In this document: piece after piece, positions 1 to 64,000 of the stretch
Position numbering within the stretch: the stretch's first letter is position 1
Layout: each line of letters begins with the position of its first letter
IMG/VR virus record: IMGVR_UViG_3300036987_000083
Coordinates: 32,001 to 96,000 of that record
Reading direction: 5' to 3' (one strand)
DNA length: 64,000 bases
From: a virus
Position numbers and translations under genes: made by a program
Notes under the pieces: generated by a model
Database searches by the model: none
Seen by the model: the letters and a program-made list of their open reading frames with translations, nothing else
What the model was told of the DNA's origin: nothing

Positions 1-37
1 AGACGATGTCTTGCGTCGAATAGGGCGTCTTGTTCAT
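1..37 (-). CDS. partial hypothetical protein running off the left edge
   Basis: ATG at 37 overlaps the TGA of 34..270 (ATGA); frame open to the edge. Confidence 0.5.
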   Translation of the reverse strand, partial: MNKTPYSTQDIV

Positions 38-270
38 TTGTTCTCCTTCGCCGCGAGGGCGGAGTTGGCAATATCGACGACCGAGCGCTCGTCGTCCATC
101 GGCTCAAAGAGCGAGCCCGGCAGGTCGTGCCCGGAGTGCAGAATCAGTTCCAGCGCCTCCTCCAATACCTTCACCCGTGCCACGAGGCGGTCGTTGATTT
201 CGTGCATCCGTGCCAATGCCACATTGTAGGTAGGCACGCATGGACAGCATTTGGTGCGCGGGTCGCTCAC
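34..270 (-). CDS. hypothetical protein, ARVxxLEEAL/ALAAKE-tail family
   Basis: GTGA overlap with upstream gene; shared terminal motif. Confidence 0.7.
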   Translation of the reverse strand: MSDPRTKCCPCVPTYNVALARMHEINDRLVARVKVLEEALELILHSGHDLPGSLFEPMDDERSVVDIANSALAAKENK

Positions 271-632
271 GTCTCCCCCTTCGCCGCGAGGGTGCGCCGC
301 ATGTCACACAGCATTGCGTCGTAGGCGCAGGCTCGGCACACGTCCCACGGCTCCGCGTCTTCGTCTTTGTGGTCGTGCTCCCACTCAGATGCGTCATGCC
401 CAAGATGACTCACGACGCGCCAAAGCGCCTTCTCCAACTTCGCGATGCGCGCCTCATCTCTGATTTGTCGGCGCACGCTACCTTCTTCCAGCTTCTTCAC
501 CCGCGCCGTGAGGCGGAGGACTTCGGCGCGGAGGCGCGCGTCGTTGTCGAGAATGTCGTCGCGTTCCTCGTCGGTGATGAGGTGCATTCCGCCCGTCTGC
601 GTCTTCAACTTCGCCAGCGTTGCACGCTTCAC
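267..632 (-). CDS. hypothetical coiled-coil protein, ALAAKE-tail family
   Basis: GTG at 632 overlaps the stop of 629..1156; CxxC near the C-terminus. Confidence 0.7.
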   Translation of the reverse strand: MKRATLAKLKTQTGGMHLITDEERDDILDNDARLRAEVLRLTARVKKLEEGSVRRQIRDEARIAKLEKALWRVVSHLGHDASEWEHDHKDEDAEPWDVCRACAYDAMLCDMRRTLAAKGET

Positions 633-1156
633 GGCCCCTCCTCGCAGCAGTAGAAGCACGCACAGTCGTCGGGGTGGGGCTGCGGCCCCTCCTTCGCCGC
701 GAGGGCGGCGCAGGCGCGACACGGCTCCACGCGGTCGACGCATTCGTGGTCCCACTCTGGGTCGGCGCACTTGTAGCAGTCGATGTTCACGGTCCCATTA
801 CAGTGCTTGCGCAGCGCCTCCTCCAGCACGCGGACGCGCGAGGCGAGGCGTCGTGTATCGCGCTCAACTTTCCGTACTTCTTCGTGGTTCCATCGGCCCG
901 ATGACTTCTCACTCGCCGCGAGGGCGGCGCACGCAGCGTCTACGGCGTCAGACCAGTCATGCCCGCCAGTCCACGCAGCATCACTCCACGCAGCATCACG
1001 CGACATCAGCAGTCCACGTATCGCCGCCTCCAACTCCGCGATGCGCTCCGACGCCTCGACGCTGCCCATCGACAGCGAGTCCGCCACGGCGTCGCGCGTC
1101 GCGTCGGCCTCGTCGGCCTCGCGCGCCAGGGCACGCAGCTTGTCTCCGAGTGTCAT
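629..1156 (-). CDS. hypothetical protein built of several ALAAKE-type modules, Cys-rich tail
   Basis: ATGA overlap at 1153-1156; internal ALAASE and ALAAKE motifs. Confidence 0.7.
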   Translation of the reverse strand: MTLGDKLRALAREADEADATRDAVADSLSMGSVEASERIAELEAAIRGLLMSRDAAWSDAAWTGGHDWSDAVDAACAALAASEKSSGRWNHEEVRKVERDTRRLASRVRVLEEALRKHCNGTVNIDCYKCADPEWDHECVDRVEPCRACAALAAKEGPQPHPDDCACFYCCEEGP

Positions 1157-1443
1157 GCGTCCTCCTTCGCCGCGAGGGCGGCGCGGGCAGCAGCCTGTGA
1201 CTGCTCCCACTCGCAGTCACACGGGTATTCGGACGGCTCGTGGGCCGGAGCATCGAGGACTCGCGCCAGTGCCGCCTTCAGTCGAGCGTTCTCGTCCCGG
1301 AGGTCCAACACTTCGCGCACGGCGCGATTCTCGAACTGGTTGGCCGGGGACTCAGCCTCTCGGGTGAGATACCGTTCGTAATAGCCATCCAACCCCTCTG
1401 TTGTCAGGCGATCCCGCCTCGCTCTGCCGTACCCGTCGCTCAT
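1153..1443 (-). CDS. hypothetical protein, ALAAKE-tail family, leaderless
   Basis: TTGACA-N18-TACTAA-N6-ATG upstream. Confidence 0.75.
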   Translation of the reverse strand: MSDGYGRARRDRLTTEGLDGYYERYLTREAESPANQFENRAVREVLDLRDENARLKAALARVLDAPAHEPSEYPCDCEWEQSQAAARAALAAKEDA

Positions 1444-1480
1444 GTCCTGTTAGTAGCACAACGGCACTGCCTATGTCAAG

Positions 1481-1799
1481 GATGAGGCGGCTGTGGTGCT
1501 GGTGTGGTTGCTTGGGCTCTTGGCACGCCAGGCCCGGGGAGCACAACCTCTCCCTTCGGGCCTGGCGCGGGCACCCTCCGGGGCGCCTCCGTTGCGGCCG
1601 CGCAGAGGACTGCCGCTAGTTACCGGTGTTGGTCAGTCTGCGCGGCAGTTACTGTTGTGTCGTTGGGCGGCGCTTTCTTGAGGAATGTCCCGGCTCGGCC
1701 CCGCTCCTGGGTACTGGGTCCTTGGTGGAAAAACGAGCGCGCAGCCTAGGCGGCTGTATTGGCTACTTGTCCCTGTCTCGCAGGGCGCGCCCTGAAGGG
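1481..1799 (-). ncRNA. candidate structured non-coding RNA
   Basis: about 320 nt with no convincing ORF; several stems (CGCCAGGCCCG/CGGGCCTGGCG, ACTGCCGC/GCGGCAGT, CGCGCAGA/TCTGCGCG). Confidence 0.3.
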
Positions 1800-1985
1800 T
1801 TAGGTGATGGACGCCTGCGCCTGCTCCAGGCACTGCTTCGCGAAGGCATCCCGCGCGGTGTAGTTGCGGATGGGGTTCTCCTTGTCGAAGGCCTTGAGCT
1901 GCTCCGAGACGGCCTGCATCACCTTGGTGTTCCGGTTCGAGCGAGTCTTGCTAGCCCGAACCTGCGCCTTCGTACGGTTTCCCAT
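1800..1985 (-). CDS. small basic hypothetical protein
   Basis: AAGGAG SD and own promoter at 2042. Confidence 0.65.
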   Translation of the reverse strand: MGNRTKAQVRASKTRSNRNTKVMQAVSEQLKAFDKENPIRNYTARDAFAKQCLEQAQASIT

Positions 1986-2043
1986 GTGCTACTCCTTGGT
2001 TCTTCGAGTGGAGAACATCTATACTGCATGCAGACTGCCCTTG

Positions 2044-2292
2044 TCAAGGGCCAAGAGGCCAGCATATCTCCCAGCTTCCGTTAGCATTGCGCCTCCAGAC
2101 GGTATGGACTACCTCCGTGCCCAAATCGCGTACTTGCACGCTGTACTCCGGCGGGTTGAAGAGCTTCGACACTTTCTCCAGTCGGTCAGCGGCGGCCTGC
2201 GCCGCAAGTAGCCCCTCGTACACGCCCTCCACTTGGTAGATGACTTCCTTGGCGTCATCCAGGCCGGAGGACATCAGGATGTAGACTCTCAC
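2044..2292 (-). CDS. hypothetical protein (start uncertain)
   Basis: ORF whose TGA lies inside the next TTGACA. Confidence 0.55.
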   Translation of the reverse strand: MRVYILMSSGLDDAKEVIYQVEGVYEGLLAAQAAADRLEKVSKLFNPPEYSVQVRDLGTEVVHTVWRRNANGSWEICWPLGP

Positions 2293-2445
2293 GGCATCAC
2301 CACAAAGGAGCTGGTGAGGGTACGCGGACTCTGCATCGGGGCGGTGTCGAGGACCATACGCGTCTTGTAGCACAAAAAGACCGTCGTTGTCAAGTACATC
2401 CTAGTGGAATGTGGGTAGGGAGTTTTCTGTACCCTGTCGCTGTCA

Positions 2446-2461
2446 GCGACCATGTGGTCGC
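2446..2461. repeat. 16-bp palindrome GCGACCA-NN-TGGTCGC
   Basis: GCGACCATGTGGTCGC. Confidence 0.95.
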
Positions 2462-2522
2462 GGGTGCCTGGGTAGGGCTACCGATGAGCTATAGGCCTGA
2501 GTAGCCCGAGCTACTTCCCGAG

Positions 2523-2594
2523 TGACCCCACCGGGATTCGAACCCGGATTCTCACCTTGAAAGGGTGGCGACCTAACCCTTAGTCGATGGGGCC
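2523..2594 (-). tRNA. trnE: tRNA-Glu(UUC)
   Basis: cloverleaf; loop CTTTCAA; TTCGAAT T-loop; no encoded CCA. Confidence 0.95.
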
Positions 2595-2687
2595 TTGCTG
2601 CTGTTTTTCTAGCATGAGGTGAGTAGAAGTACGAAGATTACGGGGGACCACGTCAACAGCGTTTCGATTACAACTTGTTTTGTCATA

Positions 2688-2759
2688 TAGACGCGGCTGG
2701 ATTCGAACCAGCGACCCGCTCCGTGTAAGGAAGCAGCTCTACCCCTGAGCTACGCGCCT
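2688..2759 (-). tRNA. trnV: tRNA-Val(UAC)
   Basis: cloverleaf; stem GCTTC/GGAGC, loop CTTACAC. Confidence 0.93.
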
Positions 2760-2760
2760 G

Positions 2761-2833
<73 letters not shown>

Positions 2834-2920
2834 AAACAACAGGGGCGTGGGATATTACCTTTCGGATTGACTTCCCCAGTTTAAGCCCCGGATCAAACCC
2901 TGGAGCACCCCCTTTTCCGC

Positions 2921-3100
2921 TTAGCCGATATCCTCCACAAGGACAGTCTTCCGTCCCGCCGCCTTGGCTTTCTCCGCCGCCGCAGCGTAAATCCGTTCCA
3001 CCACCCGGCTGAGTTCCTCGATGGCTTCCGCCCCGGTACGAAGACCCTGGGCCTTCCCAAGGGCTTTCACTTTGCTAGTTACTACTAGAATTTCGGACAT
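2921..3100 (-). CDS. bacterial-type histone-fold protein (Bd0055/HBb-like), 59 aa
   Basis: MSEILVVTSKVK...AIEELSRVVE...AKAAGRKTVLVEDI, typical alpha2-L2-alpha3 RKTVxxxDI signature; AAGGA SD. Confidence 0.85.
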   Translation of the reverse strand: MSEILVVTSKVKALGKAQGLRTGAEAIEELSRVVERIYAAAAEKAKAAGRKTVLVEDIG

Positions 3101-3237
3101 GGGTTTTCCTTGTTGTACGGTTATGGACAAGAGCAGCCTACGTGATGAGCCCGCCAGTCGGGGCACCACGGTTTGTCGCCGCCATCCGGATGAGGGATAC
3201 CTTCTGCGGAGCGCTTAGTCAACCACAGTAGTTCTGA

Positions 3238-3432
3238 CTACTTGATTGGGTTCTCGTCTACATCCACGATGCGGAGACGGCGCTTACGCGCTACGCCTGC
3301 GGTAATGGCCTCCGAAGCGGTGTAGTCGCTGTGGCTGTGCTCCGTAAAGCACTCTTGGGTGCAGATGGCCTTCAGCCTTCCACCTTCGTACAGCCGCTCT
3401 CCGCACTCCTTCTTCTTGGTCGCGTCATCCAT
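3238..3432 (-). CDS. small Cys/His hypothetical protein, leaderless
   Basis: TTGACA-N18-TATGTA-N6-ATG. Confidence 0.7.
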   Translation of the reverse strand: MDDATKKKECGERLYEGGRLKAICTQECFTEHSHSDYTASEAITAGVARKRRLRIVDVDENPIK

Positions 3433-3477
3433 GCTCTGTACATAGCACGATGTACCTGCCGGTGTCAAGCGGCGGGA

Positions 3478-3702
3478 CTAGGAAGAGTTCGAGCTGTGGT
3501 GGGTGCTCGTCGCCCTTGAACGCAGGATGGAGTGCATCCTCCTCCGCACCACCGACCCTGACCACGACGTCGACCACGCCCTCGACCTCGACCACGCCCT
3601 CGACCTCGACCTCGACCTCGACCTCGACCTCGACCGCAGCCACGCCCTCGACCACGCCCTCGACCATGACTTCGTCAGCCGCCTAACAATCATCAGGCTC
3701 AT
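3478..3702 (-). CDS. Ser/Arg/Trp-rich peptide 5 (MSLMIVRR...)
   Basis: ATGA overlap; AAAGGA SD; shared N-terminal motif. Confidence 0.7.
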   Translation of the reverse strand: MSLMIVRRLTKSWSRAWSRAWLRSRSRSRSRSRSRAWSRSRAWSTSWSGSVVRRRMHSILRSRATSTHHSSNSS

Positions 3703-3959
3703 ACGGTCCTTTCTCTTGAATGGCGAGTGGAGCGCATCCAGCACGGCGTGCTCGACCTCGCCCTTGAGATCGAATGTGACCTCGATATCGACTGTGCGTT
3801 AGACCGTGACCGCGCCCGCGACGGCGACGACCACATTCCCGTCCACGCCAGTGACCACAGCCCAGTCCGCGAGCCAGACCGCGTCGACACCCGCGACCAC
3901 ACCTTCGTCCATGACCACGTCCGCGTCTTTGGCGGCCGTCTAACAACGATCAGGCTCAT
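3699..3959 (-). CDS. Ser/Arg/Trp-rich peptide 4 (MSLIVVRR...)
   Basis: ATGA overlaps at both ends. Confidence 0.7.
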   Translation of the reverse strand: MSLIVVRRPPKTRTWSWTKVWSRVSTRSGSRTGLWSLAWTGMWSSPSRARSRSNAQSISRSHSISRARSSTPCWMRSTRHSRERTV

Positions 3960-4207
3960 AAGGTCCTCGCTCTTGAACGTTGTGTGGAGCGCAACCCTCC
4001 CCGCGCCGAAACGTTTGAGCTCGACCATGCCCCCGACTTTGACTCTGATTTGGACCACAACCTGGACCCCGACCGCATCCACGACCCCAACCTGGACCTC
4101 AACTCCGACCCCGCCCTCGGCCTGGACCTCAACTCCGACCCCAACCACGACCTCGACGTCAACCACGACCATCCACCAGGGCGTCGCCGAACAATAATTA
4201 GGCTCAT
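3956..4207 (-). CDS. Ser/Arg/Trp-rich peptide 3 (MSLIIVRR...)
   Basis: ATGA overlaps at both ends. Confidence 0.7.
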   Translation of the reverse strand: MSLIIVRRRPGGWSWLTSRSWLGSELRSRPRAGSELRSRLGSWMRSGSRLWSKSESKSGAWSSSNVSARGGLRSTQRSRARTL

Positions 4208-4419
4208 ATGGCCCTTTCTCTTGAGCGGCGAGTGGAGTGCATTCGTATCCGCACCACCGACCCTGACCCTGACCTCGACCCCGACCTCGACCACGACCTT
4301 GACCTCGACCACGACCACAACCACGACCACAACCTGGACCCCGACCTCGACCTTGTATTCGACCTGGACCACGACCTCGTTTTCGACTTCGTCAGCCGCC
4401 TAACAACGAGTAGCTTCAT
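4204..4419 (-). CDS. Ser/Arg/Trp-rich peptide 2 (MKLLVVRR...)
   Basis: ATGA overlaps at both ends. Confidence 0.7.
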   Translation of the reverse strand: MKLLVVRRLTKSKTRSWSRSNTRSRSGSRLWSWLWSWSRSRSWSRSGSRSGSGSVVRIRMHSTRRSRERAI

Positions 4420-4688
4420 ACCGCCCTTCTTCTGAGGCGGCCGGGCCTACCCTCCTCTAAAATTGAACCCGTGCGCGACCATACCTGCGTCCGTAGCTTC
4501 GATAGAGCGTGGATGCGGTTTCTGGACCACGCCAGAGACTTAAACTCCTTACGTCTCGTACCCCGTACTAGTGATTTTAGCGCCAAACGCAACGGCGACT
4601 GTACTAAGGACTGTAACGTGTGACGCGGCCCTAATAGGCGCCGCGCCCGAGTCATTTCCAGTCGACGCACTACGAGTAGTGTCGTCAT
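4416..4688 (-). CDS. Arg-rich peptide 1 (MTTLLVVRR...)
   Basis: ATGA overlap with 4685..5011; same LxVRR start motif. Confidence 0.65.
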   Translation of the reverse strand: MTTLLVVRRLEMTRARRLLGPRHTLQSLVQSPLRLALKSLVRGTRRKEFKSLAWSRNRIHALSKLRTQVWSRTGSILEEGRPGRLRRRAV

Positions 4689-5011
4689 TTCGTGGCGATT
4701 GTTCCGCCCTTGAGGATTCGTGAAATCCCGACGACGGGACGTTCCACCGCGAAGTCGCCGAGGTACTCGGCTTCCACGCAGTTCGCGGGGTCGGCGACGA
4801 AGCTGTGCAGACGGCCTGCGTCAGCGATCCAGCTAGCGTCCTCCAGAAGGTAGTAGCTCGGAGTGATTGCTGCGATTCGCCCGTAGTAAATGGGGTCCGC
4901 GCAGATGATGGCGACCCAGGCCCCAGGCTTAAGCCAGGAACCTGCCTCCTGAAGGGCGTCATCGCTCACTGCCACCTGCTCGGCCCGAATTTCCTGCTTA
5001 GACTTCGACAT
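4685..5011 (-). CDS. small predicted beta-barrel protein (YYGRI...LEDASWIADAGR...VEAE), DUF6948-like from memory
   Basis: motif recalled from phage genes that precede Ser/Arg- or Gly-rich ORFs; AGGAG SD. Confidence 0.65.
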   Translation of the reverse strand: MSKSKQEIRAEQVAVSDDALQEAGSWLKPGAWVAIICADPIYYGRIAAITPSYYLLEDASWIADAGRLHSFVADPANCVEAEYLGDFAVERPVVGISRILKGGTIATK

Positions 5012-5195
5012 GGTTTTCTCCTGAGGTGAGCGCGGTACGGATTACGCAGAACCCGGCGTGACCGAGTACCCTGAACTCGGGGTCCCCGGCGCAGTTGCAG
5101 GTAAGATTGACTGCCATTTCCAGCGCCGTCTCCAACTCCCGTACCCGCGCGACGAGTCTGGTGTTGTCGGCCACAAGTTTGTCTAGTTTTTCCAT
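4998..5195 (-). CDS. hypothetical protein, ARVRELETAL family
   Basis: coupled operon member. Confidence 0.6.
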   Translation of the reverse strand: MEKLDKLVADNTRLVARVRELETALEMAVNLTCNCAGDPEFRVLGHAGFCVIRTALTSGENHVEV

Positions 5196-5434
5196 TAGTT
5201 ATGCATCCCCCGCTCCGTCCGGTGACGCAACTCGCCCAATACGGTGTTTGTCGCCCCAACGCTAAGGCTGGAGACGAACAACAATGGGGAATCGGTGCCG
5301 ATGGCGACACAGAGCAACACGCCAGTGATGACGCTAACTGCCGCGTGTGCTTGTGCCATCCGGAGGCTCACCTCGTACGCGGCGAGCAGTCTCGTTCCCA
5401 TTTGTAGAAGTTCAGCGTGGTCGTCGGATTTCAT
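5195..5434 (-). CDS. small membrane protein
   Basis: two hydrophobic stretches; ATGA overlap. Confidence 0.6.
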   Translation of the reverse strand: MKSDDHAELLQMGTRLLAAYEVSLRMAQAHAAVSVITGVLLCVAIGTDSPLLFVSSLSVGATNTVLGELRHRTERGMHN

Positions 5435-5670
5435 TGGTTTTCCTTGATGCGCGCAAGCTCTTCGCTCCAGAAGGCGTCGCGTTGCTTATCCTGGAACTCG
5501 ACTACAATCATCGGGTCTTTGGGAGTGGCGCCGCATTCGGTGGTGTCGAAGCTGACGATACGCCCTGTCTGATGGAGAAAGGAGCGGAACCGCTTATCCG
5601 CTTCGCGGTCCCCTCCGTAAATGTACCCATCTACCAAGCTAACCACCTTCACCAGGTCTCCGAGTTTCAT
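5431..5670 (-). CDS. hypothetical protein, KOW/SH3-like start (MKLGDLVKV)
   Basis: ORF and motif. Confidence 0.65.
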   Translation of the reverse strand: MKLGDLVKVVSLVDGYIYGGDREADKRFRSFLHQTGRIVSFDTTECGATPKDPMIVVEFQDKQRDAFWSEELARIKENQ

Positions 5671-5677
5671 CGCGCCC

Positions 5678-5941
5678 TCAACGCTTTCCCGGGTGTTCCG
5701 TCTTGTTAGCGTCCGCGTCTTCCGCCTTCCAGGCGCGCTGTTCCAGACTGCGAATTTCTTCCATGAGATCCTCCAAGTCGAGCCGCAGAGCAGTGGGGAG
5801 GAGGAGCTTTTCCTCTAGGGCCGCACTCAGAGAATGTGATGCCACGGAGAGGCTTTCGAGGAGACGACCCCACCTGCGGCCGTACCTCCTGTTGAATAGC
5901 TGCCTGATAGGTGGACCTTTTTTCTTACGCTTTGTATTCAC
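5678..5941 (-). CDS. hypothetical protein
   Basis: GTGA overlap; GGAGG SD. Confidence 0.6.
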   Translation of the reverse strand: MNTKRKKKGPPIRQLFNRRYGRRWGRLLESLSVASHSLSAALEEKLLLPTALRLDLEDLMEEIRSLEQRAWKAEDADANKTEHPGKR

Positions 5942-6459
5942 AATTCCTCCTTCGCCGCGAGGGCGGCTCGGGCTAGCTCGGCGGCTTCTGGTCCAGAGAA
6001 ATAAACGCCCATGACCCCATCGTCATAGCCGTTTGCAATTTGGCTTAGTGCCCACTCCAGCTTCGCGATGCGTGCCGCGAGGCGGACCTCGCGCTGTGCC
6101 CGCGCCTCGCGCTGCTTCTCGGCGGTGTCGCGGAGCGCCGCCCGTGCCGTGTCAAGGAGCCGCTGGATTGCGGCTTCCTCCGCCGCGTCGCTGATGAGCT
6201 GGCTGACTTCCGCCCGCGCCTCGTCGCGCTCAAGCAGGTGCTGCTGATTTATTACAGCGACCTGCTCGTAGCACTCCTTCCACGTCATGACGGAAAGCTC
6301 GTTCGGGTCACGGAGAGCGGTTTTTTTCCACGCGTCGCACTCCTTCTTTAGCCGCGCTACTTCCGCTCGAAGCTGCACTAGTTCAACAGCGTCTTTCTCC
6401 CGTTGCTCGATTCCCAGTTGATCCAAGTCGAAACGGATTGCCTTCTCTTGATTGCTCAT
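5938..6459 (-). CDS. coiled-coil protein, ALAAKE-tail family
   Basis: shares LRDxAExQRE and ARAALAAKE motifs with other ORFs. Confidence 0.7.
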   Translation of the reverse strand: MSNQEKAIRFDLDQLGIEQREKDAVELVQLRAEVARLKKECDAWKKTALRDPNELSVMTWKECYEQVAVINQQHLLERDEARAEVSQLISDAAEEAAIQRLLDTARAALRDTAEKQREARAQREVRLAARIAKLEWALSQIANGYDDGVMGVYFSGPEAAELARAALAAKEEL

Positions 6460-6680
6460 GCCGGGGTTCCCCTAAACGCCGCGTCGCGTGACACGACTTC
6501 TCCTGTTAGCTTCACGACTACCTTTACGGGAGGCTCATCTGAGGTTACTCCGTACACGTAAGGGTTGTGGTGGCTCTGAACGTAGTAACGCTTCGTTGTA
6601 CGCCACGCCTCTCGGGCGTCTCCAACCAAGAGGGTGTCTTGATGCCCGTCCCAGTACGTGACGACGTATTTACGCTTCAT
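6456..6680 (-). CDS. hypothetical protein
   Basis: ATGA overlaps at both ends. Confidence 0.65.
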   Translation of the reverse strand: MKRKYVVTYWDGHQDTLLVGDAREAWRTTKRYYVQSHHNPYVYGVTSDEPPVKVVVKLTGEVVSRDAAFRGTPA

Positions 6681-6916
6681 GTCGTCACCGCTCTTCCTTC
6701 GAGCGCCGCGTCCCGAAGGACAGCGCAACGCGGGCATGTGGGGATGGTGTTGCGGAGATAGTCGGCGGGAATGAGCGTGATGTCACGGCCAGTGGAGTCA
6801 GAGCACCGTGCCCCGTCGCACGCTCTGACCCAATCAGGGGTGTCTCGCTCCTGCATGAGGCCCGAACGCAGGTGTGTCCACCCCCACACCGTCGCGTGTG
6901 TCAGCGGGGCGCTCAT
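6677..6916 (-). CDS. LTHAT-RACD-CPxC family protein 1
   Basis: paralogue motif. Confidence 0.8.
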   Translation of the reverse strand: MSAPLTHATVWGWTHLRSGLMQERDTPDWVRACDGARCSDSTGRDITLIPADYLRNTIPTCPRCAVLRDAALEGRAVTT

Positions 6917-7185
6917 GGCGTCACCTCTTTTCCTTCAAGCGCCGCGTCACGCATCACAGCACATTTAGGGCATGTGGGGATTTTTTTGCGGATTTGCTCG
7001 GAGGCGATGGTGTAGCTCCAGTCAGGCTTGTTATCGCACGCCCGGCGCCACCCTTCGTCGATATTGGGTTCGTCCCCCCTCAAAACGCGTAGCCCATTCA
7101 CCGTCGCGTGCGTCAGTGGTTTTGCGTTCCGCGCCACGACGACACAACTATCCCATACGTCGGAGTGCGTTAGCGGGGCGGTCAC
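6913..7185 (-). CDS. LTHAT-RACD-CPxC family protein 2
   Basis: paralogue motif with duplicated PLTH start. Confidence 0.8.
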   Translation of the reverse strand: MTAPLTHSDVWDSCVVVARNAKPLTHATVNGLRVLRGDEPNIDEGWRRACDNKPDWSYTIASEQIRKKIPTCPKCAVMRDAALEGKEVTP

Positions 7186-7379
7186 GGACGCCTCACGACA
7201 TACCGGTAGCGACGGGGTACCGCCGATCGTTGGCCGTCACAGACTGCAATCGCACGTAGCGCGAACGCGCGTACCTTGCCTGGCGTCGCCAGGTCATGCG
7301 TCTGCTCATTTAGCATGGCGCGCACAACAGCGATGCGCTCCTCTAGGAACAGTACCTCCATTCGCTTCTTAGCAGTCAT
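7182..7379 (-). CDS. hypothetical protein
   Basis: coupled operon member. Confidence 0.55.
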   Translation of the reverse strand: MTAKKRMEVLFLEERIAVVRAMLNEQTHDLATPGKVRAFALRAIAVCDGQRSAVPRRYRYVVRRP

Positions 7380-7624
7380 GATTGGTCCGAATAGAGGATC
7401 CGCCTAATACTGCGGATGTTCCCGAGGTATCCCAGGCGCATCACCTCGCCGTGCTCATCGTGGCCAAGCGCCCCCTCGTCAGCAAGGCTTGACGAGAGAC
7501 TCTCCAACGCCACGCGCACCGTCATTGACTCGGCGGCAGTCAGGTCGAAGCCGTTAACTACTACCCGTGCTTCTTCGTGCTTCTTGCTCATGGCGTCCTT
7601 AATTACGAGGTCGGCGGCACTCAC
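7376..7624 (-). CDS. hypothetical protein, tandem paralogue of 7621..7839
   Basis: shared NG.xLx.xES..xRVALE...GALG....MR..YL pattern. Confidence 0.7.
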   Translation of the reverse strand: MSAADLVIKDAMSKKHEEARVVVNGFDLTAAESMTVRVALESLSSSLADEGALGHDEHGEVMRLGYLGNIRSIRRILYSDQS

Positions 7625-7839
7625 GGCGCTGCCTTGAGGAGGCATCGAATTCTTACGAGAGCGTCGAGGTAGGTTAGGCGCCGCATCTCGTCGTCGTTGC
7701 TGCTGCCGAGCGCGCCCGCGTTCACGAGTTTCCCTGTAAATGCCTCCAAAGCTACGCGTAGCGCTTCTGATTCGTTAGGCGACAGCCCCATACCGTTGAT
7801 GATTACCAGCGCCTCTTTGGCTGCCGTTGTGGCACTCAC
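7621..7839 (-). CDS. hypothetical protein, tandem paralogue of 7376..7624
   Basis: GTGA overlap; shared motif. Confidence 0.7.
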   Translation of the reverse strand: MSATTAAKEALVIINGMGLSPNESEALRVALEAFTGKLVNAGALGSSNDDEMRRLTYLDALVRIRCLLKAAP

Positions 7840-8069
7840 GGCTGCGCCCAATCCGGAATCATCCATTCTGCGCAGTTAAGATCCGTAATGCGTGCTGCGG
7901 CATTTGCGACATGGCCGCGCTCGATTTGCCGCGCGATAACGATACTTGCCGCCTTCAGCCGCGCCTTGAGATCCTCATTCTCCACTTGGAGGTGCTTACG
8001 CTTCTTTTCCCACTCGCGGAGCGCCTTTTCCCCCTCCGCCTGGTCTTCATGCCACTGGCTATTGCTCAT
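7836..8069 (-). CDS. hypothetical coiled-coil protein; first gene of the long operon
   Basis: promoter at 8128; GAGGG SD. Confidence 0.65.
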   Translation of the reverse strand: MSNSQWHEDQAEGEKALREWEKKRKHLQVENEDLKARLKAASIVIARQIERGHVANAAARITDLNCAEWMIPDWAQP

Positions 8070-8183
8070 TAGACCCCTCGGTTTCTCACGATTCCCTCGC
8101 GTGCCTATACCACGGCGGTGATGCTATTGTCAAGGGCGTCTTAGTGGAGAAATACAGTGGAGTTTTCCAAGACCCCTCCCGGC

Positions 8184-8199
8184 GCGACCATGTGGTCGC
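8184..8199. repeat. 16-bp palindrome
   Basis: GCGACCATGTGGTCGC. Confidence 0.95.
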
Positions 8200-8257
8200 T
8201 TACCGAGGCGGCAGGCCGGTCGTATAGTAACTTGGTTCTGTGGTGCTTTGTGGTGGG

Positions 8258-8488
8258 TTACCCACCGTAGCGACGACGCTCGTTGTACAGCTCCAGCTCG
8301 TGGTAGTCCTGGTCGCTCAGCGCCTCGCCGTCGGTGCGACGGGGCGAGCGGTCCGAGTAGCTATTGGGACCGTTGTAACGTCGAATCCGGCTGTGGTGCG
8401 CGTCGGCGCACTGTTGGGCCGCACTAATGCTTCGGTGCGCGTGACTACACGAACCGCATACGTCCCCTCGCGCCTCATAGGTCACCAT
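8258..8488 (-). CDS. small Zn-binding hypothetical protein (CxxC-x-HxH)
   Basis: AGGAG SD. Confidence 0.7.
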   Translation of the reverse strand: MVTYEARGDVCGSCSHAHRSISAAQQCADAHHSRIRRYNGPNSYSDRSPRRTDGEALSDQDYHELELYNERRRYGG

Positions 8489-8516
8489 GGTGTCTCCTTG
8501 TTGAGGCATTTACTGC

Positions 8517-8774
8517 CTAGCCCTCGCCGCCCGCATCCAGAAAGCGGATGCCTTCATCTGAAGGCAGCTCCATTCCGTAGTGCTCTTCGCAGCGGTACAT
8601 CTTGTAACTGCCGGGCACGGCCTCCCCAGCCAGCGCAGCATCTCGCCGCTCGACAGGCAGTACCAAGTCGGAGTGCTGCTCCGCCGTAATACTGGCCTCC
8701 CGGGGGCCTTCGGCCCGCACGAGATGGATTTGGAAAAAGCACTTATTGCTGGTGTAGACCTTGTAGACCTTCAT
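8517..8774 (-). CDS. hypothetical protein
   Basis: ATGA overlap; GGAG SD. Confidence 0.65.
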   Translation of the reverse strand: MKVYKVYTSNKCFFQIHLVRAEGPREASITAEQHSDLVLPVERRDAALAGEAVPGSYKMYRCEEHYGMELPSDEGIRFLDAGGEG

Positions 8775-9022
8775 GGCTTCTCCTGGGGGTTGCGGTGCTT
8801 CGCCATTGGCGCCGTCTCGTCCAGCCAGTCGGCCAGCGCTTCGACCAGCTTGGCCACCTCACTACGAGTCATGTGCGCGTAGCCCTTGAGCGGAGTGCGC
8901 GGCGTGAATTGCAGGCACATACTCCGCGCCTCACCCCCAAAGAAAGAGGTGACGTACAAGTCCCCCGCCAACTCAGGGGACTCTGGAATCCGCTCGTCGC
9001 TGGGGAAAATCTCTCTGGACAT
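8771..9022 (-). CDS. hypothetical protein, leaderless
   Basis: TTGACA-N17-TATAAA-N6-ATG. Confidence 0.75.
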   Translation of the reverse strand: MSREIFPSDERIPESPELAGDLYVTSFFGGEARSMCLQFTPRTPLKGYAHMTRSEVAKLVEALADWLDETAPMAKHRNPQEKP

Positions 9023-9106
9023 GGATCCTTTATACGCCAACCAACTGCTGTTGTCAAGCGCCTGGAAGTGGAACCGGGCTTGGGAGTTTTCTGTACCAGC
9101 CCTGGG

Positions 9107-9122
9107 GCGACCATGTGGACGC
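9107..9122. repeat. 16-bp palindrome variant
   Basis: GCGACCATGTGGACGC. Confidence 0.9.
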
Positions 9123-9131
9123 TGGCGGGAG

Positions 9132-9320
9132 TTAGTACGGTGGGCCTCTTGGGGCGTGCTTCCATTGGCCGGTCAGTCTGTCTAACCAAAACCAGCCCTT
9201 GATGGTGCGCACCCACCAGTCATCGTGGCGCGTGATGTAGCGACAGTCGATAATCTCCCCCTCTACTTGAGGGAGGTTATTTTCCTTCAGAAGCACCTTG
9301 TATCGGTCAGAGGTCCACAT
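9132..9320 (-). CDS. small Trp-rich hypothetical protein
   Basis: ORF 4 nt after upstream stop. Confidence 0.6.
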   Translation of the reverse strand: MWTSDRYKVLLKENNLPQVEGEIIDCRYITRHDDWWVRTIKGWFWLDRLTGQWKHAPRGPPY

Positions 9321-9324
9321 GGCT

Positions 9325-9909
9325 TCAGTTGAAGCGGTGCTCCCACGCGGCAGTCAGCGCGTCATGGTACTCCGCCGAGACGTGCCCCTTCATAGCCGCG
9401 AGAGTAGAGGGGTCGGAGCCGAGGAAGCCCCAGCACGAGTCGCCGTCCGCCGTGCCGCCTTCGAGGACGTAGCCCCAGATGTTGCCCTGAAGGTACTCGT
9501 CGTAGCTCTCGACTTCCCCCTTGAGGCACTCCTCCGCCTGCTTGCGAACCTTCGCCGTGATGCGCTTCACCCCGAAGTTCTCGCGGATCTTCTCGGGCGT
9601 GGCCACGATGTAGCCCACGTACCCGGAATCCCAGCGGTCCGTCGGGGGACCCACGCGCATAGTGATGCCGCTGTGGTCGTACAGGGAGAGCGCAAGCACG
9701 ATGGAGCCCTCGGGCGCATTCTCCTTGAGCCATTCGGTCGGGTCCACCTTGGGCTGGATGTCCCCGAGGATATAACGGCGGTGCCAGCACGCCATCACCC
9801 CGAGGTCGCTCCACTCCCGAGGAGACTGGCCCTCTTCGTCCTGAATGATTTTGGCGGACGGCAGGGGGATGGCGACGGCTCCACCAACGTCTTCGTTGTA
9901 GTCGGGCAT
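9325..9909 (-). CDS. conserved mobile-element hypothetical protein (LYDHSG...WDSG.VG...SCWGF family)
   Basis: recalled motif; leaderless promoter. Confidence 0.8.
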   Translation of the reverse strand: MPDYNEDVGGAVAIPLPSAKIIQDEEGQSPREWSDLGVMACWHRRYILGDIQPKVDPTEWLKENAPEGSIVLALSLYDHSGITMRVGPPTDRWDSGYVGYIVATPEKIRENFGVKRITAKVRKQAEECLKGEVESYDEYLQGNIWGYVLEGGTADGDSCWGFLGSDPSTLAAMKGHVSAEYHDALTAAWEHRFN

Positions 9910-9952
9910 GGGTCCCTTATACCTCAGAAAGACTGCTATTGTCAAGCTCTTG

Positions 9953-10246
9953 CTACTGGACCGCTTGCCGTACAGTCTCCAGCCACCCCGAGGGTTGATC
10001 CACGTCGGCGAGGAACTGCTGGGGGTTGCTGATGGGTCGAACGATGGCCTGAATCAGGTGTGGGGCGTCGCCGTGGGAGTCCGCCGCGAGGTCCCTGCGA
10101 CTGTAGTAGCCGTACCAGTCCCCGTCTGGGCCTCGCGTCAGGTACTGCGTGGGGCTCACCTGCCGGGCCAGCGCCTTTGCAGCGCGGAGACTGTTGGCGG
10201 TGTCCGGGTTGCGACCGTTGCTGTAGGTAATCAGATAGAGGGGCAT
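9953..10246 (-). CDS. hypothetical protein, leaderless
   Basis: TTGACA-N18-TATTGA-N6-ATG. Confidence 0.75.
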   Translation of the reverse strand: MPLYLITYSNGRNPDTANSLRAAKALARQVSPTQYLTRGPDGDWYGYYSRRDLAADSHGDAPHLIQAIVRPISNPQQFLADVDQPSGWLETVRQAVQ

Positions 10247-10361
10247 GGTCGGTCAATACCACAGCAGCCCTGCCGTTGTCAAGCGCCCAGAAGGAGTCCG
10301 GGGCCGTTGGTCGTGTAAACTTTTATTGACCTGGGCTTAATTTCTTGGCATTCCCCCTGGA

Positions 10362-10550
10362 ATGAAATGCCGACATGGGCGGATGGGGCCTTGCCCTTTG
10401 TGCAAGGGTGAGGCGCAAGACAGGAAGCTTTTGCGGGACCTTAGCCGTCGTGTGGCACAGCTTGAAGCTACCGTGGCTACACTCACCACGTCTGGCTCCA
10501 AGACTTGTACCCGCCTTAATGGCTGCAAGGCAGGCGGGTGCGGCAAATGA
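10362..10550 (+). CDS. small Cys-rich protein
   Basis: CxH...CPLC and C-terminal Cys cluster; ATGA overlap with the next gene. Confidence 0.6.
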   Translation: MKCRHGRMGPCPLCKGEAQDRKLLRDLSRRVAQLEATVATLTTSGSKTCTRLNGCKAGGCGK

Positions 10551-11050
10551 TGCCTAAAGCAAAGCCGTCGGCGATGATTGAGCTATGGAGCATTAACCGC
10601 TGGTTGCGGTGGACGGGCATTCGTCTAGCCGTCGAGGTAGACATCCTGGGTGCAGGCCTACCGACTCGGGGGCCCACTCGTATTGGCCTGGTCTGGTGGG
10701 GGTGGAAGGACTTGCTCTCCTCGGCGAAGCCCTCCGCCGGGCAGCTTCTTCCGCTGATGTCTGGTTCCGATGAGGACACTCCCGACCCCCTGGACCACTT
10801 CAAGCTGAACCTGGCGCCCCTCCAGGCGGCCCTTCCACCTGCGGAAGGGCAGGTGAAGTCCCGTCTCAAGCGTCTCCTGGGCTCCCAGGAGCCTCGCGCA
10901 GCGTCTCCAGCCCCGCTGAGGAGCTATGACAGCCCCACTCCACTCCGGCCTGCCACGTCCTCGTGCCTTCACCTCGTCAAGGGGGAGTTCCGGACCTGGT
11001 GCCAAGGCTGCCTCCACTGCGCCTCTGTCCCCGACAAGGACTCCTGGTGA
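10547..11050 (+). CDS. hypothetical protein with C-terminal Cys motif
   Basis: overlaps both neighbours by 4 nt. Confidence 0.6.
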   Translation: MMPKAKPSAMIELWSINRWLRWTGIRLAVEVDILGAGLPTRGPTRIGLVWWGWKDLLSSAKPSAGQLLPLMSGSDEDTPDPLDHFKLNLAPLQAALPPAEGQVKSRLKRLLGSQEPRAASPAPLRSYDSPTPLRPATSSCLHLVKGEFRTWCQGCLHCASVPDKDSW

Positions 11051-11685
11051 GAGTCCTCATCGGCTGTGAGTCCAGTGGTACTGTGCGTGACGCCTTCCTT
11101 GCGGAAGGCCACGACGCCATGTCGTGCGACTTGCTGCCTACGGAGGTGCCAGGACCCCACTTCGAGGGGGATGTCTTCGAGGCCATCGGCCTTCGTAGTT
11201 GGGATCTCGCGATTTTTCACCCACCCTGCACGTACTTGAGTGTCAGCGGGATGCACTGGAACGGGAATCCGAAGCACAAACGGGGGCAGGATCTCATCGA
11301 CGGCGTGAGCTGGGGGCACCGGCAGACCAACGACTCCGTAGAGTTCGTACGACGGCTGCTGTTCTGCGGCATTCCCCGCATCGCGGTTGAGAACCCGGTC
11401 GGGGTGCTGTCCACGAGGCTTCGTAAGCCGGACCAGGTGATACAGCCCTATGAGTACGGGGACCCCGAGAGCAAGAAGACCTGCCTGTGGCTGGTAGGCC
11501 TGAAGCCCCTTACTCCAACTAACGTACTCCCCCTCCCCGAGGGTGGGCGCTGGGCGAACCAAACTGCCAGCGGTCAGAATAAGCTCGGTCCCTCTGCAGA
11601 CCGGTGGAAGATTCGTAGCAAGACGTACCCAGGAATCGCGCGGGCCATGGCCGCCCAATTTGGTTCGAGCGCGTATACACTTTGA
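11047..11685 (+). CDS. phage DNA cytosine-methyltransferase-like protein
   Basis: VLIGCESSG..RDAF (motif I-like), DLAIFHPPC (motif IV PC), IAVENPVG (motif VI). Confidence 0.75.
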   Translation: MRVLIGCESSGTVRDAFLAEGHDAMSCDLLPTEVPGPHFEGDVFEAIGLRSWDLAIFHPPCTYLSVSGMHWNGNPKHKRGQDLIDGVSWGHRQTNDSVEFVRRLLFCGIPRIAVENPVGVLSTRLRKPDQVIQPYEYGDPESKKTCLWLVGLKPLTPTNVLPLPEGGRWANQTASGQNKLGPSADRWKIRSKTYPGIARAMAAQFGSSAYTL

Positions 11686-11703
11686 TTATACATAAAAAAC
11701 TTT

Positions 11704-11817
11704 ATGTTCGAGCCCAGCCCTCTTCCACTCGTTAGCGTCATCCAGGCCGAAGGGCGGCCGGATGCGGCCGTCTCGACTCCGGCACTGCTGCGTGCTGCTC
11801 GCCGAGCCAAGATATGA
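11704..11817 (+). CDS. possible 37-aa peptide
   Basis: open frame between the MTase and tRNA-Ile; last sense codon is ATA. Confidence 0.3.
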   Translation: MFEPSPLPLVSVIQAEGRPDAAVSTPALLRAARRAKI

Positions 11818-11837
11818 AGCTCCGGCAAGCCACGCGC

Positions 11838-11909
11838 AGGCCTGTAGCTCAGTGGTAGAGCGCGCTCCTTATAAGAGCGGGGTCACGGGTTCGAGTCCCG
11901 TCGGGCCTA
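11838..11909 (+). tRNA. trnI: tRNA-Ile(UAU)
   Basis: cloverleaf; stem CGCTC/GAGCG, loop CTTATAA; A73. Confidence 0.9.
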
Positions 11910-12060
11910 CTCCAGACTAGAATCCCCCAAGAACAAGAGCCCTGGGGTGACCTCGGCTGACAGTACCGTGGAAGGATCTTCCAAGGGATGACCCCAGGAG
12001 ACTTACCCTGGTCGGGACTCAGTGGAAGAACCCGTCCGGCTCCGGCGGAAGAGGCTAACA

Positions 12061-12076
12061 GCGTCCACATGGTCGC
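12061..12076. repeat. 16-bp palindrome variant
   Basis: GCGTCCACATGGTCGC. Confidence 0.85.
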
Positions 12077-12176
12077 CGATGGGATGTGGGTTCCTGGTGA
12101 TGACACCAGGAACCCTGGTCAGGCTCGTCCTTGGCGCCTCCTTGACAATGAGATGGCTACCTGCTAGTGGTGTGCC

Positions 12177-12827
12177 ATGTCCAACACCAAGAACGGCAGC
12201 CCCGCGAAGGTGAGAAGGAAGCTCACGCAATTCGGCGTGGTGATTCGACGGCACCCAACCAGCGAGGCCGAGAAGCTGCTGATGCGGGATTTTGGCAACG
12301 AAACCCACGCTGAGTGCAATCACGGTGTCGGGCACTGCCAGTTCTCCAAGATGTTCGAGGTGCTCTTCAAGGCGGAGCGGCAGCGTCAGTACGAGGCAAG
12401 GAAGCTCGCCACCTGCGACGGGTGTGGCCGGAAGGGCGGGGATATCCAGTCCTGCGGCAGAGACGCGAATGGGGAGCCGGACGCTCCTAGTCTTTGCTTC
12501 CTCTGCCGGAAGACCTATGAGCGAGGTGGGGAGCCCAAGCGCGTCCCCTCCGCGACGCTGGGCGAGCTGGATAAAGTCGCCAAGAGGGTCGAAGCCCGGC
12601 TGAACAAGCAGCACGAGAAGTTGCTGAAGGAGACGAGCAAGGCGCTTCAGTTGGGCATCGCGCTCGTAAACGCGGCGTGGAACTGCTCGCGGAACCCGAG
12701 CGATCCTCAGTTCCAGAAGATGACCGACTACGACAAGGGACCAACAGAGGCGGCCCTGCGAAACGCGGCGGACAAGGTGGACCGCACTCTTTCACGCCTT
12801 CGGCGGGATTCACGAGGGGACTCCTAG
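12177..12827 (+). CDS. hypothetical protein with CxxC..CxxC Zn motif, leaderless
   Basis: TTGACA-N17-TAGTGG-N6-ATG. Confidence 0.75.
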   Translation: MSNTKNGSPAKVRRKLTQFGVVIRRHPTSEAEKLLMRDFGNETHAECNHGVGHCQFSKMFEVLFKAERQRQYEARKLATCDGCGRKGGDIQSCGRDANGEPDAPSLCFLCRKTYERGGEPKRVPSATLGELDKVAKRVEARLNKQHEKLLKETSKALQLGIALVNAAWNCSRNPSDPQFQKMTDYDKGPTEAALRNAADKVDRTLSRLRRDSRGDS

Positions 12828-13684
12828 TGGCCAAGCGCAAGCACAGCAAGACGGGGAGCACAGTGAAGCGTGTCCTCTCGTATACGAATCGGAAAATGGA
12901 GGGACAACTCCTTTGGGACGCTTCGACCGAGGAGCTGGAGGCGGGAGCCGTGCTTGCGCTTTTCCGCCACCTCGACGAGGAGTGGCAGGTCTACGGGGAA
13001 CTCACCGAAGAGCCTTATCTCGCCAAGTTTCCGGAAAACCACCCCGATGGGTGCATGTGTGAGCCGTGTCAGTACGCGCGAGAGACGCGCAAGCAGGCTC
13101 CTGTGGAAAAGGAGGCCAACGCGCAAATGCTTGCGCTGTACAAACGTGCGAAGAAGGGAGAAGCGCAGGCAGCCAAAATCCTGTTGCACGAGCGAGCGTC
13201 TCGCGAATACGAGAAGTACGCATTCGTTTCCGTCGAGTCGGAAACCTCGACGTATCCAAAGCGGGAGTGGGGCGTCACCAAGCCTTGTGGCGTCGGCTAC
13301 GTCCATAAGACCGGGCTTATCCGCTGGGGCAACCACGGGCGACTTTTCTACTCCCTGGAGCCTACCCTCGACTTGGCCGTGAAGCGGCTGACTGCTGAGG
13401 GGGGTGTGCTGCGCTACGACATTTCCACGCGGGAGGAGGTCCTCATCGAGGAGCCGTGGGCTTTGGTGCCGTTCCGGGCGCGCAAGGTGAGCCCAGCCAC
13501 CAAGACGATGGAGACGGAGGAGGAGTATGCCTGCGCGATGCTGAATGTCGCCGATCCGAAGAACGCTGCACACGCCATGAAGGTGCTTGCGTTGGGCACC
13601 ATCCCTGCGGGGGAGAAGGTTCTGAAGTTCACCAAGCAGGTCTGCCCGTCTTGCGCGCGAGAGATGGAGAGGTTCGATCCGTGA
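12827..13684 (+). CDS. hypothetical protein with Cys motifs
   Basis: GTG overlaps upstream TAG; GC3-biased frame. Confidence 0.7.
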   Translation: MAKRKHSKTGSTVKRVLSYTNRKMEGQLLWDASTEELEAGAVLALFRHLDEEWQVYGELTEEPYLAKFPENHPDGCMCEPCQYARETRKQAPVEKEANAQMLALYKRAKKGEAQAAKILLHERASREYEKYAFVSVESETSTYPKREWGVTKPCGVGYVHKTGLIRWGNHGRLFYSLEPTLDLAVKRLTAEGGVLRYDISTREEVLIEEPWALVPFRARKVSPATKTMETEEEYACAMLNVADPKNAAHAMKVLALGTIPAGEKVLKFTKQVCPSCAREMERFDP

Positions 13685-13869
13685 TGGCGCCTGTTGAGAA
13701 GTTTCACGCGCACCTCGACCTGTGCCCGCAGTGCCGTGAGCACCCCTTGGAGTTGTGCGCGAGTGGCCACCGACTGTTGCTTGACATGGCTGGACCCTCG
13801 AAGCCCTACTCGATGTCGTCGTCCGTGAGTCCCGAGTCATCCCCTTCCGGGTCGTCGAAGCCTAAGTAG
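13684..13869 (+). CDS. small protein with HxxxCxxC (ZAS-like) motif
   Basis: HLDLCPQCR; ATG overlaps upstream TGA. Confidence 0.6.
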   Translation: MAPVEKFHAHLDLCPQCREHPLELCASGHRLLLDMAGPSKPYSMSSSVSPESSPSGSSKPK

Positions 13870-13996
13870 TCCGGCTACCTGAGGTGGAAGCCTCGCCGAT
13901 GGGGCTGCTCCCTGGGTCACAATGCCAATTTTTATAATTTCCTGCCCGGCCGGGAACCCCTGAATACCGCTACTTGGCGGCCTGGCCTCGGCGACC

Positions 13997-14012
13997 ACGA
14001 CCATATGGTCGC
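13997..14012. repeat. 16-bp palindrome variant with an extra half-site at 13991
   Basis: ACGACCATATGGTCGC at a convergent junction. Confidence 0.85.
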
Positions 14013-14156
14013 CCTTTATAAAAAAAAACTAGAAGTGGAAGACGCGCTGTCTGTCAGCGGGAGCAGCGTCCGGGTTCTTGTTCGAGTCCGGGGGAGTCCC
14101 GTCCGGATTCCCGGGCGCGCCATCAGAGGGCGACCGTGTTCTCGGGCCGGGGACTT

Positions 14157-14726
14157 TTACCAGCCTGGAGGCACCTTCGTAGCCAAGCAGGTGACGGTGT
14201 TGTTCCCCCACTTGAGCCCAAGATCCGCAAAAAGTGAGGGCGGGAACTCCGCCTCGCCGAGTGGCCACAGCGCAGGCTCTCCCGGCCGCCGGGTATGAAG
14301 CCCGCCCTGCAGCACACCGATGATGCGCGTATGCCCTGCAACGGTGCACTTCAGCAGGTTCGCCAGGGCTCCTGAGAAGTTCTGCCCACTGGCCCCCTGG
14401 AAGGTACTACAGGTGCGGAACCAGATGAGGGTGTCAGTACGCACCCTGGGGATGAGCACCGCGAAGCTATCCACTACGCTGGGCTGGGAGGCCAGCCATA
14501 CCGTACCTGCGCTTCCATGTCCCCAATATTGGATGGACTCGTAAGTGGTGTCCTTCCTCGCCAGCCAGTTGAGGGCGTCTGCCCAGGACTCCGCTGCGTA
14601 ATACTCGTCAACGGCACCGAAGGCCTTCTGGAGCCAGCACCCTACAGCCCAGGTGAGACGAAGGAACTTGTCCATCCAGCGAGGACCGGGATTATTGTCG
14701 TAAATGGTAACGCGCATGTCGGGCAC
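14157..14726 (-). CDS. DUF4347-like / caspase-fold hypothetical protein
   Basis: IQYWGHG and WFRTC motifs resemble a His-Cys dyad. Confidence 0.55.
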   Translation of the reverse strand: MPDMRVTIYDNNPGPRWMDKFLRLTWAVGCWLQKAFGAVDEYYAAESWADALNWLARKDTTYESIQYWGHGSAGTVWLASQPSVVDSFAVLIPRVRTDTLIWFRTCSTFQGASGQNFSGALANLLKCTVAGHTRIIGVLQGGLHTRRPGEPALWPLGEAEFPPSLFADLGLKWGNNTVTCLATKVPPGW

Positions 14727-14827
14727 TCTACCTCACCGGTAGTGGAATTCTAGCGGGAGTTTTCCGCGACCTGGCAAAACAAAACCCGCCGTCCCAGGTG
14801 GGAGGCGGGCTGCGCCCTCCAGTGCTA

Positions 14828-15817
14828 CTACGGCACCTTGCCGTAGTGCTTCTCGACGAGAGCCTCGACCTGCGCCTTGAAGGCCGCCGGGAATTCCCAG
14901 ACGGACTCGGCAGGGTTCCACTTCCGGGGGAGGAGCGCCTTGTCCAGCTTCCGAAGCTCGGCGACGTAGCTCATGCGGAAAGGCGTCTTCACCTTAAGGG
15001 TGTCACCCACCTCGGTGATGCTGATGATGGGCTCGCCAGAGGGGAGGGTCTTGGGGGGAGTCGGAGGTGCGACGGGACTCGTGACGTAGGGGGCGAGGGG
15101 TCCCATCTTGGCGAGCTTGGCCGCATCTGCGGCAACCTGGGCTTCCGCCAGCACCTGCAGCTCGGCAAGGTGGATCTCCGCTGCCTCGATGGTTTCGACG
15201 AGGCCCTCGAAGTGCGGGTAGTGCTTGATGACTGCCATACGAAAGGCGTTGAACTCGTGGGCAGGGAAGGACCAGCACGCCTTCGAGACGCTCGGCCCCA
15301 CCGGGTGGAACTGGTAGCCATGGATTCGCTTGAATGCCATCCGGGCGGCCTTGTTCTGAGGGCCGGAGACGCCCAGCCGCCCTTCAGCCATCGGGAAGAC
15401 GGAAGCCAGCCCCGTGGCCGCCTCGCCCATCCAGAGCGCCACGATGCCGACGTAGCCCAGCCCGAGGACGATGCCGCAGAGCGCCTTGATGTTGTGGCGA
15501 TTCTGGTTGTGAGACAAGATCCATTCAATGCGCTTCACCTCGATGCGCCAGTCTTCGCGGGAGCCCGCGTCGCTTGCCCGGAGGGCCGCTTCGAGGTTCT
15601 GAAACGTTTCCATCGTCTCGGGAGTCAGTTCGAGCACGTCCACCGAGGAGTAGGCCGCCAGCACCTTCTCCATGTCGGAAGGAATGAGACGGGCGAGGAG
15701 TGCATTGTCCAGCAAACGACAATAAGGGCCGATCCCCTCGTTGAGGCTCGCCGCGTCGGTGAGAGGGTGGCTACAGCGGAAGCAGTGACGGGATCCGAGA
15801 TTCTTGGGGGCGTACAT
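14828..15817 (-). CDS. DUF6011-type Zn-finger protein
   Basis: CFRCSHPLTDAASLNEGIGPYC at the N-terminus; own promoter and CCCGCAG leader. Confidence 0.75.
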   Translation of the reverse strand: MYAPKNLGSRHCFRCSHPLTDAASLNEGIGPYCRLLDNALLARLIPSDMEKVLAAYSSVDVLELTPETMETFQNLEAALRASDAGSREDWRIEVKRIEWILSHNQNRHNIKALCGIVLGLGYVGIVALWMGEAATGLASVFPMAEGRLGVSGPQNKAARMAFKRIHGYQFHPVGPSVSKACWSFPAHEFNAFRMAVIKHYPHFEGLVETIEAAEIHLAELQVLAEAQVAADAAKLAKMGPLAPYVTSPVAPPTPPKTLPSGEPIISITEVGDTLKVKTPFRMSYVAELRKLDKALLPRKWNPAESVWEFPAAFKAQVEALVEKHYGKVP

Positions 15818-15850
15818 GGGTGGCTCCGAGTGACTGCGGGTGTGAAACAG

Positions 15851-16675
15851 TCATAGCACGTTGTATCCACCGTTGTCAAGTTTGTAAGATAGCCCACAGT
15901 TCTGAAGACTCGGGGTTACTTGCTTCAAGAATTTGTTAGCATTTTCGGCATAGAGCCGGATGCCTTCGTAACGCTTCGTCCCTCCTAACTTATTATAAGA
16001 CCCGTTTGAGGTACCGCGATTGACCCATGTACACTTGGTGCTATCCACTTGGGTTTTGATTTTAAGGAGAGCGCGAAGCGCGAGATTTTCGTCGTGGGTA
16101 AATGCACAAGTTGAGAAACGAATTGTGGTTTTGTCCACATGCCCTGTGGGTCGGACTCTAGCCGGAGACAGACACCCGTCGTCGAGATACCAGATCCCCA
16201 AGCCTAACTCCGTGATGGTGTCGAAAGGGTGAAGTGGCACGGATTTTCTTCCCTCGATTACGACGAGCTTCGCCAGCTCAGTAAGGAATGGGTGTCGCAC
16301 AGTACGTAGGCGGATTCGATCGGGTGGGTAATCTATTGTCCGTACAAGCGGCCCAAGCAGCTTCGCCTTCCACCGAAGATAGTCCTCTTGGCTAAGTGCG
16401 TGCTTAATTTCCAGCCCCCAATTACTCCCCGATTGTCGTGGCTTCGCTAAGTGGCCGTCTCCAAGGATAGAACCGAGGATGACTTGCTGAGCCATTTCGC
16501 TTACGGGAATGGCCGCGTTTACTTGAGAAGGTATACGTCCTACGGTGCGCGCGTTTTCGGCACGACAAGGCTTACAGAGCCGCCTCGCCGCTTTCTTCGT
16601 ACCAAGACAATACGCGGGCACCGGGATGGGGACGCAACACTTGGCGCAGCGCAAGTCTACCCAGCGTTCATTCAT
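15851..16675 (-). CDS. LAGLIDADG-type (two-motif) homing endonuclease with N-terminal Cys motif
   Basis: ILGSILGDGHL and LGIWYLDDG motifs; visibly lower GC than neighbours. Confidence 0.8.
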   Translation of the reverse strand: MNERWVDLRCAKCCVPIPVPAYCLGTKKAARRLCKPCRAENARTVGRIPSQVNAAIPVSEMAQQVILGSILGDGHLAKPRQSGSNWGLEIKHALSQEDYLRWKAKLLGPLVRTIDYPPDRIRLRTVRHPFLTELAKLVVIEGRKSVPLHPFDTITELGLGIWYLDDGCLSPARVRPTGHVDKTTIRFSTCAFTHDENLALRALLKIKTQVDSTKCTWVNRGTSNGSYNKLGGTKRYEGIRLYAENANKFLKQVTPSLQNCGLSYKLDNGGYNVL

Positions 16676-16828
16676 CCTTCGGTCCTAGCGTGGAGTAACT
16701 CCATGTGTCCATGTGGTCACGGCATTGACGGCCGCGACAGGGCTACCAGGCTGTGCAAGTGGAACCCGGACGGGGAGTTTTCCGCCCAAGCGGACACGGA
16801 AAGCCCGGCCTCCAGGGGAAGCCGGGCC

Positions 16829-16844
16829 GCGTCCATGTGGTCGC
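16829..16844. repeat. 16-bp palindrome variant, overlaps a stop codon
   Basis: GCGTCCATGTGGTCGC. Confidence 0.9.
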
Positions 16845-17200
16845 TACCAGAGGTCGTAGAAGCTGAGTTCGGACTTGTCCATGCCCAGAATCGTCCGGGC
16901 CGCGTCGGAGAGCTGCTGCTGGGCCTCCTGCCGGGGCTCGGTGTCGTCCGCACCGAGGCCTCGGTACTTGTGCATCGCCGGTTCCATGAACAGCTTGTAA
17001 GCGGACAGCACCGCCTTGTTGATGTTCTGCTTCGAGGGAGGGATGCTGCGCAGCTCCTTGCGGAGGTAGCGGAGCGACTTGCCGAGCGCGGAGTTCATCC
17101 CTCGCGCAGCCGTCCCTACGCCCTTCATGGAGCAGTAGAGCTGCCAATCATCGGCGGAGAGCTTCGGAATGACGAGAGCCGGGAGTCGTGGGGTAGGCAT
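16844..17200 (-). CDS. hypothetical protein
   Basis: GAGGG SD. Confidence 0.7.
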   Translation of the reverse strand: MPTPRLPALVIPKLSADDWQLYCSMKGVGTAARGMNSALGKSLRYLRKELRSIPPSKQNINKAVLSAYKLFMEPAMHKYRGLGADDTEPRQEAQQQLSDAARTILGMDKSELSFYDLW

Positions 17201-17204
17201 TTGA

Positions 17205-17462
17205 TTACCCTCCCTTGAGGTGAGCGTGGCCGCACTCGTCGCAGACCCACGCGGGGATTCCATCTACGCCGTTGACAGTGACGTGTAGCAACGTCATTGG
17301 CTCGATGTGCCCCTTGACGCACATGCCGGGCTCAGGGAAGTTGTAATCAGCCTCAGCCTTGTTGCGGCACCATTCCACATAGCCGAGGCGGGTGTCGTTG
17401 TTGGCGACTTCGTACTTCCAGTCAGCGAGCGGGAAGGCGTCGGTTTTGAGCGAGGTGGGCAT
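17205..17462 (-). CDS. hypothetical protein (WxxEVANxDTRLGY) with C-terminal CxxC
   Basis: AAGGA SD. Confidence 0.7.
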   Translation of the reverse strand: MPTSLKTDAFPLADWKYEVANNDTRLGYVEWCRNKAEADYNFPEPGMCVKGHIEPMTLLHVTVNGVDGIPAWVCDECGHAHLKGG

Positions 17463-17471
17463 GGTTTCCTT

Positions 17472-17702
17472 TCAGCCGAAGAGGGCTTCGAGTGCCTCGA
17501 TGGTGGAACGAGCAGCGTAGAGGGGAACGACCGTCTTCTTCCGGGTGAGGGTGTCGGTGATGGTCACCTTGTTACCCTCGGGGTCCACCCGGAAGCGAGC
17601 CGAGTCGGTGACGAACGTTTCCGTCTGGACGAGGATTTGAAGCTCGCCCACATCGGTGCCTGCGAGATTCTCTCCGACTCGGGTCTTCACGGGGTTGGCC
17701 AT
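17472..17702 (-). CDS. hypothetical protein, leaderless
   Basis: TTGCAT-N17-TAGAAG-N6-ATG. Confidence 0.7.
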   Translation of the reverse strand: MANPVKTRVGENLAGTDVGELQILVQTETFVTDSARFRVDPEGNKVTITDTLTRKKTVVPLYAARSTIEALEALFG

Positions 17703-17787
17703 GCACTCCTTCTACACTATGAACTGCCACAATGCAAGCCCATCTTTAACCTTGACAATGACAGGGGCGGCGAGGTATAAGCTACGC

Positions 17788-18114
17788 ATGAATCCCAATC
17801 AACGCGCGGCCTTCAACCGTCTCGCCCTTGCGCTCTCTCAGGCGCAGGAGGCGCTTCTCGATGTGGTGAAGGAGTCCGACGACGTTATTCGGTCGGCTGA
17901 CGACGCCTACGAGGCATCCAAGAAGATGGCGGACATGCTTGGAGAGATGAGTGATGATTGGCAGCCGGAGGAGAGCAGCGGCTTGCTCTGCGAGCTGTAC
18001 GAGGCGGTGGAGCGCGTGCAGCCCGAGCTGGACAGGCTCAAGGCGGCGGTGGAGCCGAAGGAGGAGTCCCCTCCCGACATCCTCGTTTTCGGCGCTCCCG
18101 TGGTGAACCTGTGA
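17788..18114 (+). CDS. acidic helical hypothetical protein, leaderless
   Basis: TTGACA-N18-TATAAG-N6-ATG on +. Confidence 0.75.
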   Translation: MNPNQRAAFNRLALALSQAQEALLDVVKESDDVIRSADDAYEASKKMADMLGEMSDDWQPEESSGLLCELYEAVERVQPELDRLKAAVEPKEESPPDILVFGAPVVNL

Positions 18115-18329
18115 GCGGCGTAGAGGTGCGGTTTAAGCGGTGGGGGCACAAGGAGGAACCTGTCTCCGTTGTGATGGATGTAGTTCCTCGAAAGGGGGAT
18201 CTACTCCTTTGGGAGTATACCCACCCTTCTGCGTCTCCCATCCCGGTGGGCAACTACGTGGTGACGTCCGTATGTTGGGTGATGGCGAACACCCAGTACG
18301 TTACTGTGCTGCTCGTTCTTAACAACTAG
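18111..18329 (+). CDS. hypothetical protein
   Basis: GTGA overlap. Confidence 0.6.
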   Translation: MSGVEVRFKRWGHKEEPVSVVMDVVPRKGDLLLWEYTHPSASPIPVGNYVVTSVCWVMANTQYVTVLLVLNN

Positions 18330-18342
18330 CCCAGGTTCACTG

Positions 18343-18358
18343 GCGACCACATGGTCGC
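18343..18358. repeat. 16-bp palindrome
   Basis: GCGACCACATGGTCGC at a convergent junction. Confidence 0.95.
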
Positions 18359-18436
18359 TAGTGGAATACCCGCAGGGAGTTTTCTGGGTTGAACAAAAAA
18401 AGACCAGGCCAAGCCTGGTCCTTTCCGCCCGCGTAC

Positions 18437-18736
18437 TCACGGGTTGTAGTTCTCTTCTGCGTCCTCAGCTTCCTGCCTTGCCGCCTCGCTGCGTTCCTCG
18501 TCGGTGACGGGGCCGGGGTCCGGTAGATCCACAGAGACGCTCGGGGCTCGCTTGTTCACAAAGCGTACTCCGCGTCCGTGGGTGCGCTCCTGTGCCCGCG
18601 CTTCGCTCACGGTGACCCACGGGTAAGTGACTCGACCTTCAGCGGAGTCCGGTGAGTACCCATCCTTCCAGACGTACTTGGAGCCTGCCCCTCGTTCGAT
18701 GGGACCTCGGAGGTAATAGGTAACGGTGTCTTTCAT
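18437..18736 (-). CDS. hypothetical protein
   Basis: ATG 4 nt after upstream stop. Confidence 0.65.
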   Translation of the reverse strand: MKDTVTYYLRGPIERGAGSKYVWKDGYSPDSAEGRVTYPWVTVSEARAQERTHGRGVRFVNKRAPSVSVDLPDPGPVTDEERSEAARQEAEDAEENYNP

Positions 18737-18740
18737 CCCG

Positions 18741-19154
18741 TTAGTCGATTCCCAAGGGGGCGAAGAAGCCGAGCCGGGCCGCGTCTCGCAGCGTCGTGTA
18801 CCCGTACCCGTCAGGCTCGTCCCCCCATGACATATCGCCCGCCACCACGATGCGGAGCGGCTTACCCTCCTGCTTGATGACTCGGCAGGCCGCGTCGCGG
18901 GCGGCACCGTCCCACACGTTGTAGAGGTCCGCGAGCGTCTGGTTCGCGTCAGTGTCCGCGATGTCGTTGATTTCCGACTCGTCGAAATCCTGGAGGAACT
19001 CGTTGTTCAGCCAGAGGAATTTGGGGTCCTTCCGCGCCCGCTTGGCGGCCTCGATGGTGGCGTTGGCGCGCTTCAGCAGTCGTGCCTCCAGCGCCTTGCT
19101 GCGCTTGAGCTTCGTGGGGCCAGTAACGATGATGGTGAGGAGATCAGCGCCCAT
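18741..19154 (-). CDS. hypothetical protein (GDMSWGDEP motif)
   Basis: promoter plus CCCGCAG leader. Confidence 0.75.
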   Translation of the reverse strand: MGADLLTIIVTGPTKLKRSKALEARLLKRANATIEAAKRARKDPKFLWLNNEFLQDFDESEINDIADTDANQTLADLYNVWDGAARDAACRVIKQEGKPLRIVVAGDMSWGDEPDGYGYTTLRDAARLGFFAPLGID

Positions 19155-19214
19155 GGGGTTTGTTCCTTTCGACTGCGGGTGTGCTTCGTTTATACCACGC
19201 TAAGACTGCCGTTG

Positions 19215-19571
19215 TCAAGGGACGGTAGGGAGGGTGCCGTCGTCGCACCATTCGGCGTCGGCATTGACTTCGATGCCCTCGGGCATCGGCTTCGAGGATT
19301 CAAAGATTTCGTGCATGTTGACGAGGCGGCTACCAGACTCCCCGTAGTAGCGAGGTTCCGAATATTCCTCGCGCGTGTACCCCATCTCCCGCAGCTCCTT
19401 GAGGGAGGGTCGGTCGTCCTCGGGCAGGTCCTCCCACGACACGTCCGTGCTGGTGACAGTGAAGACGTGTTTCCCTTTCCCTTCTGCGTACAATTCGGAT
19501 TCCCGAGCCCTGTCGATGAGCTTGAAGGGACCGAATTGCCGGACCAACTCTTCGACGGTGTAGAGGGGCAT
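19215..19571 (-). CDS. hypothetical protein, leaderless
   Basis: TGGACA-N18-TACTGA-N6-ATG; TGA inside the next TTGACA. Confidence 0.75.
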   Translation of the reverse strand: MPLYTVEELVRQFGPFKLIDRARESELYAEGKGKHVFTVTSTDVSWEDLPEDDRPSLKELREMGYTREEYSEPRYYGESGSRLVNMHEIFESSKPMPEGIEVNADAEWCDDGTLPTVP

Positions 19572-19616
19572 GAGCATTCAGTACCACGAGTGGTATGCTG
19601 TTGTCCAGTGGAAGTT

Positions 19617-19868
19617 CTAGCTGGAGGGTTCTCCTTGCTGCACTTCGAGCGCCGCGTCGCGCAGCACGGCGCATCTGGGGCAGGTGGGGATGGTGTCGGC
19701 TTCTGGACTCCCGCCGCAGGCAACCTCGGCCACGGCGCGCCAGGTGGCCTCGTCCGCAATCTCGACCCCATCGCACGCGCGGACCAGTTGCGGCGTTTGT
19801 GTGAATGGAGAGCCGTAGCGCAGCCGCTCCAGTCCTCGGAGCGTCGCGTGTGTCAGCGGGGCGGTCAC
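19617..19868 (-). CDS. LTHAT-RACD-CPxC family protein 3
   Basis: GTG start after GAGGGG. Confidence 0.8.
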   Translation of the reverse strand: MTAPLTHATLRGLERLRYGSPFTQTPQLVRACDGVEIADEATWRAVAEVACGGSPEADTIPTCPRCAVLRDAALEVQQGEPSS

Positions 19869-19933
19869 GACCCCTCCTCGCAGCAGCATGTCTCGCACCT
19901 TCCTACCAGCACAGCAGCGTCGCACATCCTCAT
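19865..19933 (-). CDS. 22-aa Cys-rich linker peptide
   Basis: ATGA and GTGA overlaps with both neighbours. Confidence 0.45.
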   Translation of the reverse strand: MRMCDAAVLVGRCETCCCEEGS

Positions 19934-20148
19934 GTCGTCACCTCTTTTCCTTCGAGCGCCGCGTCTCGCATTACGGCGCATTTGGGGCAGGTGGGGATGG
20001 TGTCGCGGATGCCCGCCATGCCGATGGCTTCGTGAGGATGTTCTTCGCTGCTTCCGCACGCCAGGCGCCAGGCGTGTGCGGCTACATCGGGCTCTCCACG
20101 CAGCGTTCGAAGCGCGTTCACCGTCGCGTGCGTCAGAGCGTCAGTCAT
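19930..20148 (-). CDS. LTHAT-RACD-CPxC family protein 4
   Basis: paralogue motif. Confidence 0.8.
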   Translation of the reverse strand: MTDALTHATVNALRTLRGEPDVAAHAWRLACGSSEEHPHEAIGMAGIRDTIPTCPKCAVMRDAALEGKEVTT

Positions 20149-20196
20149 GGCGTCACCTCCACGGCGCGCGCCTTTGTGATGCGGGTGGGCCTTGAG

Positions 20197-21024
20197 TCAC
20201 TGGCGTCCCCGTCCGGTGGATTTCAGGATGGGGCCCAGGTTGGAAGCCCAGAGGTGGAGTTGTTCCACGGTGTACAGGCCGTAGTTGTAGAGGTGTTGCT
20301 CCATCGGATTCAGCCAGAAGACGACGGGATGTGCTGTCATGTCCTTTTGGACAGTGCTATCCTTGGTCCACCGGGGGGACAGGGAGAACCACCGCCGTCC
20401 TGCTTTATTCAGCTTCGTCTCGATGCCCGTATTTGCGGCAGCCTGAAGGAGGCTTTTCTGGTCCAAGTCTGCCGCCAGCATTGCATCCACGGAGTCTTTG
20501 GGCAGCTTCGAGACGATGGCGAAAAGGAGGCCACCACCAATGTGGAAGGGTCCGATGTTCGTCCAGAAGGCCACGTCGCGCTGTTGGAAGGCCAGGTGCA
20601 TCTCTCGCACCCGATTGCGGTCGAAGTCCGCCTTCTTTCCCCACGCCACCATGCCGAAGCTCCGCTCATCCCACGCGCATGCGAGGTTCCGGCGGTCCTC
20701 GTTGTACCACGGACCCGGCCTCGTCAATTCCCCCTCCCTCACCCGTCGCTCGAAGCTCGCGTTGGTGGTTTCAGAGGCACTGAGGGTGTCCGGGGAGTAG
20801 CCGAGGATGGTCTTGTCCTTGCCGTCTATGAAGCAAAGGTTTGGGGGGCAGGTACGCACTCGTCGCCGCTCGACCCCATCCACTTCGTCACCCGGCAGCC
20901 CGAAGGACGCGCGGAGCTTTTTCGTGCCAAATTCGTGCTCCGCACAGAAGTCGCTACCCATCGCCAAGCCGAGCAGGCTGCCTTGCGCGTCCAGCACCCA
21001 CTTGGGTTCGTTCGTTCGCCTCAT
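20197..21024 (-). CDS. conserved large-phage hypothetical protein (GSDFCAEHEFG...FWLNP.EQ..YNYG)
   Basis: recalled motif; leaderless promoter. Confidence 0.75.
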   Translation of the reverse strand: MRRTNEPKWVLDAQGSLLGLAMGSDFCAEHEFGTKKLRASFGLPGDEVDGVERRRVRTCPPNLCFIDGKDKTILGYSPDTLSASETTNASFERRVREGELTRPGPWYNEDRRNLACAWDERSFGMVAWGKKADFDRNRVREMHLAFQQRDVAFWTNIGPFHIGGGLLFAIVSKLPKDSVDAMLAADLDQKSLLQAAANTGIETKLNKAGRRWFSLSPRWTKDSTVQKDMTAHPVVFWLNPMEQHLYNYGLYTVEQLHLWASNLGPILKSTGRGRQ

Positions 21025-21069
21025 TGCGTTCCATTACCATGTTGGGTCTGCCCTTGTCAAGATAACTGA

Positions 21070-21085
21070 GCGACCATGTGGTCGC
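21070..21085. repeat. 16-bp palindrome
   Basis: GCGACCATGTGGTCGC. Confidence 0.95.
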
Positions 21086-21166
21086 GTCCCCGAGTAAGGA
21101 GTTTTCCTTACCGGACAAAAGACAACGGGTGAAGAGGCCCCGCAACCCCTTCCCCCGTCGGATCCT

Positions 21167-21415
21167 TTAGGTGGATCTGTTCAACTCCTGGTTACCCGCC
21201 GATGGCATCTCGTTGTCAAGTGGCGGGGCTGGGGTGGATCCTCCGAGATTCTCTGGCAGCACCTCTGTCTCAAAGGCCTCCCCAGGGGAGAGCTGCGAGG
21301 GGGGTATGACGCGAGCGTGTTGTGCTGCCAGCCTGAAGGCCTCCTCGTAGGAGTTGGCGGATACCTCCACCTCTCCGTAGAAGGGCCTCCAGACTGCGAA
21401 TCGGAAGTTCTTCAT
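21167..21415 (-). CDS. hypothetical protein
   Basis: GGAG SD; tail reads through a relic TTGACA. Confidence 0.6.
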   Translation of the reverse strand: MKNFRFAVWRPFYGEVEVSANSYEEAFRLAAQHARVIPPSQLSPGEAFETEVLPENLGGSTPAPPLDNEMPSAGNQELNRST

Positions 21416-21418
21416 GGG

Positions 21419-21811
21419 TTACTCCGGCCGCTCCACGCAGCTCACGTCGATGTCGTCATCGTCGAAATCGACCTTGTTCCCGTCGAAGTCGTGGATGGTG
21501 TACGCCGAGGAAGTCACGAGCATGCGTCGAGCCTCCTTCTCCGCTGCCGCCGCATTCTCGGCTTCCACCTGAAGGACGAAGCCGATGGGGAGCGTCACGC
21601 TTCCTGCCACGTTGAAAGTCTTGATGCCCGAGGAATCCGCCTCAGTGAGCAAGTCGGGGCGGTACTTCTTGAGTACCATCAGGAGGATGTCGCGCCCAGC
21701 TTCCGCGCAGTCTTCCTCGCTCATGCCGGGGACCACCTCGAAGAGCCGGGCCGCGATGTCCTCCTCAGTGGTGATTTGCTCGTCCGCGTCCAGCTTGCTG
21801 TTGTAGCTCAT
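21419..21811 (-). CDS. acidic two-module hypothetical protein
   Basis: abuts the upstream stop. Confidence 0.7.
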   Translation of the reverse strand: MSYNSKLDADEQITTEEDIAARLFEVVPGMSEEDCAEAGRDILLMVLKKYRPDLLTEADSSGIKTFNVAGSVTLPIGFVLQVEAENAAAAEKEARRMLVTSSAYTIHDFDGNKVDFDDDDIDVSCVERPE

Positions 21812-22123
21812 TTAGCCCTCCTCCTCTTCAGCCTCGGCGTCCTCGCAGTCCTCACACAGTCCGGGGGACTCGATTTCACTGCCGCAGTCCTCGCAGTAGT
21901 CGTCGTTCCCCTCTTTGTCGTCCTCCTCGCCCTCCACCTTGAAATACTTGAGGGCAGTGGCGAGGAGGTGGTTGTAGTCCCCGGAAGTCATCTCCTTCTG
22001 AATCAGCTCGATGTCTTCCTTTGGCATTCCCGCCTTCCGCGCAGCCTTGAGGCAAACCGCGATGACGTTGAAGGCGTTGCCATCAATTCCGACGAGATTC
22101 ACGCTTGGACGGATGCTCGGCAT
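21812..22123 (-). CDS. conserved phage hypothetical protein (LVGIDGNAF...SGDY.HLL) with acidic CxxC tail
   Basis: recalled motif; own promoter. Confidence 0.75.
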   Translation of the reverse strand: MPSIRPSVNLVGIDGNAFNVIAVCLKAARKAGMPKEDIELIQKEMTSGDYNHLLATALKYFKVEGEEDDKEGNDDYCEDCGSEIESPGLCEDCEDAEAEEEEG

Positions 22124-22187
22124 TTGTTTCCTCGGGTGTTGCGGGTGTCCCCCACCAGTACCACGACATGCCTGCCGTTGTCAAGAA

Positions 22188-22781
22188 CTAGAAGGGCGGG
22201 GTGACGAACTCGATGACGGGCGGCCAGTTGCAGCACCCGATTTTCCAAGCGTAGGCGTCCATGATGTCCTTTGCCTCCTTGAGCCCGGCAGCGTTGGCGC
22301 ACACGGTTCCCGTGTATGCCCGGTACACCTTGATGGCGTCGATTTTCTTACCCCGCTTCACGAGCTGCTTGTGGTTAGGCAGAAGCGGAGGGGGGTTGAG
22401 GATGTCAAACACAGGCTTGATGGTGCCTTCCGCGATGAAGTCGTCCACCAAGAGCTTTGCCGTCAGCAGGTCGGGCGTGGAGCCCGTGAGCGCGTGGATG
22501 CGGAGGCGGTATGTGGAGATGGCCTCCAGCTTGTGTCCAAGCAGGGCCAAATCCTTTTCCTTGACACTCAGAGGTATGGCGAATTTCAGTGGTGGTGCTT
22601 GCTTCGGCGGCTGCGTCGCTTCGAGACTCGTCACCGCTGTCAGCCCGGCTGACATTTTCGTAATCCGGTTGTTCAGCTCCGCGACTTCCGCGCGCAGCGA
22701 CACCAACTCTGCCCCCATCCCCACATTGAGGGATTGGACCGCTTCCATGACTTCCTGAAGGGAGGGCTTCTTGGCGGGCAT
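22188..22781 (-). CDS. hypothetical protein; C-terminal KIDAIKVYR...GLKEAKD resembles the ribosomal L7/L12 C-terminal-like motif
   Basis: leaderless promoter; motif. Confidence 0.7.
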   Translation of the reverse strand: MPAKKPSLQEVMEAVQSLNVGMGAELVSLRAEVAELNNRITKMSAGLTAVTSLEATQPPKQAPPLKFAIPLSVKEKDLALLGHKLEAISTYRLRIHALTGSTPDLLTAKLLVDDFIAEGTIKPVFDILNPPPLLPNHKQLVKRGKKIDAIKVYRAYTGTVCANAAGLKEAKDIMDAYAWKIGCCNWPPVIEFVTPPF

Positions 22782-22978
22782 GGCGTCCATATACCGCACA
22801 ACGACTGCCGTTGTCAAGATACTAGCGAGGTTAGGGAGTTATAGGAAGTTTATGGCCGCCGGACCTACTTCCCTAGAATCACCTAACCAGGCCGGGTGGA
22901 AGAGTGGCGGGAGTTTTCCTCTTCTTGTGGTAGGAACCTGGGTGGTTAACCTGGCGCATCACTAACCCGAGGATTCAC

Positions 22979-23269
22979 ATGAAGATTCGACCCATGCAGG
23001 ATCGGCTCATCGTCAAGCGCAACACCGGAGACGACGTTTCACCTGGAGGCATCCACATCCCCGTCGCGGCCAAAGCGAAGCCCCTGGAGGGAGAGGTTAT
23101 CGCCGTTGGACCGGGCAAGCGTCGGGAGGACGGGGTAATTCACCCACTCGGCGTGAAGGCGGGAGACACCATCCTCTTCGCTAAGTACGCGGGGGCTGAA
23201 ATCAAAATCAACGGCGCAGACTTCCTGATGATGCGTGAGGACGACGTTCTCGGCGTCTACGAGCCGTAA
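22979..23269 (+). CDS. groES: co-chaperonin GroES
   Basis: MKIRPMQDRLIVKR...GGIHIP...KPLEGEVIAVGPG...GDTILFAKYAG...MREDDVLG; GAGGA SD. Confidence 0.97.
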   Translation: MKIRPMQDRLIVKRNTGDDVSPGGIHIPVAAKAKPLEGEVIAVGPGKRREDGVIHPLGVKAGDTILFAKYAGAEIKINGADFLMMREDDVLGVYEP

Positions 23270-23325
23270 CGCGGGCTGAGCCCGCCTCCCCCTGTGGAGA
23301 GGCGGGCTTGTCCCTGCTCATGCGG

Positions 23326-23790
23326 TTACTCGACCGCAGTATCCAGCGCCTTGAGCTGCGCCTCCAGCGCCTCCGACTTGGTGGAGAGCGCGAGGAAGAC
23401 CTTGGCGACCTTCTCGGTGGCCTTCTTCGCCTTGGCGACCGCCTTCTCCAGCGCCGCCCGCGAAGCCGCCGCCTTCGCCGCCGCCTTCTCCGCCGCCTTC
23501 GCCGCCTTGATCTCGGCAGCGGTCAGCTTGGGCAGGCTGGCCTTCACGATCTCCTCCGCCGCGTAGAAGCTGGCGGGGCGACGCCCCCGCTTCCCCTCGA
23601 ACTTCGCCATGTGCGCCTTGGCCTCCTCCACCGTCATGGGCGCGGCCTCGGTCGTCGCCAGCTTCGCCTTGAGCGCCTCCAGCTCGGCCTTGAGCGCCTC
23701 GACCGTGGAGGTCGGGTTGACAGCGACCTCGGTGACGACCGGGGCAGTGTTGACGACGGGGGCAGTGTTCTCGTTGGTAACGGTGTCCAT
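23326..23790 (-). CDS. Ala/Lys-rich protein with AT-hook-like KRGRRP
   Basis: strong GC3 codon bias; AAGGA SD; own promoter. Confidence 0.8.
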   Translation of the reverse strand: MDTVTNENTAPVVNTAPVVTEVAVNPTSTVEALKAELEALKAKLATTEAAPMTVEEAKAHMAKFEGKRGRRPASFYAAEEIVKASLPKLTAAEIKAAKAAEKAAAKAAASRAALEKAVAKAKKATEKVAKVFLALSTKSEALEAQLKALDTAVE

Positions 23791-23893
23791 TGTGTTCGCT
23801 TCCTTGGGGTTGTGCTGCGTTGAACTGCGTTGTGCTGCGCCTTTGATTCCTTACTTATAAACCAGTGGGCACCTGATTGTCAAGGGCAATCAG

Positions 23894-24247
23894 TTAGGGT
23901 TCGTAAATTGTCAGTAACTTGGTGATTTCCATACCGAAAGTGTCGCGGTAATACGCAGACAGCCGGTTGAAGTCTGCGCGCGACAGGACGATTCCGCTCT
24001 TGGTGATTCCGCTGATGCCAGAATGGAACCACGCCAGCGGTCGAACACCCGAGCCCTCGACGAGGGCCTGAGGGCGGCACTCCGGCTTCGCGTACCAGTC
24101 ATCACTTCCGTCCACGATGACGGCTTCGGGGTGAACTCTCCAGACCTCCTCGGGGCTAGGCCTGTTGCTGAAAAAGTTAGTGAAACCGGAGGTTCCGGTA
24201 TGCGCCCTGGCACCAATCCCAATGAACGTCCGGAGTTCGTCTCCCAT
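23894..24247 (-). CDS. hypothetical protein
   Basis: TTGACA-N18-TAGATG-N5-ATG. Confidence 0.65.
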   Translation of the reverse strand: MGDELRTFIGIGARAHTGTSGFTNFFSNRPSPEEVWRVHPEAVIVDGSDDWYAKPECRPQALVEGSGVRPLAWFHSGISGITKSGIVLSRADFNRLSAYYRDTFGMEITKLLTIYEP

Positions 24248-24331
24248 TCCTTCATCTACAGCCAAATGCCTGCCGTTGTCAAGTACCGTGGGGCATTTGC
24301 GGTTGATGTCCGGGGAAAACTCCTCGCTTAG

Positions 24332-24347
24332 GCGACCATGTGGTCGC
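24332..24347. repeat. 16-bp palindrome abutting TAA
   Basis: GCGACCATGTGGTCGC. Confidence 0.95.
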
Positions 24348-25097
24348 TTACGGGACGCGGGACCAATCGGGCAAGTAGATGGAGTGACTGACGGCGTAGT
24401 GCTGGACCGTCTTGCTGTGGATGTAGCACGGGTCGCCCTGGCCGGACGCGGTGAGCCAAGCGGTGACTTCGGGGGTGTGGTTCTCCACCATGATGGTGGG
24501 GCGGTAGTCCAAGAGGAACTGCCTGGCGCCCTGGAGGATGGGCAGTTCGTCCCCCTGGGTGTCCACCTTCAACCAAGCCTTCCCCCTGGCGGCAACCTGG
24601 TACTCGAAGGGTGGAAGTTTCATCTCCCTGGGCAGCCTGGAGACGTACTCGTCTAGGGTTTCACAGAAACGTCCTGGCCCTGGCAGCTTCGAGGGCGTGT
24701 GGTGGCACTCCGGGGTGTTCAACCAGCCGGTTTCCCTATGCAGCCCGGTGAGGTTCAGGGTGGCGCGGCGCTCCCAACCGTTCACCTCCACGGTTTTGGC
24801 CATCGTCGAGACACACGTGGCGTCCAGGTCCCAGCAGTGGATATGGGCGGCACCGATGGCCAGGGCGGAGAAGGCGTAGGCTCCATAGCCACAGCCGACA
24901 TCCAGTACCAGGTCCCCAGGCTGCACTTGGAAGAGTTGCTCCCGGAGTTGCCGCTCTTGGCTGTAGGCGAAGTGGGAGGCGTGATGCCTCGTGCTCACCA
25001 TGGCGGGGAAGGGCGTCCCACGGAAAGAGAAAACTCTGCGAATCAACCTGGGCATCCTGGTGATTAGAGCACGCCGGACAGGAAGTGGAAATGACAA
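24348..25097 (-). CDS. FkbM-family SAM-dependent methyltransferase (start uncertain)
   Basis: VLDVGCGYG; LKVDTQGDELPILQGA...RPTIMVE. Confidence 0.8.
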   Translation of the reverse strand: MSFPLPVRRALITRMPRLIRRVFSFRGTPFPAMVSTRHHASHFAYSQERQLREQLFQVQPGDLVLDVGCGYGAYAFSALAIGAAHIHCWDLDATCVSTMAKTVEVNGWERRATLNLTGLHRETGWLNTPECHHTPSKLPGPGRFCETLDEYVSRLPREMKLPPFEYQVAARGKAWLKVDTQGDELPILQGARQFLLDYRPTIMVENHTPEVTAWLTASGQGDPCYIHSKTVQHYAVSHSIYLPDWSRVP

Positions 25098-25146
25098 AGC
25101 CTCCTCAGCCGCGCGGGCCGAGGAGGCTTGAAACTGCGTCGTCGCT

Positions 25147-25416
25147 TTAGCCCAGCTTGATGATGGGCAGCTCGACCTGCTTCTTCTCGAAGGCGGCAGT
25201 GGGGAAGATGGCGATGAATCGAGATTCGCTCCGCTTCACCACCATCGGCTTGAGCCCGGTGAGCTTGCGGAAGGTGGCCAGTCGGGTGCTGCCCGTCATG
25301 GAGAGTTCCGTCTTGAGGACGATACGCTTCGCGTCCTCCTTACCGGACTTCTTGTGGATGAAGGGAACGGCGCGAAGACCGAGACTGGCGGCGAGTTCGG
25401 ATGCGGTGACTTTCAT
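25147..25416 (-). CDS. basic hypothetical protein
   Basis: AAGGAG SD; GC3 bias. Confidence 0.7.
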   Translation of the reverse strand: MKVTASELAASLGLRAVPFIHKKSGKEDAKRIVLKTELSMTGSTRLATFRKLTGLKPMVVKRSESRFIAIFPTAAFEKKQVELPIIKLG

Positions 25417-25436
25417 AACTACTCCTTGGGGTGGGA

Positions 25437-25631
25437 CTACGGGAGGTCGATGCAGGTGCCGGTTTCGTCCAGCGTCACCACGATGCTTTGCGCGTCCACG
25501 TTGAGAGCCGTAGCCGCGCAGCGTGCCACCATCTCCAAGAGCGCCCGCTTATACTCGGGATGGGCCGGACCGCCATCCAGCAGGGACTCAGCGACCGAGA
25601 GCATCGTGGAGCCTTTGATGGTGAAGTTCAT
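25437..25631 (-). CDS. hypothetical protein, leaderless
   Basis: TTGACA-N18-TATAGG-N6-ATG. Confidence 0.7.
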   Translation of the reverse strand: MNFTIKGSTMLSVAESLLDGGPAHPEYKRALLEMVARCAATALNVDAQSIVVTLDETGTCIDLP

Positions 25632-25675
25632 GGGTCCCCTATACCATGTCCGGGCTGTCGTTGTCAAGAGCGCCG

Positions 25676-25999
25676 TTACCACTCGAACACAGGGAATTGG
25701 TTCAGCAGCTCTCCGTCGTTGTCAAAGAGGACGTAGCTACACCCCAGCCCCCGCGCGGCCTTGAGGATATCGCTCAGCGCATTCAGGGCCTCGCCAGCGT
25801 TGATGCCCTCATACGCCTGCTGCAAGAACATCGGCTCGTGGTCCCCGCCAGTCCACAACAGCCAACCGTGCTCGCCCTTCATCGCGGCGTGCTGGTCCAT
25901 GAAGGAGGGGCTGGTTCCATGAGCGGTGACGAGGACTTCCCCGAGGTGGCCGGTGGAGAGTGTGAGGATAGGCTCGATGCTGCTATTGGTTTCGCTCAT
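25676..25999 (-). CDS. conserved hypothetical protein (LSTGHL...GCSYVLFDND), leaderless
   Basis: promoter at 26030; recalled motif. Confidence 0.75.
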   Translation of the reverse strand: MSETNSSIEPILTLSTGHLGEVLVTAHGTSPSFMDQHAAMKGEHGWLLWTGGDHEPMFLQQAYEGINAGEALNALSDILKAARGLGCSYVLFDNDGELLNQFPVFEW

Positions 26000-26031
26000 G
26001 TCGGGACCATAGCACGCACAGGTTGCCTTTG

Positions 26032-26313
26032 TCAAATACCCAGCAGCGTGCCGCTGACTTCATCAATGCTGAGGCCGCTTTCGTCCTCCCACTCGCACCA
26101 CACGCCGTCTTCGCACACTTCGAGGCCCCCGGCGTTGCAGAAGTCGGGCTTGATGCGGTTCTCGAATTGGAAGATGTCGTAGCTTGCGAGTACCTTCAAC
26201 AGGAGCGCACCCTCGCGCGGGCTTTTCACTGGAACGTGAAATGCCTTCCCGGGAACCTGGGGGATGTGCCAGACGCGGAGAATCTTCTCTTTCGCCTCGG
26301 TCTTCTTGGGCAT
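26032..26313 (-). CDS. P22 gp17-like superinfection-exclusion escape protein
   Basis: LRVWHIPQVPGK.F...LASYDIFQFENRIKPDFCNAGGL matches the recalled gp17 family. Confidence 0.75.
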   Translation of the reverse strand: MPKKTEAKEKILRVWHIPQVPGKAFHVPVKSPREGALLLKVLASYDIFQFENRIKPDFCNAGGLEVCEDGVWCEWEDESGLSIDEVSGTLLGI

Positions 26314-26442
26314 GGCGTCCATATACCGCACAACGACTGCTATTGTCAAGAACCGCCCAGTGGAATTCCGGGGAGGGAGTTTTCTTACCTGGACGAAAAC
26401 TTGGGCGGCCAAGAGCGTCACCGCTCCGGTCGCCCCTTTACG

Positions 26443-26655
26443 TTACTCTTGTGCTTTTTGGCGAAGTCGATCTTCTTCGAGGTACTTTTCCCAGGCAGCG
26501 GACGCTCGTTCGAGCACCTCGTCAATCTCATCGAAGGAGAGATCCATCGAAGCGCTGAGGTCCGCGTACTGCTCGGAGGTGAGTTGGCACCCTCGAATCT
26601 CCGAGAGGAGGCGCATGAACTGAATGGGGTCATTGTTCCACTTGTCGTTGCTCAC
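26443..26655 (-). CDS. conserved phage hypothetical protein (IQFxRLLxEI...SMDL)
   Basis: recalled motif; GGAG SD. Confidence 0.7.
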   Translation of the reverse strand: MSNDKWNNDPIQFMRLLSEIRGCQLTSEQYADLSASMDLSFDEIDEVLERASAAWEKYLEEDRLRQKAQE

Positions 26656-26685
26656 AGTTCGCTCCTAAGGCGGTAGGTGTGTCCC

Positions 26686-26796
26686 TCAGTTGTCGTCTTC
26701 TTCGTCTTGGGGTTCGGACGCGAATACCGCCATCATCAGGGTGAAGACTAGTACCAGCCCGATGGTGGCACCCATCCACAGGTACGCGGGGTCCAT
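26686..26796 (-). CDS. 36-aa single-pass membrane peptide with acidic tail
   Basis: ATG 2 nt after the upstream stop. Confidence 0.55.
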   Translation of the reverse strand: MDPAYLWMGATIGLVLVFTLMMAVFASEPQDEEDDN

Positions 26797-26798
26797 GA

Positions 26799-27119
26799 CT
26801 ACCCGTTGAGGACTTCCGCCATCTTGGTGGGCTTCCAGTAGATGTCGCGCTCCAGGGGAAGGTGGAAGCGGTTCTTGACCGCCTCCAACTCTTGGAGGCT
26901 GAAGTTGCCCATCTCGTCGCAGTCTGGGCCGAGAGGAGAGACGACGTAGCCGAAGAAGATGACATCCCCCTCCTGCTCCTCTCCCTCGAAGACGTACCAC
27001 GTCCCTCGCCCGCAGGGATCGAAGATTTTGACGACGGCCACCTTCTCGTCGAGAGGCACATTCTCGGCGCTGTAGAGCTTGGGGAGAGCGGCGAGGAGTG
27101 CTTTGGTGAGGAGCTTCAC
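26799..27119 (-). CDS. DUF2958-family protein
   Basis: LPKLY...VVKIFDP.G.GTWY..E...FFGYV...E.G.FSL.EL...ERD. Confidence 0.8.
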   Translation of the reverse strand: MKLLTKALLAALPKLYSAENVPLDEKVAVVKIFDPCGRGTWYVFEGEEQEGDVIFFGYVVSPLGPDCDEMGNFSLQELEAVKNRFHLPLERDIYWKPTKMAEVLNG

Positions 27120-27139
27120 AGAGAAACCTCCGTTCGGGT

Positions 27140-27346
27140 TTACAGCTTCTCGGCTTCCGCGAGATTCAGAATGGCTTGCGCTGCGTCGATGAACTCTTGC
27201 ATGGAGGACTGCACCAGCCCGTCGCAAGACTCCGCATCCACGAGAATGTCCCGCGTGAACTCGGCCAGCAGCCGGTACTCTGACTGGCCTGAAGCCTCGT
27301 AGTAGCCGAGGAGCACGTCGAGCTTCTCGCTGGGCTTAATGGACAC
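27140..27346 (-). CDS. hypothetical protein
   Basis: AAGGAG SD; own promoter. Confidence 0.7.
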   Translation of the reverse strand: MSIKPSEKLDVLLGYYEASGQSEYRLLAEFTRDILVDAESCDGLVQSSMQEFIDAAQAILNLAEAEKL

Positions 27347-27394
27347 GGGTACTCTCCTTGTGTGTGGTGTTATACTACCGGCAGGTTGCCATTG

Positions 27395-27715
27395 TCAAGC
27401 ATCTGAACTGCATTTGTATGGTGTCACCTCGGCGCGCCGCGTGGCGTTGGCCGTCGCCGCGTCGTCCGCGCTGAGGTAGCCAGCGGCTCGCGCCACCTCC
27501 TCGGCGAAGCGGCGCGCCTCTCCGGCCAGCGCGTAGGCCTCCTCGCGCAAACCCGGGCGCCAGCATGCCGTCCTGAGCATCGACGTCAGCACGCACAGGC
27601 GCCGAACGCGCTCGACGGGCGAGGCGGTAGCGGAGTCCCGACGCGCGAGTTCGATGTCCCGCGCGAACTCCGCGAGAGTAGTGGGCGGATTCGTGGTGCC
27701 GGTCATCGTGGTCAT
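27395..27715 (-). CDS. Ala/Arg-rich hypothetical protein
   Basis: AGGAG SD; TGA inside TTGACA. Confidence 0.65.
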   Translation of the reverse strand: MTTMTGTTNPPTTLAEFARDIELARRDSATASPVERVRRLCVLTSMLRTACWRPGLREEAYALAGEARRFAEEVARAAGYLSADDAATANATRRAEVTPYKCSSDA

Positions 27716-27772
27716 GGTGTGGCTCCTGTGTGCTGTGTGTGAAGGTGGCCCGCGATGCGCTTGCGCCTGTTG

Positions 27773-27964
27773 TCAAGGAGCCCAAGCGTCTTCGAGCATC
27801 TTGGCCGCCACTTCGGCTCGGTTGATGGCTGAAGTAGAGCGCAGCAGCTTGATGACTTTCATGACGACTTCCGTCTGGCGCACGCCCTGCTCGTAATTCG
27901 CCTTGAGGATCTTCTGGTTGGCGTTGTAGAGCTTCTCGAACGTTTCTTCTCGGTGGTTACTCAT
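27773..27964 (-). CDS. hypothetical protein, leaderless
   Basis: TTGACA-N18-TATATG-N6-ATG. Confidence 0.7.
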   Translation of the reverse strand: MSNHREETFEKLYNANQKILKANYEQGVRQTEVVMKVIKLLRSTSAINRAEVAAKMLEDAWAP

Positions 27965-28001
27965 GGGGTGCATATACGACAAAAGGACTGTCGGTGTCAA
28001 G

Positions 28002-28274
28002 CTATTCAGGCTGATTGGCCGGTCGTTCGATTTCCCGGTAAATGGTGCCCCGGAAGGACTCCATGAGTTCGACCAACGCAGGAGAGCCGCCGGGTGCCAC
28101 AGGGAGCCCGAGCGCCTGCTGCGCCTGCTTCAGTGCCTTCGGATCCATCACCGCGAGGTAAGCGCGGACGTGGGGCGTCAGCACCAGCACTTTGAGCGCC
28201 GCTGTCAGGGTGTCTACCTCGTCTTGCTGGGCACAGGGGCAACAGATTTGGTGCTGCTTCTGGGTCAGTTTCAT
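28002..28274 (-). CDS. hypothetical protein (ALKVL.L.P..RAYL...DPKAL.QA), leaderless
   Basis: TTGACA-N18-TATATT-N6-ATG. Confidence 0.7.
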   Translation of the reverse strand: MKLTQKQHQICCPCAQQDEVDTLTAALKVLVLTPHVRAYLAVMDPKALKQAQQALGLPVAPGGSPALVELMESFRGTIYREIERPANQPE

Positions 28275-28332
28275 GCGTAGAATATACCACCACCGTCTGC
28301 CAGTGTCAAGTGGGTTGGGGCTATTTGAGCCA

Positions 28333-28348
28333 GCGACCATGTGGTCGG
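28333..28348. repeat. 16-bp palindrome variant
   Basis: GCGACCATGTGGTCGG. Confidence 0.9.
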
Positions 28349-28411
28349 TCCAGGCGCCAGGGGTGGAACGCGGGGAGGGAGTTTTCTCTTTGGTGGTCTT
28401 GGCCTCAAAGC

Positions 28412-28443
28412 AAAAAGCCGGGCCCCTCCTGGAGCCCGGCTTT
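28412..28443 (-). terminator. intrinsic terminator
   Basis: GCCGGGC stem plus U-tract on minus. Confidence 0.8.
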
Positions 28444-28476
28444 CATTTCCACTGGAGGAGAGGATGTGCGCCGTGT

Positions 28477-28713
28477 TTACTTGGGGCAGTCGTCACAGGC
28501 ACCTGCGCTCCATGGATGATCACAGCGACGGCTCCATGTCATAAAGTACCTGATTTCGAGTGTGGGGAGCCCGAATTTCTTGGCAAGGTGTTCGTCTACC
28601 TCTGCGTTTTCGGGGACCAGGTAGCCCCCCATATGGGGCTTTTGATGCTTGCGGACGTAGCGGTCTTTTTCGGCGCGAATCTTAGCGCCGAGGATTTGGC
28701 GTTCAGTAGGCAT
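28477..28713 (-). CDS. hypothetical protein with C-terminal Cys/His motif
   Basis: TAATG overlap. Confidence 0.65.
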   Translation of the reverse strand: MPTERQILGAKIRAEKDRYVRKHQKPHMGGYLVPENAEVDEHLAKKFGLPTLEIRYFMTWSRRCDHPWSAGACDDCPK

Positions 28714-29150
28714 TAGCGCGTCTTCTTGGGGCTCTTGCGCTTGCTGGCCTCGCGCAGCATATCGACCCCGATGTGCTCGGACACGATGTAGATGTTCGAG
28801 TGCTTGGGGATGGCGGTGAAGTAGATGCTGGAGTCGGTGGCAACCATCTGGTTGCACTCGACGTTCTCTCCCTCCCAAGTCTTCGTGCTGCTCGCCTTCA
28901 CCTCGACCGTGAGGTACTTACCCACCGCGTCGGTGTCCCGGCGACCTACCTGCTCGTAGCGGAGGTACACCGCGTTGTCGTCGAAGTAGTAGGTTTCGAT
29001 GACGCGAGGCTCCTTCTCCTTGAGCCGCCGAAGCTCGGCGATGCGACGGAGCGCCCGCCGGGCGACTGCCGGAGTCAGCTCGACGTACACATACGAAATG
29101 TCTGCGTTGTAGTCGTTGTTGGTGCTGCTTCCGAGCATGAGAATGTGCAT
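28713..29150 (-). CDS. hypothetical protein
   Basis: promoter plus CCCGCAG leader. Confidence 0.75.
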   Translation of the reverse strand: MHILMLGSSTNNDYNADISYVYVELTPAVARRALRRIAELRRLKEKEPRVIETYYFDDNAVYLRYEQVGRRDTDAVGKYLTVEVKASSTKTWEGENVECNQMVATDSSIYFTAIPKHSNIYIVSEHIGVDMLREASKRKSPKKTR

Positions 29151-29216
29151 GGGGTGCCTTTCGACTGCGGGTGTTCCTAGTTATACAACGAAAGGTCTGC
29201 CGTTGTCAAGGAATAC

Positions 29217-29600
29217 TCAGCGGAGGTCTACGCGAACACGGAGAACCTTGCCTCGACCGGCGGCTTCGTCGGCTTTGAAGCCGTCCGGGCTGCACATCTC
29301 CACCAGCACGCGCGCGTGGAACACCAGCGAGAAGTTCTGTTGCTCTTCATCCCACCACGCGAAGTAGCTCCCGCCAGGGTCTTCTGTAACCCGCACTGCG
29401 ACGACTGCGAAGTCGTTGTGATCATGATAGCTGAAGATGTGCTCCACGATGCGGGCTGCCGGGTAAAAGTACCTGAAGCCTTCGGCTATTTCTGCTGCAA
29501 AGAGGTCGGAGGTGCGCTTGACGTGACTCGGGGCTTTCCCGTGTTGGGGGCGACGCCCCCAGTACCCATCCTCCCAGTTGTCGTCGTTGCTACGGCTCAT
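29217..29600 (-). CDS. hypothetical protein, leaderless
   Basis: TTGACA-N18-TATAAA-N6-ATG. Confidence 0.7.
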   Translation of the reverse strand: MSRSNDDNWEDGYWGRRPQHGKAPSHVKRTSDLFAAEIAEGFRYFYPAARIVEHIFSYHDHNDFAVVAVRVTEDPGGSYFAWWDEEQQNFSLVFHARVLVEMCSPDGFKADEAAGRGKVLRVRVDLR

Positions 29601-29619
29601 GCCCGGTTTATACCACGAG

Positions 29620-29751
29620 CTACCTGCTGTTGTCAACCCCACCGTACAGGGTGCGGTAACGAGCCAGCGTGTTGGCGCAGATGTAATTGATTGCGCCGGA
29701 GGGTGACGTGTAGGGGACGAGCTTGGCTCCGCATTCGCAGGTGGAATTCAT
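29620..29751 (-). CDS. 43-aa Cys-containing peptide, leaderless (not in ORF track)
   Basis: TTGACA..TATAAG-N6-ATG; MNSTCECG...YICANT...VDNSR. Confidence 0.6.
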   Translation of the reverse strand: MNSTCECGAKLVPYTSPSGAINYICANTLARYRTLYGGVDNSR

Positions 29752-29962
29752 GTCCGCCTTATATTTCAGTGGCGTGCCGTTGTCAAGGAGTGGAGTATGG
29801 CGATGTGGGAGTTTTCCATGTCAGGCCTGGGGGAGGCGGACAGTAAGAAGCCCCCCGGCGCTGAAGGGCGTCGGGAGGCTTATTGAATTTCGGGGGAGCG
29901 AGTTGTTACGGTGGCGATGAACCGTTCCGCTATTTTATTCCCTCGTTCCTTGTATCCACGGC

Positions 29963-30367
29963 TTAGTCTTCGTCCTCGTTGTCCTCCTCGTCCTCGTTGT
30001 CCTCCTCGTCGGAGGTCAGCTTGGCCAGTGCGGCGGCCTTCTTCGCGGCGAGGTCGGCCTGCACCTTGGTGGCGATGGCCGGGTTGTTGTGGAGGAAGAG
30101 ATCCCACGCTGTCCGAGTGCCTGCGATGGTCTTCCCACCCAGCTTGTGGCGTGGAAGCCCGTCCCCCAGCATCACCTGGGAGGCGCAGCCTACGAGGGCC
30201 GCGTAGATGGCGTTGGACTTCTCGAAGTAGGCCGCTGGGTTCTCAGCCCGGAGCTGGTCCGTACACTCGGCCTGCGCGAACATCTTGAGCAACAGCGACT
30301 GCACATCGGGGTTGATGAGCTTTGCGATTTCCAGCGCCTTGTTCACCTTGTTTGGATTGTCGGTCAT
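29963..30367 (-). CDS. hypothetical protein with acidic tail
   Basis: AAGGAG SD; own promoter. Confidence 0.75.
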   Translation of the reverse strand: MTDNPNKVNKALEIAKLINPDVQSLLLKMFAQAECTDQLRAENPAAYFEKSNAIYAALVGCASQVMLGDGLPRHKLGGKTIAGTRTAWDLFLHNNPAIATKVQADLAAKKAAALAKLTSDEEDNEDEEDNEDED

Positions 30368-30494
30368 CGGGGCGTCTCCTTGTTCGGCGGGTGGACTGCC
30401 CACCGCTTATACACCATTGCGCTTCAGATTGTCAAGGGGTTCAAATGGAACTTAGTTCTTGACAGCGGCAGGCATTTGGCTGTATAAGTGACCC

Positions 30495-30725
30495 ATGACT
30501 ACCAAGACTCCGAAGACCAAGGGCCACTGCAACGTGCGTACCTGCCGGGCGGTCCTTCCGTGTTGGGAGCACTGTCAGGACTCCTTCGATGGCCTGCACG
30601 AGCCCGACATGGCCTCCGCTTTTGTGGGGGATGGTGCGGACGTGGGGGTGGTGGACTTCAATTGTAGGCACTGCGGGCAGTCGGGCTCTCTCAAGGTGCG
30701 GCCGGAAGACGTGGTGTTCTCGTGA
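30495..30725 (+). CDS. small Zn-binding protein (C..C, CEHC, CRHC), leaderless
   Basis: TTGACA-N18-TATAAG-N6-ATG on +. Confidence 0.75.
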   Translation: MTTKTPKTKGHCNVRTCRAVLPCWEHCQDSFDGLHEPDMASAFVGDGADVGVVDFNCRHCGQSGSLKVRPEDVVFS

Positions 30726-30940
30726 GTGCCGAGAGTGGGCTGGACGCGGCGGTGGCTAAGCTGAAGGTGGAGCTACGGGAGATGGAGCAGCAGCTTGCTA
30801 CTGCCCGAGCTGGGCAGTTAGAGGCGTTACGGGCCGTTAGTGCCCTCTATAACCTTCGCTACGACTTGAAGAAGCCTGTGGAGCATGAGCCCACGCGAGA
30901 GGCGCTTCGGCTCGCGGAACTCGCGTTGTACGGTAAGTAA
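30722..30940 (+). CDS. coiled-coil hypothetical protein
   Basis: GTGA overlap. Confidence 0.65.
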   Translation: MSAESGLDAAVAKLKVELREMEQQLATARAGQLEALRAVSALYNLRYDLKKPVEHEPTREALRLAELALYGK

Positions 30941-30968
30941 GCCCTTGTCTTGTGTCGTAGGAGGAAAC

Positions 30969-31580
30969 GTGAAGACGAAGACCTGCCCCCACATGGCGCC
31001 GCGTGATGTCGTTGGTGACGAGCAAGACTGGTGTGTTCCCTGCCTTCGTGCAGAGGTGACACAACTGCGCGAGGCGCTTGTGGATGTGGAGAGGATTGCG
31101 TCGGTGTGGCGCAACGAGCGCGATGGGGCTCGTGCAGCATTTAGCGCCGTCAGTGACGCGGTGATTTACGCTGCCGGGGATGCCTTCGCGGTTGAGGTTG
31201 ATGGAGGTATGGACGCTGCCGCCGAGAATCTCGTTCGCTGTATCTCGCGGCTCGTGAAGGAGCGCGACGAGGCGCAGCGAGAGGTCCACCTCCTCCAGTC
31301 GGAGGCGGGCAACGCGCGGGCCGAGCGCGACGAGGCGCGAGCGGCGGTCACTCACTTGGAGAAAATCATCGACCTATTGGAGCGTAAGGTTGACGGTCCG
31401 GCAGGACTTCGGGCTCGCGCCGAGAAGGCCGAGGCGACGCTGCGCGACATCGCCGAGAGGCAGCGTGAGGAAGATGCGCTGGCGGCCGAGCGCAGCGCGG
31501 CGGTAGCCGGGCAGCCGCGAGCTGCGTGGGGCCGTGTCATTCGCGCCACGCCCCTCGTGACGGACGGAGGTGAGTCGTGA
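30969..31580 (+). CDS. coiled-coil protein with LRDIAERQRE module
   Basis: GGAGG SD; shared motif. Confidence 0.7.
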   Translation: MKTKTCPHMAPRDVVGDEQDWCVPCLRAEVTQLREALVDVERIASVWRNERDGARAAFSAVSDAVIYAAGDAFAVEVDGGMDAAAENLVRCISRLVKERDEAQREVHLLQSEAGNARAERDEARAAVTHLEKIIDLLERKVDGPAGLRARAEKAEATLRDIAERQREEDALAAERSAAVAGQPRAAWGRVIRATPLVTDGGES

Positions 31581-31852
31581 GTGTCTACAACCCCGGGGAG
31601 GGCATCCCCGAGCGGGAGATGTCCGAGATCCGAGCCGAACGCGACCGCCTCGCGGCGCGGGTGAAGGCGCTGGAGGAGGCGCTCCGCGACATCGCCGAGA
31701 GGCAGCGCGAGGCTTGCGCGCAAGCCATCCGACCTAAGCCAGGGGAGTCCCGGGCTGAGGTTTTGACGCGAATCGCTTTCAGTCAAGGTGTCGTCCGGGC
31801 CACAGCCCTCGTGACGGACTCGACCGAAAGGGAGGTAATGGACGAGGAGTGA
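31577..31852 (+). CDS. coiled-coil protein, ARVKALEEAL/LRDIAERQRE module
   Basis: GTGA overlap. Confidence 0.7.
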   Translation: MSVYNPGEGIPEREMSEIRAERDRLAARVKALEEALRDIAERQREACAQAIRPKPGESRAEVLTRIAFSQGVVRATALVTDSTEREVMDEE

Positions 31853-31876
31853 CTGGCAACTGTGAGTCCGGAGGGC

Positions 31877-31892
31877 GCGACCACGTGGTCGC
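31877..31892. repeat. perfect 16-bp palindrome
   Basis: GCGACCACGTGGTCGC at a convergent junction. Confidence 0.95.
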
Positions 31893-32002
31893 TGCTCTTT
31901 TTCTGTTGGCCAGGCTTGCAGGTGGAACTTGTGGGAGTTTTCCATTAGACGCCCAAAAAAAACCTGGGCCGAAGCCCAGGGTTTCCTACGGCAGCCTGGT
32001 CG

Positions 32003-32251
32003 TTACCAGCCGATGATTTCGTCCGGCTCGACGCCCCTCTCGTGAATGAGGTACGCGAGCACGGCGCTTCTCACCTCATTGGACGCGGCCTCCTCGCTCT
32101 CGAACTCCACGACGGGCCTGCCGCAGAGACTCGACTTCAGCTTTCTTGCGGTCAAATCCTGAATCCAGTGGAGCCACGCGGAGTCCTCGCGGCGAAAGCG
32201 AATCGCGTAGGTGGTGCTTCCGTAACGAACGACTTCAGGGTTTTCACGCAC
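32003..32251 (-). CDS. hypothetical protein
   Basis: AAGGAG SD. Confidence 0.6.
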   Translation of the reverse strand: MRENPEVVRYGSTTYAIRFRREDSAWLHWIQDLTARKLKSSLCGRPVVEFESEEAASNEVRSAVLAYLIHERGVEPDEIIGW

Positions 32252-32263
32252 GATGGCCGCTCC

Positions 32264-32611
32264 TTACTTCTTCAGGAACTTCGTGGAGCCCTTGGGGAGC
32301 GCGGGCGACTTGAACTTCTCGGCGTGATCACGCAGGGCGTTGTCGAGAGCTTCCATGAGCTGCTCGCGCATGAACTCTTTGGGCGCGCCCATGGAAATCA
32401 GAGGCTGAATGGCGATGGTCATCAACGCGCGGAGCGTCCGGCGAGCGTGCGCCACGTTATTCATGGGGTCGTAACCCAGCAGGGCTGACAGCTTGGAGGC
32501 CACCACCGGGCCAATGGAGTGCTGAATGCCGGTACGGGTGAGGGCGTTGTTGGTGCCCGTGTCCTGCCCCAAGTTGGCCTTGAACTTGTCGAACTTCGCG
32601 AGTGCGCTCAT
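32264..32611 (-). CDS. hypothetical protein, paralogue of 39248..39565
   Basis: LTRTGI...ARR..RA..TI motif; leader and promoter. Confidence 0.75.
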   Translation of the reverse strand: MSALAKFDKFKANLGQDTGTNNALTRTGIQHSIGPVVASKLSALLGYDPMNNVAHARRTLRALMTIAIQPLISMGAPKEFMREQLMEALDNALRDHAEKFKSPALPKGSTKFLKK

Positions 32612-32773
32612 TGTGTTTCCTTTCGACAGCGGGGTAGCACCCTTATACCGCGAAAGGTCTGCCGTTGTCAAGGGCTTCTTTGTCGGCCGGGGAACCTCCA
32701 GCCCAGGTCGAGGCGTCCGGAAAACTCCCTATGGTGGGCGCGCTCTCCAGTCATCCTGGGGCTGCGTTTTCGT

Positions 32774-32983
32774 CTACAGGAGCCCGCGCCGCATCGCTTC
32801 GGCGGTCAATTCATCCACCGTAAATCGGTGCCTCACTAAGCTGCCATAGCGGTCGGCTCCCTCGCCGAGTCCCGGGCCTGGCGGCTCGGATAGGGACAGC
32901 GCCACCAGCGCCCGAGCCGCTTGGCGCTCAGTGTACCCAGCCGCCAGCATCGCGTCCCACAGTACGGCCTCGGTGGGCGTCAC
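32774..32983 (-). CDS. hypothetical protein
   Basis: GTGA overlap. Confidence 0.6.
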   Translation of the reverse strand: MTPTEAVLWDAMLAAGYTERQAARALVALSLSEPPGPGLGEGADRYGSLVRHRFTVDELTAEAMRRGLL

Positions 32984-33207
32984 AGCGTCACCTCTCTCCC
33001 TTCAAGCGCCGCATCACGAAGGACGGCGCATCTGGGGCATGTGGGGATGGTGGCGTGGAGGAGGTCGGCCGGTACAGTACCCCAACTGCCCAGCGCCGGA
33101 AGGTACTGGTTGTCACATGCAGCGACGTCGGACGGGAGTGACCTCCACTGAGCCCCCCTAAGAGCCGCCAAGCCCCGCACCGTCGCGTGCGTCAGTGGAA
33201 TGCTCAT
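32980..33207 (-). CDS. LTHAT-RACD-CPxC family protein 5
   Basis: paralogue motif. Confidence 0.8.
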   Translation of the reverse strand: MSIPLTHATVRGLAALRGAQWRSLPSDVAACDNQYLPALGSWGTVPADLLHATIPTCPRCAVLRDAALEGREVTL

Positions 33208-33434
33208 GTCGTCATCCCCCGTCCCTCAAGCGCCGCGTCTCGCATTACAGCGCATTTGGGGCATGTAGGGATGGTGCTGGGGATACTCGACGCTGTTACG
33301 GTGTTTATAACGTCCTTCTTGCCGTCGCAGGCGCGAACCCACATCGGCAGGCGTTCATTGGCCACGACAAGGCCTTGCCCTCTCCTGATGTAGTCCAACC
33401 CCTGCACCGTCGCGTGCGTCAGTGGAATGTTCAT
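33204..33434 (-). CDS. LTHAT-RACD-CPxC family protein 6
   Basis: paralogue motif; ATGA overlap. Confidence 0.8.
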   Translation of the reverse strand: MNIPLTHATVQGLDYIRRGQGLVVANERLPMWVRACDGKKDVINTVTASSIPSTIPTCPKCAVMRDAALEGRGMTT

Positions 33435-33685
33435 CGTGCCACCTCCTGCACTTCGAGCGCCTCGTCTCGCATTACGGCGCACTTGGGGCAGGTGGGAACG
33501 GTGTCCGTGATTCGACACGCCATGACGAACGAGCCGAGTTGCGAGGAGCTGAGTGCTCTCACCCCATCGCAGGCGCGTACCCACTCGATGTCGGTCTGCA
33601 CGCCGCGCAGCCTTGCCAACCCCTTCAGCGACATGTGCGTCAAGCGGTGGTGGGAAGGAGCAACTGCGCTGTCCGGGGCGCTCAT
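33431..33685 (-). CDS. LTHAT-RACD-CPxC family protein 7, leaderless
   Basis: TTGACA-N18-TATAAG-N6-ATG. Confidence 0.8.
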   Translation of the reverse strand: MSAPDSAVAPSHHRLTHMSLKGLARLRGVQTDIEWVRACDGVRALSSSQLGSFVMACRITDTVPTCPKCAVMRDEALEVQEVAR

Positions 33686-33856
33686 GAGGAGCTTATAGCA
33701 CTGTAAGCATGCTCCTGTCAAGCCTTAGATGCTAGTGAACGACAGAGCGGCCCAGGGCCCAAAATGGAATGCGCCGGACGTGACAAATGAAAATGGCCGG
33801 GAGCCCCGCAGCTCCCAGCCATTTCCACTCCACTCGAACTGAACATCGCCCCGCAG

Positions 33857-34207
33857 CTAGTTCAGCGAATGGATAAACCCGTCATCACCTACGAAAAGAG
33901 TAACCTCGTCGAAGTTGTCGCAGATGTCTGTCAGTGCTTCACCCCTGTCTCCCCAGTCACCGTCGAAAAATCCAGCGCCATGGCCATTCCTCGTGAGCCA
34001 AAAGTCGTGTCCGGCTTGCTCTGCCTCCGATTCGCCAATGAGTGCCGCCGCCTCTGCGAGGAACTTCTCGCAGTCCACCATCATTTGCTTCTTCAGCTCC
34101 CTTGTGAGGCTGCTGGGTCCATGAGTTGTGTCGAGGGGAATGTCGTTGTCTTGATGGGTCGAGGACCACAGAGCGCACTTGATGTATGCCGCAAGAAACG
34201 TCTCCAT
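33857..34207 (-). CDS. conserved mobile-element hypothetical protein (AGHDFWLTRNGHGAGF)
   Basis: recalled motif; AAGGAG SD. Confidence 0.8.
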   Translation of the reverse strand: METFLAAYIKCALWSSTHQDNDIPLDTTHGPSSLTRELKKQMMVDCEKFLAEAAALIGESEAEQAGHDFWLTRNGHGAGFFDGDWGDRGEALTDICDNFDEVTLFVGDDGFIHSLN

Positions 34208-34276
34208 GGTGTAGCTCCTTTCTCTCTGTTGATGGTCTAGTTATACGACAGATGACCTGCGACTGTCAAGTAGCAC

Positions 34277-34567
34277 CTAGTAGAGGTTCTCGGAGTAAAG
34301 CGTGCCACCGTTGACGGTATCTCCACCACAGCGCCGGAAAATTTGACCGGCGGCTTCGGCTATCTTCCATGCTTCAGTGCGCGTGTGGAAATTGCCGAAT
34401 TGGTCGATGAAGCCTGCGTCCCACGACCAATCTTCTTCGCTGGTTCTCCCTACTGCGGCGATTAGGTTCCGCATGGTCATGTCCATGTGTCTAGGGCCAG
34501 GAATGATTAGACCACTACGTCCACGGTTGGCAGCGCAGACGATTCTGGGCGAGGCTCTGTTGCTCAT
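34277..34567 (-). CDS. conserved phage hypothetical protein (IVCAAN...GFIDQFG.F..R.EA...LYSENLY)
   Basis: recalled motif; leaderless. Confidence 0.8.
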   Translation of the reverse strand: MSNRASPRIVCAANRGRSGLIIPGPRHMDMTMRNLIAAVGRTSEEDWSWDAGFIDQFGNFHTRTEAWKIAEAAGQIFRRCGGDTVNGGTLYSENLY

Positions 34568-34614
34568 GGCCGGACTTTACCACTGGTGACTGTCTTGGTC
34601 AAGAGACGGGTGGG

Positions 34615-34630
34615 GCGACCACATGGTCGC
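34615..34630. repeat. 16-bp palindrome
   Basis: GCGACCACATGGTCGC. Confidence 0.95.
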
Positions 34631-34725
34631 TTGCGTCGAAGTGGAGGATGCAGTGGGAGTTTTCCTGCCAGGACAAAAAAACCAGGGCGCGTCAGGCCCC
34701 GCAACCTGACGCGCCCCCTCTGTGC

Positions 34726-35817
34726 TTACCGCGTCTTATCGCAGCGAATGCAGTAGGACTGGCCGCGATGGTTGTCCCAGCGGTGGTTGCAGCTCTCCTG
34801 CCGCGCTTGCGTCGCTTCCTTGCTGTAGAACTTGCGTGAGTCCTTGTCCGCGTTCCTATCGAACTCAGAGTCCAGCGCCCCCTCGTGCTCCGCGATGTTG
34901 GAGCAGTTGAGCAGCAATTCCGCGTGGCGCTCCAGCCCTGTGGCCTGAAACTCGTCAGGGCGATGCACCTTTGCGAGCGCGACCGTATGCACCCACTTGG
35001 CGGGAATCCGCCTCATGCCGTGGAAGGCCCCGAGGAGCGCCCCGACAATGCAGCCGTTGGTGTCCGCGTCCCCGCCGCGCATCACGGTGTTCACCACGCC
35101 TTCCTCGAAGGTGGGAGTGCTGAGGAGGTGGTGGAACGCGAGGCGGAAGGCCAGCCGGACATGACCCCCGCCGGTAAACCCGAGGTCGCCCGCCTCCGCG
35201 CGGTTCAAGTCTTCGAGGCATTCCGTCGCCCCGATGAGGGTTGCCCCTCGCTTGGCGAAGTCGAACACCTCCCGCGCAGTACGACCCGGGAGCCGGATGC
35301 ACCGCGCGATGGTGGCCACGAAGATGCCGCTGGCGTCCTGACACACCTTCGCCGGGTGAGTAAGCGATGCGTCCAGCCTGCCCAGCTTCGCCGCCTCCAG
35401 CGGGTGGAGCTTCCAAGCGAAGACCCCCAGCGGGCTGACACGCATCAGCGCCCCGTTGGCCTCCGTGGTGGAGTTGGGGTGATTCCCCCGAAGCGCCTGA
35501 CTCGTCGCACACCCCATGTCGATGGGGTGCGAGTTGGCCCACCGCTGGTAAGCCTCGAAGACCTTGGTGGAATCGTAGCAGCCCTCCCTCCCGAGGGAGC
35601 CCGCGAGCGCCATGGCCATCTCGGTGTCGTCCGTCACCTGCCCCGGTACGACACGGAAAGCCCCGCCGCCGACGATTTCGCGGAGCCCCTCCGGGTAGAG
35701 GCGCCGGCACTCAGACTCACCCTTGAATTCCAGCGTGGTTCCGAGGGCATCGCCCGTGGCTTGCCCATAGAGGGCTCCGAGGGCTCGAAAATACTGGGTG
35801 TCGTTTGCGGGGCTCAT
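34726..35817 (-). CDS. ADP-ribosylglycohydrolase (ARH/DraG family)
   Basis: GQATGDALG, GQVTDDTEM, ANGALMR, GGDADTNGCIVGALLGA. Confidence 0.92.
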   Translation of the reverse strand: MSPANDTQYFRALGALYGQATGDALGTTLEFKGESECRRLYPEGLREIVGGGAFRVVPGQVTDDTEMAMALAGSLGREGCYDSTKVFEAYQRWANSHPIDMGCATSQALRGNHPNSTTEANGALMRVSPLGVFAWKLHPLEAAKLGRLDASLTHPAKVCQDASGIFVATIARCIRLPGRTAREVFDFAKRGATLIGATECLEDLNRAEAGDLGFTGGGHVRLAFRLAFHHLLSTPTFEEGVVNTVMRGGDADTNGCIVGALLGAFHGMRRIPAKWVHTVALAKVHRPDEFQATGLERHAELLLNCSNIAEHEGALDSEFDRNADKDSRKFYSKEATQARQESCNHRWDNHRGQSYCIRCDKTR

Positions 35818-35849
35818 GGTGTCCTTATACCTGAAGTTGACTGCTGTTG

Positions 35850-36065
35850 TCAAGCACCACCGGCTGCGGGTTTGAGTCTCACCCCTTCGGGCCCCAGCAG
35901 CTCATTCACGAGCTGCATTTCTTCATGGGTGATGCTGTAGACTTTCGCGGAGGTACACCAGCTCCCGTAGTCCATGGAACACTCAGGAAGAAGCCCGCGC
36001 ACCTGACTGATGGCTTTCGGGGAGTTCGGGTAAACGATGCAGTCAATGAGTTCTGACGCGGGCAT
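35850..36065 (-). CDS. hypothetical protein
   Basis: TTGACA-N18-TACAAG-N5-ATG; TGA inside the next TTGACA. Confidence 0.7.
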   Translation of the reverse strand: MPASELIDCIVYPNSPKAISQVRGLLPECSMDYGSWCTSAKVYSITHEEMQLVNELLGPEGVRLKPAAGGA

Positions 36066-36181
36066 GGCTTCTTGTAGCACCAGGAGACTGCCGATGTCAA
36101 GCCTTAAGTAGTGGAGGATGCTGTGGGAGTTTTCCGTGCGGCGGGGACCTGGCGGCTTCGTAGCCACCTGGCCCTCCGAGG

Positions 36182-36469
36182 TTACTTCTCTACCACGTAG
36201 ACGCTCCACCAGAGAGCCTTGGGGTCGAGGCGCGCCGCGCCGGGATCCACGAGTGTGGATGTGCCGACGCGCAACTCCTCCCCCTTATCGAAGGGCTGCG
36301 TCTGGGCCCACTCGTGAGTCTGCCGGGTCAGCTCGTGGAAGCTCGCCACTTTCGCGCCCCGCTTGGGGTCTGGCGTCCAGTCGAACTTGAAGGCGTGCGT
36401 GGACCCGTGGGCGTCGAGCACGATGACACTGGCGACAGCGATGGGGGAGGTTTGGGGCTTGGGGTTCAC
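36182..36469 (-). CDS. hypothetical protein
   Basis: AAAGGAAACACC leader, GTG start. Confidence 0.7.
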   Translation of the reverse strand: MNPKPQTSPIAVASVIVLDAHGSTHAFKFDWTPDPKRGAKVASFHELTRQTHEWAQTQPFDKGEELRVGTSTLVDPGAARLDPKALWWSVYVVEK

Positions 36470-36526
36470 GGTGTTTCCTTTCCACTGCCCTAAGCCCGCT
36501 CCCCGGTACGCTGGGAAGCGGGCGGG

Positions 36527-36542
36527 GCGTCCATGTGGTCGC
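36527..36542. repeat. 16-bp palindrome variant abutting TAA
   Basis: GCGTCCATGTGGTCGC. Confidence 0.9.
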
Positions 36543-36857
36543 TTAGGCCGTCTTCTTCATCGGCTTCTGGAACTTCGCGTAACGGGCCTCCGCGCGCTTC
36601 ATGAGCCACGTCGTTCCGAAGTTGGTGGCCTCGAAGGTGCTCCGGTCGATGGTTTCGTCGAGGAGAGCGCGAATGTGCTTGCAGGTGTCCTTGAAGCCGT
36701 CGTGCTCCTTCGTGCCCTTCTTGTAGATCCACGACTTGCAGGAGCAGCCGAGGTAGCCCGTAGTGCGGAGCGCCACGACGTACTTCTCGGTCGGGTTGGT
36801 GCTGCTCCGAATGGCTCCGATTCGATTCCAGCCGTTCGTACTCGCCTTGTCGTCCAT
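36543..36857 (-). CDS. SWIM-type Zn-finger protein
   Basis: YVV...GCSCKSW...CKHI. Confidence 0.8.
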   Translation of the reverse strand: MDDKASTNGWNRIGAIRSSTNPTEKYVVALRTTGYLGCSCKSWIYKKGTKEHDGFKDTCKHIRALLDETIDRSTFEATNFGTTWLMKRAEARYAKFQKPMKKTA

Positions 36858-37094
36858 GGTTCGTTTCCTTTCCAGCGGGGGTTGGACTGCCAGCCATGTA
36901 TACCGCGAATGACGTGCTCTTGTCGAGCTTTTTGTTTGTCCCAAATGAAAATAAACGGCAGGGCATTTGCATAATGCGGCAGGACTAGGGTACGGAAAAC
37001 TCCCGTCTCAGGGCCTGGCCCTGGGCGTGAAGAAGCCCGCCCCTCGTTGGAAGGGCGGGCTGGGCGTTTCCACTGAGCTAGTCGTTGATGCCTG

Positions 37095-37313
37095 TCACGC
37101 GGCCTGTGCGAGCTTCGGAAGCCTCGCGGCGCACCTCGCCCTGATGGAGTCCGCCGCGACACCCGCCATGTCGCACACCTCCTCGAAGTCGGCGGACTGG
37201 TCCTCGTCGAAAATCCACGAGCGCGCCTCCTCGTAGACCTCAGGCTTCTTGCCTGAGAGGTCTTCCATCGCCGCCAGCACGACTGCCATCCACAGCGTTC
37301 GTTCCCGTTCCAT
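37095..37313 (-). CDS. conserved phage hypothetical protein (LW.AVV..A.ED...A..W.F....F..VC)
   Basis: recalled motif; GGAG SD. Confidence 0.75.
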   Translation of the reverse strand: MERERTLWMAVVLAAMEDLSGKKPEVYEEARSWIFDEDQSADFEEVCDMAGVAADSIRARCAARLPKLAQAA

Positions 37314-37377
37314 GTGCGCTCCGTGGGGTGTTGCGAGGTTCGAGCAATATACCTCAGAAGCCCTGCCGTTGTCAAGC

Positions 37378-37590
37378 TCAGAAGGGGTTGAGCGTGAAGC
37401 CCGTTGCCTTGATTTCTTCGGGCGTGGCCCCGGCCCTGATTGCGCCGTCATGCAGCAAGCGGAGCATTTCCAGCCAACTGTCTCGGTTCCAGCCTGGAGG
37501 GAGCCCCCGAGGCTGGTTGCGTAGGGTGTTGAGGGCCCGCTGCTTCGCGGCCTTCATCAGGAATGCAGTCACTTCATCCTGCTTGGACAC
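37378..37590 (-). CDS. hypothetical protein
   Basis: AGGAG SD, GTG start. Confidence 0.65.
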   Translation of the reverse strand: MSKQDEVTAFLMKAAKQRALNTLRNQPRGLPPGWNRDSWLEMLRLLHDGAIRAGATPEEIKATGFTLNPF

Positions 37591-37613
37591 GCGCCGCTCC
37601 TGTTGCTAAGCAG

Positions 37614-37844
37614 CTAGGGCTTGCGCGCCATCGTTCGCAGGAACGAAGCGGGCACCACCACGGGGTCGCTGTCACTCGTGAATCCGCGAGTCTCCAAGTA
37701 CGAGCACATCTTTTCCTTCGCCCGAGCCTCGTCAGTGGCGCTGATAACCTTCACGAGAGTATGAATGTCCGCGCAGCACTCCCCCATGTAGCCGGAGGCG
37801 ATGAGAAACTTGCGGAGCGTCTTCTTGGTCTTGGGGTTGGCCAT
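37614..37844 (-). CDS. hypothetical protein
   Basis: own promoter. Confidence 0.7.
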   Translation of the reverse strand: MANPKTKKTLRKFLIASGYMGECCADIHTLVKVISATDEARAKEKMCSYLETRGFTSDSDPVVVPASFLRTMARKP

Positions 37845-37886
37845 GGGGGATACTACTAGCAGGGTTGGTCTGCCGTTGTCAAGCCC

Positions 37887-38093
37887 TTATCTGCCCTTGC
37901 GTCCATTCTTCTTGCGCTGGCGCTCGGCCTTCTTGCGCTTGCGAGCCTCTGCCGTGGCCTCGAAAGGCTTAGTGTGGTGAAGGGGCTGGCGCATGGCCTT
38001 CCAGCCGTCGTGCCGCTCGGTGTAATGGGGAGAGGGGGAGCTGAGGGCCGTGCCAATCATGGTGGCGACTGCAAGAGCGTTCGGAGAGGTCAT
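37887..38093 (-). CDS. small basic protein, leaderless
   Basis: TTGACA-N18-TAGACT-N6-ATG. Confidence 0.7.
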   Translation of the reverse strand: MTSPNALAVATMIGTALSSPSPHYTERHDGWKAMRQPLHHTKPFEATAEARKRKKAERQRKKNGRKGR

Positions 38094-38176
38094 TCCACCA
38101 GTCTACCCCAAGAGCCCTGCCGTTGTCAAGAGTGGAACCTGGCGGGAGTTTTCCAACCCGCCCTGGCCGTTTGCAC

Positions 38177-38211
38177 AAAAAAAACCCACCGACCTTTCGG
38201 CCGATGGGTTT
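38177..38211 (-). terminator. intrinsic terminator
   Basis: CCCATCGGCC-GAAA-GGTCGGTGGG plus U-tract. Confidence 0.8.
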
Positions 38212-38224
38212 GTTTGTTTGGTAG

Positions 38225-38380
38225 TGAAGCGCCGAAGTTATAGGGTCAGCGCGGCCCTAAGTACGCTCAAGCATGGTGGCTCTCCCCGCCTTTTTATTCA
38301 TTCAGTGTTTTTTCCAGAGTATGGGTACTCCTCACGTTCTGTTGAGTGAGGCCCGGAAGTTATAGGGTCCGGGGCCCTAC
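38225..38380 (-). ncRNA. two-copy predicted H-type pseudoknot RNA
   Basis: TAGGG-CC-S2a-CCCTA-TAACT-S2b at 38229-38259 and 38352-38379; S2 differs but pairs in both. Confidence 0.55.
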
Positions 38381-38480
38381 CGTAAACCCAATGTGCCTGT
38401 CATTTGCCCTCGGGCGGTTAGAGAAGTTGTTTGACTGCCTTGCTGCTTTCGGTTTCAGCGAGCCCCCCGGCCGTGCCGTG

Positions 38481-38678
38481 TCAAACCAGCACTGAGCCGG
38501 TGTCGGCGGAGCCGACCAGAAACTCGCCCACATCCACCGGGCCGTACTCGTCGAGGACGCCCGGCGTTGACAGCGCCGTCTCCATCAGCGCGTCGAGGGC
38601 GGTAGCCACCGACTCGGCATCAGTCTTCGAGTCGTCGTACTCGACCGCAAAATACAGCCTCGCCGTCTTCTTCGCCAT
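38481..38678 (-). CDS. acidic hypothetical protein (A.ALD.L...ALS.PG.L.EYG)
   Basis: AAGGAG SD; own promoter. Confidence 0.75.
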   Translation of the reverse strand: MAKKTARLYFAVEYDDSKTDAESVATALDALMETALSTPGVLDEYGPVDVGEFLVGSADTGSVLV

Positions 38679-38739
38679 GGTGCTTCTCCTTTTCCTCTTG
38701 AATCTCTTTTACTACGGGTGGCAGCCCCTTGTCAAGTAC

Positions 38740-39027
38740 CTACTCGTCGCGGACGACGGTAACGAAGTCCGCCCTGTAGATTTCGCAGGAGAGCGGGTAG
38801 GCGTTCCCCTCGGGGGAGGGCGTGCCGTTCAGCGTCTGGGCGACGCGCTCCAAGATGGTGGCCAGCGCCTCCACCTTGCCGCGCTCCTCGCTCCCCTCAG
38901 GGAGAACACAGGCCGCGTTGCGCATGGCGTCCGCCCCGCGCAGCGCCGCACCATACGCCTTGGTGAGTTCGCGGGCACCGTGCATCATGGCGATTCGGTT
39001 CCGGGCGTTCATCGTCGGCTTCGTCAT
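38740..39027 (-). CDS. hypothetical protein
   Basis: leader plus TTGACC promoter. Confidence 0.7.
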   Translation of the reverse strand: MTKPTMNARNRIAMMHGARELTKAYGAALRGADAMRNAACVLPEGSEERGKVEALATILERVAQTLNGTPSPEGNAYPLSCEIYRADFVTVVRDE

Positions 39028-39195
39028 GGGGTGTTCCTTTCGACTGCGGGGTGCGCCAGTAATACCATGTTGACCCTGCGATGGTCAAGGTATTTGAAGC
39101 GCCCAAAGAAAATAAATGGCAGGGCATTTGCACAGCCTGCTATTTCCAGGCCATAGGGGGAAGGAAAACTCCCGATTCAGGGGACCTGGCACAAG

Positions 39196-39228
39196 AAAAA
39201 GCCCGCTGACCCTGAGGGGCCAGCGGGC
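39196..39228 (-). terminator. intrinsic terminator
   Basis: GCCCGCTG stem plus U-tract on minus. Confidence 0.8.
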
Positions 39229-39231
39229 GGG

Positions 39232-39247
39232 GCGACCATGTGGACGC
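39232..39247. repeat. 16-bp palindrome variant abutting TAA
   Basis: GCGACCATGTGGACGC. Confidence 0.9.
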
Positions 39248-39565
39248 TTAGCTGGGGAGGACGGGGGAGGGCATCGTGGCCCCCTGCTCCTTTGCTACCT
39301 CGGCGCGCTCCTTCAGCTCGTTGGTGAGGGCGACGCCGCACTCCGCGAAAATCTCGTTGGGGTGAAGCCCCACGTCGAGCGCCAGCTTCATGCCGATGGT
39401 GACGACGGCGCGGAAGGCGCGCCGCGCGTTGTCCTTCTGCGTCAGCACGAGGCCCGGAACGGCCGCGAGGGCGGCGCTCACCGTGGGGAGAATGGCGAGC
39501 ATGATGCCCGTGCGGGTGAGGTGCTTCTCGGGGGCGGGAGCGGGAATCTGGAGGAGGTCGGACAC
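39248..39565 (-). CDS. hypothetical protein, paralogue of 32264..32611
   Basis: GTG after CCCGCAG leader. Confidence 0.75.
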   Translation of the reverse strand: MSDLLQIPAPAPEKHLTRTGIMLAILPTVSAALAAVPGLVLTQKDNARRAFRAVVTIGMKLALDVGLHPNEIFAECGVALTNELKERAEVAKEQGATMPSPVLPS

Positions 39566-39742
39566 GGGGTGTTCCTTTCGACTGCGGGTGTGCCCCACTA
39601 ATACCACGTTAGGCAATCAATGGTCAAGGTATTTGTTTCGACCGAATGAAGATAGCTGGCACGCGAAATGATTTCCAGGATTACGCTGGACAATGAGTTG
39701 CCCATGTCCTGCATGCGGGAGGGAGGGAAAACTCCCCGCAGC

Positions 39743-39886
39743 CTACTGGAGCCAGCGCCAGATGTGGCCGCCGAGTTCCCAGCCGATGCGACCGATGATG
39801 GCGAGAGCCACCACTTCGCTCAGGACGATGAGGGCAAAGGTGCTGAGGTCTGGGTTGTCGAAGGGGTCTTCTTCTTCTTGTCGCAT
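39743..39886 (-). CDS. 47-aa membrane peptide (not in ORF track)
   Basis: MRQEEEDPFDNPDLSTFALIVLSEVVALAIIG...; flanked by inverted boxes. Confidence 0.5.
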   Translation of the reverse strand: MRQEEEDPFDNPDLSTFALIVLSEVVALAIIGRIGWELGGHIWRWLQ

Positions 39887-39984
39887 AGGAGTTTTCCCTA
39901 CCACACCTTACCCGGACCTGGGGTCGAGCACAAAGAAAACCGGGCACCTATCGAGTGCCCGGTTTCCACCGCGTGGGTTGGATG

Positions 39985-40410
39985 TTACTCCGTGAGGGGC
40001 TTCAGCTCCGCGAGCACCTTCGCGAGGGTGAAGGGGCCCAGCTTCTTGTTGTGCCCGCCCTTGGGGATAATCAGGGCCGTTGGCGTGGGGTCGCCCTTGT
40101 CTGAATTCATGTAGTGCTCGGGGTCCGCCAGCTCCAGCAGCTCCGACACAACACTTTCTTTGTCCAGCATCAAACCCGAGTACCAGCGGGGGCCACAGCA
40201 TTCACACATGGACTCCGAGTAGTCCGGCTGGTCCGAGAGTCGCTCCCCCGCCTCCTGCTCGCAGTCCGCCTCGACGTACACCTGTTTCGCGGGCCCGGTG
40301 TAGAAGCCCCCGCTGTTGTTTTGCCAAAAGCGGAACCACGGGCCTTCCGCGAGGACCGTCTCCAGCATGGGCACCAAGCCCTCGGGGGTGCTCGCGTTGG
40401 TGTTCTTCAT
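39985..40410 (-). CDS. conserved phage hypothetical protein (F.QNNSGG...C.CCG.RW)
   Basis: recalled motif; leader and promoter. Confidence 0.75.
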   Translation of the reverse strand: MKNTNASTPEGLVPMLETVLAEGPWFRFWQNNSGGFYTGPAKQVYVEADCEQEAGERLSDQPDYSESMCECCGPRWYSGLMLDKESVVSELLELADPEHYMNSDKGDPTPTALIIPKGGHNKKLGPFTLAKVLAELKPLTE

Positions 40411-40484
40411 GGCGTGTTCCTTTCCGGCGCGGGGACTGCCTCTCGGTTATACCTCCTGTGGCCTACTGTTGTCCAGCCTTTTCT

Positions 40485-40841
40485 TCAGAGCGCGTAAACC
40501 GCGCTGTACCACGACGTACACTGCTCGACGAAGGCCCCGGCCCTCGCCAGCGCCACGCGGCCTTCCTCCATGAGGCCATACTGCTCGTAGTCGAAGTTGC
40601 AGACAGGGGCCACGTCGCCGCCGTCATGCACGATGACGAAAAGGCCCTCGGTGCCGTACTCCTCACCCCGCGCCTTCCACTCCTCGGGGGTGTAGAACGT
40701 GGTGCAGCCCCCGGTGTGGGTCCGGCCCTTCTTCACGAGGAAGGCAACGAAGGCCTCGTAAGCCGCCCGAGCCTTGGGGTCGGCGAGGGTGATGGAGTTG
40801 AGGTCGTTCTTCGGAGCGTTGCGGGCGGAGTTGGCGGGCAT
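40485..40841 (-). CDS. conserved hypothetical protein (GGC..FYTPEEW.ARGE.YG...HDGG), leaderless
   Basis: TGGACA..TATTGA-N6-ATG. Confidence 0.75.
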   Translation of the reverse strand: MPANSARNAPKNDLNSITLADPKARAAYEAFVAFLVKKGRTHTGGCTTFYTPEEWKARGEEYGTEGLFVIVHDGGDVAPVCNFDYEQYGLMEEGRVALARAGAFVEQCTSWYSAVYAL

Positions 40842-40969
40842 GGGTAATCAATACAGCAAATGGGGGTCACTTGTCCAGCCCTTAATTGAACTACTATTTG
40901 CCATGCCAACTGTCGTTGTCGGGCGGGGGAGGAGTTTTCCATGCTTTGTTCTGCGAAACCTGGCACAAG

Positions 40970-41000
40970 AAAAAACCCCGCCCCTTCGCGGGAGCGGGGT
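40970..41000 (-). terminator. intrinsic terminator
   Basis: CCCCGC stem plus U-tract on minus. Confidence 0.75.
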
Positions 41001-41001
41001 C

Positions 41002-41017
41002 GCGTCCATGTGGTCGC
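41002..41017. repeat. 16-bp palindrome variant abutting TGA
   Basis: GCGTCCATGTGGTCGC. Confidence 0.9.
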
Positions 41018-41236
41018 TCACTTCACGGGGTTGCCCGAGCCCTTGCACTTGGCGGGGGAGCGGAAGCCTCGGTGATTGGGGAGCGGGTCGGTTCGCTTGT
41101 TCACCGGGAAGGAGGCATCACACTCGGGGCAGTCGATGAACACCTGCCCTCGTGAGGACTTCAGGGGGCGTCCATCGGAGTAAATCTCGGGATCGAGCGG
41201 CTCGGACTCATTATCCACTTCGTCTTCAGTAGGCAT
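41018..41236 (-). CDS. small Zn-ribbon protein (CPEC...H...C)
   Basis: GAGG SD. Confidence 0.65.
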   Translation of the reverse strand: MPTEDEVDNESEPLDPEIYSDGRPLKSSRGQVFIDCPECDASFPVNKRTDPLPNHRGFRSPAKCKGSGNPVK

Positions 41237-41489
41237 CAGGGCACCTCGGAGTGAATGACGACGCTGGAATCCTTCCAGCTAGGTGTGGCCTTCCAGTTCC
41301 GCCCTTCGAGAGTCTTCGCCACCTTGGCCGGGCTGTCGGTGGGCATCTGAGCGAAGTAAAGCGTGCCGCAGTGTGGATGGGGTAGCGCCCCTCCCGCGCT
41401 TCGGTGCCCGGCTGGTAGGTGGAGAAGTCGGCGAGGTCACAGCCGAATGTCTCGGCAATCCAACGCTTCCAGCTCCACTTCGGTTTCAT
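41226..41489 (-). CDS. hypothetical protein
   Basis: ATGA overlap. Confidence 0.55.
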   Translation of the reverse strand: MKPKWSWKRWIAETFGCDLADFSTYQPGTEAREGRYPIHTAARFTSLRCPPTARPRWRRLSKGGTGRPHLAGRIPASSFTPRCPDAY

Positions 41490-41827
41490 CGATCCTCGCA
41501 GCAATCCATCGCGCTTTCGTACGCCGCCTCCATGTCACAGCGGTACTTCTCACCCCCCGCCTCCGCCAGCTCGTCTACCTCCGAGTCGGTCAGCTCGACC
41601 TCCGAGCCGTCACTCACGAGCGCGGCGCTGTGAACGCAGTAGCCCGCGTAGATGCCGACGGACGGGTCCGCCTGCTCCCACTCCCCCCACACCGCGACCT
41701 CCAGCTCCACGTCGTCCCCGTCAATCTCACGGGTAATGGTGGTGGTGAAGTCGGCGCTTTCCAGCAGCCTCACCAACTTCTGGGCGGCGGTAAGGACGGC
41801 GGGGGTCTTCGCGGGGTTGGGGGTCAT
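41486..41827 (-). CDS. acidic hypothetical protein, leaderless
   Basis: TTGCAA..TATAAC-N6-ATG. Confidence 0.7.
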   Translation of the reverse strand: MTPNPAKTPAVLTAAQKLVRLLESADFTTTITREIDGDDVELEVAVWGEWEQADPSVGIYAGYCVHSAALVSDGSEVELTDSEVDELAEAGGEKYRCDMEAAYESAMDCCEDR

Positions 41828-41995
41828 GCTGTCGTTATACAGGATACAGGGCACTCTTGCAAGCGTTTTGTTGAAGATAGTTTGGCCCGGAATTTGATTG
41901 TGCAAGTTGACTGCCTATGTGGCATGGAAAACTCCCCCAGGCTGGCATGGAGAGCCTGGCACCCTCCCCTCTCGGGGCTGGGGCCGGGCAGGCTG

Positions 41996-42229
41996 TTACG
42001 CGGGCTCGAAGCCTGTGTTGCAACCACCCAGCGCGGGGTGACACACCATCATGGTGCCGTCCGGCTGCTCGCGGCGGAGGGGAGGGGGAAGCTCCGTGAT
42101 GGTTCCCTTGCTGAGACACACGGGGCAGGCCGTGTGCCTCACGACGCACTGGTAGGTGCTGCCCTTGTAGTGCCACTCCAATGAGGAGCGATACTTCGTG
42201 TCGTTGTCGGTCTGCGCGGGGAGGTTCAT
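41996..42229 (-). CDS. small Zn-binding protein (CPVC...CHP..GGC), leaderless
   Basis: TATAAC-N6-ATG. Confidence 0.7.
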   Translation of the reverse strand: MNLPAQTDNDTKYRSSLEWHYKGSTYQCVVRHTACPVCLSKGTITELPPPLRREQPDGTMMVCHPALGGCNTGFEPA

Positions 42230-42368
42230 GCTTCCGTTATACACGAGACAGGGCACTAGCACAAGACCCCTGACGAAATAGTTTCGGCATAGATGTTGAT
42301 TGTGCAGATAGAATGCCATTGGCCAGAGGAAAACTCCTAGTCTTGGTGTCTTTGAAAACCTGGCGTGG

Positions 42369-42398
42369 AAAAGCCCGCCATCCTTTCGGATGACGGGC
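42369..42398 (-). terminator. intrinsic terminator
   Basis: GCCCG..ATCC-GAAA-GGAT..CGGGC plus U-tract. Confidence 0.75.
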
Positions 42399-42413
42399 CG
42401 ACCACATGGTCGC
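42398..42413. repeat. 16-bp palindrome variant abutting TGA
   Basis: CCGACCACATGGTCGC. Confidence 0.9.
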
Positions 42414-42842
42414 TCAGCAGTCGTAGCCGCCGTTTTCCATGCGCCGGGTGTAGGCGTCCGCGCGGTCATCGTCGGCGCGGGCCTGCTCCTGCTGCTCCCA
42501 GATGGCGAGGTCTGCCTGCTGGGCAGCGTCGCAGGACGCGAAATCCACGACAGGGACGACGCGGAGGCCCTTGCACTCGGCGCACTGCACGTCATACGCG
42601 CCCGCGAAGTAGGCTTCCTCGAAGTCGGGGTCCGCGTCGAACTCCTCCTGACTGATGCCCTGCGAGTCGATGGAGGGGTTGACGTGCGTGCCCTTGCCCT
42701 GACAGGTGCCGCACACCTCGAACTTCGCCGGGAAGTCGGTGTCCACCTCGTCACCCTCCGGGTCGTAGATGGTGAGCGTTACGGTGTTGGCCTTGGGGTC
42801 GAATCGGTTGGCGGGGAAGTTACGCTCTCGACGGTCGGGCAT
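42414..42842 (-). CDS. DnaJ-type (CxxCxGxG) split Zn-finger protein
   Basis: VCGTCQGKG...YDVQCAECKG. Confidence 0.8.
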   Translation of the reverse strand: MPDRRERNFPANRFDPKANTVTLTIYDPEGDEVDTDFPAKFEVCGTCQGKGTHVNPSIDSQGISQEEFDADPDFEEAYFAGAYDVQCAECKGLRVVPVVDFASCDAAQQADLAIWEQQEQARADDDRADAYTRRMENGGYDC

Positions 42843-43051
42843 TGGGTCGTTTCCTTTGCTACTGCGGGTTGCGGCACTTGTACCACAGGCTGACTGTCGT
42901 TGTCAAGCGCAACAAGCCCGAGGATGATGACGGCAATGACAGCGATGACCGGAATGGCCTTGACGAGGAAGATGATGAGCCTGACGAAGGCCTTGACGGC
43001 GTACCATGCCAGAATCAGCCCCAACAGCAGGAAGAAGATGGTGGTAATCAT
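42779..43051 (-). CDS. membrane protein, leaderless; tail reads through the next promoter
   Basis: long hydrophobic N-terminus; TATGGT-N6-ATG. Confidence 0.55.
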   Translation of the reverse strand: MITTIFFLLLGLILAWYAVKAFVRLIIFLVKAIPVIAVIAVIILGLVALDNDSQPVVQVPQPAVAKETTQCPTVESVTSPPTDSTPRPTP

Positions 43052-43275
43052 TCCACCACCATAGCACCAAGGCAGCCCGTTGTCAAGTGGAATAAGGGGT
43101 GGGAGTTTTCCCTTGGTGAGAAAAAACCAGGCCGACCAAGCCCCGCAGCTTGATCGGCCCTCTATGCGAACTCGGAATTGTGAAGCAGCCTAAGAGTCGC
43201 GGTGACTAGCCGCTCGCTTTCCCCGCCAGTCTAGCAGGTACATCACCGGACCCTCCGGTCCGCTCTTAGGCTCCT

Positions 43276-43485
43276 TCACAGTCCCGAATCCACCTCGAAG
43301 CCCTGCGCTTCGAGGTTGTCGTAATCCAGCGCCCGCTGAATGTCGGAGCCCGACAGTCCGGGCATATCCTCGTCGTCCCACTCCTCCACCGACGGGCCGG
43401 GCTTGCGCGCCATCGGGTGAGCCCCCGCGCCGGACTTCATGGAAGCGTGCAGGTGAACGATGTTGCGGTGCTTGGGGGTCGTCAT
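43276..43485 (-). CDS. small hypothetical protein, leaderless
   Basis: TTGACA-N18-TAGAAA-N6-ATG. Confidence 0.7.
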   Translation of the reverse strand: MTTPKHRNIVHLHASMKSGAGAHPMARKPGPSVEEWDDEDMPGLSGSDIQRALDYDNLEAQGFEVDSGL

Positions 43486-43573
43486 GTTCTCTTTCTACCA
43501 CTGTTTGACTGCCGTTGTCAAGCGCCGTATGGGTACCGGGTAGACGCGCCCGGCCCCGCTGTCTGACTCCCCT

Positions 43574-43765
43574 CTAGTGCGTCTTGCGGAGGGCGTTGAG
43601 GGCCGCTTGCAGCCCTTCCCGCATGCCGTCGAGGCACTCGTTGTCGAGACGCTCAGCGGTCTTCTCGTGCTCAGCGATTTCGTGAAGGAGGGTTCTGGCC
43701 ATCGCTCGGACAACCAGCTTGCGGAAGGCGTGGTTGTCCGCCAAGAGGGGGTCGTCCGGGTCCAT
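43574..43765 (-). CDS. helical hypothetical protein
   Basis: CCCGCAG leader. Confidence 0.7.
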   Translation of the reverse strand: MDPDDPLLADNHAFRKLVVRAMARTLLHEIAEHEKTAERLDNECLDGMREGLQAALNALRKTH

Positions 43766-43884
43766 GGTGTTTCCTTTCGACTGCGGGGTGCGCTAGGTAT
43801 ACAGCCAATGGCGTGCGATTGTCTAGCTCTTTGTTCGGCTCAATTGAAAGTAGTTGGCACGGTAAATGATATTTGAACTGGGGG

Positions 43885-44094
43885 CTACCAATTGCCATTG
43901 GCGATGTTGGGGATTTTTTCCCAGTCGCGGATTTTGTGGTTCCAGCGCCACTCGTGCAGTTGGTTCCACGGAATCTCAGGAGGGGGCGCGTGCGTTGGGA
44001 TGAACTCGGTATCCCGAAACGGAGCGGTCCAATTCTTCGTGTTGGTTTGATTGGTGCTGTGATTTCCGCTCCAGTGACCGTTTGCGGGGCTCAT
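43885..44094 (-). CDS. Trp/Asn-rich hypothetical protein, leaderless
   Basis: TTGACC..TAGAAG-N6-ATG. Confidence 0.6.
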   Translation of the reverse strand: MSPANGHWSGNHSTNQTNTKNWTAPFRDTEFIPTHAPPPEIPWNQLHEWRWNHKIRDWEKIPNIANGNW

Positions 44095-44236
44095 GCGCTC
44101 CTTCTACTGCGCTAGGCAGTCAATGGTCAAGGTATTTGTTTCGACCAATGACAGCTAATTTGGCACGAGAAGAAACTTCATTGCGCTTCAATTAACTGTT
44201 GCATCTGTGGGCTGTCATGGTGTATTGTGTCCGCAT

Positions 44237-44453
44237 GAACGAACTCGCCAGCAAGGTTCTCGCAGCGGTCTTCTCGGCGGTCGAGTCGGCTGGTCCCGAT
44301 GGGGTGTCAGGCGGTACGCTCTACGCGGCCCTGATGTCGCAGGGCTGCACCATGGAGCAGTATACCGTGCTCATGGACCTGCTCACGTCGAGCGGGCTGC
44401 TGGTGAAGGAGGGCGAGCTGTACTACGTAGCCCCCGAGGCGAAGGCGGCCTGA
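44237..44453 (+). CDS. small winged-helix-like protein, leaderless
   Basis: TTGCAT-N18-TATTGT-N6-ATG; G.LYA.LM..G..L..Y..L...L...GLL. Confidence 0.7.
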
Positions 44454-44537
44454 GGGGGCGAGCAGCGCCACCAGAGCCCAGGCTTTGGTGGAAGTCGGGC
44501 GGGAGTTTTCCCTGGTGCTGCTGGCCGAACCTGGCTC

Positions 44538-44553
44538 GCGACCATGTGGTCGC
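44538..44553. repeat. 16-bp palindrome abutting TAA
   Basis: GCGACCATGTGGTCGC. Confidence 0.95.
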
Positions 44554-44820
44554 TTAGGGGCTGGGCACTTCGCAGATGGCCCATCGCACGCCAGTGTAAT
44601 CAACGGGCGGCATGTGGGGGTCCAGCGGGCATCGCAGCGCCGCGCGGTTCCCCTTGAAGGTCTGCCCGGCCCCACACAGCACCCCGGCAGCCGCCGCCCA
44701 CGCATTGAGCGCATCCACGAGGGGGCTCACTTCGCTACGGTTCTTCGACTCGGCGACGTTCCACGTGCGGAAGGCGTCGTAGCTGCCAGTGCTGCCGGTG
44801 ACGACGTAGAGGGTTGCCAT
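44554..44820 (-). CDS. hypothetical protein (LYVVTGSTGSYD)
   Basis: ORF ending at the palindrome. Confidence 0.7.
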   Translation of the reverse strand: MATLYVVTGSTGSYDAFRTWNVAESKNRSEVSPLVDALNAWAAAAGVLCGAGQTFKGNRAALRCPLDPHMPPVDYTGVRWAICEVPSP

Positions 44821-44909
44821 GGTTCCACCTTACCGGGTGAGGAACGGGAAAGAAACCGGGCGAAGGGGGCCCCGCAGCCCCCTCCGCCCTCTATGCGACC
44901 CCGAAGGGC

Positions 44910-45068
44910 TTACTTCGAGGTGGGCGCGTGGGGCGCGAACTCCACGAGGCGCACGCCGGGTGCGTACATCTCGACCCAGCGCGTCATGGCGATGGCCGTG
45001 GGCGCGTGAAAGCGATTGGGAAGCGGAAGGCTGAGGGGGCGCTGCTTCTGCACGAGGTCGGGGTTCAT
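44910..45068 (-). CDS. small hypothetical protein, leaderless
   Basis: TTGACA-N18-TATAAG-N6-ATG. Confidence 0.65.
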   Translation of the reverse strand: MNPDLVQKQRPLSLPLPNRFHAPTAIAMTRWVEMYAPGVRLVEFAPHAPTSK

Positions 45069-45201
45069 GCCCCACTTATACAACGAAAGGTCTGCCGTTG
45101 TCAAGCATCCCGAGGGGGGAAGAACTCAAACAAAATGCTTGCACAATGGCGGTTCATAGTGTATTGAAGGGGTGCAGTTCAACCCGCTCAAAGGAAACCG
45201 A

Positions 45202-45306
45202 ATGCCCCCCAAGCCTGTGCGCCCCACTGTGACGCCTTCCACCACCCGTAAGGTGGCGGTCAAGGGAAACATTGTCGTCGTTCAGACGGTTAACAAGCTC
45301 AAGTGA
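45202..45306 (+). CDS. 34-aa basic peptide (not in ORF track)
   Basis: TTGCAC-N17-TATTGA promoter and AAAGGA SD. Confidence 0.55.
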   Translation: MPPKPVRPTVTPSTTRKVAVKGNIVVVQTVNKLK

Positions 45307-45465
45307 GCCGCTTCGTGCGGGAGGTGGCGGCGAGCGCCGCCGTCACCTTCGCGGTAGGCGCAGCCGTGATTCTCCTCCTCACCCTTCTCAGTTGAAGGGA
45401 GCCCGGCCCGAAAGGGTCGGGTGTCCCTGTGGGATGGAAAACTCCCTCCCCTGGAATTTAGGCAC

Positions 45466-45497
45466 AAAAAACCCGCCAGCCCCGAAGGGCTAGCGGG
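45466..45497 (-). terminator. intrinsic terminator
   Basis: CCCGC.AGCCC stem plus U-tract on minus. Confidence 0.8.
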
Positions 45498-45513
45498 CGC
45501 GCTGCGGGTCGAG

Positions 45514-45843
45514 TCACCCCACCTCTTCCGCGAAGAGGGTGCGACCGCTGAAGAGCATGAAGGAGCGGGTCGTCAGGGTGTAGGGCTTGCCCTCGTTGTC
45601 GGTATACTCCCGCGCTTCCACCGTCTGAGGCGTCTCGCTGACGGACACCTTGCCTCTGCCCTTGAGCTTCACCTCGTTGAGCTTCTGCGTGGCCAGCTCG
45701 CGGACCTTCTCGGAGGTGAGCGGCTCCGTGGCGGGCACCTCGGCGAGCGGGAAGTGCGCGCTCTTCACCTTGCGGTTACGGCCGAAAACGCCGACGACTC
45801 GCATCTCGTAGGACAGGATTTCGCGCTGAACTGACTCGGGCAT
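45514..45843 (-). CDS. hypothetical protein
   Basis: CCCGCAG leader; GC3 bias. Confidence 0.75.
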   Translation of the reverse strand: MPESVQREILSYEMRVVGVFGRNRKVKSAHFPLAEVPATEPLTSEKVRELATQKLNEVKLKGRGKVSVSETPQTVEAREYTDNEGKPYTLTTRSFMLFSGRTLFAEEVG

Positions 45844-45908
45844 GGGGTGTTTCCTTTCGACTGCGGGGGAGCCACTTTATACCGTAAATGCCCTGTCGGT
45901 GTCAAGCC

Positions 45909-46151
45909 TTAGCAGCGGGCCATTTCGGGCATGGGCCCAATACCACGCTGGAAGGCGAGGAAAACCAGCAGCTCGGCTTCGGCGGCCTTGGCCGTGGGGT
46001 AGTAGTCGGACTCGCGGCTATACGGGCCGCAATCGCAGGTGCTACCGATGTACCAGCCGCCGCCAGAGTGACAGACGGTGAGGGGAACGGCGCTGTTGCA
46101 GTCAGAGCAGACCGAAGGGGCGCCAGACAATTGAGTTTCACCGGGGAGCAT
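45909..46151 (-). CDS. conserved Zn-binding hypothetical protein (V..S..GWYIG..C.CGPYSRES)
   Basis: recalled motif; AAGGA SD. Confidence 0.75.
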   Translation of the reverse strand: MLPGETQLSGAPSVCSDCNSAVPLTVCHSGGGWYIGSTCDCGPYSRESDYYPTAKAAEAELLVFLAFQRGIGPMPEMARC

Positions 46152-46411
46152 CGCGGGGTTCCTTGGTTTCGGGGAGGGGGGAGTAATACACGTGTGGGCT
46201 TCAGTTGTCAAGTGGAAAGCACCTGGAGGGAGTTTTCCCTCCTCCCTGGGGCTTCGTTGGTTTTGCGTGAGGAGTGCCTCAGCGGACGGGGCGAATGTCC
46301 CAAAGGACGAAAGAGCCTTCCACGCCTAGCTCGACATAGCCTAGCGCCTGCATAAACAGGCACCATTGCGCTTGGGTGTAGAACGCGCGCAGCGGCTTGA
46401 AGGGCGGGAGG

Positions 46412-46427
46412 GCGTCCATATGGTCGC
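46412..46427. repeat. 16-bp palindrome variant overlapping TAG
   Basis: GCGTCCATATGGTCGC. Confidence 0.9.
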
Positions 46428-46816
46428 TACTTCGGTACTACGGTTTTCACGATGCCAGTCAGCACGAGACAGAAGGGCAGGCGCTGTGGGTCTGTCAGCT
46501 TGTTGCTGTGCTCGGGCAGGGTGCCGGGGGCGCATGACAGCGTGATGTGCGGGCAGCGCCCCGGCGCCATGAGGGCGCCCGCGTTGTGGTCCAGTTCCAC
46601 CAGCACGGCCTGCCCTTGGCCGTCAGCCATCACCGCTGACACCACCGCGCGGGCCTGAAACTCGCTCGTGACGGGGGAAGCAGGGTTATGCATAAGCGTC
46701 ACATGGTCCGCGAACACCCGCCCGTGTACGGGCTTCACTAGCGCCAGCAGCAGCGCCCGTGACTCCTTGTCGAGTGACAGGCAGGTGAAGGGCTTTGGCG
46801 GTTCGCGGGGAGTCAT
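46427..46816 (-). CDS. 2H phosphoesterase-superfamily protein
   Basis: two HxT motifs (DHVTL, PHITL) and P..SN.L; AAGGA SD. Confidence 0.75.
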   Translation of the reverse strand: MTPREPPKPFTCLSLDKESRALLLALVKPVHGRVFADHVTLMHNPASPVTSEFQARAVVSAVMADGQGQAVLVELDHNAGALMAPGRCPHITLSCAPGTLPEHSNKLTDPQRLPFCLVLTGIVKTVVPK

Positions 46817-46823
46817 GGCTTCC

Positions 46824-46931
46824 TTAGCGGCAGACGGGGCAAACCGACTTGCCCTTGACCGTCTGTGTCGGACGGCCACAACACATCTTTGGGAAGACCA
46901 CGACGACTGCGGGCGGGGTGGTGGGGCTCAT
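46824..46931 (-). CDS. 35-aa Cys peptide (CCG...CPVC), leaderless (not in ORF track)
   Basis: TTGACA-N18-TATAAG-N6-ATG. Confidence 0.6.
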   Translation of the reverse strand: MSPTTPPAVVVVFPKMCCGRPTQTVKGKSVCPVCR

Positions 46932-46962
46932 TCCCACCTTATACACGCAACGTCTGCCGTTG

Positions 46963-47169
46963 TCAACCCCTGTAGGGTTCGACCTTGTAGCCCTGCCGCG
47001 TGATGGCCTCGCTGAAGGAAAACGGCGTGTTGCGGTGAATCCACTTGAAGCACTCGTTATGCCCGGCGGGGCCCGTGTCTTTCGAGGTGAAGACGACGAC
47101 GAGCCCGCCAGCGCCGCCGTTCCACGTGTTAATGATACGGAAGCGGTGCGGGGTTTCGGTCTGGCTCAT
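46963..47169 (-). CDS. hypothetical protein
   Basis: leader; TGA inside TTGACA. Confidence 0.7.
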   Translation of the reverse strand: MSQTETPHRFRIINTWNGGAGGLVVVFTSKDTGPAGHNECFKWIHRNTPFSFSEAITRQGYKVEPYRG

Positions 47170-47226
47170 GGGGTGTTCCTCTCACCTGCGGGGTGCCCAA
47201 GGAATACAGCGAAATGCCTGCCGTTG

Positions 47227-47319
47227 TCAAGCGATGCGTGCGCGAATCTTCAGCCACAGGACGCGCACCACGGGAATCAGCATGACGAGGGCGGCAAGCT
47301 CTTGCGGGCAGATATGCAT
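47227..47319 (-). CDS. 30-aa hydrophobic peptide (not in ORF track as such)
   Basis: TTGACA-N17-TAGAAA then ATG; TGA inside the next TTGACA. Confidence 0.55.
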   Translation of the reverse strand: MHICPQELAALVMLIPVVRVLWLKIRARIA

Positions 47320-47434
47320 GGGCCCCTTTCTAGTCCATAGCCCTCCCATTGTCAAGCCCAAAGGAGAGGGAAAACTCCCTCCCGAGTCCCTGGGCACGAA
47401 AAGGCCCGGCTCCCTTTCGGGGCCGGGCGGCACT

Positions 47435-47653
47435 TCAGAAGTCGGACTCACCCCCATAGTCGTAGTCATTGTCATGGGCGAAATCCTCGTTTTCCTTGAG
47501 GTCGCCGGGGTCCCCCTCGTTGTAGTAGCCCGGAGGGAGGGGTTCGTTGTCGAAGTCGATTTCCTCGCCGGGCTCCGGGGGAACATCCCCCTGCGGGTCC
47601 ACAGCGTCGAAGTCGGGGGCGTGCTTACCGTCACGGATGGAAACGAGGGGCAT
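47435..47653 (-). CDS. highly acidic hypothetical protein
   Basis: AGGAG SD; own promoter. Confidence 0.7.
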   Translation of the reverse strand: MPLVSIRDGKHAPDFDAVDPQGDVPPEPGEEIDFDNEPLPPGYYNEGDPGDLKENEDFAHDNDYDYGGESDF

Positions 47654-47714
47654 GCGGGGCTCCTGTTTGGGGTGTCCCTACTTATACAGCGGATTGACTG
47701 TCAGTGTCAAGTGC

Positions 47715-47918
47715 CTAGTTGACGCGAATCGTCGCGACGAACGCCACGATGGCCGCCTCCACCGCCGAGTCGTCGCCCCCGGCAGCGGCAGCGGCCTTGC
47801 CAGCGGCAAACACCTTGGGAATGGCCATCAGGGGAATCTGGACCCCCGAGCAGCTCTGCCCGTAGATGCGGGTGATACGGGCGTCGAGGGCCTTCTCTTC
47901 TTTGGTCTGGCGGGGCAT
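47715..47918 (-). CDS. small hypothetical protein, leaderless
   Basis: TATAAG-N5-ATG. Confidence 0.7.
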   Translation of the reverse strand: MPRQTKEEKALDARITRIYGQSCSGVQIPLMAIPKVFAAGKAAAAAGGDDSAVEAAIVAFVATIRVN

Positions 47919-48067
47919 GACCCCTTATACAGTGGAAGGTCTGCCGTTGTCAAGCTATAAACGGCGCCTTCCGACAATCCGAGTCGGGGAAAACTCCCAC
48001 CTTGTGTCCCTGGGCACGAAAAAGCCCGCCTCCCTTTCGGGAAGCGGGCGGCCCTGCCGTGAGGCCG

Positions 48068-48421
48068 TCAGTCGATGGCCCACGGGGCGGCGTTGTAGCC
48101 GGGGAGGGTGCAGACCGTGGCTCGCGTCAAGTCGTCGAGGAAGCTGGCGGCCTTGGAGTCCTTCCACCCGTCATGCTCGCAGCTCTGGTACTGAAGGCTT
48201 TGAATCGCCTTCAGCACCCCCACGGCGTCAACCGCGCCGAGGAAGCGGGTGAAGCGGTACGGCGGAGGCAGCGCCTTTTCCGCGTAGCGGGCGTTGACGC
48301 TGAGGAAATTCTCGCTCCAAAGCATCTGGCCCACGGCATTGGGGTCCATGGATCCCATGGACCCCATGGCGGCAGTAACCAGCAAGTCGATGTGCTTCTT
48401 CGTCACGATGAAGGCGCTCAT
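48068..48421 (-). CDS. conserved mobile-element hypothetical protein (MSAF.V...HID.L...EN..SV..RY...YQSCEH)
   Basis: recalled motif; leader and promoter. Confidence 0.8.
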   Translation of the reverse strand: MSAFIVTKKHIDLLVTAAMGSMGSMDPNAVGQMLWSENFLSVNARYAEKALPPPYRFTRFLGAVDAVGVLKAIQSLQYQSCEHDGWKDSKAASFLDDLTRATVCTLPGYNAAPWAID

Positions 48422-48477
48422 TGTGTTTCCTTTCAGGCAGCGGGGTGCCCTCTTATACAGCGAAAGGTCTGCCGTTG

Positions 48478-48669
48478 TCAAGGGCAACAGTGATTGTTCG
48501 GAACCTCCCACCAAGCCATGATGAAGAAGCCCGGCGGAATCCGCTCTTTCACTGACTCGGCGGCTTCCTCCGCCGTCGCGCCCACACCGTCAAAGACGGT
48601 GAAGCGGTAGACGTGCTTTTCCCCCGGAATCAGGGTCGTCTGGTTTGTTACAAAATGGTATTTTTGCAT
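48478..48669 (-). CDS. hypothetical protein
   Basis: own promoter; TGA inside the next TTGACA. Confidence 0.6.
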   Translation of the reverse strand: MQKYHFVTNQTTLIPGEKHVYRFTVFDGVGATAEEAAESVKERIPPGFFIMAWWEVPNNHCCP

Positions 48670-48763
48670 GGCGGGTGCCCCACAATACTACGCAGGGTCT
48701 GCCGTTGTCAAGCTCTTTGTGCCGTAGGGGGAGGGAAAACTCCCTTCCTGAAACCCTGGCATG

Positions 48764-48797
48764 AAAAAGCCCGCCAACCCCGAGGGGCTGACGGGCT
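48764..48797 (-). terminator. intrinsic terminator
   Basis: GCCCG stem plus U-tract on minus. Confidence 0.8.
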
Positions 48798-48798
48798 C

Positions 48799-48814
48799 GC
48801 GTCCATATGGTCGC
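48799..48814. repeat. 16-bp palindrome variant abutting TAA
   Basis: GCGTCCATATGGTCGC. Confidence 0.9.
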
Positions 48815-49090
48815 TTAGGCGCGGACGCGGATTTGAACGTGGAAGAACTCGCACGCCTGACGCCATGCGTCGAAGCGGTCCGAGGCGCGGAAGAACCGCT
48901 CGCCTTCCGCGAACGTCACGCGGAACAGCGGGCGCCCGCTGCCCCAATAGGCGCCGCCCGAGTCGTAGCCGCCCTTGTCAATCGGAATGCGGTGAAGGCC
49001 GCACAGCTCCCCCTCCATCGGGGAGCCGTATTCCGAGCGGCCCATGGAAGCGCCGTACTGCGAGCAGGCATTCGAGAGCTTGAGGGACAT
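48815..49090 (-). CDS. conserved hypothetical protein (YGA.MGR...GGYD.GGAYWG)
   Basis: recalled motif; leader. Confidence 0.8.
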   Translation of the reverse strand: MSLKLSNACSQYGASMGRSEYGSPMEGELCGLHRIPIDKGGYDSGGAYWGSGRPLFRVTFAEGERFFRASDRFDAWRQACEFFHVQIRVRA

Positions 49091-49146
49091 GGGGTTTCCT
49101 TTGTTTCAGCGGGGGAGCCCCTTATACTGCGAAGGGGCTGGCGTTG

Positions 49147-49473
49147 TCAAGCGTTCCGTTCGTAGGAGCGAACGATTTCCGAGAGGTCTGGCGGAGCTTC
49201 GGGGAGCCCGAGATCCTCCGAGAGGTCTTTCAGGGCATCCGAGAGGCAGTAGGGGGAGGGGCTGCCGCACTTCGCCTCATGGGCTGCCCATTCCTCCAAC
49301 GCTTCCCCCCTGTCGTGGGCGAGGCACTCGGCGCACACCGCGAGCGCGCCCCCGTGGTCTGCTTCGGTGTAGAGGTAGACGGCTTCCACCACCCGCCGCT
49401 TAGGGTCGTGGCTCCCATGGTCACAGAGAGGGGGAGCGCCATCGGGGCCGTGCGTAACGCGCTTGAGAGCCAT
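49147..49473 (-). CDS. Cys/His hypothetical protein
   Basis: AAGGA SD; TGA inside TTGACA. Confidence 0.7.
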   Translation of the reverse strand: MALKRVTHGPDGAPPLCDHGSHDPKRRVVEAVYLYTEADHGGALAVCAECLAHDRGEALEEWAAHEAKCGSPSPYCLSDALKDLSEDLGLPEAPPDLSEIVRSYERNA

Positions 49474-49527
49474 GAGCTTCCTTTCGGCTGCGGGGCCTCT
49501 AAGTATACTACGAAAGGGCTGGCGTTG

Positions 49528-49680
49528 TCAAGCCTTCGGAGGCACGTAGCGAACGAACACCTTGCACTTACAGCCGGGCACCGTGCAAGCCTGCGGCGGC
49601 TTCGCGGGCGGCTGGTAGACGTGCATCGAAACGTGGTGCTTGCAGCCTTGGCACTTCTTCAGACGCGGGGAGGTAGCCAT
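49528..49680 (-). CDS. 50-aa Zn-binding protein (CxxCxH...H...C...C.C), leaderless
   Basis: TTGACT..TATAAG-N6-ATG. Confidence 0.7.
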   Translation of the reverse strand: MATSPRLKKCQGCKHHVSMHVYQPPAKPPQACTVPGCKCKVFVRYVPPKA

Positions 49681-49809
49681 GCCTACCTTATACACAACGG
49701 CAGTCAGGAAGTCAAGTACCCATAGTTGGAAAACTCCCGTCTCGAAAACCTGGCACAAAAAAGCTCGCCTTCCACGAGGGAGGCGAGCGGGCTCCACGAG
49801 TCAGGGGTT

Positions 49810-50061
49810 TCACTCGTCGTAATGAATCACGTAATCCACCACGTCGCCCGTGAAAACCCGGCCGCCCGCGAGGAAGATGGTAGCGAAGTAGGGGTGAGAG
49901 TCGTCGAACGTCGAGACAATGCGGCCGGGGGAGTAGAACTCCAGAATTTCGTCGTGAAGCTTTTGATCGACCCCCGCAGCATCGAAGCCGGTGAAGTCTC
50001 CGTTGATGAAGGCGGTAGCGAGGAACGCGGGGAGGCGAGCGGTTTCGATGCGGAAGGCCAT
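49810..50061 (-). CDS. hypothetical protein (LP...A...INGD.TG)
   Basis: AAGGAG SD. Confidence 0.7.
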   Translation of the reverse strand: MAFRIETARLPAFLATAFINGDFTGFDAAGVDQKLHDEILEFYSPGRIVSTFDDSHPYFATIFLAGGRVFTGDVVDYVIHYDE

Positions 50062-50185
50062 GGGGTGTCTCCTTGTGACTTCGCGGGAGCCCCTTATACT
50101 GCGAAGGGGCTGGCGTTGTCAAGCTTTCTGTTTCAGCGCGGCGCGGAAAACTCCCGCCAGGTGCGGCGCGCTGCCCGCCACTCGG

Positions 50186-50395
50186 CTAGCGGGGCACGTC
50201 GTTAGCTGCCCGTTCGATGTCCAGTTGAGCGAGGGCGATGCGAAGCACGTCCTTCGCGTCGAGAACGGGGGACGGCCTCAGCGGGCTGGCGTCCTTCCGT
50301 CGCAGGGAGGCCCCGCAGGGCTCGTAGTCTCTCGCGAGTTCTTCCAATGTCTCAGGCATCGGGGGTGCTTTGTTGCGGCTGTCTTCGGTCGCCAT
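50186..50395 (-). CDS. hypothetical protein
   Basis: ATG 2 nt after the upstream stop. Confidence 0.45.
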   Translation of the reverse strand: MATEDSRNKAPPMPETLEELARDYEPCGASLRRKDASPLRPSPVLDAKDVLRIALAQLDIERAANDVPR

Positions 50396-50397
50396 AG

Positions 50398-50670
50398 TCA
50401 GGCCCACGGCGCCAATTCCACCGGGTTGAGCGCGGGGCGCGCATCGGAGAGGCGCGGCAGCCGATACGCACTCACCGTGACGAAGCCGGGGGAGGACGTG
50501 AGGGCCGCGCACTCCTCGGGCGTCATGGGGCGCGCCTCGCTCACCTTCTGGGGGACGGCTTCGATGATTTCGTCACCCGGCTCCAACCCCGGGCAGGTGT
50601 CCGGGCGCTCGGACTTCACGGAGAAGAGGCTACCGGAGCGGACATCACGAACCACGATGCGGAAGGTCAT
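50398..50670 (-). CDS. hypothetical protein
   Basis: GAGGA SD; own promoter. Confidence 0.65.
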   Translation of the reverse strand: MTFRIVVRDVRSGSLFSVKSERPDTCPGLEPGDEIIEAVPQKVSEARPMTPEECAALTSSPGFVTVSAYRLPRLSDARPALNPVELAPWA

Positions 50671-50870
50671 TCGGGTTTCCTCTCGTCTGCGGGGGACTCC
50701 CTTCTACACCGGATGCCCTGCCGGTGTCAAGCACTATCCGCGCGGGTAGCCTGTGGAAAACTCCCTTTCCGAAAACCTGGGCATGAAAAAGCCCGCCTCC
50801 CTCATCGGGAAGCGGGGCTGCGAGGGTTGGGCCGGGGCTCCAAGGCGGCCCCGGCGTGGCCCTCTAGGGG

Positions 50871-51149
50871 TTACTTGCTGCTGAGGGCCTTCAGCGCCGC
50901 CCGCATGCCCTCGGCAGACACCTTCCACTCCGGAATGCCGCCGTCGAGGTCGAGGCCGACGCAACCCTCGATTGAGGACTTGTAGTAGCGGGAAACGAAC
51001 TGCCCGTAAGGGCCGTGCGGGTAGCGGGTGTCGTAGAACTCAACCAGCTCCTCGCCATCGGAGGTGAAGAGCATCACGTTGAAGTTGACGCCCGGAAGGG
51101 TTCCGGGGACCGTGGCGAGGTGGGTGCGGGTGGCGGGGGCGGAGGACAT
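50871..51149 (-). CDS. conserved hypothetical protein (VEFYD.RY...GQFVSRYY...GL.L.GG...W)
   Basis: recalled motif; TATAAG-N5-ATG. Confidence 0.8.
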   Translation of the reverse strand: MSSAPATRTHLATVPGTLPGVNFNVMLFTSDGEELVEFYDTRYPHGPYGQFVSRYYKSSIEGCVGLDLDGGIPEWKVSAEGMRAALKALSSK

Positions 51150-51283
51150 GCCTCCTTATACAGCCTTTGCCTTGCCGCTGTCAAGCTCTCTCCATGCCCA
51201 TTCGTCGAATTTGCAGGAGGGGAGTTTTCCAACGTCAATTGGCACAAAAAATCCGCTGGCCCCAGGTTTGGGTGCCAGCGGAT

Positions 51284-51299
51284 GCGACCACGTGGGCGC
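51284..51299. repeat. 16-bp palindrome variant abutting TAA
   Basis: GCGACCACGTGGGCGC. Confidence 0.85.
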
Positions 51300-51782
51300 T
51301 TACGCCGCGAGGGGCAGGCGCACCGTGAGGGGCGCGGTGTCGCACTCGACGGGCGGGGGCAGCGGGCGGAGCCAGACGCGCTCGGCGCTCTCGTGCCTCT
51401 TGAGGTCCGGGCAGAACTCGCCCGCCTCGCGCTTGAAACACTCCCAGCCCTCGGGAACGAACCACGCGCCGTCATCGTACCATGAGGTGATGACTTCGAA
51501 GCTGTAGACGCCCTCGCCCGCAGGCTCCCAGTGCGCGGGCACCGTGGGCACCGCCTCGGGCGCATCGTCGATGTTGGCGCACTCGCCCGTGCAGCAGCAG
51601 CAGGAGCAGCCATTCTCCTCCATGGCCTCGCGCGCCTCGCGCGCCTTCTCGGCCTCGCTGGCCTCCACCGCGTCAGCCGCCTGCTCGTCGAGCCAGTCGG
51701 CGAGGGTGGCACCACGCGAGGGCATCGCGCGGGCGGGAGGGGAGATACGGAGGGTGGCGGGGCGAGCGGGGCGGGAGTGCAT
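51300..51782 (-). CDS. acidic Cys-containing hypothetical protein, leaderless
   Basis: TTGCAA-N18-TAGAAT-N6-ATG. Confidence 0.7.
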   Translation of the reverse strand: MHSRPARPATLRISPPARAMPSRGATLADWLDEQAADAVEASEAEKAREAREAMEENGCSCCCCTGECANIDDAPEAVPTVPAHWEPAGEGVYSFEVITSWYDDGAWFVPEGWECFKREAGEFCPDLKRHESAERVWLRPLPPPVECDTAPLTVRLPLAA

Positions 51783-51914
51783 GCACACATTCTACACTAT
51801 GACATGGCACCATTGCAACTCATTTGAAGGGCCCAATTGAAAATAAATGGCACAGCATTTGATTGCGCAATTAGACTGCCATGGGAGGAGGAAAACTCCC
51901 AATCGCTAGGCGTG

Positions 51915-51946
51915 AAAAAGCCCCGCCTCCCTGTGGGAAGCGGGGC
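51915..51946 (-). terminator. intrinsic terminator
   Basis: GCCCCGC stem plus U-tract on minus. Confidence 0.8.
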
Positions 51947-51961
51947 CGTCCATGTGGTCGC
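51946..51961. repeat. 16-bp palindrome variant abutting TAA
   Basis: CCGTCCATGTGGTCGC. Confidence 0.85.
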
Positions 51962-52234
51962 TTAGGGCTTCACAGCACCCTTGGCGAGCAGGCCCGCGTA
52001 GTGCGCGCGCGCCCACTTGATGGGGTGAATTTCGTGACCGTGGGACTGCTTGCGGGTGTTGCTGAACTCCATCACACCCACAGCCACGCCACCCGTGGGC
52101 AGGGGCGCGAACACGGTGAGCGAGGAGGTAGCGGCGTTGTAGAGCGCGTGCTGACCTTCAGGCAGGCTCGCGACGTAGGTCACGACAGCGCGGGGGAGGA
52201 CAGCGGCAGCGGCAGCGGGGCGGGAAGTGGTCAT
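51962..52234 (-). CDS. hypothetical protein, leaderless
   Basis: TAGACA..TAAAAG-N6-ATG. Confidence 0.7.
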   Translation of the reverse strand: MTTSRPAAAAAVLPRAVVTYVASLPEGQHALYNAATSSLTVFAPLPTGGVAVGVMEFSNTRKQSHGHEIHPIKWARAHYAGLLAKGAVKP

Positions 52235-52451
52235 GCACCCCTTTTACAGGATGAGCACGCCACTTGTCTAGTTATTTGTTTCGGTCAAATGAAGATAGTT
52301 TTGGGCACCTGGCGCACCGCGTTAGACGTCGACCCCGAGTTCCTTGCAGCGCTTGCGCAGCTCTTCAGAGAGGCGAGGCTTTCGGCCGCATCGGCACTCT
52401 TCTTCGAGTAGGTCTTCAATCAATTTACGAAGCAATTCCGTTTCAGTCATT

Positions 52452-52673
52452 TCAGAGTCCTTGGCACTTCCTACAGTCGCACTCTCCCCAGACGGAAGCC
52501 CCGCAGGGAGGCTCCTGAGGAGGGTACAGGGCGCGAAGGTACTCGCGGGCGGCTTGCCGGGCCTGCTTCTCGATGGCGCGCTCCTGAATGTCGGCGGAGG
52601 CCCCTGACTGCACCCGATGACGGGGGATTGCCCGCTTAAGGTTTTGCCCCACCTTTCTCTCTCGGTAGCTCAC
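52452..52673 (-). CDS. basic protein with C-terminal Cys cluster
   Basis: GTGA overlap. Confidence 0.6.
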   Translation of the reverse strand: MSYRERKVGQNLKRAIPRHRVQSGASADIQERAIEKQARQAAREYLRALYPPQEPPCGASVWGECDCRKCQGL

Positions 52674-53044
52674 TGCGAAGCCTCCTCTCTCAACTCCCAC
52701 TCTCGGCGGGTGCCCACGTCGTAGTTACCTTCTTCGAGGTCCGCCAACGCCTCCCACTTCTGCCACTCCCTCGCGTACTCTGGAGAGCCGTAGCAGGGCT
52801 GAATCGCGTGCCAGTGCGGATTGAATTGCGGCGGGCGGAAACGTCCCTCCTTCATGGCAAGGGCAACCCGCCCCATCATCCGCAGCCCCTCCGCGTGTGC
52901 CTCCTCCCTCCCCAACTCGTGCCCTTTGAAGACATGGGCATGCGCCCACCGACTCCCCCTCTCATTCTCGACGACGACAGACACCGCGTCGTGTTCATCG
53001 CAACCCTGTTGGTACACATTCACCATGAGGGAGACGATGAACAC
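52670..53044 (-). CDS. hypothetical protein (W....P.YGS.EY); first gene of the leftward region
   Basis: GAGGT SD; promoter at about 53100. Confidence 0.7.
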   Translation of the reverse strand: MFIVSLMVNVYQQGCDEHDAVSVVVENERGSRWAHAHVFKGHELGREEAHAEGLRMMGRVALAMKEGRFRPPQFNPHWHAIQPCYGSPEYAREWQKWEALADLEEGNYDVGTRREWELREEASQ

Positions 53045-53104
53045 CGGACACCTCAGGGACTTCGGGGGAGCCCCCTCCTACCACATGACAAGTCATAGTG
53101 CAAG

Positions 53105-53600
53105 CGTCTTGCAGGGGTGCATGGAGGGTTGCCGGTGGTGTAGACACCGGGAAAACTCCGGGAAAACTCCCATACATGGTATAAGAGGGCCTACTTCTCC
53201 GGTTCAGAACATTTAGAAAAGTAGGTCCTATAAGCAGGGCCCTCCACCTTCAGTCATATTCCGGGGTACCTGCGCCCCCTAGTCGCTGTACATTAAGTAC
53301 TGCCCTTGTACAGCACGGGATGGCCCCCATGGTACGGTGCCTCTAAGCGCTGAGCTGTGCGTACGGTGCGTATCGGTCCATCTCGGTGCGGACAGCGCGT
53401 CTGCCGGTGTCAAAACCCAAAAAGTTTGGATTTTACCAAAACCCGTTTTTGGAATTTTTGGTGGAACCAGGGGTGGGGCACCTGTTTGACAAGTGACTGC
53501 AACAGTGAAGGGAGCGCTTGGCGAGTTTTTTTGAGTAGCAGGGTGTGGTGTTGTGGTATGGTGCGGTCAGCTTCCGAAAACCCTGACAACCGAGGTCCCT
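53105..53600. other. non-coding divergence junction with phased repeats and A/T tracts
   Basis: tandem box pair, inverted repeat, CGGT at a 10-bp period, phased A/T runs. Confidence 0.55.
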
Positions 53601-53990
53601 GTGGCGAATTACAAAGAACTGGTAGAGGAGCTGGCGCTGGCGTACCTGGGTGAGGACTTCCAGAAGAACCACGCGCGTAAGGCTGCTGAGTACGCGGCGG
53701 TGACGCCTTCGGAAAAAGGGGAGTGGCACTACTACAACAATCGCCACTACCACCATAAGACTGCCGCTGATTTCCATGATGCGGCTTTTAAGGCAATTAC
53801 CCAACATCCGAAGCTGGTCAAAAAGTATAAGCTAGGGGGCGACAGCGAGAATCCACAGGAGCTTCATGCCCGCAAGGCGCGCAGGCACCGCCTGCTGGCT
53901 ACGGCCCATGAGAAGCTGAGGGCTGGCGCGGATGCTCCGGAGAAGGATTCTAAGACGGGCAGCTACATCATCACCCGCAAGAAGTCTTAG
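53601..53990 (+). CDS. His/Lys/Ala-rich protein with acidic N-terminal segment
   Basis: GAGGT SD, GTG start. Confidence 0.7.
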   Translation: MANYKELVEELALAYLGEDFQKNHARKAAEYAAVTPSEKGEWHYYNNRHYHHKTAADFHDAAFKAITQHPKLVKKYKLGGDSENPQELHARKARRHRLLATAHEKLRAGADAPEKDSKTGSYIITRKKS

Positions 53991-54063
53991 ATTTTCGGAC
54001 GCAGGGGTTGGTGGCGTCGTAATGTAGGGCTGCCCGTTTTTTTTTCCTATGGAGTGACATCGC

Positions 54064-55539
54064 ATGGCGCTAATCGCGTATAATTTGACGGGTGCTCCGG
54101 TAGCGCTGAGCGGCGTAACCCCCTCCATCACCCTCCCTGCCAGTGCCGCGCCCCCTGTGCCCGGGGATGGCGTGAATGTCACCTCCGAGCTTCGGGGGCT
54201 GCTAGAGGCAACCTACATGCTGTTGCAGACCCAGGCGACAGGCGCGGTTCGCTACGTCTGGTCCACTGGCGTGGCGGAGTATGCGACGCCGGGGCTGACG
54301 GTATTGGACGCCGTGACATCCAAGGCCATCACCACCGCCACCACTCTCTACGTGACGACGGCAGGCAATGACTCCACTGGGGACGGCACCGTGGGCGCGC
54401 CATACCTGACGATTCAGAAGGCGCTCGACAGCCTGCTGGCCTACCGTATAACTGCTGTTGTCACAATCTCGGTTGGCGCGGGTAACTTCGCCGGGTTTGT
54501 CGCGGGTGGGTATAACCTTGGGGTTGGGGGTGCCGTGCATGTTGAGGGCACGATGACCGTTATTGAGAGTGGCACCGCCACAGCATTCAGTGTCGTAGAC
54601 GGGTATTTGAATATAGAGGACAACACAAAGACTTGGGTCGCAGACGAGCACCAGGGTCGCTTCGCGGCCGTAGCGTTTGGGGCAGGAGCCCTCGTTTACT
54701 TGCCTATTGGTACTAATAGCGCGACGCAGATGTCGATTGCGACTAACAACAGCAGCTTGGGTGGGAACACGGCATATTCCATTGCAGAGCCTGCTACCAA
54801 AATAACAACAGCGTCTTCTGCGGCGTCCGGAGTAGGCGTGTACTTCACGACTCCTAGCTCCGGGACTCAAACTGGCGTGGGTGTGCTGGTTCGCAGGGTA
54901 GAGGTTGGGACAGGCCTTGTCGCCACTGCACGGTGGGGTGTCTACGCCAACCTGACGAGTTGTACCCTGCGAGGCAGCGTCGCCAATACGGGCGCAAACC
55001 GGCTGGAGTGTACGTATTGTTCGTTCCTTGTTCCTGCTGCTGGTCGGGGTATTTCCTCGACGTCGGCGCTTACAGACTCCGGGATGATTAACGCGCAGCA
55101 GTGCGTGTTTGTCGTCGGAACTTCCGGGATTGGAGTTGCGGCGGCCATGGGAGGGCAGTCAGGTATGCGGGTCTCCTTGTGCCAGATTCGATGTGGAGGC
55201 GGGACCTCGGTAGGGTTCCATGTGTGCGGTGGGCAAGTGACTATAGGCTCCTGTGGCATTTGGGGGGCTGCAACCGGGCTGAAGGCCGAGAGGCACGCCG
55301 TCGTGGATTCCCCAGCAGTTCCCTCCTATCTCCCGCCGACTTTCGTGGGCTCTGGGAATACCCTGGCTGTGGAGTGCCTGACTGGCGCACGAGTAACCGT
55401 AGGGCCGAGTTCTACCCTCACTGGTACGACTGAAATTTCAGTCGACGGGGCGACCTCCACCATCGCGGCGATGCGGGCCCTGACTCCGAAGGTTTTTCCG
55501 GCAACACCTAATGCCTATGGCAGCTATGTTTGCGAGTAG
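54064..55539 (+). CDS. putative virion fibre/spike protein with beta-helix-like region
   Basis: LYVTTAGNDSTGDGTVGAPYLTIQKALD motif; Gly/Thr/Val/Ala-rich; N-terminal domain shared with 55689..56441. Confidence 0.7.
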   Translation: MALIAYNLTGAPVALSGVTPSITLPASAAPPVPGDGVNVTSELRGLLEATYMLLQTQATGAVRYVWSTGVAEYATPGLTVLDAVTSKAITTATTLYVTTAGNDSTGDGTVGAPYLTIQKALDSLLAYRITAVVTISVGAGNFAGFVAGGYNLGVGGAVHVEGTMTVIESGTATAFSVVDGYLNIEDNTKTWVADEHQGRFAAVAFGAGALVYLPIGTNSATQMSIATNNSSLGGNTAYSIAEPATKITTASSAASGVGVYFTTPSSGTQTGVGVLVRRVEVGTGLVATARWGVYANLTSCTLRGSVANTGANRLECTYCSFLVPAAGRGISSTSALTDSGMINAQQCVFVVGTSGIGVAAAMGGQSGMRVSLCQIRCGGGTSVGFHVCGGQVTIGSCGIWGAATGLKAERHAVVDSPAVPSYLPPTFVGSGNTLAVECLTGARVTVGPSSTLTGTTEISVDGATSTIAAMRALTPKVFPATPNAYGSYVCE

Positions 55540-55688
55540 CCCTTTGGCGGCTTCATCGTGCTTGTAGTGGTGATGCCCGTTGCTGCGCTCAGCCGCTGGG
55601 TTGATCTATACAGGAACTAATTTGATTAGCGGACTGGATGCCGGAGATACTGAGTAGGTCTTCCAACCCCTCTTTGAGGAATTACTCC

Positions 55689-56441
55689 ATGGCGCTACTT
55701 GTATCGAACTTGACTGGAGCGCCTGTCGCTCTAACCGGCATTACTCCCGCAGTTACGATTCCGCTCAGCGCGGCTCCTCCTGCGGCAGGACCGGCTGTTA
55801 ACGTCACTTCGGAGCTGCGTGGGCTGACTGGCCCGGAATATGTGGCGCTGCAGGCGCAGTCTGTCGCCACGCTTCAATACACCTGGTCGACGGGCGTAGC
55901 GGAATTTGCGACGCCAGGCCTGACTATTGCGGATTCCTCGGGCTACGCCCCCACCGTAGTTGGCTCTGTCGCTAGCGGACTCGGCGTCACTGTTGACTAC
56001 AATGGAGATCAACGCATTAGCCACCTCAAAGTCACCGTAGACCATACCGCCTGGATTGAGGCCGGGTTAGTTCAAAGTCTGACGCTGGCTTCCATCCCTG
56101 CAAAGGCCCGGATACTGAGTGTCATTGCCGACACCACTGCCGCACTCACCAACGGAGTGTCTACTTTGGATCTTGAGGTCGGCATCACCGGAACTCTCGG
56201 AGGTTGCATCGCTACCCACGACGTGCAAGCCGCCCCAGTAACCAAGGGGCTCCTTGATGCGGACATGGGCACGCTCATGACACGAGCGGCCGCCATCCAA
56301 GGCGGCACCCTCCCCTCCTGGACCGCCGCCACCGACCTCATCGCTACCCTCACTTCAGGCACGATTAACCTCGGAGATGGCGTGGCGACCGCCCTTACCA
56401 CCGGCAGCACGACGTTCTACGTAACCATCGAGATGCTGTAA
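55689..56441 (+). CDS. putative virion structural protein sharing the N-terminal domain of 54064..55539
   Basis: GAGGA SD; about 80-aa shared N-terminus. Confidence 0.7.
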   Translation: MALLVSNLTGAPVALTGITPAVTIPLSAAPPAAGPAVNVTSELRGLTGPEYVALQAQSVATLQYTWSTGVAEFATPGLTIADSSGYAPTVVGSVASGLGVTVDYNGDQRISHLKVTVDHTAWIEAGLVQSLTLASIPAKARILSVIADTTAALTNGVSTLDLEVGITGTLGGCIATHDVQAAPVTKGLLDADMGTLMTRAAAIQGGTLPSWTAATDLIATLTSGTINLGDGVATALTTGSTTFYVTIEML

Positions 56442-56506
56442 CCGCCCGGTACCACTACTTCAGGACGTGCTTGACAATGACGTCCTGAAGTAGTACTGTG
56501 GCCCAC

Positions 56507-56869
56507 ATGAACAGGTCGCCCATGCACTACCGAGACCCCCGGATGGCTCCTCTCTCGAAGTACCGCCTTGGGGAACGAGTTGCGCGGTACAAGGACCACC
56601 CCCTCATGCAGGACGTCTTGGACGACAAGACTCGGGTCGAGTTGGCGGCTGCACTTGACTTCCAGCAGCAGCAGGAAATGGAGCGGGCTCAGCTTGCTGC
56701 CGAAGAGCAAGCTGAAGCGGCTGCTGCAGCCAAGCGTGGCTTCTTCGCGAAGCTGGCATACCGGGCTTTTGACGCCGGAGTCGTCTTCCTCTTTGCCCAG
56801 GCTCCGGACGCCCTGAGTGACGGGCTTGACTGGATTGTCGAGCGAGTCGAGCGGGCCAAGAAGCGGTAA
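56507..56869 (+). CDS. hypothetical protein, near-leaderless
   Basis: TTGACA-N17-TACTGT-N7-ATG. Confidence 0.65.
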   Translation: MNRSPMHYRDPRMAPLSKYRLGERVARYKDHPLMQDVLDDKTRVELAAALDFQQQQEMERAQLAAEEQAEAAAAAKRGFFAKLAYRAFDAGVVFLFAQAPDALSDGLDWIVERVERAKKR

Positions 56870-56908
56870 GACTTTTCTACCTCGCCAGCAGCTCCGTGCT
56901 CTGTTAAA

Positions 56909-57685
56909 GTGCGACGCATGACTGCCTCTATGGGTACGCGAAATTTAACAAGGGATTTGCAGTGCATTCTGGAGCAGCAGGCGTCCATTGACGCGGCGCT
57001 CTTCACGGAGCAAGACGTGCTCCGGTACATCAACCGGATATGTGTCTCCTTGGAGGAAATCGGATTTGTTCCTCCGGGGGCCTTCACTATTGGCCGTCTT
57101 TTGAGGGCCATTGAGGAGGAGGTGCTGCCCGCGCTGCTTGCAGAGGACGCTACGCAGGTAACCAAGGTTGGTCCGCAGGGCGCTATTCCCCATGCCGCCA
57201 AGAAGCAGGGTTTCCTGAGTAGGGCAGTCGGCGCGGTAAAGGGGGCAATTCAACGTGGAGTGACTCGTGCGGCCACTAAGCTGCGTCAGCACCATTCGGC
57301 GAAAGCCTCCGCCGCGTTGGACGCTGCCGCGAATCCAGAGGTGCCGCTACACGTAGCCACCAAGGCCGCCAAGACGTATGCCAAGCACTACGTAAAAGCA
57401 GCGAAGCTGTCCAAGAGGCTCAATCCCAAAACGCATGCGGCGTTGAGCAAGTCAAAGGCTGACGCGGGCGATCCTGAGCACGGTACACGACACGACGCCG
57501 CGTACAATGTGTGGCACGCCCGTAAGACGGCCCCAACGCTTCAACGACACAAATTGAATCACGCCCATCAGCTAAAAATTACGGCGGACGTAAAAGCAGC
57601 CAAAGCGCAGCGCGCCGCAAAGAGTGCCCAGCCGAGTGTCGCCTCGGACGCTACCAACCCGGGAATTGCCCATAAGGGCATTTGA
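56909..57685 (+). CDS. acidic-N / basic-C protein, paralogue of 57699..58418 (start uncertain)
   Basis: shared LEQQ.SI...L.T..D...YI..C and HH.AKA.AALD motifs. Confidence 0.75.
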   Translation: MRRMTASMGTRNLTRDLQCILEQQASIDAALFTEQDVLRYINRICVSLEEIGFVPPGAFTIGRLLRAIEEEVLPALLAEDATQVTKVGPQGAIPHAAKKQGFLSRAVGAVKGAIQRGVTRAATKLRQHHSAKASAALDAAANPEVPLHVATKAAKTYAKHYVKAAKLSKRLNPKTHAALSKSKADAGDPEHGTRHDAAYNVWHARKTAPTLQRHKLNHAHQLKITADVKAAKAQRAAKSAQPSVASDATNPGIAHKGI

Positions 57686-57698
57686 GAGATTTTACGCC

Positions 57699-58418
57699 AT
57701 GAACCTTCGCGAACAGACTGCCGTGTTACAGGGATTGTTGGAGCAGCAACTCTCAATCGAAGAGGGTTTGCTCACCTCGAACGACCTGCCTCCGTACATC
57801 GATGCGCTGTGTCACCATGTAGCGAGTGCAGGGTATGAAGTACCGGAGTACTTTGAGTTGGCGTCCTTTATCGAAGGCGTTGAAGCTCTCCTGGCTACGG
57901 ACAACAGTCTTGACGAGAGTCTTTTGCGCAAAGGCATTAGCGCGTTGAAGGGCGCGGTAGCCCGGGGCTTGGCCAAGCTGCCCAAGGGCGCGCACGCGAA
58001 GCTGCAGAAGTACCACGCCAAAAAGGCTACGGCGGCGCTGGACTCTGGGGACGATCGCAAATACATCCATCATTACACTGCCAAGCACTTTCATCAGCAG
58101 CACGGGAATCCAGAGGCGGCGAAGATTGACGCAAAGAAGGCCGTCGCCCATAGCGAGCCCAAGCCCGGCACTACCCACGCCGCCAGGCGGAACTTGCGTT
58201 ACTCCAAGCGGGCGACCGCGACAGCCAAGGCACAGTCCAAGGAGCCCTACGCGGCCATCAGCGCCCGGAAGGCTGCGGCCCGGTCCGTGGACTTCGCGCC
58301 TCAAGACGAGCCCATGGGCGATTCCGGGCTAAGTTCCACCATCAAGTCCCCCAAGTCTGGTACTGCGACCATCAAGGCGACTACCGTCACCAAGCTGGCA
58401 CGCCCGAAGAGGTCTTGA
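57699..58418 (+). CDS. acidic-N / basic-C protein, paralogue of 56909..57685
   Basis: shared motifs; TGA inside TTGACA. Confidence 0.75.
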   Translation: MNLREQTAVLQGLLEQQLSIEEGLLTSNDLPPYIDALCHHVASAGYEVPEYFELASFIEGVEALLATDNSLDESLLRKGISALKGAVARGLAKLPKGAHAKLQKYHAKKATAALDSGDDRKYIHHYTAKHFHQQHGNPEAAKIDAKKAVAHSEPKPGTTHAARRNLRYSKRATATAKAQSKEPYAAISARKAAARSVDFAPQDEPMGDSGLSSTIKSPKSGTATIKATTVTKLARPKRS

Positions 58419-58440
58419 CAATACAGCTAGTGTACTGTAC

Positions 58441-59019
58441 ATGGGTCCCTGGTTCAAGGGAGGCGGGCACATGGCAAGACAACGCGCAGGGACGAACACA
58501 CGCGTTCTGGATGAAGAGGTAGCGAAGCTTACCGAGAGAGTAACGGAGCTTCAGTTGTTGAGGTCGCTAGATGCGAGCCGACAGGAGACTGCGTTACGGC
58601 TCCTTACTGCTACGCTCGAAGCGCTGGTAGCGGAGTGCACTCGACTGTTGGAGCCCCGGGCGACTCAGCCTGCTTCAATTGGGTCGTTAACCCCAATTCA
58701 GAATTCCCCCAAGAGCAAGCATGCGTTGCGTACTGCGCAGGTGACTCCGGAGGCGCTTCGCTTGAAGCTGGGAGGCACTCCGAAACTTGTCAATGTAGCG
58801 CTGGAGTCCGTAATAGAGGAAATTGCAGACTCTATTTACCCTAAGTCACTTTGTTCTGTGTCACAGGCTCCTCCGCCATCGGAGACTAAGGGCTTTTTGA
58901 CTTCCAAGGGGTTTTTCAAGCAGGCTAAAGGGAAGATTTTCAAGTCGTTAAAGGGCTCCCGCAAGCGTACGAAGCCTGCGTCGAAACCCCAGCTTCGTGC
59001 TAAAAAATCGAAGCGTTGA
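58441..59019 (+). CDS. hypothetical protein with basic tail
   Basis: ORF; alternative ATG at 58471 after GGAGG. Confidence 0.6.
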   Translation: MGPWFKGGGHMARQRAGTNTRVLDEEVAKLTERVTELQLLRSLDASRQETALRLLTATLEALVAECTRLLEPRATQPASIGSLTPIQNSPKSKHALRTAQVTPEALRLKLGGTPKLVNVALESVIEEIADSIYPKSLCSVSQAPPPSETKGFLTSKGFFKQAKGKIFKSLKGSRKRTKPASKPQLRAKKSKR

Positions 59020-59062
59020 CACCTCTAATTAAACCGCATTACCAACCATACTGGGGGCACCT

Positions 59063-59323
59063 ATGAGCGATAGCAGCACCAGAAAAGCTATTAGTGTGAT
59101 TACGGCAGCCGTTGTTGCGGAAGCCGAGGGATGGAAGACGAGGGCACTCATCGCAGAGCAGGCGCTTCTGGCTTCTCAAGAGGAGAGTGCGCTGCTGCGA
59201 AGCATGCTGGCCCACACCAATAAGCTCTTGGATGCCCTCATGGCTGAGCGGGAGGCTTTTCTTGCGAGGCAGGCGTCTTCCCGGCCTTTCTGCGCTCCTG
59301 TACTGCCTTCCCAACTGTCCTGA
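59063..59323 (+). CDS. coiled-coil hypothetical protein
   Basis: GGGGG SD-like. Confidence 0.6.
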   Translation: MSDSSTRKAISVITAAVVAEAEGWKTRALIAEQALLASQEESALLRSMLAHTNKLLDALMAEREAFLARQASSRPFCAPVLPSQLS

Positions 59324-59575
59324 GAAGGCTACAACCAGCGCTGGGGTAGGACTATCTTTTTAGAAAAACAAAAAATTGCCCGCGTTGCGGGCTGCGCCCG
59401 CATGGGGCGCATTAAAAGAGGTTACTCGGCGCGGCTTACTGAGGGGTGGCCCCCAAACATTTGTGGGTGGATCTTGAGGACGGGACATGGACGACTTTGA
59501 TTTGAGGGCTTGGTGCGTTGCTGGCGGTTTGCGTGTGAATCTTGAAGCCCTTACTCCGAAGTTCGACGAGTGCCT

Positions 59576-60025
59576 ATGAGTGCCTCCGAGCCCATCAACG
59601 ATGAGTGGCTTCGCGACGTCAAGGGCTTGGCCTACAGGGACCAGGACGGCCCCCAAGTGGGGGTCAGTCGCGAGGGGCTAAAGCGAGTTTTGGCGCGGCT
59701 GGAGGCTGCCGAAACTGCCCACAGGGAGGCTGAGGCCGCCCTCGGAGAGCAAAAGCAGCCTCGAAGCGAGGGGAAGGGCCGTTCTGGTGGCAAAACCGCC
59801 TCAGAGGCCAAAGCAGCCTCCCTTTGGGAGGAATTCACGGTGTACGTAGAGACTCCTCATTTGCCGGGACACGCAGTTCCTATGTGCGGTTTGTGCGGTA
59901 ACACAGGAGTCTTCGATACCCGTGAAACAGCGAAGACTCCTGTGGGGAATGTTTCTTGCGGCGTTCGGGCGTACTGCATCTGCCCCAATGGGCGCTCTAT
60001 GAAAGCAGCCGGGGACCCTCTATGA
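59576..60025 (+). CDS. hypothetical protein with C-terminal Zn motif (CGLCGNTG...YCICPNG)
   Basis: ATGA overlap downstream. Confidence 0.7.
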   Translation: MSASEPINDEWLRDVKGLAYRDQDGPQVGVSREGLKRVLARLEAAETAHREAEAALGEQKQPRSEGKGRSGGKTASEAKAASLWEEFTVYVETPHLPGHAVPMCGLCGNTGVFDTRETAKTPVGNVSCGVRAYCICPNGRSMKAAGDPL

Positions 60026-60312
60026 GTAAGCGCTTCTGGCTGAGTTGGAATGAGCTAGCCAAGGACTACCGTCCGTTGAGTTACCCACCGAATTCTTGCA
60101 TCTTGGGGTGGTGGTGCACCGGCTACGACGACACCTCCTCCAGGATTTGCGCTTGGGTTACCGCTACGGACGAAGAAGCGGCCAAGGCTGCTGTCGCTTT
60201 GGATTGGCCGGGCGCCAAGGACTGGCGTTTCTGCGCAGAAGTGGGCAGAGACTGGGAGCCGAGTGACCGCTTTCCGTTGGCAGAGTGGACTAGGGCGCGG
60301 GTGAACCCTTGA
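60022..60312 (+). CDS. conserved Trp-rich phage hypothetical protein (RFW.SW...GWWCTG...WRF)
   Basis: recalled motif. Confidence 0.7.
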   Translation: MSKRFWLSWNELAKDYRPLSYPPNSCILGWWCTGYDDTSSRICAWVTATDEEAAKAAVALDWPGAKDWRFCAEVGRDWEPSDRFPLAEWTRARVNP

Positions 60313-60575
60313 AGGTTCAGAAACATATTATTACCCTCTCGGGCGAGGTCCCGTTTGAGATTGAGAGGGGCACTCTCATGCAGACGACTGACGGCACCTT
60401 CTTCAGGGTGACTCGGCGTGTTTCCACTAATTGCATCGAAGTCGCGCCTTACCGCTGGTATCACAGGCTTTGGAGACATCTGGCCCGGCTTCCGGGTTGG
60501 CTGCTTTTATGGGGAGCCTTAGCCCTTCTCTTGGCATTGGGAGGCGTTCTGCTTCCTGGCTGGTTAGGGCCATGA
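60309..60575 (+). CDS. protein with C-terminal transmembrane segment
   Basis: overlaps both neighbours. Confidence 0.55.
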   Translation: MKVQKHIITLSGEVPFEIERGTLMQTTDGTFFRVTRRVSTNCIEVAPYRWYHRLWRHLARLPGWLLLWGALALLLALGGVLLPGWLGP

Positions 60576-60799
60576 CGGAGTTGGCCGAGTTCAAAGAGAA
60601 GTTCAAGCCTTATGCGAGGCATCTGGGCTTTTGCTGTCGAGGCCTCCCTAGCGGGCTTCGCCCCTGTAACTGCGGTGTGTTCGAGTTGCTAGATGCGGTA
60701 GGGGAAGAGGAGTTGGAGAAGCGCAGGCGGTTCCCGGAGTTGGGGCCGTTCCCAAATGTCCCACGCATCCAAGCATGGGTGCTGAGTTGTGAACGATGA
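60572..60799 (+). CDS. small Cys/His protein
   Basis: ATGA overlaps. Confidence 0.6.
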   Translation: MTELAEFKEKFKPYARHLGFCCRGLPSGLRPCNCGVFELLDAVGEEELEKRRRFPELGPFPNVPRIQAWVLSCER

Positions 60800-61047
60800 C
60801 TAAGGTGAGGGCGAAGATGCGAGCTTCGGAGCTGTTTCAAGCGTATCGGCGTGGGTGGCGAGACGCGGCTGCTTCCAGTCTCCCTGACACTCGATTTACC
60901 GCGCACCCCACCCGGGAAGATCTCACTGCGGAGTACCGGCGAGGCTACACGGAGGGGCGCGCTAGTTACACTGCGGACATGAATGCAGCCATGAAGCGCC
61001 TTGGTTATGTTCCTACCCTTTTGAGAGACTCCGAGGCTAGCGCATGA
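60796..61047 (+). CDS. hypothetical protein (Y.RG..DA...Y.RGY.EG)
   Basis: ATGA overlaps. Confidence 0.65.
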   Translation: MTKVRAKMRASELFQAYRRGWRDAAASSLPDTRFTAHPTREDLTAEYRRGYTEGRASYTADMNAAMKRLGYVPTLLRDSEASA

Positions 61048-61340
61048 CTAAAACATTGGTAGAGCACCTAGAGGGTTACGATACTGGGTTCAACTGCGTG
61101 CACGGGCGCGCGTTTGACTGTGATCCTTGCATGGAGCGGCTGTCCAAGCGTCAGCGCGCGGATGCTGTGGAGCTGTCTAATTTGCGCGCCATCAACGCGC
61201 ACATGCGCGTCAAGCTTAATTTAATTGTGGAGGTGTGCTCCTGGGTTCGAAGCGAATCTGACCCCTTAGTGCGTGTGGGGATTTTGGCGTTGGACGCCCT
61301 TTCTCCTCGTTTTGAGGAAGTAGACACCCCTTCCCATTAG
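61044..61340 (+). CDS. hypothetical protein (CVHG...C..C)
   Basis: ATGA overlap. Confidence 0.65.
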   Translation: MTKTLVEHLEGYDTGFNCVHGRAFDCDPCMERLSKRQRADAVELSNLRAINAHMRVKLNLIVEVCSWVRSESDPLVRVGILALDALSPRFEEVDTPSH

Positions 61341-61524
61341 TGTTGTGCTACTCTTGCCCAGTCGCAGGTGGCATGAAGCTCCTGGTTACTGCTGTCCCCG
61401 TTTCCGCCAGGAAATAACAGCGACAGTTGCGGATACGCGCTACAGCGTGTATGCCGTAACCGGAAAGGGCTCCCGGGTGGCAGAGCCCACTTCTTTTTGA
61501 CGTCCCCTACCTTTTGAGGCACGG

Positions 61525-61567
61525 GCCGCCGGTCGGAGTCTCCCTCCCCTCAGACCGGCGGCTTTCT
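61525..61567 (+). terminator. intrinsic terminator
   Basis: GCCGCCGGTC/GACCGGCGGC stem plus TTTCT. Confidence 0.75.
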
Positions 61568-61574
61568 CATGTCT

Positions 61575-61590
61575 GCGACCATCTGGTCGC
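61575..61590. repeat. 16-bp palindrome just upstream of a plus-strand promoter
   Basis: GCGACCATCTGGTCGC. Confidence 0.95.
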
Positions 61591-61629
61591 TACTTGACAA
61601 TGGCTAGGCCTTGGTGTATGGTTCTCCGC

Positions 61630-61803
61630 GTGAAGACTTACGGGAAAGATCGCCGGGCTTACGCCAACCGCCACCTCAAGGGCACCGACATGGCGTGTCC
61701 TTGCTGCGTGCCGTACTCCACCAAGCGTAAAAGTCCCACCAAGGCTTACAAGAAGCGTGCGCGGCAGGCCAAGAAGAGGGAGACGACCGCACATGTGACT
61801 TGA
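61630..61803 (+). CDS. small very basic protein (CPCC), near-leaderless GTG
   Basis: TTGACA-N17-TATGGT-N7-GTG. Confidence 0.65.
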   Translation: MKTYGKDRRAYANRHLKGTDMACPCCVPYSTKRKSPTKAYKKRARQAKKRETTAHVT

Positions 61804-62111
61804 CAACCAGTATCCCACCGTGTATACGGGTTTGCGTGACCAGCAAGAGTTTCAAGCGCCAGCAGAAGTTTATTCGCACCAGTGAGGAGTGGTACCCCAC
61901 GGTAAGTGGGCAAGTCCGGGTAATTTTCCAGCGTTTAGAGAGTCGTAACGCTCGGCCGCTGTGGCGCGTCAGCGTGTGGGGTGGTGACGACTTTGGTATG
62001 GAGTTGGACCTTCCTGAGACCGAAAAAGTCCGTGCCCAACGAGTTTATAACTCCATCGTGGATTTCACTACGCAGGCGCAATTACAAGCAATGGGACTGG
62101 AGCGGGCATGA
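61800..62111 (+). CDS. conserved hypothetical protein (VWGGDDFGME)
   Basis: recalled motif; start uncertain. Confidence 0.65.
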   Translation: MTTSIPPCIRVCVTSKSFKRQQKFIRTSEEWYPTVSGQVRVIFQRLESRNARPLWRVSVWGGDDFGMELDLPETEKVRAQRVYNSIVDFTTQAQLQAMGLERA

Positions 62112-62509
62112 GCGAGTCACTTTGGGCCGTATGGGAGACTGAACACCCGGAGAATGGGGTAGTAGGTGTGCAGGCCGCGTCTGAAGCCGACGCTCTTCGG
62201 GCCTATGAGAGCGCGGGTTACAAAGACGGTACTGCGGCGCTAAGTGCGAGCACCTTGGTCGTGGCCGCGCCTGGTGGGGCTAAAGCGCAGAATTTTGAGG
62301 ACCCATCCACCGAGGAGTTGGCCAAAATTCTTAAGGCAGGGCACGGGGCGATTATTCGCGAAACCAGAACGTGGTGGTCTATCGCGGAACACGTCCTCGG
62401 CCTCATGCGAATTGCGCGCGCCCAGGCATTTCGTCACTGCGCGAAGGACCACAACATGCTTTTTAGTCTTTGGGTGGCCAAGGGCACTGAACCAAAGGTC
62501 GAGCCGTGA
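62108..62509 (+). CDS. hypothetical protein
   Basis: ATGA overlap. Confidence 0.65.
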   Translation: MSESLWAVWETEHPENGVVGVQAASEADALRAYESAGYKDGTAALSASTLVVAAPGGAKAQNFEDPSTEELAKILKAGHGAIIRETRTWWSIAEHVLGLMRIARAQAFRHCAKDHNMLFSLWVAKGTEPKVEP

Positions 62510-62626
62510 GTAGCGAAGACTACGACCCCGCTTGCCGCACGGCTCGGCAGCTTGGCTATCGAGTCAATGTCCCCTTTGTATTGGGAACGGTTACGCAGTG
62601 TTCGGCGTATATTGGAAAAGTCGACC

Positions 62627-62899
62627 ATGACCAAAAAAATTGAGGCTTGGGCCCTGTCCAATGCTTCAGGTGCTTTCGTGTCGGTAGTGCTCAATAAACC
62701 CCGGAGTGTTCGGGGCTACCGCCTTGTTCGACTTGTTGAAGCTGACCCTGCGGTAGGGGCTGTGCTTCGCGCCGCCATCAAAGAAGCCAAAGCCGAGCCG
62801 CTGTACTTTTCAGACGAAGACGGTTGCTCCCATAGGCGTAGGCCTTCGGCGTTGAAGCGGGCAGTCTCTAAGCTGCTAACCCAGAGGGAAAAGAAATGA
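62627..62899 (+). CDS. hypothetical protein
   Basis: ATGA overlap downstream. Confidence 0.6.
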   Translation: MTKKIEAWALSNASGAFVSVVLNKPRSVRGYRLVRLVEADPAVGAVLRAAIKEAKAEPLYFSDEDGCSHRRRPSALKRAVSKLLTQREKK

Positions 62900-63123
62900 G
62901 CGGAGAAGAGGAATCAAAGTCCCCGTCGTTTTTCCTGTGTGGACTTACGCCGGATCCACCGCCATCCACTCAATTCAGCGGGGATGGCGAGACATGCCCG
63001 AAGTGTAAGCAGAAGACTGTGCGTTGGGGCTACGGCCTTTTCGGAGGGGGCATGGGACCTTGGGAGGTTTGTGACTCCGGCGGTGTTTGCGACTGGTTCG
63101 CAAAAAAGCAGGACGCCTCATGA
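62896..63123 (+). CDS. small Zn-ribbon protein (CPKC...GYGL.GGG.G...C...C)
   Basis: motif; overlaps. Confidence 0.65.
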   Translation: MSGEEESKSPSFFLCGLTPDPPPSTQFSGDGETCPKCKQKTVRWGYGLFGGGMGPWEVCDSGGVCDWFAKKQDAS

Positions 63124-63806
63124 CTCCGACTACAATTCTAGATTCCTCGGGAAATCCAATGCAGGGCTCGACTCCTTTGCCCGCGCCTGCTGCTCGTGCC
63201 GGGATGACTGGTGAAGAAATCGGCCAGCGACTTAGGACCCAGGATAACCGAATCACTTCAGACCCAATTTTCATCGTGCAACAGCTCCACCGGCAGGTTG
63301 GGATGGATCCGAGCTATTGCAGTAGCACCCTCTGGTACAGTTCCGATGACCAAGAGGAGGCAAGCCCCGAGAAGACGCGCGCAATCAAGGAGGCTATGGC
63401 CAGCACCGAGCTGTCTTGGAGTGAAAAGGACGCAGTGGCCGAGGGCTACACGGAAGTCGGCTACGTCGACACGTGGGAGTACGTAACAGCGTGTTTCACT
63501 GACGCAGCGGCTCAGGAGTACATCGAGGCTAACGCCCATAACCTGAAGCAGCCCCGCGTGTACGTAGCCAGTGGCTACCGAAACCAGGAGTGGATTGCCG
63601 TCAGGAAGCTGTTAATGACGTTGCCAGAGCGGGACGCAGAAATCCGCAGCAAGACACTGACGGAGATGCTCCAATTCCTGGAGACACACACTCCAACTGA
63701 GAGTCCTTCCACTGCGGCTGTTCGACTGTGTTTCAAGGTGCTCCGAACAGAGCTGCTGAAGCTGATGGCCTGCAAGGATATGGACGAGTACCTCAGTAAG
63801 GAGTGA
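63120..63806 (+). CDS. Ead/Ea22-associated domain protein
   Basis: TQDNRITSDPIF.V...ACFT...YI..N.HNL..P..YV.S..RN.EW. Confidence 0.65.
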   Translation: MTPTTILDSSGNPMQGSTPLPAPAARAGMTGEEIGQRLRTQDNRITSDPIFIVQQLHRQVGMDPSYCSSTLWYSSDDQEEASPEKTRAIKEAMASTELSWSEKDAVAEGYTEVGYVDTWEYVTACFTDAAAQEYIEANAHNLKQPRVYVASGYRNQEWIAVRKLLMTLPERDAEIRSKTLTEMLQFLETHTPTESPSTAAVRLCFKVLRTELLKLMACKDMDEYLSKE

Positions 63807-63843
63807 GTGGGTTTTATTACTCTGGCCAAAAGGAACCAAGCGT

Positions 63844-64000
63844 ATGACTCCTCGTGGAGAGTGGTGGGTAGTATCCCAAGTGAAGGATCGCCTCTTCGTC
63901 GAATGCGAGGGCTTCCGATCCAAGAAGGCCGCAGTGCATTGGCGAGATGAGCACTACCCCGAGGGACTGCTACTGCAGGTTTCCTTGGGTGTTGTGAAGC
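63844..64000 (+). CDS. partial hypothetical protein running off the right edge
   Basis: AAAGGA SD; open to the edge. Confidence 0.55.
   Translation, partial: MTPRGEWWVVSQVKDRLFVECEGFRSKKAAVHWRDEHYPEGLLLQVSLGVVK

Follow-up and report, generated by a model that had tools for sequence, protein, structure and literature searches.

Why would a large bacteriophage carry a histone gene, and keep it beside a handful of tRNA genes? Histones of the bacterial type have been known only since 2023-24. A preliminary description of the 64,000-nucleotide stretch of DNA analysed here (hereafter the window) proposed that a 59-residue open reading frame (ORF) in it encodes such a protein. The window spans bases 32001-96000 of an IMG/VR virus contig of 179,489 bp that is estimated to be 88% complete. 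Genes for a portal, a tail sheath, a terminase with an HNH insert and a T4 gp23-like major head protein are present on this record, together with 46 tRNA genes; the head protein is at most 33.5% identical to that of any GenBank phage. The record is a genuine large tailed phage, uncultured and T4-like. Within it the candidate is the sole histone-fold gene, and no HU/IHF gene was found in the record. We asked what this protein is, where it came from, and what it might do for the phage. We consider it likely that three points hold together, namely that the protein is a bacterial-type histone, that it binds DNA as a dimer, and that its gene belongs to the cassette described below.

The gene lies on the minus strand, and the translation of its 59 codons is exactly identical to the protein first proposed. 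A mechanical ORF call begins at a GTG at 3169 and yields 82 residues. The ATG at 3100 is supported as the start instead, because the homologues all begin with the motif M-[SA]-[DE]-x-L-V-V; the suspicion voiced at the outset that the listed frame is over-extended was well founded. The Shine-Dalgarno element noticed at the same time is also present, as AAGGAA 5-10 nt upstream of this ATG, and an AGGA/GAGGA element is kept in three related viral contigs as well (L089-L091; DNA alignment A3). The coordinates of the gene and of its neighbours are collected in Table 1.

Table 1. Features of the histone locus, in window coordinates and in order of transcription
Feature	Position	Strand	Basis and remarks
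Sigma-70-like promoter box, exact CTTGACACCGGCAG at 3469-3456, followed by a TATGTA -10-like element	3433..3469	minus	Pattern match
64-aa ORF, first cistron of the cassette	3238..3432	minus	ORF list
Decayed relic of the cysteine-rich domain	3121..3222	minus	tblastn; possible TTG at 3222-3220, stop TAA at 3123-3121
Ribosome-binding region, AAGGAAAACCC preceding the ATG	3101..3115	minus	Sequence reading
Histone gene, 59 aa, alpha3-truncated ("bacterial dimer", HBb/Bd0055-type)	2921..3100	minus	ATG at 3100; stop TAA at 2923-2921
tRNA-Lys(UUU)	2760..2833	minus	ARAGORN; 87 nt past the histone stop
tRNA-Val(UAC)	2688..2759	minus	ARAGORN; abuts tRNA-Lys, spacer 0
tRNA-Glu(UUC)	2522..2594	minus	ARAGORN; last gene ahead of the next promoter box

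What kind of histone is it? A phmmer search against all PDB sequences placed HBb, the Bd0055 protein of Bdellovibrio bacteriovorus, at the top (8fvx and 8cmp, E 4.6e-11, 52% identity), and a profile of the close relatives matched HBb with an E-value of 2.6e-20. The preliminary description had quoted the Bd0055 sequence and had claimed a match over the whole length. The quoted sequence agrees with both PDB entries, and the alignment pairs residues 1-58 of the 59 with HBb 1-59 (E ~5e-11). In Pfam, PF00808 (CBFD_NFYB_HMF) covers residues 30-58 only and scores 19.7 bits (E 0.001), below its gathering threshold of 21.4; in the whole-genome search it scored 19.3 bits. An AF2 model built on 54 relatives (mean pLDDT 94.1) has helices at residues 8-17 and 24-47 and a one-turn helix at 55-57, and by both AF2 and Foldseek the shortened alpha2 and single-turn alpha3 of the HBb family are present. 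Foldseek ranked HBb structures first (9ezz, 9f0e and 8fvx; TM 0.90-0.92, rmsd 0.8-1.4 A, 52% identity), followed by the face-to-face histones HLp and HTkC (TM 0.82-0.85) and then by archaeal HMf (TM ~0.63). The HMM and Foldseek comparisons that had been suggested for this protein predict a histone fold with HBb as the best match, PF00808 falling just short of its threshold.

The protein is also predicted to form a symmetric homodimer, with an ipSAE of 0.78 where the best of three controls scored 0.00, although dimers of HBb have been solved and the score may mirror likeness to them. In calibration, 20 of 30 solved homo-pairs and 1 of 23 single chains attained the ipSAE mark. Agreement of contacts between runs was 100%, and the pLDDT of the partner was 90. 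Altogether, sequence, predicted fold and predicted dimer back the bacterial-type identity first proposed and support the view that the protein is a phage-encoded histone-fold protein of the HBb/Bd0055 type. The "bacterial dimer" category to which HBb belongs was defined by sequence clustering (PMC11390915) and originally comprised proteins found only in bacteria. The present gene is on a phage contig, and we therefore place its product with the viral counterpart of that category, BBVHFP.

Would such a protein contact DNA as HBb does? The main DNA contacts of HBb are made by N22, R57, S9, T53, T8, S24, K10, K12, K52 and K16, together with an R51-D58 clamp (Hu et al., PMC11317129), and R57 ranks second among the contacting residues (PMC11317129). 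When residues were mapped by HMMER alignment, the phage histone kept 7 of these 10 (T8, S9, K10, K12, K16, K51 and T52). Its R50-K51-T52...D57 corresponds to R51-K52-T53...D58 of HBb, so the phage protein has both the RKTxxxxD motif and the R-D clamp. Across the 54 relatives of alignment A1, S9 and K12 are almost invariant, K10 is invariant in alignment A2, and the alpha1 lysines (HMM positions 11, 13 and 17) and the T-S pair at the alpha1 N-cap are all there. As judged from these alignments, the phage histone has preserved most of the positions through which HBb touches the DNA backbone across the minor groove.

The remaining three contacts have changed: the phage protein has R21 where HBb has N22, G23 for S24, and E56 for R57. 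From the last two changes, the DNA-binding mode of the phage histone may differ in detail from that of HBb, which is itself disputed between an encasing filament (PMC10627809) and bending (PMC11317129). The first change has a parallel in archaea, since profile position 21 equals residue 19 of HMfB and the phage R21 aligns with HMfB R19. A loop-1 arginine is a minor-groove residue of the "sprocket" type and is missing from Bd0055 (Hocher et al.); the phage type thus appears to retain an arginine that HBb lacks. The phage protein also ends in ..AEDI, in the style of archaeal HMf, and its net charge is only about +2. This low charge and the retained R21 would suit a dimer that is no bulk coat but an architectural factor serving transcription or replication at specific sites of the phage genome, in the manner of phage HU-type proteins, and the extra cysteine-rich domain found in relatives (see below) could add specificity. 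However, the conserved contacts are all to the DNA backbone, the protein has no evident recognition helix or residues for reading bases, and we found no site that such a factor might recognise. We consider such a site-specific regulator unlikely.

We next consider where the gene came from. A scan of 1.84 billion representative proteins (E<=1e-3) returned 111 relatives, consisting of singlets of 58-65 residues and tandem doublets of about 120-135 residues, and 375 loci with relatives were found among 185,579 species represented by one genome each. The best 80 of these 375 cellular loci are mostly from Bdellovibrionota, and the closest cellular homologues among the 80, from Lindowbacteria, Bdellovibrionota, Iainarchaeota and Endomicrobia, are 56-58% identical to the phage protein. 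The best matches of all come from metagenomes (P0115 at 75%, P0002 at 71% and L160 at 63%). Finding relatives on viral contigs depended on the query: the single protein gave 0 matches, relatives emerged only with alignment A2, which was built from close relatives, and the wide alignment A1 was too diverse to serve for the pattern search. We found no histone match in 50,697 GenBank phage records and no PHROG family that matches the histone, and because of this the kind is known only from metagenomes.

The preliminary description held that the gene had been captured from a host lineage with such histones. With no more than 56-58% identity to the best cellular match in this survey of genomes, against 71-75% for phage or metagenome sequences, a recent host capture is not supported, and the G+C content of the gene equals that of the phage (57.8% vs 57.6%). 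A phylogenetic comparison with cellular histones did not favour recent capture either. In a quick maximum-likelihood tree (116 rows, 61 columns) a weakly supported split (SH-aLRT 78) separates all tRNA-linked and cysteine-fused sequences from all 20 cellular rows, and the window protein is nested among the cysteine-fused forms (87). By this weak split it groups with phage-type sequences and with no cellular ones. An ancient transfer, in either direction, is possible.

These comparisons also bear on a second suggestion of the preliminary description, namely that the phage protein forms mixed dimers with an HBb-type histone of the host and so disables host chromatin. Histones of the bacterial-dimer type are known from several phyla, Bdellovibrio appears to depend on HBb for viability (PMC11317129, PMC10627809, PMC11390915), and the predicted dimer interface uses the conserved core of the histone fold. 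However, the modest identity to even the closest cellular homologue speaks against it, and the occurrence of the same histone clade in barely related phages (see below) fits a general function on DNA better than a host-specific partner. We regard this idea as very unlikely.

What, then, is the significance of the neighbouring tRNA genes? The adjacency that drew attention to the locus is real: ARAGORN places genes for tRNA-Lys, tRNA-Val and tRNA-Glu directly downstream of the histone on the same strand. The order histone, tRNA-Lys(ttt), tRNA-Val(tac) on one strand recurs, and we found it at seven loci including the window. The others are four viral contigs, L089/G001 (190 kb), L090/G002 (187 kb), L091/G003 (168 kb) and L189 (189 kb), and two metagenome loci, L106 and L160. 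A tRNA-Asn or tRNA-Gln gene is sometimes inserted between the histone and the tRNA-Lys/tRNA-Val pair. The spacer between tRNA-Lys and tRNA-Val is 0 in L089, L090 and L091 (ARAGORN) and 0-6 nt in L106, L160 and L189 (from start offsets), and the junction can be aligned base for base (A3). No tRNA gene adjoins the histone gene at any of the 17 bacterial or archaeal loci examined, and none lies within 1.5 kb of it at any of 78 other metagenome loci. Moreover, the tRNA trio of our record (G000) is 95 kb away from the main array of 42 tRNA genes, and G001 has a separate Lys-Val-Gly trio that is likewise kept apart. We dropped the idea that the three adjacent tRNAs serve the AAA, GTA and GAA codons of the histone itself, which has only 6-8 codons per residue type.

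The six loci outside the window belong to one syntenic phage group. An all-ORF tblastn comparison (1e-8) found 6 ORFs common to G000 and G001, and the capsid protein of the window phage had no match in G001-G005. A 79-residue ORF at 5434-5670 of the window is 73% identical to one in L160. At the level of detectable sequence similarity, the histone-tRNA-Lys-tRNA-Val order is common to at least two phage groups that share almost no other genes. Within the G001 group, flanking genes are up to ~90% identical and the histones of L160 and G001 only ~55-63% identical, a contrast that hints at allele exchange.

The relatives of the window histone carry a further element. In L089, L090, L189, L160 and at least 12 metagenome proteins (for example P0115, P0116, P0118, P0051, P0078 and P0120-P0127), a cysteine-rich domain of ~35 residues is fused in frame to the N-terminus of the histone. 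Its ligand pattern is C-x2-C-x3-C-x4-C-x2-C-x2-H-x3-C-x-C, and the domain is probably zinc-binding. Linkers of 0 to ~70 residues join the two domains, and in every case the histone retains its own Met or Val. In L106 the cysteine-rich domain is a separate, overlapping ORF upstream. It also stands alone in small phage proteins and is inserted in an ORF resembling a C5 DNA methyltransferase. Searches of Pfam with the domain gave no ZZ match at E<=1 and no other credible match, and the PDB sequences gave none. A fold search with a fused model returned matches dominated by the histone part, and the ESM Atlas gave weak leads only.

In the window phage this domain has been reduced to a relic. When the cysteine-rich N-termini of P0115, P0116, P0118 and P0051 were used in tblastn, they matched the window from 3228 or 3219 to 3103 with E-values of 2e-9 to 1e-6, the best match (2e-9) covering 3219-3103. 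Four of the 7 conserved cysteines are replaced (by G, H, G and W), a stop stands at the position of a glycine in the relatives, and the frame is shifted by 2 nt relative to the histone (DNA alignment A3). By these alignments, the region that the mechanical ORF call had added to the histone is the wreck of a partner domain; the window histone descends from a form with a small cysteine-rich domain and is secondarily bare.

Could the histone be following its partner into decay? A passenger gene without current function might look like this at first, given that the cysteine-rich region adjoining it has clearly decayed. However, the histone ORF is intact, with its start, its Shine-Dalgarno element and all core motifs, and selection has acted on it. 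Among the tRNA-linked phage copies dN/dS is 0.04-0.29 wherever dS is measurable, including 0.17 for the window histone against L160 and 0.15 against L091, and no pair that could be measured comes near 1. These values indicate purifying selection on a real, conserved phage gene, and we consider the passenger explanation extremely unlikely.

Altogether, the recurring elements suggest a conserved and possibly mobile module in which a mini zinc-binding cysteine-rich domain, an HBb-type histone, tRNA-Lys(UUU) and tRNA-Val(UAC) travel through at least two phage lineages, apart from the main tRNA array and co-transcribed for high early output, with the partner domain fused, separate or decaying. We put this forward tentatively, as a reading with somewhat less than an even chance of being correct. 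If it is true, these phages would hold an undescribed family of "zinc-finger histones", and the fused, split and lost states would form a natural series for asking what a partner domain contributes to a bacterial-type histone.

When would the histone be made? The promoter box at the head of the cassette belongs to a recurrent class. The window contains 50 copies of its sequence, CTTGACA(A/C)CGGCAG, where 1.08 would be expected, and almost all of them lie on the minus strand. The class consensus consists of TTGACA, ~17 nt and tgGTAtAAg, with an ATG often only ~8-12 nt after the -10 element, and by its match to the sigma-70 consensus the class is a putative sigma-70-type promoter. At the histone locus, the ATG of the 64-residue ORF follows the -10-like element by ~8 nt, so that this ORF is possibly leaderless; it has no Pfam or PHROG match. 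The next box after the cassette lies at 2394-2381 on the minus strand. Between the two boxes are the 64-residue ORF, the relic, the histone and the genes for tRNA-Lys, tRNA-Val and tRNA-Glu. Between the histone and the tRNA genes, a simple consensus scan detected nothing resembling a terminator. A scan with the standard sigma-70 consensus found no promoter around the gene, and the phage's own class fails the -10 rule of that scan. From this layout of promoter box and cassette, we infer that the host RNA polymerase probably transcribes the histone early, in one unit with the tRNAs, and that output is likely to be high.

Early expression raises the possibility that the target is the host. The histone could bind and compact the host chromosome and help to shut off host transcription or replication, as other phage early proteins disrupt the nucleoid. 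The sigma-70-like box is one of a set, with more than 40 others like it preceding small genes on the minus strand, and this is the layout expected for early takeover genes, and by analogy with HBb (PMC11317129) the binding would be independent of sequence. However, a non-specific binder would coat phage DNA too, and nothing separates the two targets. We consider takeover of the host nucleoid rather unlikely as the main role of the protein.

At the other end of the infection cycle, the protein could be packed with the genome to condense it and be injected with it, much as in the nucleosomes of giant viruses. The genome is large (~180-200 kb), and the packaging of histones by eukaryotic giant viruses provides a precedent (reviewed in PMC13681535). 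However, the histone gene, at 35.1 kb, precedes the structural module, which begins at 97 kb, by ~62 kb, and it lies among cassettes with sigma-70-like promoters and not among head genes. A packaged condensing protein is in our view highly improbable.

We return to the function that we favour, at a little under an even chance, in which the histone would be a nucleoid-associated protein made by the phage that organises or shields its replicating DNA. The cassette would be read early by the host RNA polymerase, histone and tRNAs together and probably with high output. The dimer would bind DNA without sequence preference and, by analogy with HBb in vitro, bend or coat it. In the window phage, where the partner domain was left to decay, the histone would work alone. 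Some points weigh against this reading: a protein made early in infection still comes too late to shield the genome that was injected first, and the net charge is low.

Why does this locus matter? The window protein is a minimal, tail-less version of the bacterial-type histone in 59 residues, and it is a natural variant of the HBb type in which N22 has become Arg and R57 has become Glu, the former supplying the loop-1 arginine that HBb lacks. Its expression context is clear, a tRNA cassette behind a promoter-like box, and its relatives add a small cysteine-rich domain. The locus raises testable questions: whether the protein coats or bends DNA, whose DNA it acts on, what the zinc-type domain contributes, and why tRNA-Lys and tRNA-Val accompany it.

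How does the phage protein compare with the histones already described? Its closest counterpart is HBb/Bd0055 of B. bacteriovorus (PDB 8FVX, 8FW7, 8CMP, 9EZZ, 9F0E; PMC10627809, PMC11317129), with which it shares the fold with a shortened alpha2 and one-turn alpha3, the LVVTSKVK start of alpha1, the GRKT motif of loop 2, the R-D clamp and a predicted homodimer. Unlike HBb, it lacks the C-terminal tail (..IVIDHL), its loop 1 is one residue shorter and has R21 in place of Asn22, and its gene sits in a tRNA cassette, a setting seen at none of the 17 cellular loci. HLp (9QT0) and HTkC (9F2C) have the same truncated fold (TM 0.82-0.85, ~30% identity) and a similar loop-1 Arg/Thr-Ser pattern. However, they are tetramers, and they are more distant in profile comparison (E 1e-10 to 1e-11 vs 3e-20 for HBb).

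Schwab et al. (2024) defined "bacterial dimer", "ZZ" and "phage" categories of alpha3 histones (PMC11390915), and the latter two invite comparison here. The "phage histones" of Schwab et al. 2024, or VTTH of Liu et al. 2025, are likewise alpha3 histones of tailed phages, but they have a long C-terminal tetramerisation helix and no RxTxxxxD motif, whereas the window protein has R50-K-T..D57 and no C-terminal helix. ZZ histones (PMC11390915) join an N-terminal zinc-binding domain to a histone resembling the bacterial dimer, which is also the architecture of P0115, P0116, L089, L090, L189 and, by our alignments, the ancestor of the window protein. The first and last cysteines are ~25 residues apart in the phage domain and ~46 apart in ZZ, and the motif order CxxC..Cx4C..CxC..H is similar but shortened, so that the likeness is one of motif order only. 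In the window itself, unlike in ZZ histones, the cysteine-rich region no longer shares a frame with the histone, is interrupted by a stop and lacks 4 of the 7 cysteines.

The proteins nearest in setting are those of Liu et al., who reported 84 bacterial-like histone-fold proteins in Caudoviricetes from IMG/VR (bioRxiv 10.1101/2024.12.06.627149; hLife 2025, PMC13681535). Their BBVH/BBVHFP cluster comprises predicted dimers resembling Bd0055, and a functional test of the cluster is absent from PMC13681535. The window protein agrees with this cluster in its Bd0055-like fold, its Caudoviricetes origin, its predicted dimer and its source in an IMG/VR contig. It differs in its C-terminus: in BBVHFP a C-terminal helix replaces the HBb loop, and the window protein ends at G59, two residues past alpha3. 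Linkage to tRNA genes and zinc or cysteine-rich domains are nowhere mentioned in PMC13681535. Phage-borne Bd0055-like histones were thus already catalogued by computer in 2024-25, and the general picture of phages carrying such histones is unchanged by our work. What appears to be unreported is the linkage to tRNA-Lys and tRNA-Val, the cysteine-rich partner with its decay in this phage, and the retained loop-1 arginine.

Phages may exchange histone alleles among themselves. When the metagenome locus L160 is compared with the viral contig G001 (L089), the flanking genes are ~85-92% identical, while the histone domain is only ~55-63% identical, and this disparity suggests such exchange. The L160 histone is 68% identical to the metagenome proteins P0002 and P0115, slightly above the 63% that it shares with each of the window and G001 copies. 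Two small window ORFs are among the few genes common to the window phage and the otherwise unrelated G001 phage group, and neither belongs to a known family.

Histone architecture varies among the relatives. Tandem doublets of the HBb-type fold (pseudodimers of ~120-135 aa; P0004, P0005, P0008, and others) are common, and in P0022 (237 aa) such a doublet is joined to an N-terminal Cys/His-rich domain different from the ~35-aa cysteine-rich domain that is fused to the histone in other relatives. The latter domain (pattern ..C.xC..CGEPWC..H[YF]..C.C.GP..) is a separate family in its own right. It makes up stand-alone phage proteins of 60-140 aa in the viral contigs L190-L199. The family also includes L200-L203, where the domain interrupts an ORF that resembles C5 DNA methyltransferases (FSGIGG and PCQ motifs). 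Searches of Pfam and PDB returned no matches to the domain.

Close to the histone module, related phages carry a tRNA with a tca anticodon, called 'SeC' by ARAGORN, which is possibly a UGA reader. The same program calls two tRNA-like genes with 2-nt 'anticodons' in these phages.

Within the window, a sigma-70-like promoter class recurs, consisting of CTTGACAACGGCAG, a spacer of ~9 nt, and tgGTATAAg. Because the ATG lies just ~8-12 nt past the -10 element in many copies, the arrangement of these sites suggests that the first cistrons behind them may be leaderless.

Two further ORFs of G000, the phage record from which the window is taken, have matches to known families. In the longer, the HNH endonuclease match spans residues 879-961 and may represent an intein or a homing-endonuclease insert within a terminase gene.

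Coordinates of features in the window, in G000 (of which L002 and L004 are stretches), and in related viral contigs (G001, L090, L091)
Feature	Position	Strand	Remarks
Sigma-70-like promoter class	window 1480-51185	minus	41-50 sites
79-aa ORF	window 5434-5670	minus	73% identity to L160 ORF 1.3 kb from histone
Second small ORF	window 28456-28707	minus	44-46% identity to ORF amid tRNAs of L090 and L091
tca tRNA and 2-nt-'anticodon' tRNA-like calls, jointly	L090:8861-8933; G001 38638-38710, 169162-169236		ARAGORN
tmRNA	G001 39712-40054		ARAGORN
587-aa ORF	L002:5592-7355 = G000 5592-7355	minus	C-terminal transposase-type match, phrog_506, E 2e-20
1497-aa ORF	L004:9766-14259 = G000 105766-110259		weak terminase-large-subunit matches; internal HNH endonuclease match

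Follow-up and report, generated by a model that had tools for sequence, protein, structure and literature searches.

Five coupled peptide genes behind a predicted Sm-fold protein: an amplified variant of a widespread phage gene module

Introduction

What is encoded by a run of five short, low-complexity reading frames that follow a single small gene in a viral genome, and how might such a run have arisen? The question is raised by a locus in a window of 64,000 nucleotides (positions 32,001 to 96,000 of IMG/VR virus record IMGVR_UViG_3300036987_000083, which is 179,489 bp long and carries 46 predicted tRNAs), where an array at 5011-3478 forms the end of a long series of small leftward genes. 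An earlier note on this DNA offered three readings of the encoded peptides: cationic condensers of nucleic acid that fit a nearby histone gene, RiPP-like precursors or kinase substrates that the small partner protein would process, or binders of that partner. Here, we consider whether the genes are real and in which frame they are read, how they are related to similar genes in other phages, what the partner may look like, and which of several explanations the evidence favors.

The gene chain and its reading frame

Six minus-strand ORFs make up the array (Table 1), and all five joints between them are exact ATGA overlaps. This is the longest ATGA-linked chain of the 179-kb genome, in which every other chain comprises at most two linked ORFs. 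The chain had been described in these terms before, and the description is borne out by the ORF lengths, the coordinates and each of the overlaps; that the six chained genes are real is very nearly certain. The proposed common start, M-x(1-2)-L-[LIM]-[VI]-VRR, likewise fits all five peptides. The further claim of five Ser/Arg/Trp-rich peptides holds for peptides 2-5 (Ser 24-31%, Arg 19-24%, Trp 7-8%; net charge +15 to +19) but not for peptide 1, which is Leu/Arg-rich and has no Ser-X core. Peptide 1 retains a charge of +19, but an NGG codon follows none of its 8 Ser codons, as against 15 of 20 in peptide 2, and homologue searches with peptide 1 found none. As for the AAAGGA Shine-Dalgarno sequence that had been assigned to the array, it is exact before peptide 5 only; AGAAGGG, AAAGGG or GAGGA is found elsewhere, and peptide 1 lacks a clear Shine-Dalgarno sequence altogether.

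Table 1. Features of the array and its surroundings, in window positions
Feature	Position	Strand	Remarks
Partner gene, 108 aa	4685..5011	-	predicted Sm/LSm-fold barrel, N-terminal helix, net charge -4
Peptide 1, 90 aa	4416..4688	-	VRR leader kept; core diverged, Leu/Arg-rich, two WSR remnants
Peptide 2, 71 aa	4204..4419	-	VRR leader and canonical (Ser-[R/W/G])n core
Peptide 3, 83 aa	3956..4207	-	VRR leader and Ser-X core, partly decayed
Peptide 4, 86 aa	3699..3959	-	VRR leader; Ser-X core partly decayed, Thr-enriched, Arg mainly CGG
Peptide 5, 74 aa	3478..3702	-	VRR leader and (SR)n/AWSR core; the chain ends here
Junction repeat, copy 1 of 3	4185..4242	-	tail, RBS, ATGA, leader (repeat family D3)
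Junction repeat, copy 2 of 3	3937..3994	-	58-nt repeat
Junction repeat, copy 3 of 3	3680..3737	-	58-nt repeat
Promoter-like 14-nt element, CTTGACA..GGCAG	3456..3469	-	9 nt past the last stop of the array
Bd0055-like histone, 59 aa	2921-3100	-	Bdellovibrio, PDB 8fvx, E 5e-11; about 380 nt downstream of the array
tRNA-Lys, -Val and -Glu genes	about 2522-2833		after the histone gene

Which frame of these repetitive genes is the meaningful one? The earlier note had set a Val/Glu-rich frame against the Ser/Arg/Trp (SR) frame, and the codon evidence upholds the latter. When the five leaders in the window are compared, 28 synonymous and 14 non-synonymous codon differences are seen, with none at codon position 2, a distribution that indicates protein-level purifying selection on the VRR leader in the SR frame. 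In the cores at homologous loci, each peptide uses essentially a single Ser codon (TCG in 71, AGC in 24, TCA in 18, TCT in 13 and AGT in 2). Across loci these codons switch between the TCN and AGY boxes; Ser is retained through the switch, while in the other two frames the residues differ, which leaves the SR frame as the only conserved one. The coupled ATG starts belong to the SR frame as well, and the codons show this frame to be the selected one. The Val/Glu-rich frame and an antisense Asp-X frame were both rejected as coding. Fusion of products by a programmed -1 frameshift was also rejected: a slippery heptamer occurs in 1 of 87 joints, and the non-overlapping joints use every frame. RNA structure at the junctions was no better than that of shuffled sequence (z +0.5 to -0.9).

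The cores themselves are hexamer arrays, each unit consisting of one Ser codon and one NGG codon, with Arg, Trp and Gly shuffling at every second residue. Within the NGG codons, these three residues are separated by single-base steps. Across the homologous loci, core Arg is AGG or CGG in 935 of 968 codons and core Gly is GGG in 857 of 899; within the window, all 43 core Arg codons are NGG, compared to 27% in the long ORFs of the genome. A single Arg codon (AGG or CGG) is used in 68 of 73 cores, and for the most part three hexamers account for about 90% or more of a core. The simplest reading would be that three hexamer alleles are shuffled by slippage or conversion, with selection for the Arg/Trp/Gly mix. 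Mutagenesis by a diversity-generating retroelement (A-to-N) was considered and rejected, on the grounds of the single Arg codon in those 68 cores and the lack of any recurring neighbour family within 2.5 kb on the module's strand. Strict Ser-X alternation has broken down in peptides 3 and 4 and has vanished from peptide 1, and the copies in the window are older or more diverged than those of typical arrays. As a separate matter, TCC is nearly absent as a core Ser codon (12 of 2873, in the cores of about 128 peptides); perhaps it is avoided because TCC-NGG would give tandem CCNGG palindromes, with consequences for restriction/methylation or hairpin formation.

A two-gene module in many phages

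The survey of homologues yielded 213 distinct partners, of which the 176 with at least 150 nt of downstream sequence were scored; one subfamily predominates in the sample, and decayed peptides, of which peptide 1 is an example, escape the scoring. A (Ser-[Arg/Trp/Gly])n peptide gene directly follows the partner in 148 of the 176, so the linkage with the partner family that had been suggested for this locus is indeed conserved. One such S-X peptide is found in 135 cases, two in 10 and three in 3; the 28 partners with none include the close relatives L012, L015, L018 and L210. The position of the signal is equally distinctive, with 86 of 97 loci positive downstream of the partner and 10 of 97 upstream, as against 2 of 97 for a control position 2.5 kb away, and the first partner-peptide joint is a -4 overlap in 74 instances. 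The view that an amplified array is unusual needs to be qualified: only 13 of the 176 loci have two or three copies, but an array of five is also found in a sister family (L305, see below).

In the window, the partner falls within the WxxDTGR homologue family, and peptides 2-5 are coupled downstream peptides with a leader and a core of Ser-codon/NGG hexamers, peptide 1 having the leader only. It is virtually beyond doubt that the window array belongs to a widespread two-gene module of phages, as an amplified and divergent copy. The partner family is almost confined to viruses, and one pattern scan of viral contigs gave 267 candidate matches versus a single GenBank phage record. At one locus (L003:4939-5546) the order is reversed, with the S-X peptide upstream of the partner, and the Val-rich frame of the peptide had been fused to the partner in the gene call (P0003). 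In 69 of the 213 loci the contig stops no more than 600 nt downstream of the partner, compared to 30 upstream, as expected if arrays of repeats disrupt assembly or differ among the members of a population.

How well are the two ends of the peptides conserved? Leaders of the VRR type occur after the closest partners (L125, L001, L011 and L019), which form one clade with the partner in the window (SH-aLRT 97 in a quick version of the tree, built on 103 columns). A targeted IMG/VR scan for further loci of the VRR clade found none, leaving the clade at five loci, and it is in these closest homologues that the expected conservation of the leader holds. In the main subfamily, the leader is mostly of the MNAAILRxGFD type. 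Concordance of leader and partner would also be expected from linkage alone.

The tail is a different matter. A 58-nt unit that spans the tail, the ribosome-binding site (RBS), the ATGA and the following leader is present three times, with 81-86% identity. The tail motif of peptides 2-5 shows 7 synonymous versus 18 non-synonymous differences, with 15 differences at position 2, and it was found in 0 of 354 other loci. What had been described as a conserved tail thus survives as shared DNA, in the three junction units, and not as protein under constraint; the tail is a duplicated RBS junction, a record of array growth by tandem duplication, with no conserved follower peptide. The related proposal of a precursor-like design, with constant ends around a variable core, does not hold up, since one of those ends is merely this duplicated junction and is absent elsewhere.

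The predicted structure of the partner

An AF2 model of the partner, computed with 39 sequences, has a pLDDT of 95 and consists of a helix (residues 5-22) followed by a bent, five-stranded antiparallel barrel. The best 40 matches from VIA-align were mostly Sm/LSm proteins, and at the top of both the Foldseek and the VIA-align results almost all were; superposition on yeast SmF with VIA-align gave Z 8.8 and an rmsd of 1.8 Å over 63 residues. The partner is therefore predicted to have an Sm/LSm fold. Sequence comparisons were negative throughout: searches of Pfam, PHROGs, PDB sequences and GenBank phages with the partner returned nothing, the LSM Pfam profiles matched none of 39 family members, and a profile search of the PDB returned no Sm chain. 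The family conserves G30, G44, L56, W61, G66 and E80 and a loop with TPxxY, as well as D58, D64, E82, R67 and R91, and the barrel carries an inserted WxxDTGR helix. Neither the Asp/Asn uridine pocket of Sm1 nor, by position, the Arg-Gly of Sm2 is conserved in the family, which makes RNA binding by the barrel doubtful.

Two relatives (P0027 and P0031) contain the partner domain in two tandem copies within one protein, hinting that the domain may work at least as a dimer. When longer versions of the partner with fused segments were sought, five proteins came up, none of them with a Ser-X tail. When the L191 partner and peptide were modeled as one chain (with the stop changed to Gln), the leader was left unplaced at a pLDDT of about 50. 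With a short tether, a locus from another subfamily and just five alignment rows covering the peptide, the test was weak and does not speak against binding.

A sister module of opposite charge

The named family nearest to the partner, by Atlas features and in BFVD, is DUF6948. Comparison of the partner and DUF6948 profiles with hhalign gave a probability of 20%. The DUF6948 profile, PF22253, matched neither the partner nor 38 relatives, whereas the positive control (L005) was recovered with E 8e-32; a search of the genome with the same profile also gave no match, and in that search the control likewise went without one. The partner is best placed as a distant sister of DUF6948, with weak sequence similarity.

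The two families share their gene organization. DUF6948 genes are also carried by cultured phages, Iodobacter phage PhiPLPE being an example. The gene next to DUF6948 encodes a (Gly-[Ser/Tyr/Asp])n peptide in 41 of 45 cases, and the median charge of these peptides is -9. At L305:1754-2800, one DUF6948 gene is followed by a tandem array of five acidic Gly-X peptides that have a MES-x-MxSDG leader in common. Five basic residues and two Trp are conserved in DUF6948, while four acidic residues and a Trp are conserved in the partners of S-X peptides. The two modules are therefore mirror images in charge, one pairing a partner that bears an acidic patch with basic peptides and the other a basic partner with acidic peptides. 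The opposite charges of partner and peptide in both modules argue for direct binding, against processing of precursors and against a protamine-like function, and they are the best indirect sign of partner-peptide binding. The acidic sister peptides also mean that polycation chemistry is not a common feature of the two modules.

A partner of the S-X type lies within 1.5 kb of a DUF6948 locus in 4 of 63 cases. At L293, L295, L333 and L336, and also at L028, a basic Ser-X module and an acidic Gly-X module lie within about 1.5-3 kb of one another. In the present virus, a minus-strand (Gly-Ser)n hexamer array at 100448-100714 of the record (36 kb beyond the partner and outside the window) lies inside a 1463-aa plus-strand ORF; it is probably the Pro-rich linker of that protein and no module peptide.

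How might the module work?

We think it probable that the Sm-fold protein binds its coupled peptides directly. This was the last of the three original readings, and the mirror charges make it the likeliest of them, as a prediction. In such a mechanism, a Trp/acidic patch of the partner (D58, W61, D64, E80 and E82) would take the Arg-bearing leader or core, and the barrel would capture the peptide coupled to it, as an adaptor or chaperone. The complex could then act like an Sm/LSm/Hfq protein whose low-complexity disordered tail is supplied in trans. Early in infection, multivalent Arg/Trp/Ser peptides might associate with RNA or bring about RNP condensates, and the handling of host or phage RNA would be altered. 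Tandem duplication of the tail-RBS-leader junction would have led to five peptides per partner, raising the dose and leaving the composition free to drift, from the canonical SR/SW to the Leu/Arg-rich form.

Taken as a whole, this scheme, in which an Sm adaptor receives its disordered tail in trans and acts on RNA or RNP condensates, is tentative, falling somewhat short of probable. An RNA role leaves one of the two modules unexplained, since electrostatic binding to RNA is out of the question for the acidic peptides of the sister; the partners that lack an adjacent S-X peptide (28 of 176) also count against the scheme. A broader proposal, somewhat unlikely as it stands, is that of a phage family in which hexamer arrays of Trp/Arg/Gly codons yield disordered peptides of tuned composition that are captured through cognate leaders and form condensates or decoys; the mirror-charged sister might co-act, and arrays would represent diversified repertoires for one adaptor.

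Two other explanations share the direct-binding step with this mechanism. Cationic peptides rich in Arg and Trp are commonly antibacterial, and the peptides could be toxins that shut off the host at the membrane, ribosome or nucleoid, with the Sm protein timing or neutralizing them. The partner is translated first and coupled at about 1:1, the peptides usually occur with a partner whereas partners can stand alone, and the module sits among early accessory genes, all of which would suit a toxin with a chaperone or antidote. However, five toxins per antidote would be an odd ratio, and the acidic Gly-Tyr-Asp polymers of the sister module are unlikely to be toxic in like manner; we consider the explanation unlikely. 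Alternatively, hypervariable peptides that are delivered or stabilized by the partner could titrate away or poison a sensor of host defence or a polymerizing signalling protein, with copy number and divergence reflecting an arms race. Such counter-defence decoys would account for fast turnover at fixed composition, for several independent types of Ser codon, for copy expansion and divergence among copies, and for a family found almost only in viruses. Still, it is composition rather than sequence that is conserved, a pattern more in keeping with bulk physical properties than with specific recognition; the chance that the peptides are decoys seems small.

Could the peptides condense DNA in the manner of protamines, together with the phage histone? 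Their Arg content and net charge, given above, are suitable, and the Bd0055-like histone gene is only about 380 nt downstream. That gene, however, is set apart from the array by the phage-wide promoter-like element of Table 1, which occurs in 37 copies between 1467 and 53414 in the window, nearly all on the minus strand, where 0.13 would be expected. The copy at 3456..3469, as a putative promoter, probably starts a new transcription unit comprising a 64-aa gene, the histone and three tRNAs. No histone gene was found at the 354 other loci, and the proposed histone connection is unsupported on both counts. Searches for protamine or SR-protein homology gave sub-threshold compositional matches only (TP2, E 0.8; PRP38_assoc, E 0.04) and no RRM. 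With sister peptides that are acidic, and with the partner and the leader left unexplained, protamine-like condensation is quite improbable.

The idea that the peptides are RiPP-like precursors or kinase substrates, with the partner as their processor, was suggested by the combination of a leader with a variable Ser-rich core and by the presence of several precursors behind one partner. A 108-aa predicted Sm barrel has no enzyme fold, though, and no enzyme, protease or transporter family recurs beside the module on the same strand within 2.5 kb (a few loci at most), although enzymes encoded elsewhere are possible. The follower, or tail, is not conserved either. Processing by the partner, as put forward in the earlier note, is therefore unsupported, and we regard it as very improbable. 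Least credible of all is that the repeat itself, as RNA or DNA, is what functions (with GG recurring at 6-nt intervals and the Sm protein as its binder), or else another frame, the peptides being incidental, since for all the extreme nucleotide regularity of the Arg and Gly codons, the other half of the hexamer is restricted to Ser codons from both the TCN and AGY boxes, the coupled ATG starts lie in the SR frame, the leaders evolve synonymously, and NGG is simply the one-step codon set of Trp, Arg and Gly.

Direct capture of the peptides by the partner is thus the reading that we prefer. The pairing of an Sm fold with RS-like or FUS-like disorder underlies eukaryotic RNP condensates, and if the partner does bind its peptides, the module would offer a simple and testable case of that pairing in a prokaryotic virus; the present array, with five natural peptide variants for one partner, would be a ready-made specificity series. 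The module is present in hundreds of uncultured phages, has neither a profile nor a paper, and is often called in the wrong frame by gene callers. Literature searches, which covered few subscription papers, found no description of either the S-X or the DUF6948 module, and no paper describing DUF6948. What is new at the window locus is the divergent partner subfamily with its VRR type of leader, together with the strong divergence of the five copies.

Comparison with known systems

The eukaryotic and archaeal Sm/LSm proteins include several, namely SmD1, SmD3, SmB and LSm4, that carry RG low-complexity tails. Hfq has a disordered C-terminal region (PMC10590398). The phage module resembles these proteins in pairing an Sm-type barrel (Z 8-8.8) with a disordered, Arg-rich segment of dipeptide repeats. 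It differs in that the tail is a separate, hypervariable and amplifiable gene with its own leader, and in that the partner has no sequence similarity to these proteins, has lost the RNA-pocket residues and has gained the inserted WxxDTGR helix. The DUF6948 (PF22253) module is similar in gene order, in arrays of up to five, in an X trio of small, aromatic and charged residues and, at times, in adjacent location, but its peptides are oppositely charged and their invariant residue is Gly rather than Ser.

A precedent for an LSm domain as a peptide adaptor comes from the Edc3/LSm14 type, which binds short linear motifs, the helical leucine motifs of eukaryotic decapping factors. The partner model matches Edc3 with Z 6.5-7.6; the known ligands, however, belong to eukaryotic decapping.

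[quoted passage not shown] The partner is likewise predicted to be a small LSm-like phage protein, but no sequence link to the GoF family was detected, and a term search of that paper returned no passage with a repeat-peptide partner (PMC12152347). The Sm ribonucleoproteins of Borgs have amino-acid tandem repeats fused at the N terminus, with Sm1 and Sm2 intact (PMC9879509). There too, a mobile element brings together an Sm fold and disordered sequence that is encoded by tandem repeats and evolves rapidly, except that the repeats are fused in Borgs and occupy separate genes in the phage module. Seen against these systems, the array appears to be a real, unpublished variant of the theme of an Sm fold plus a disordered tail, split into separate genes.
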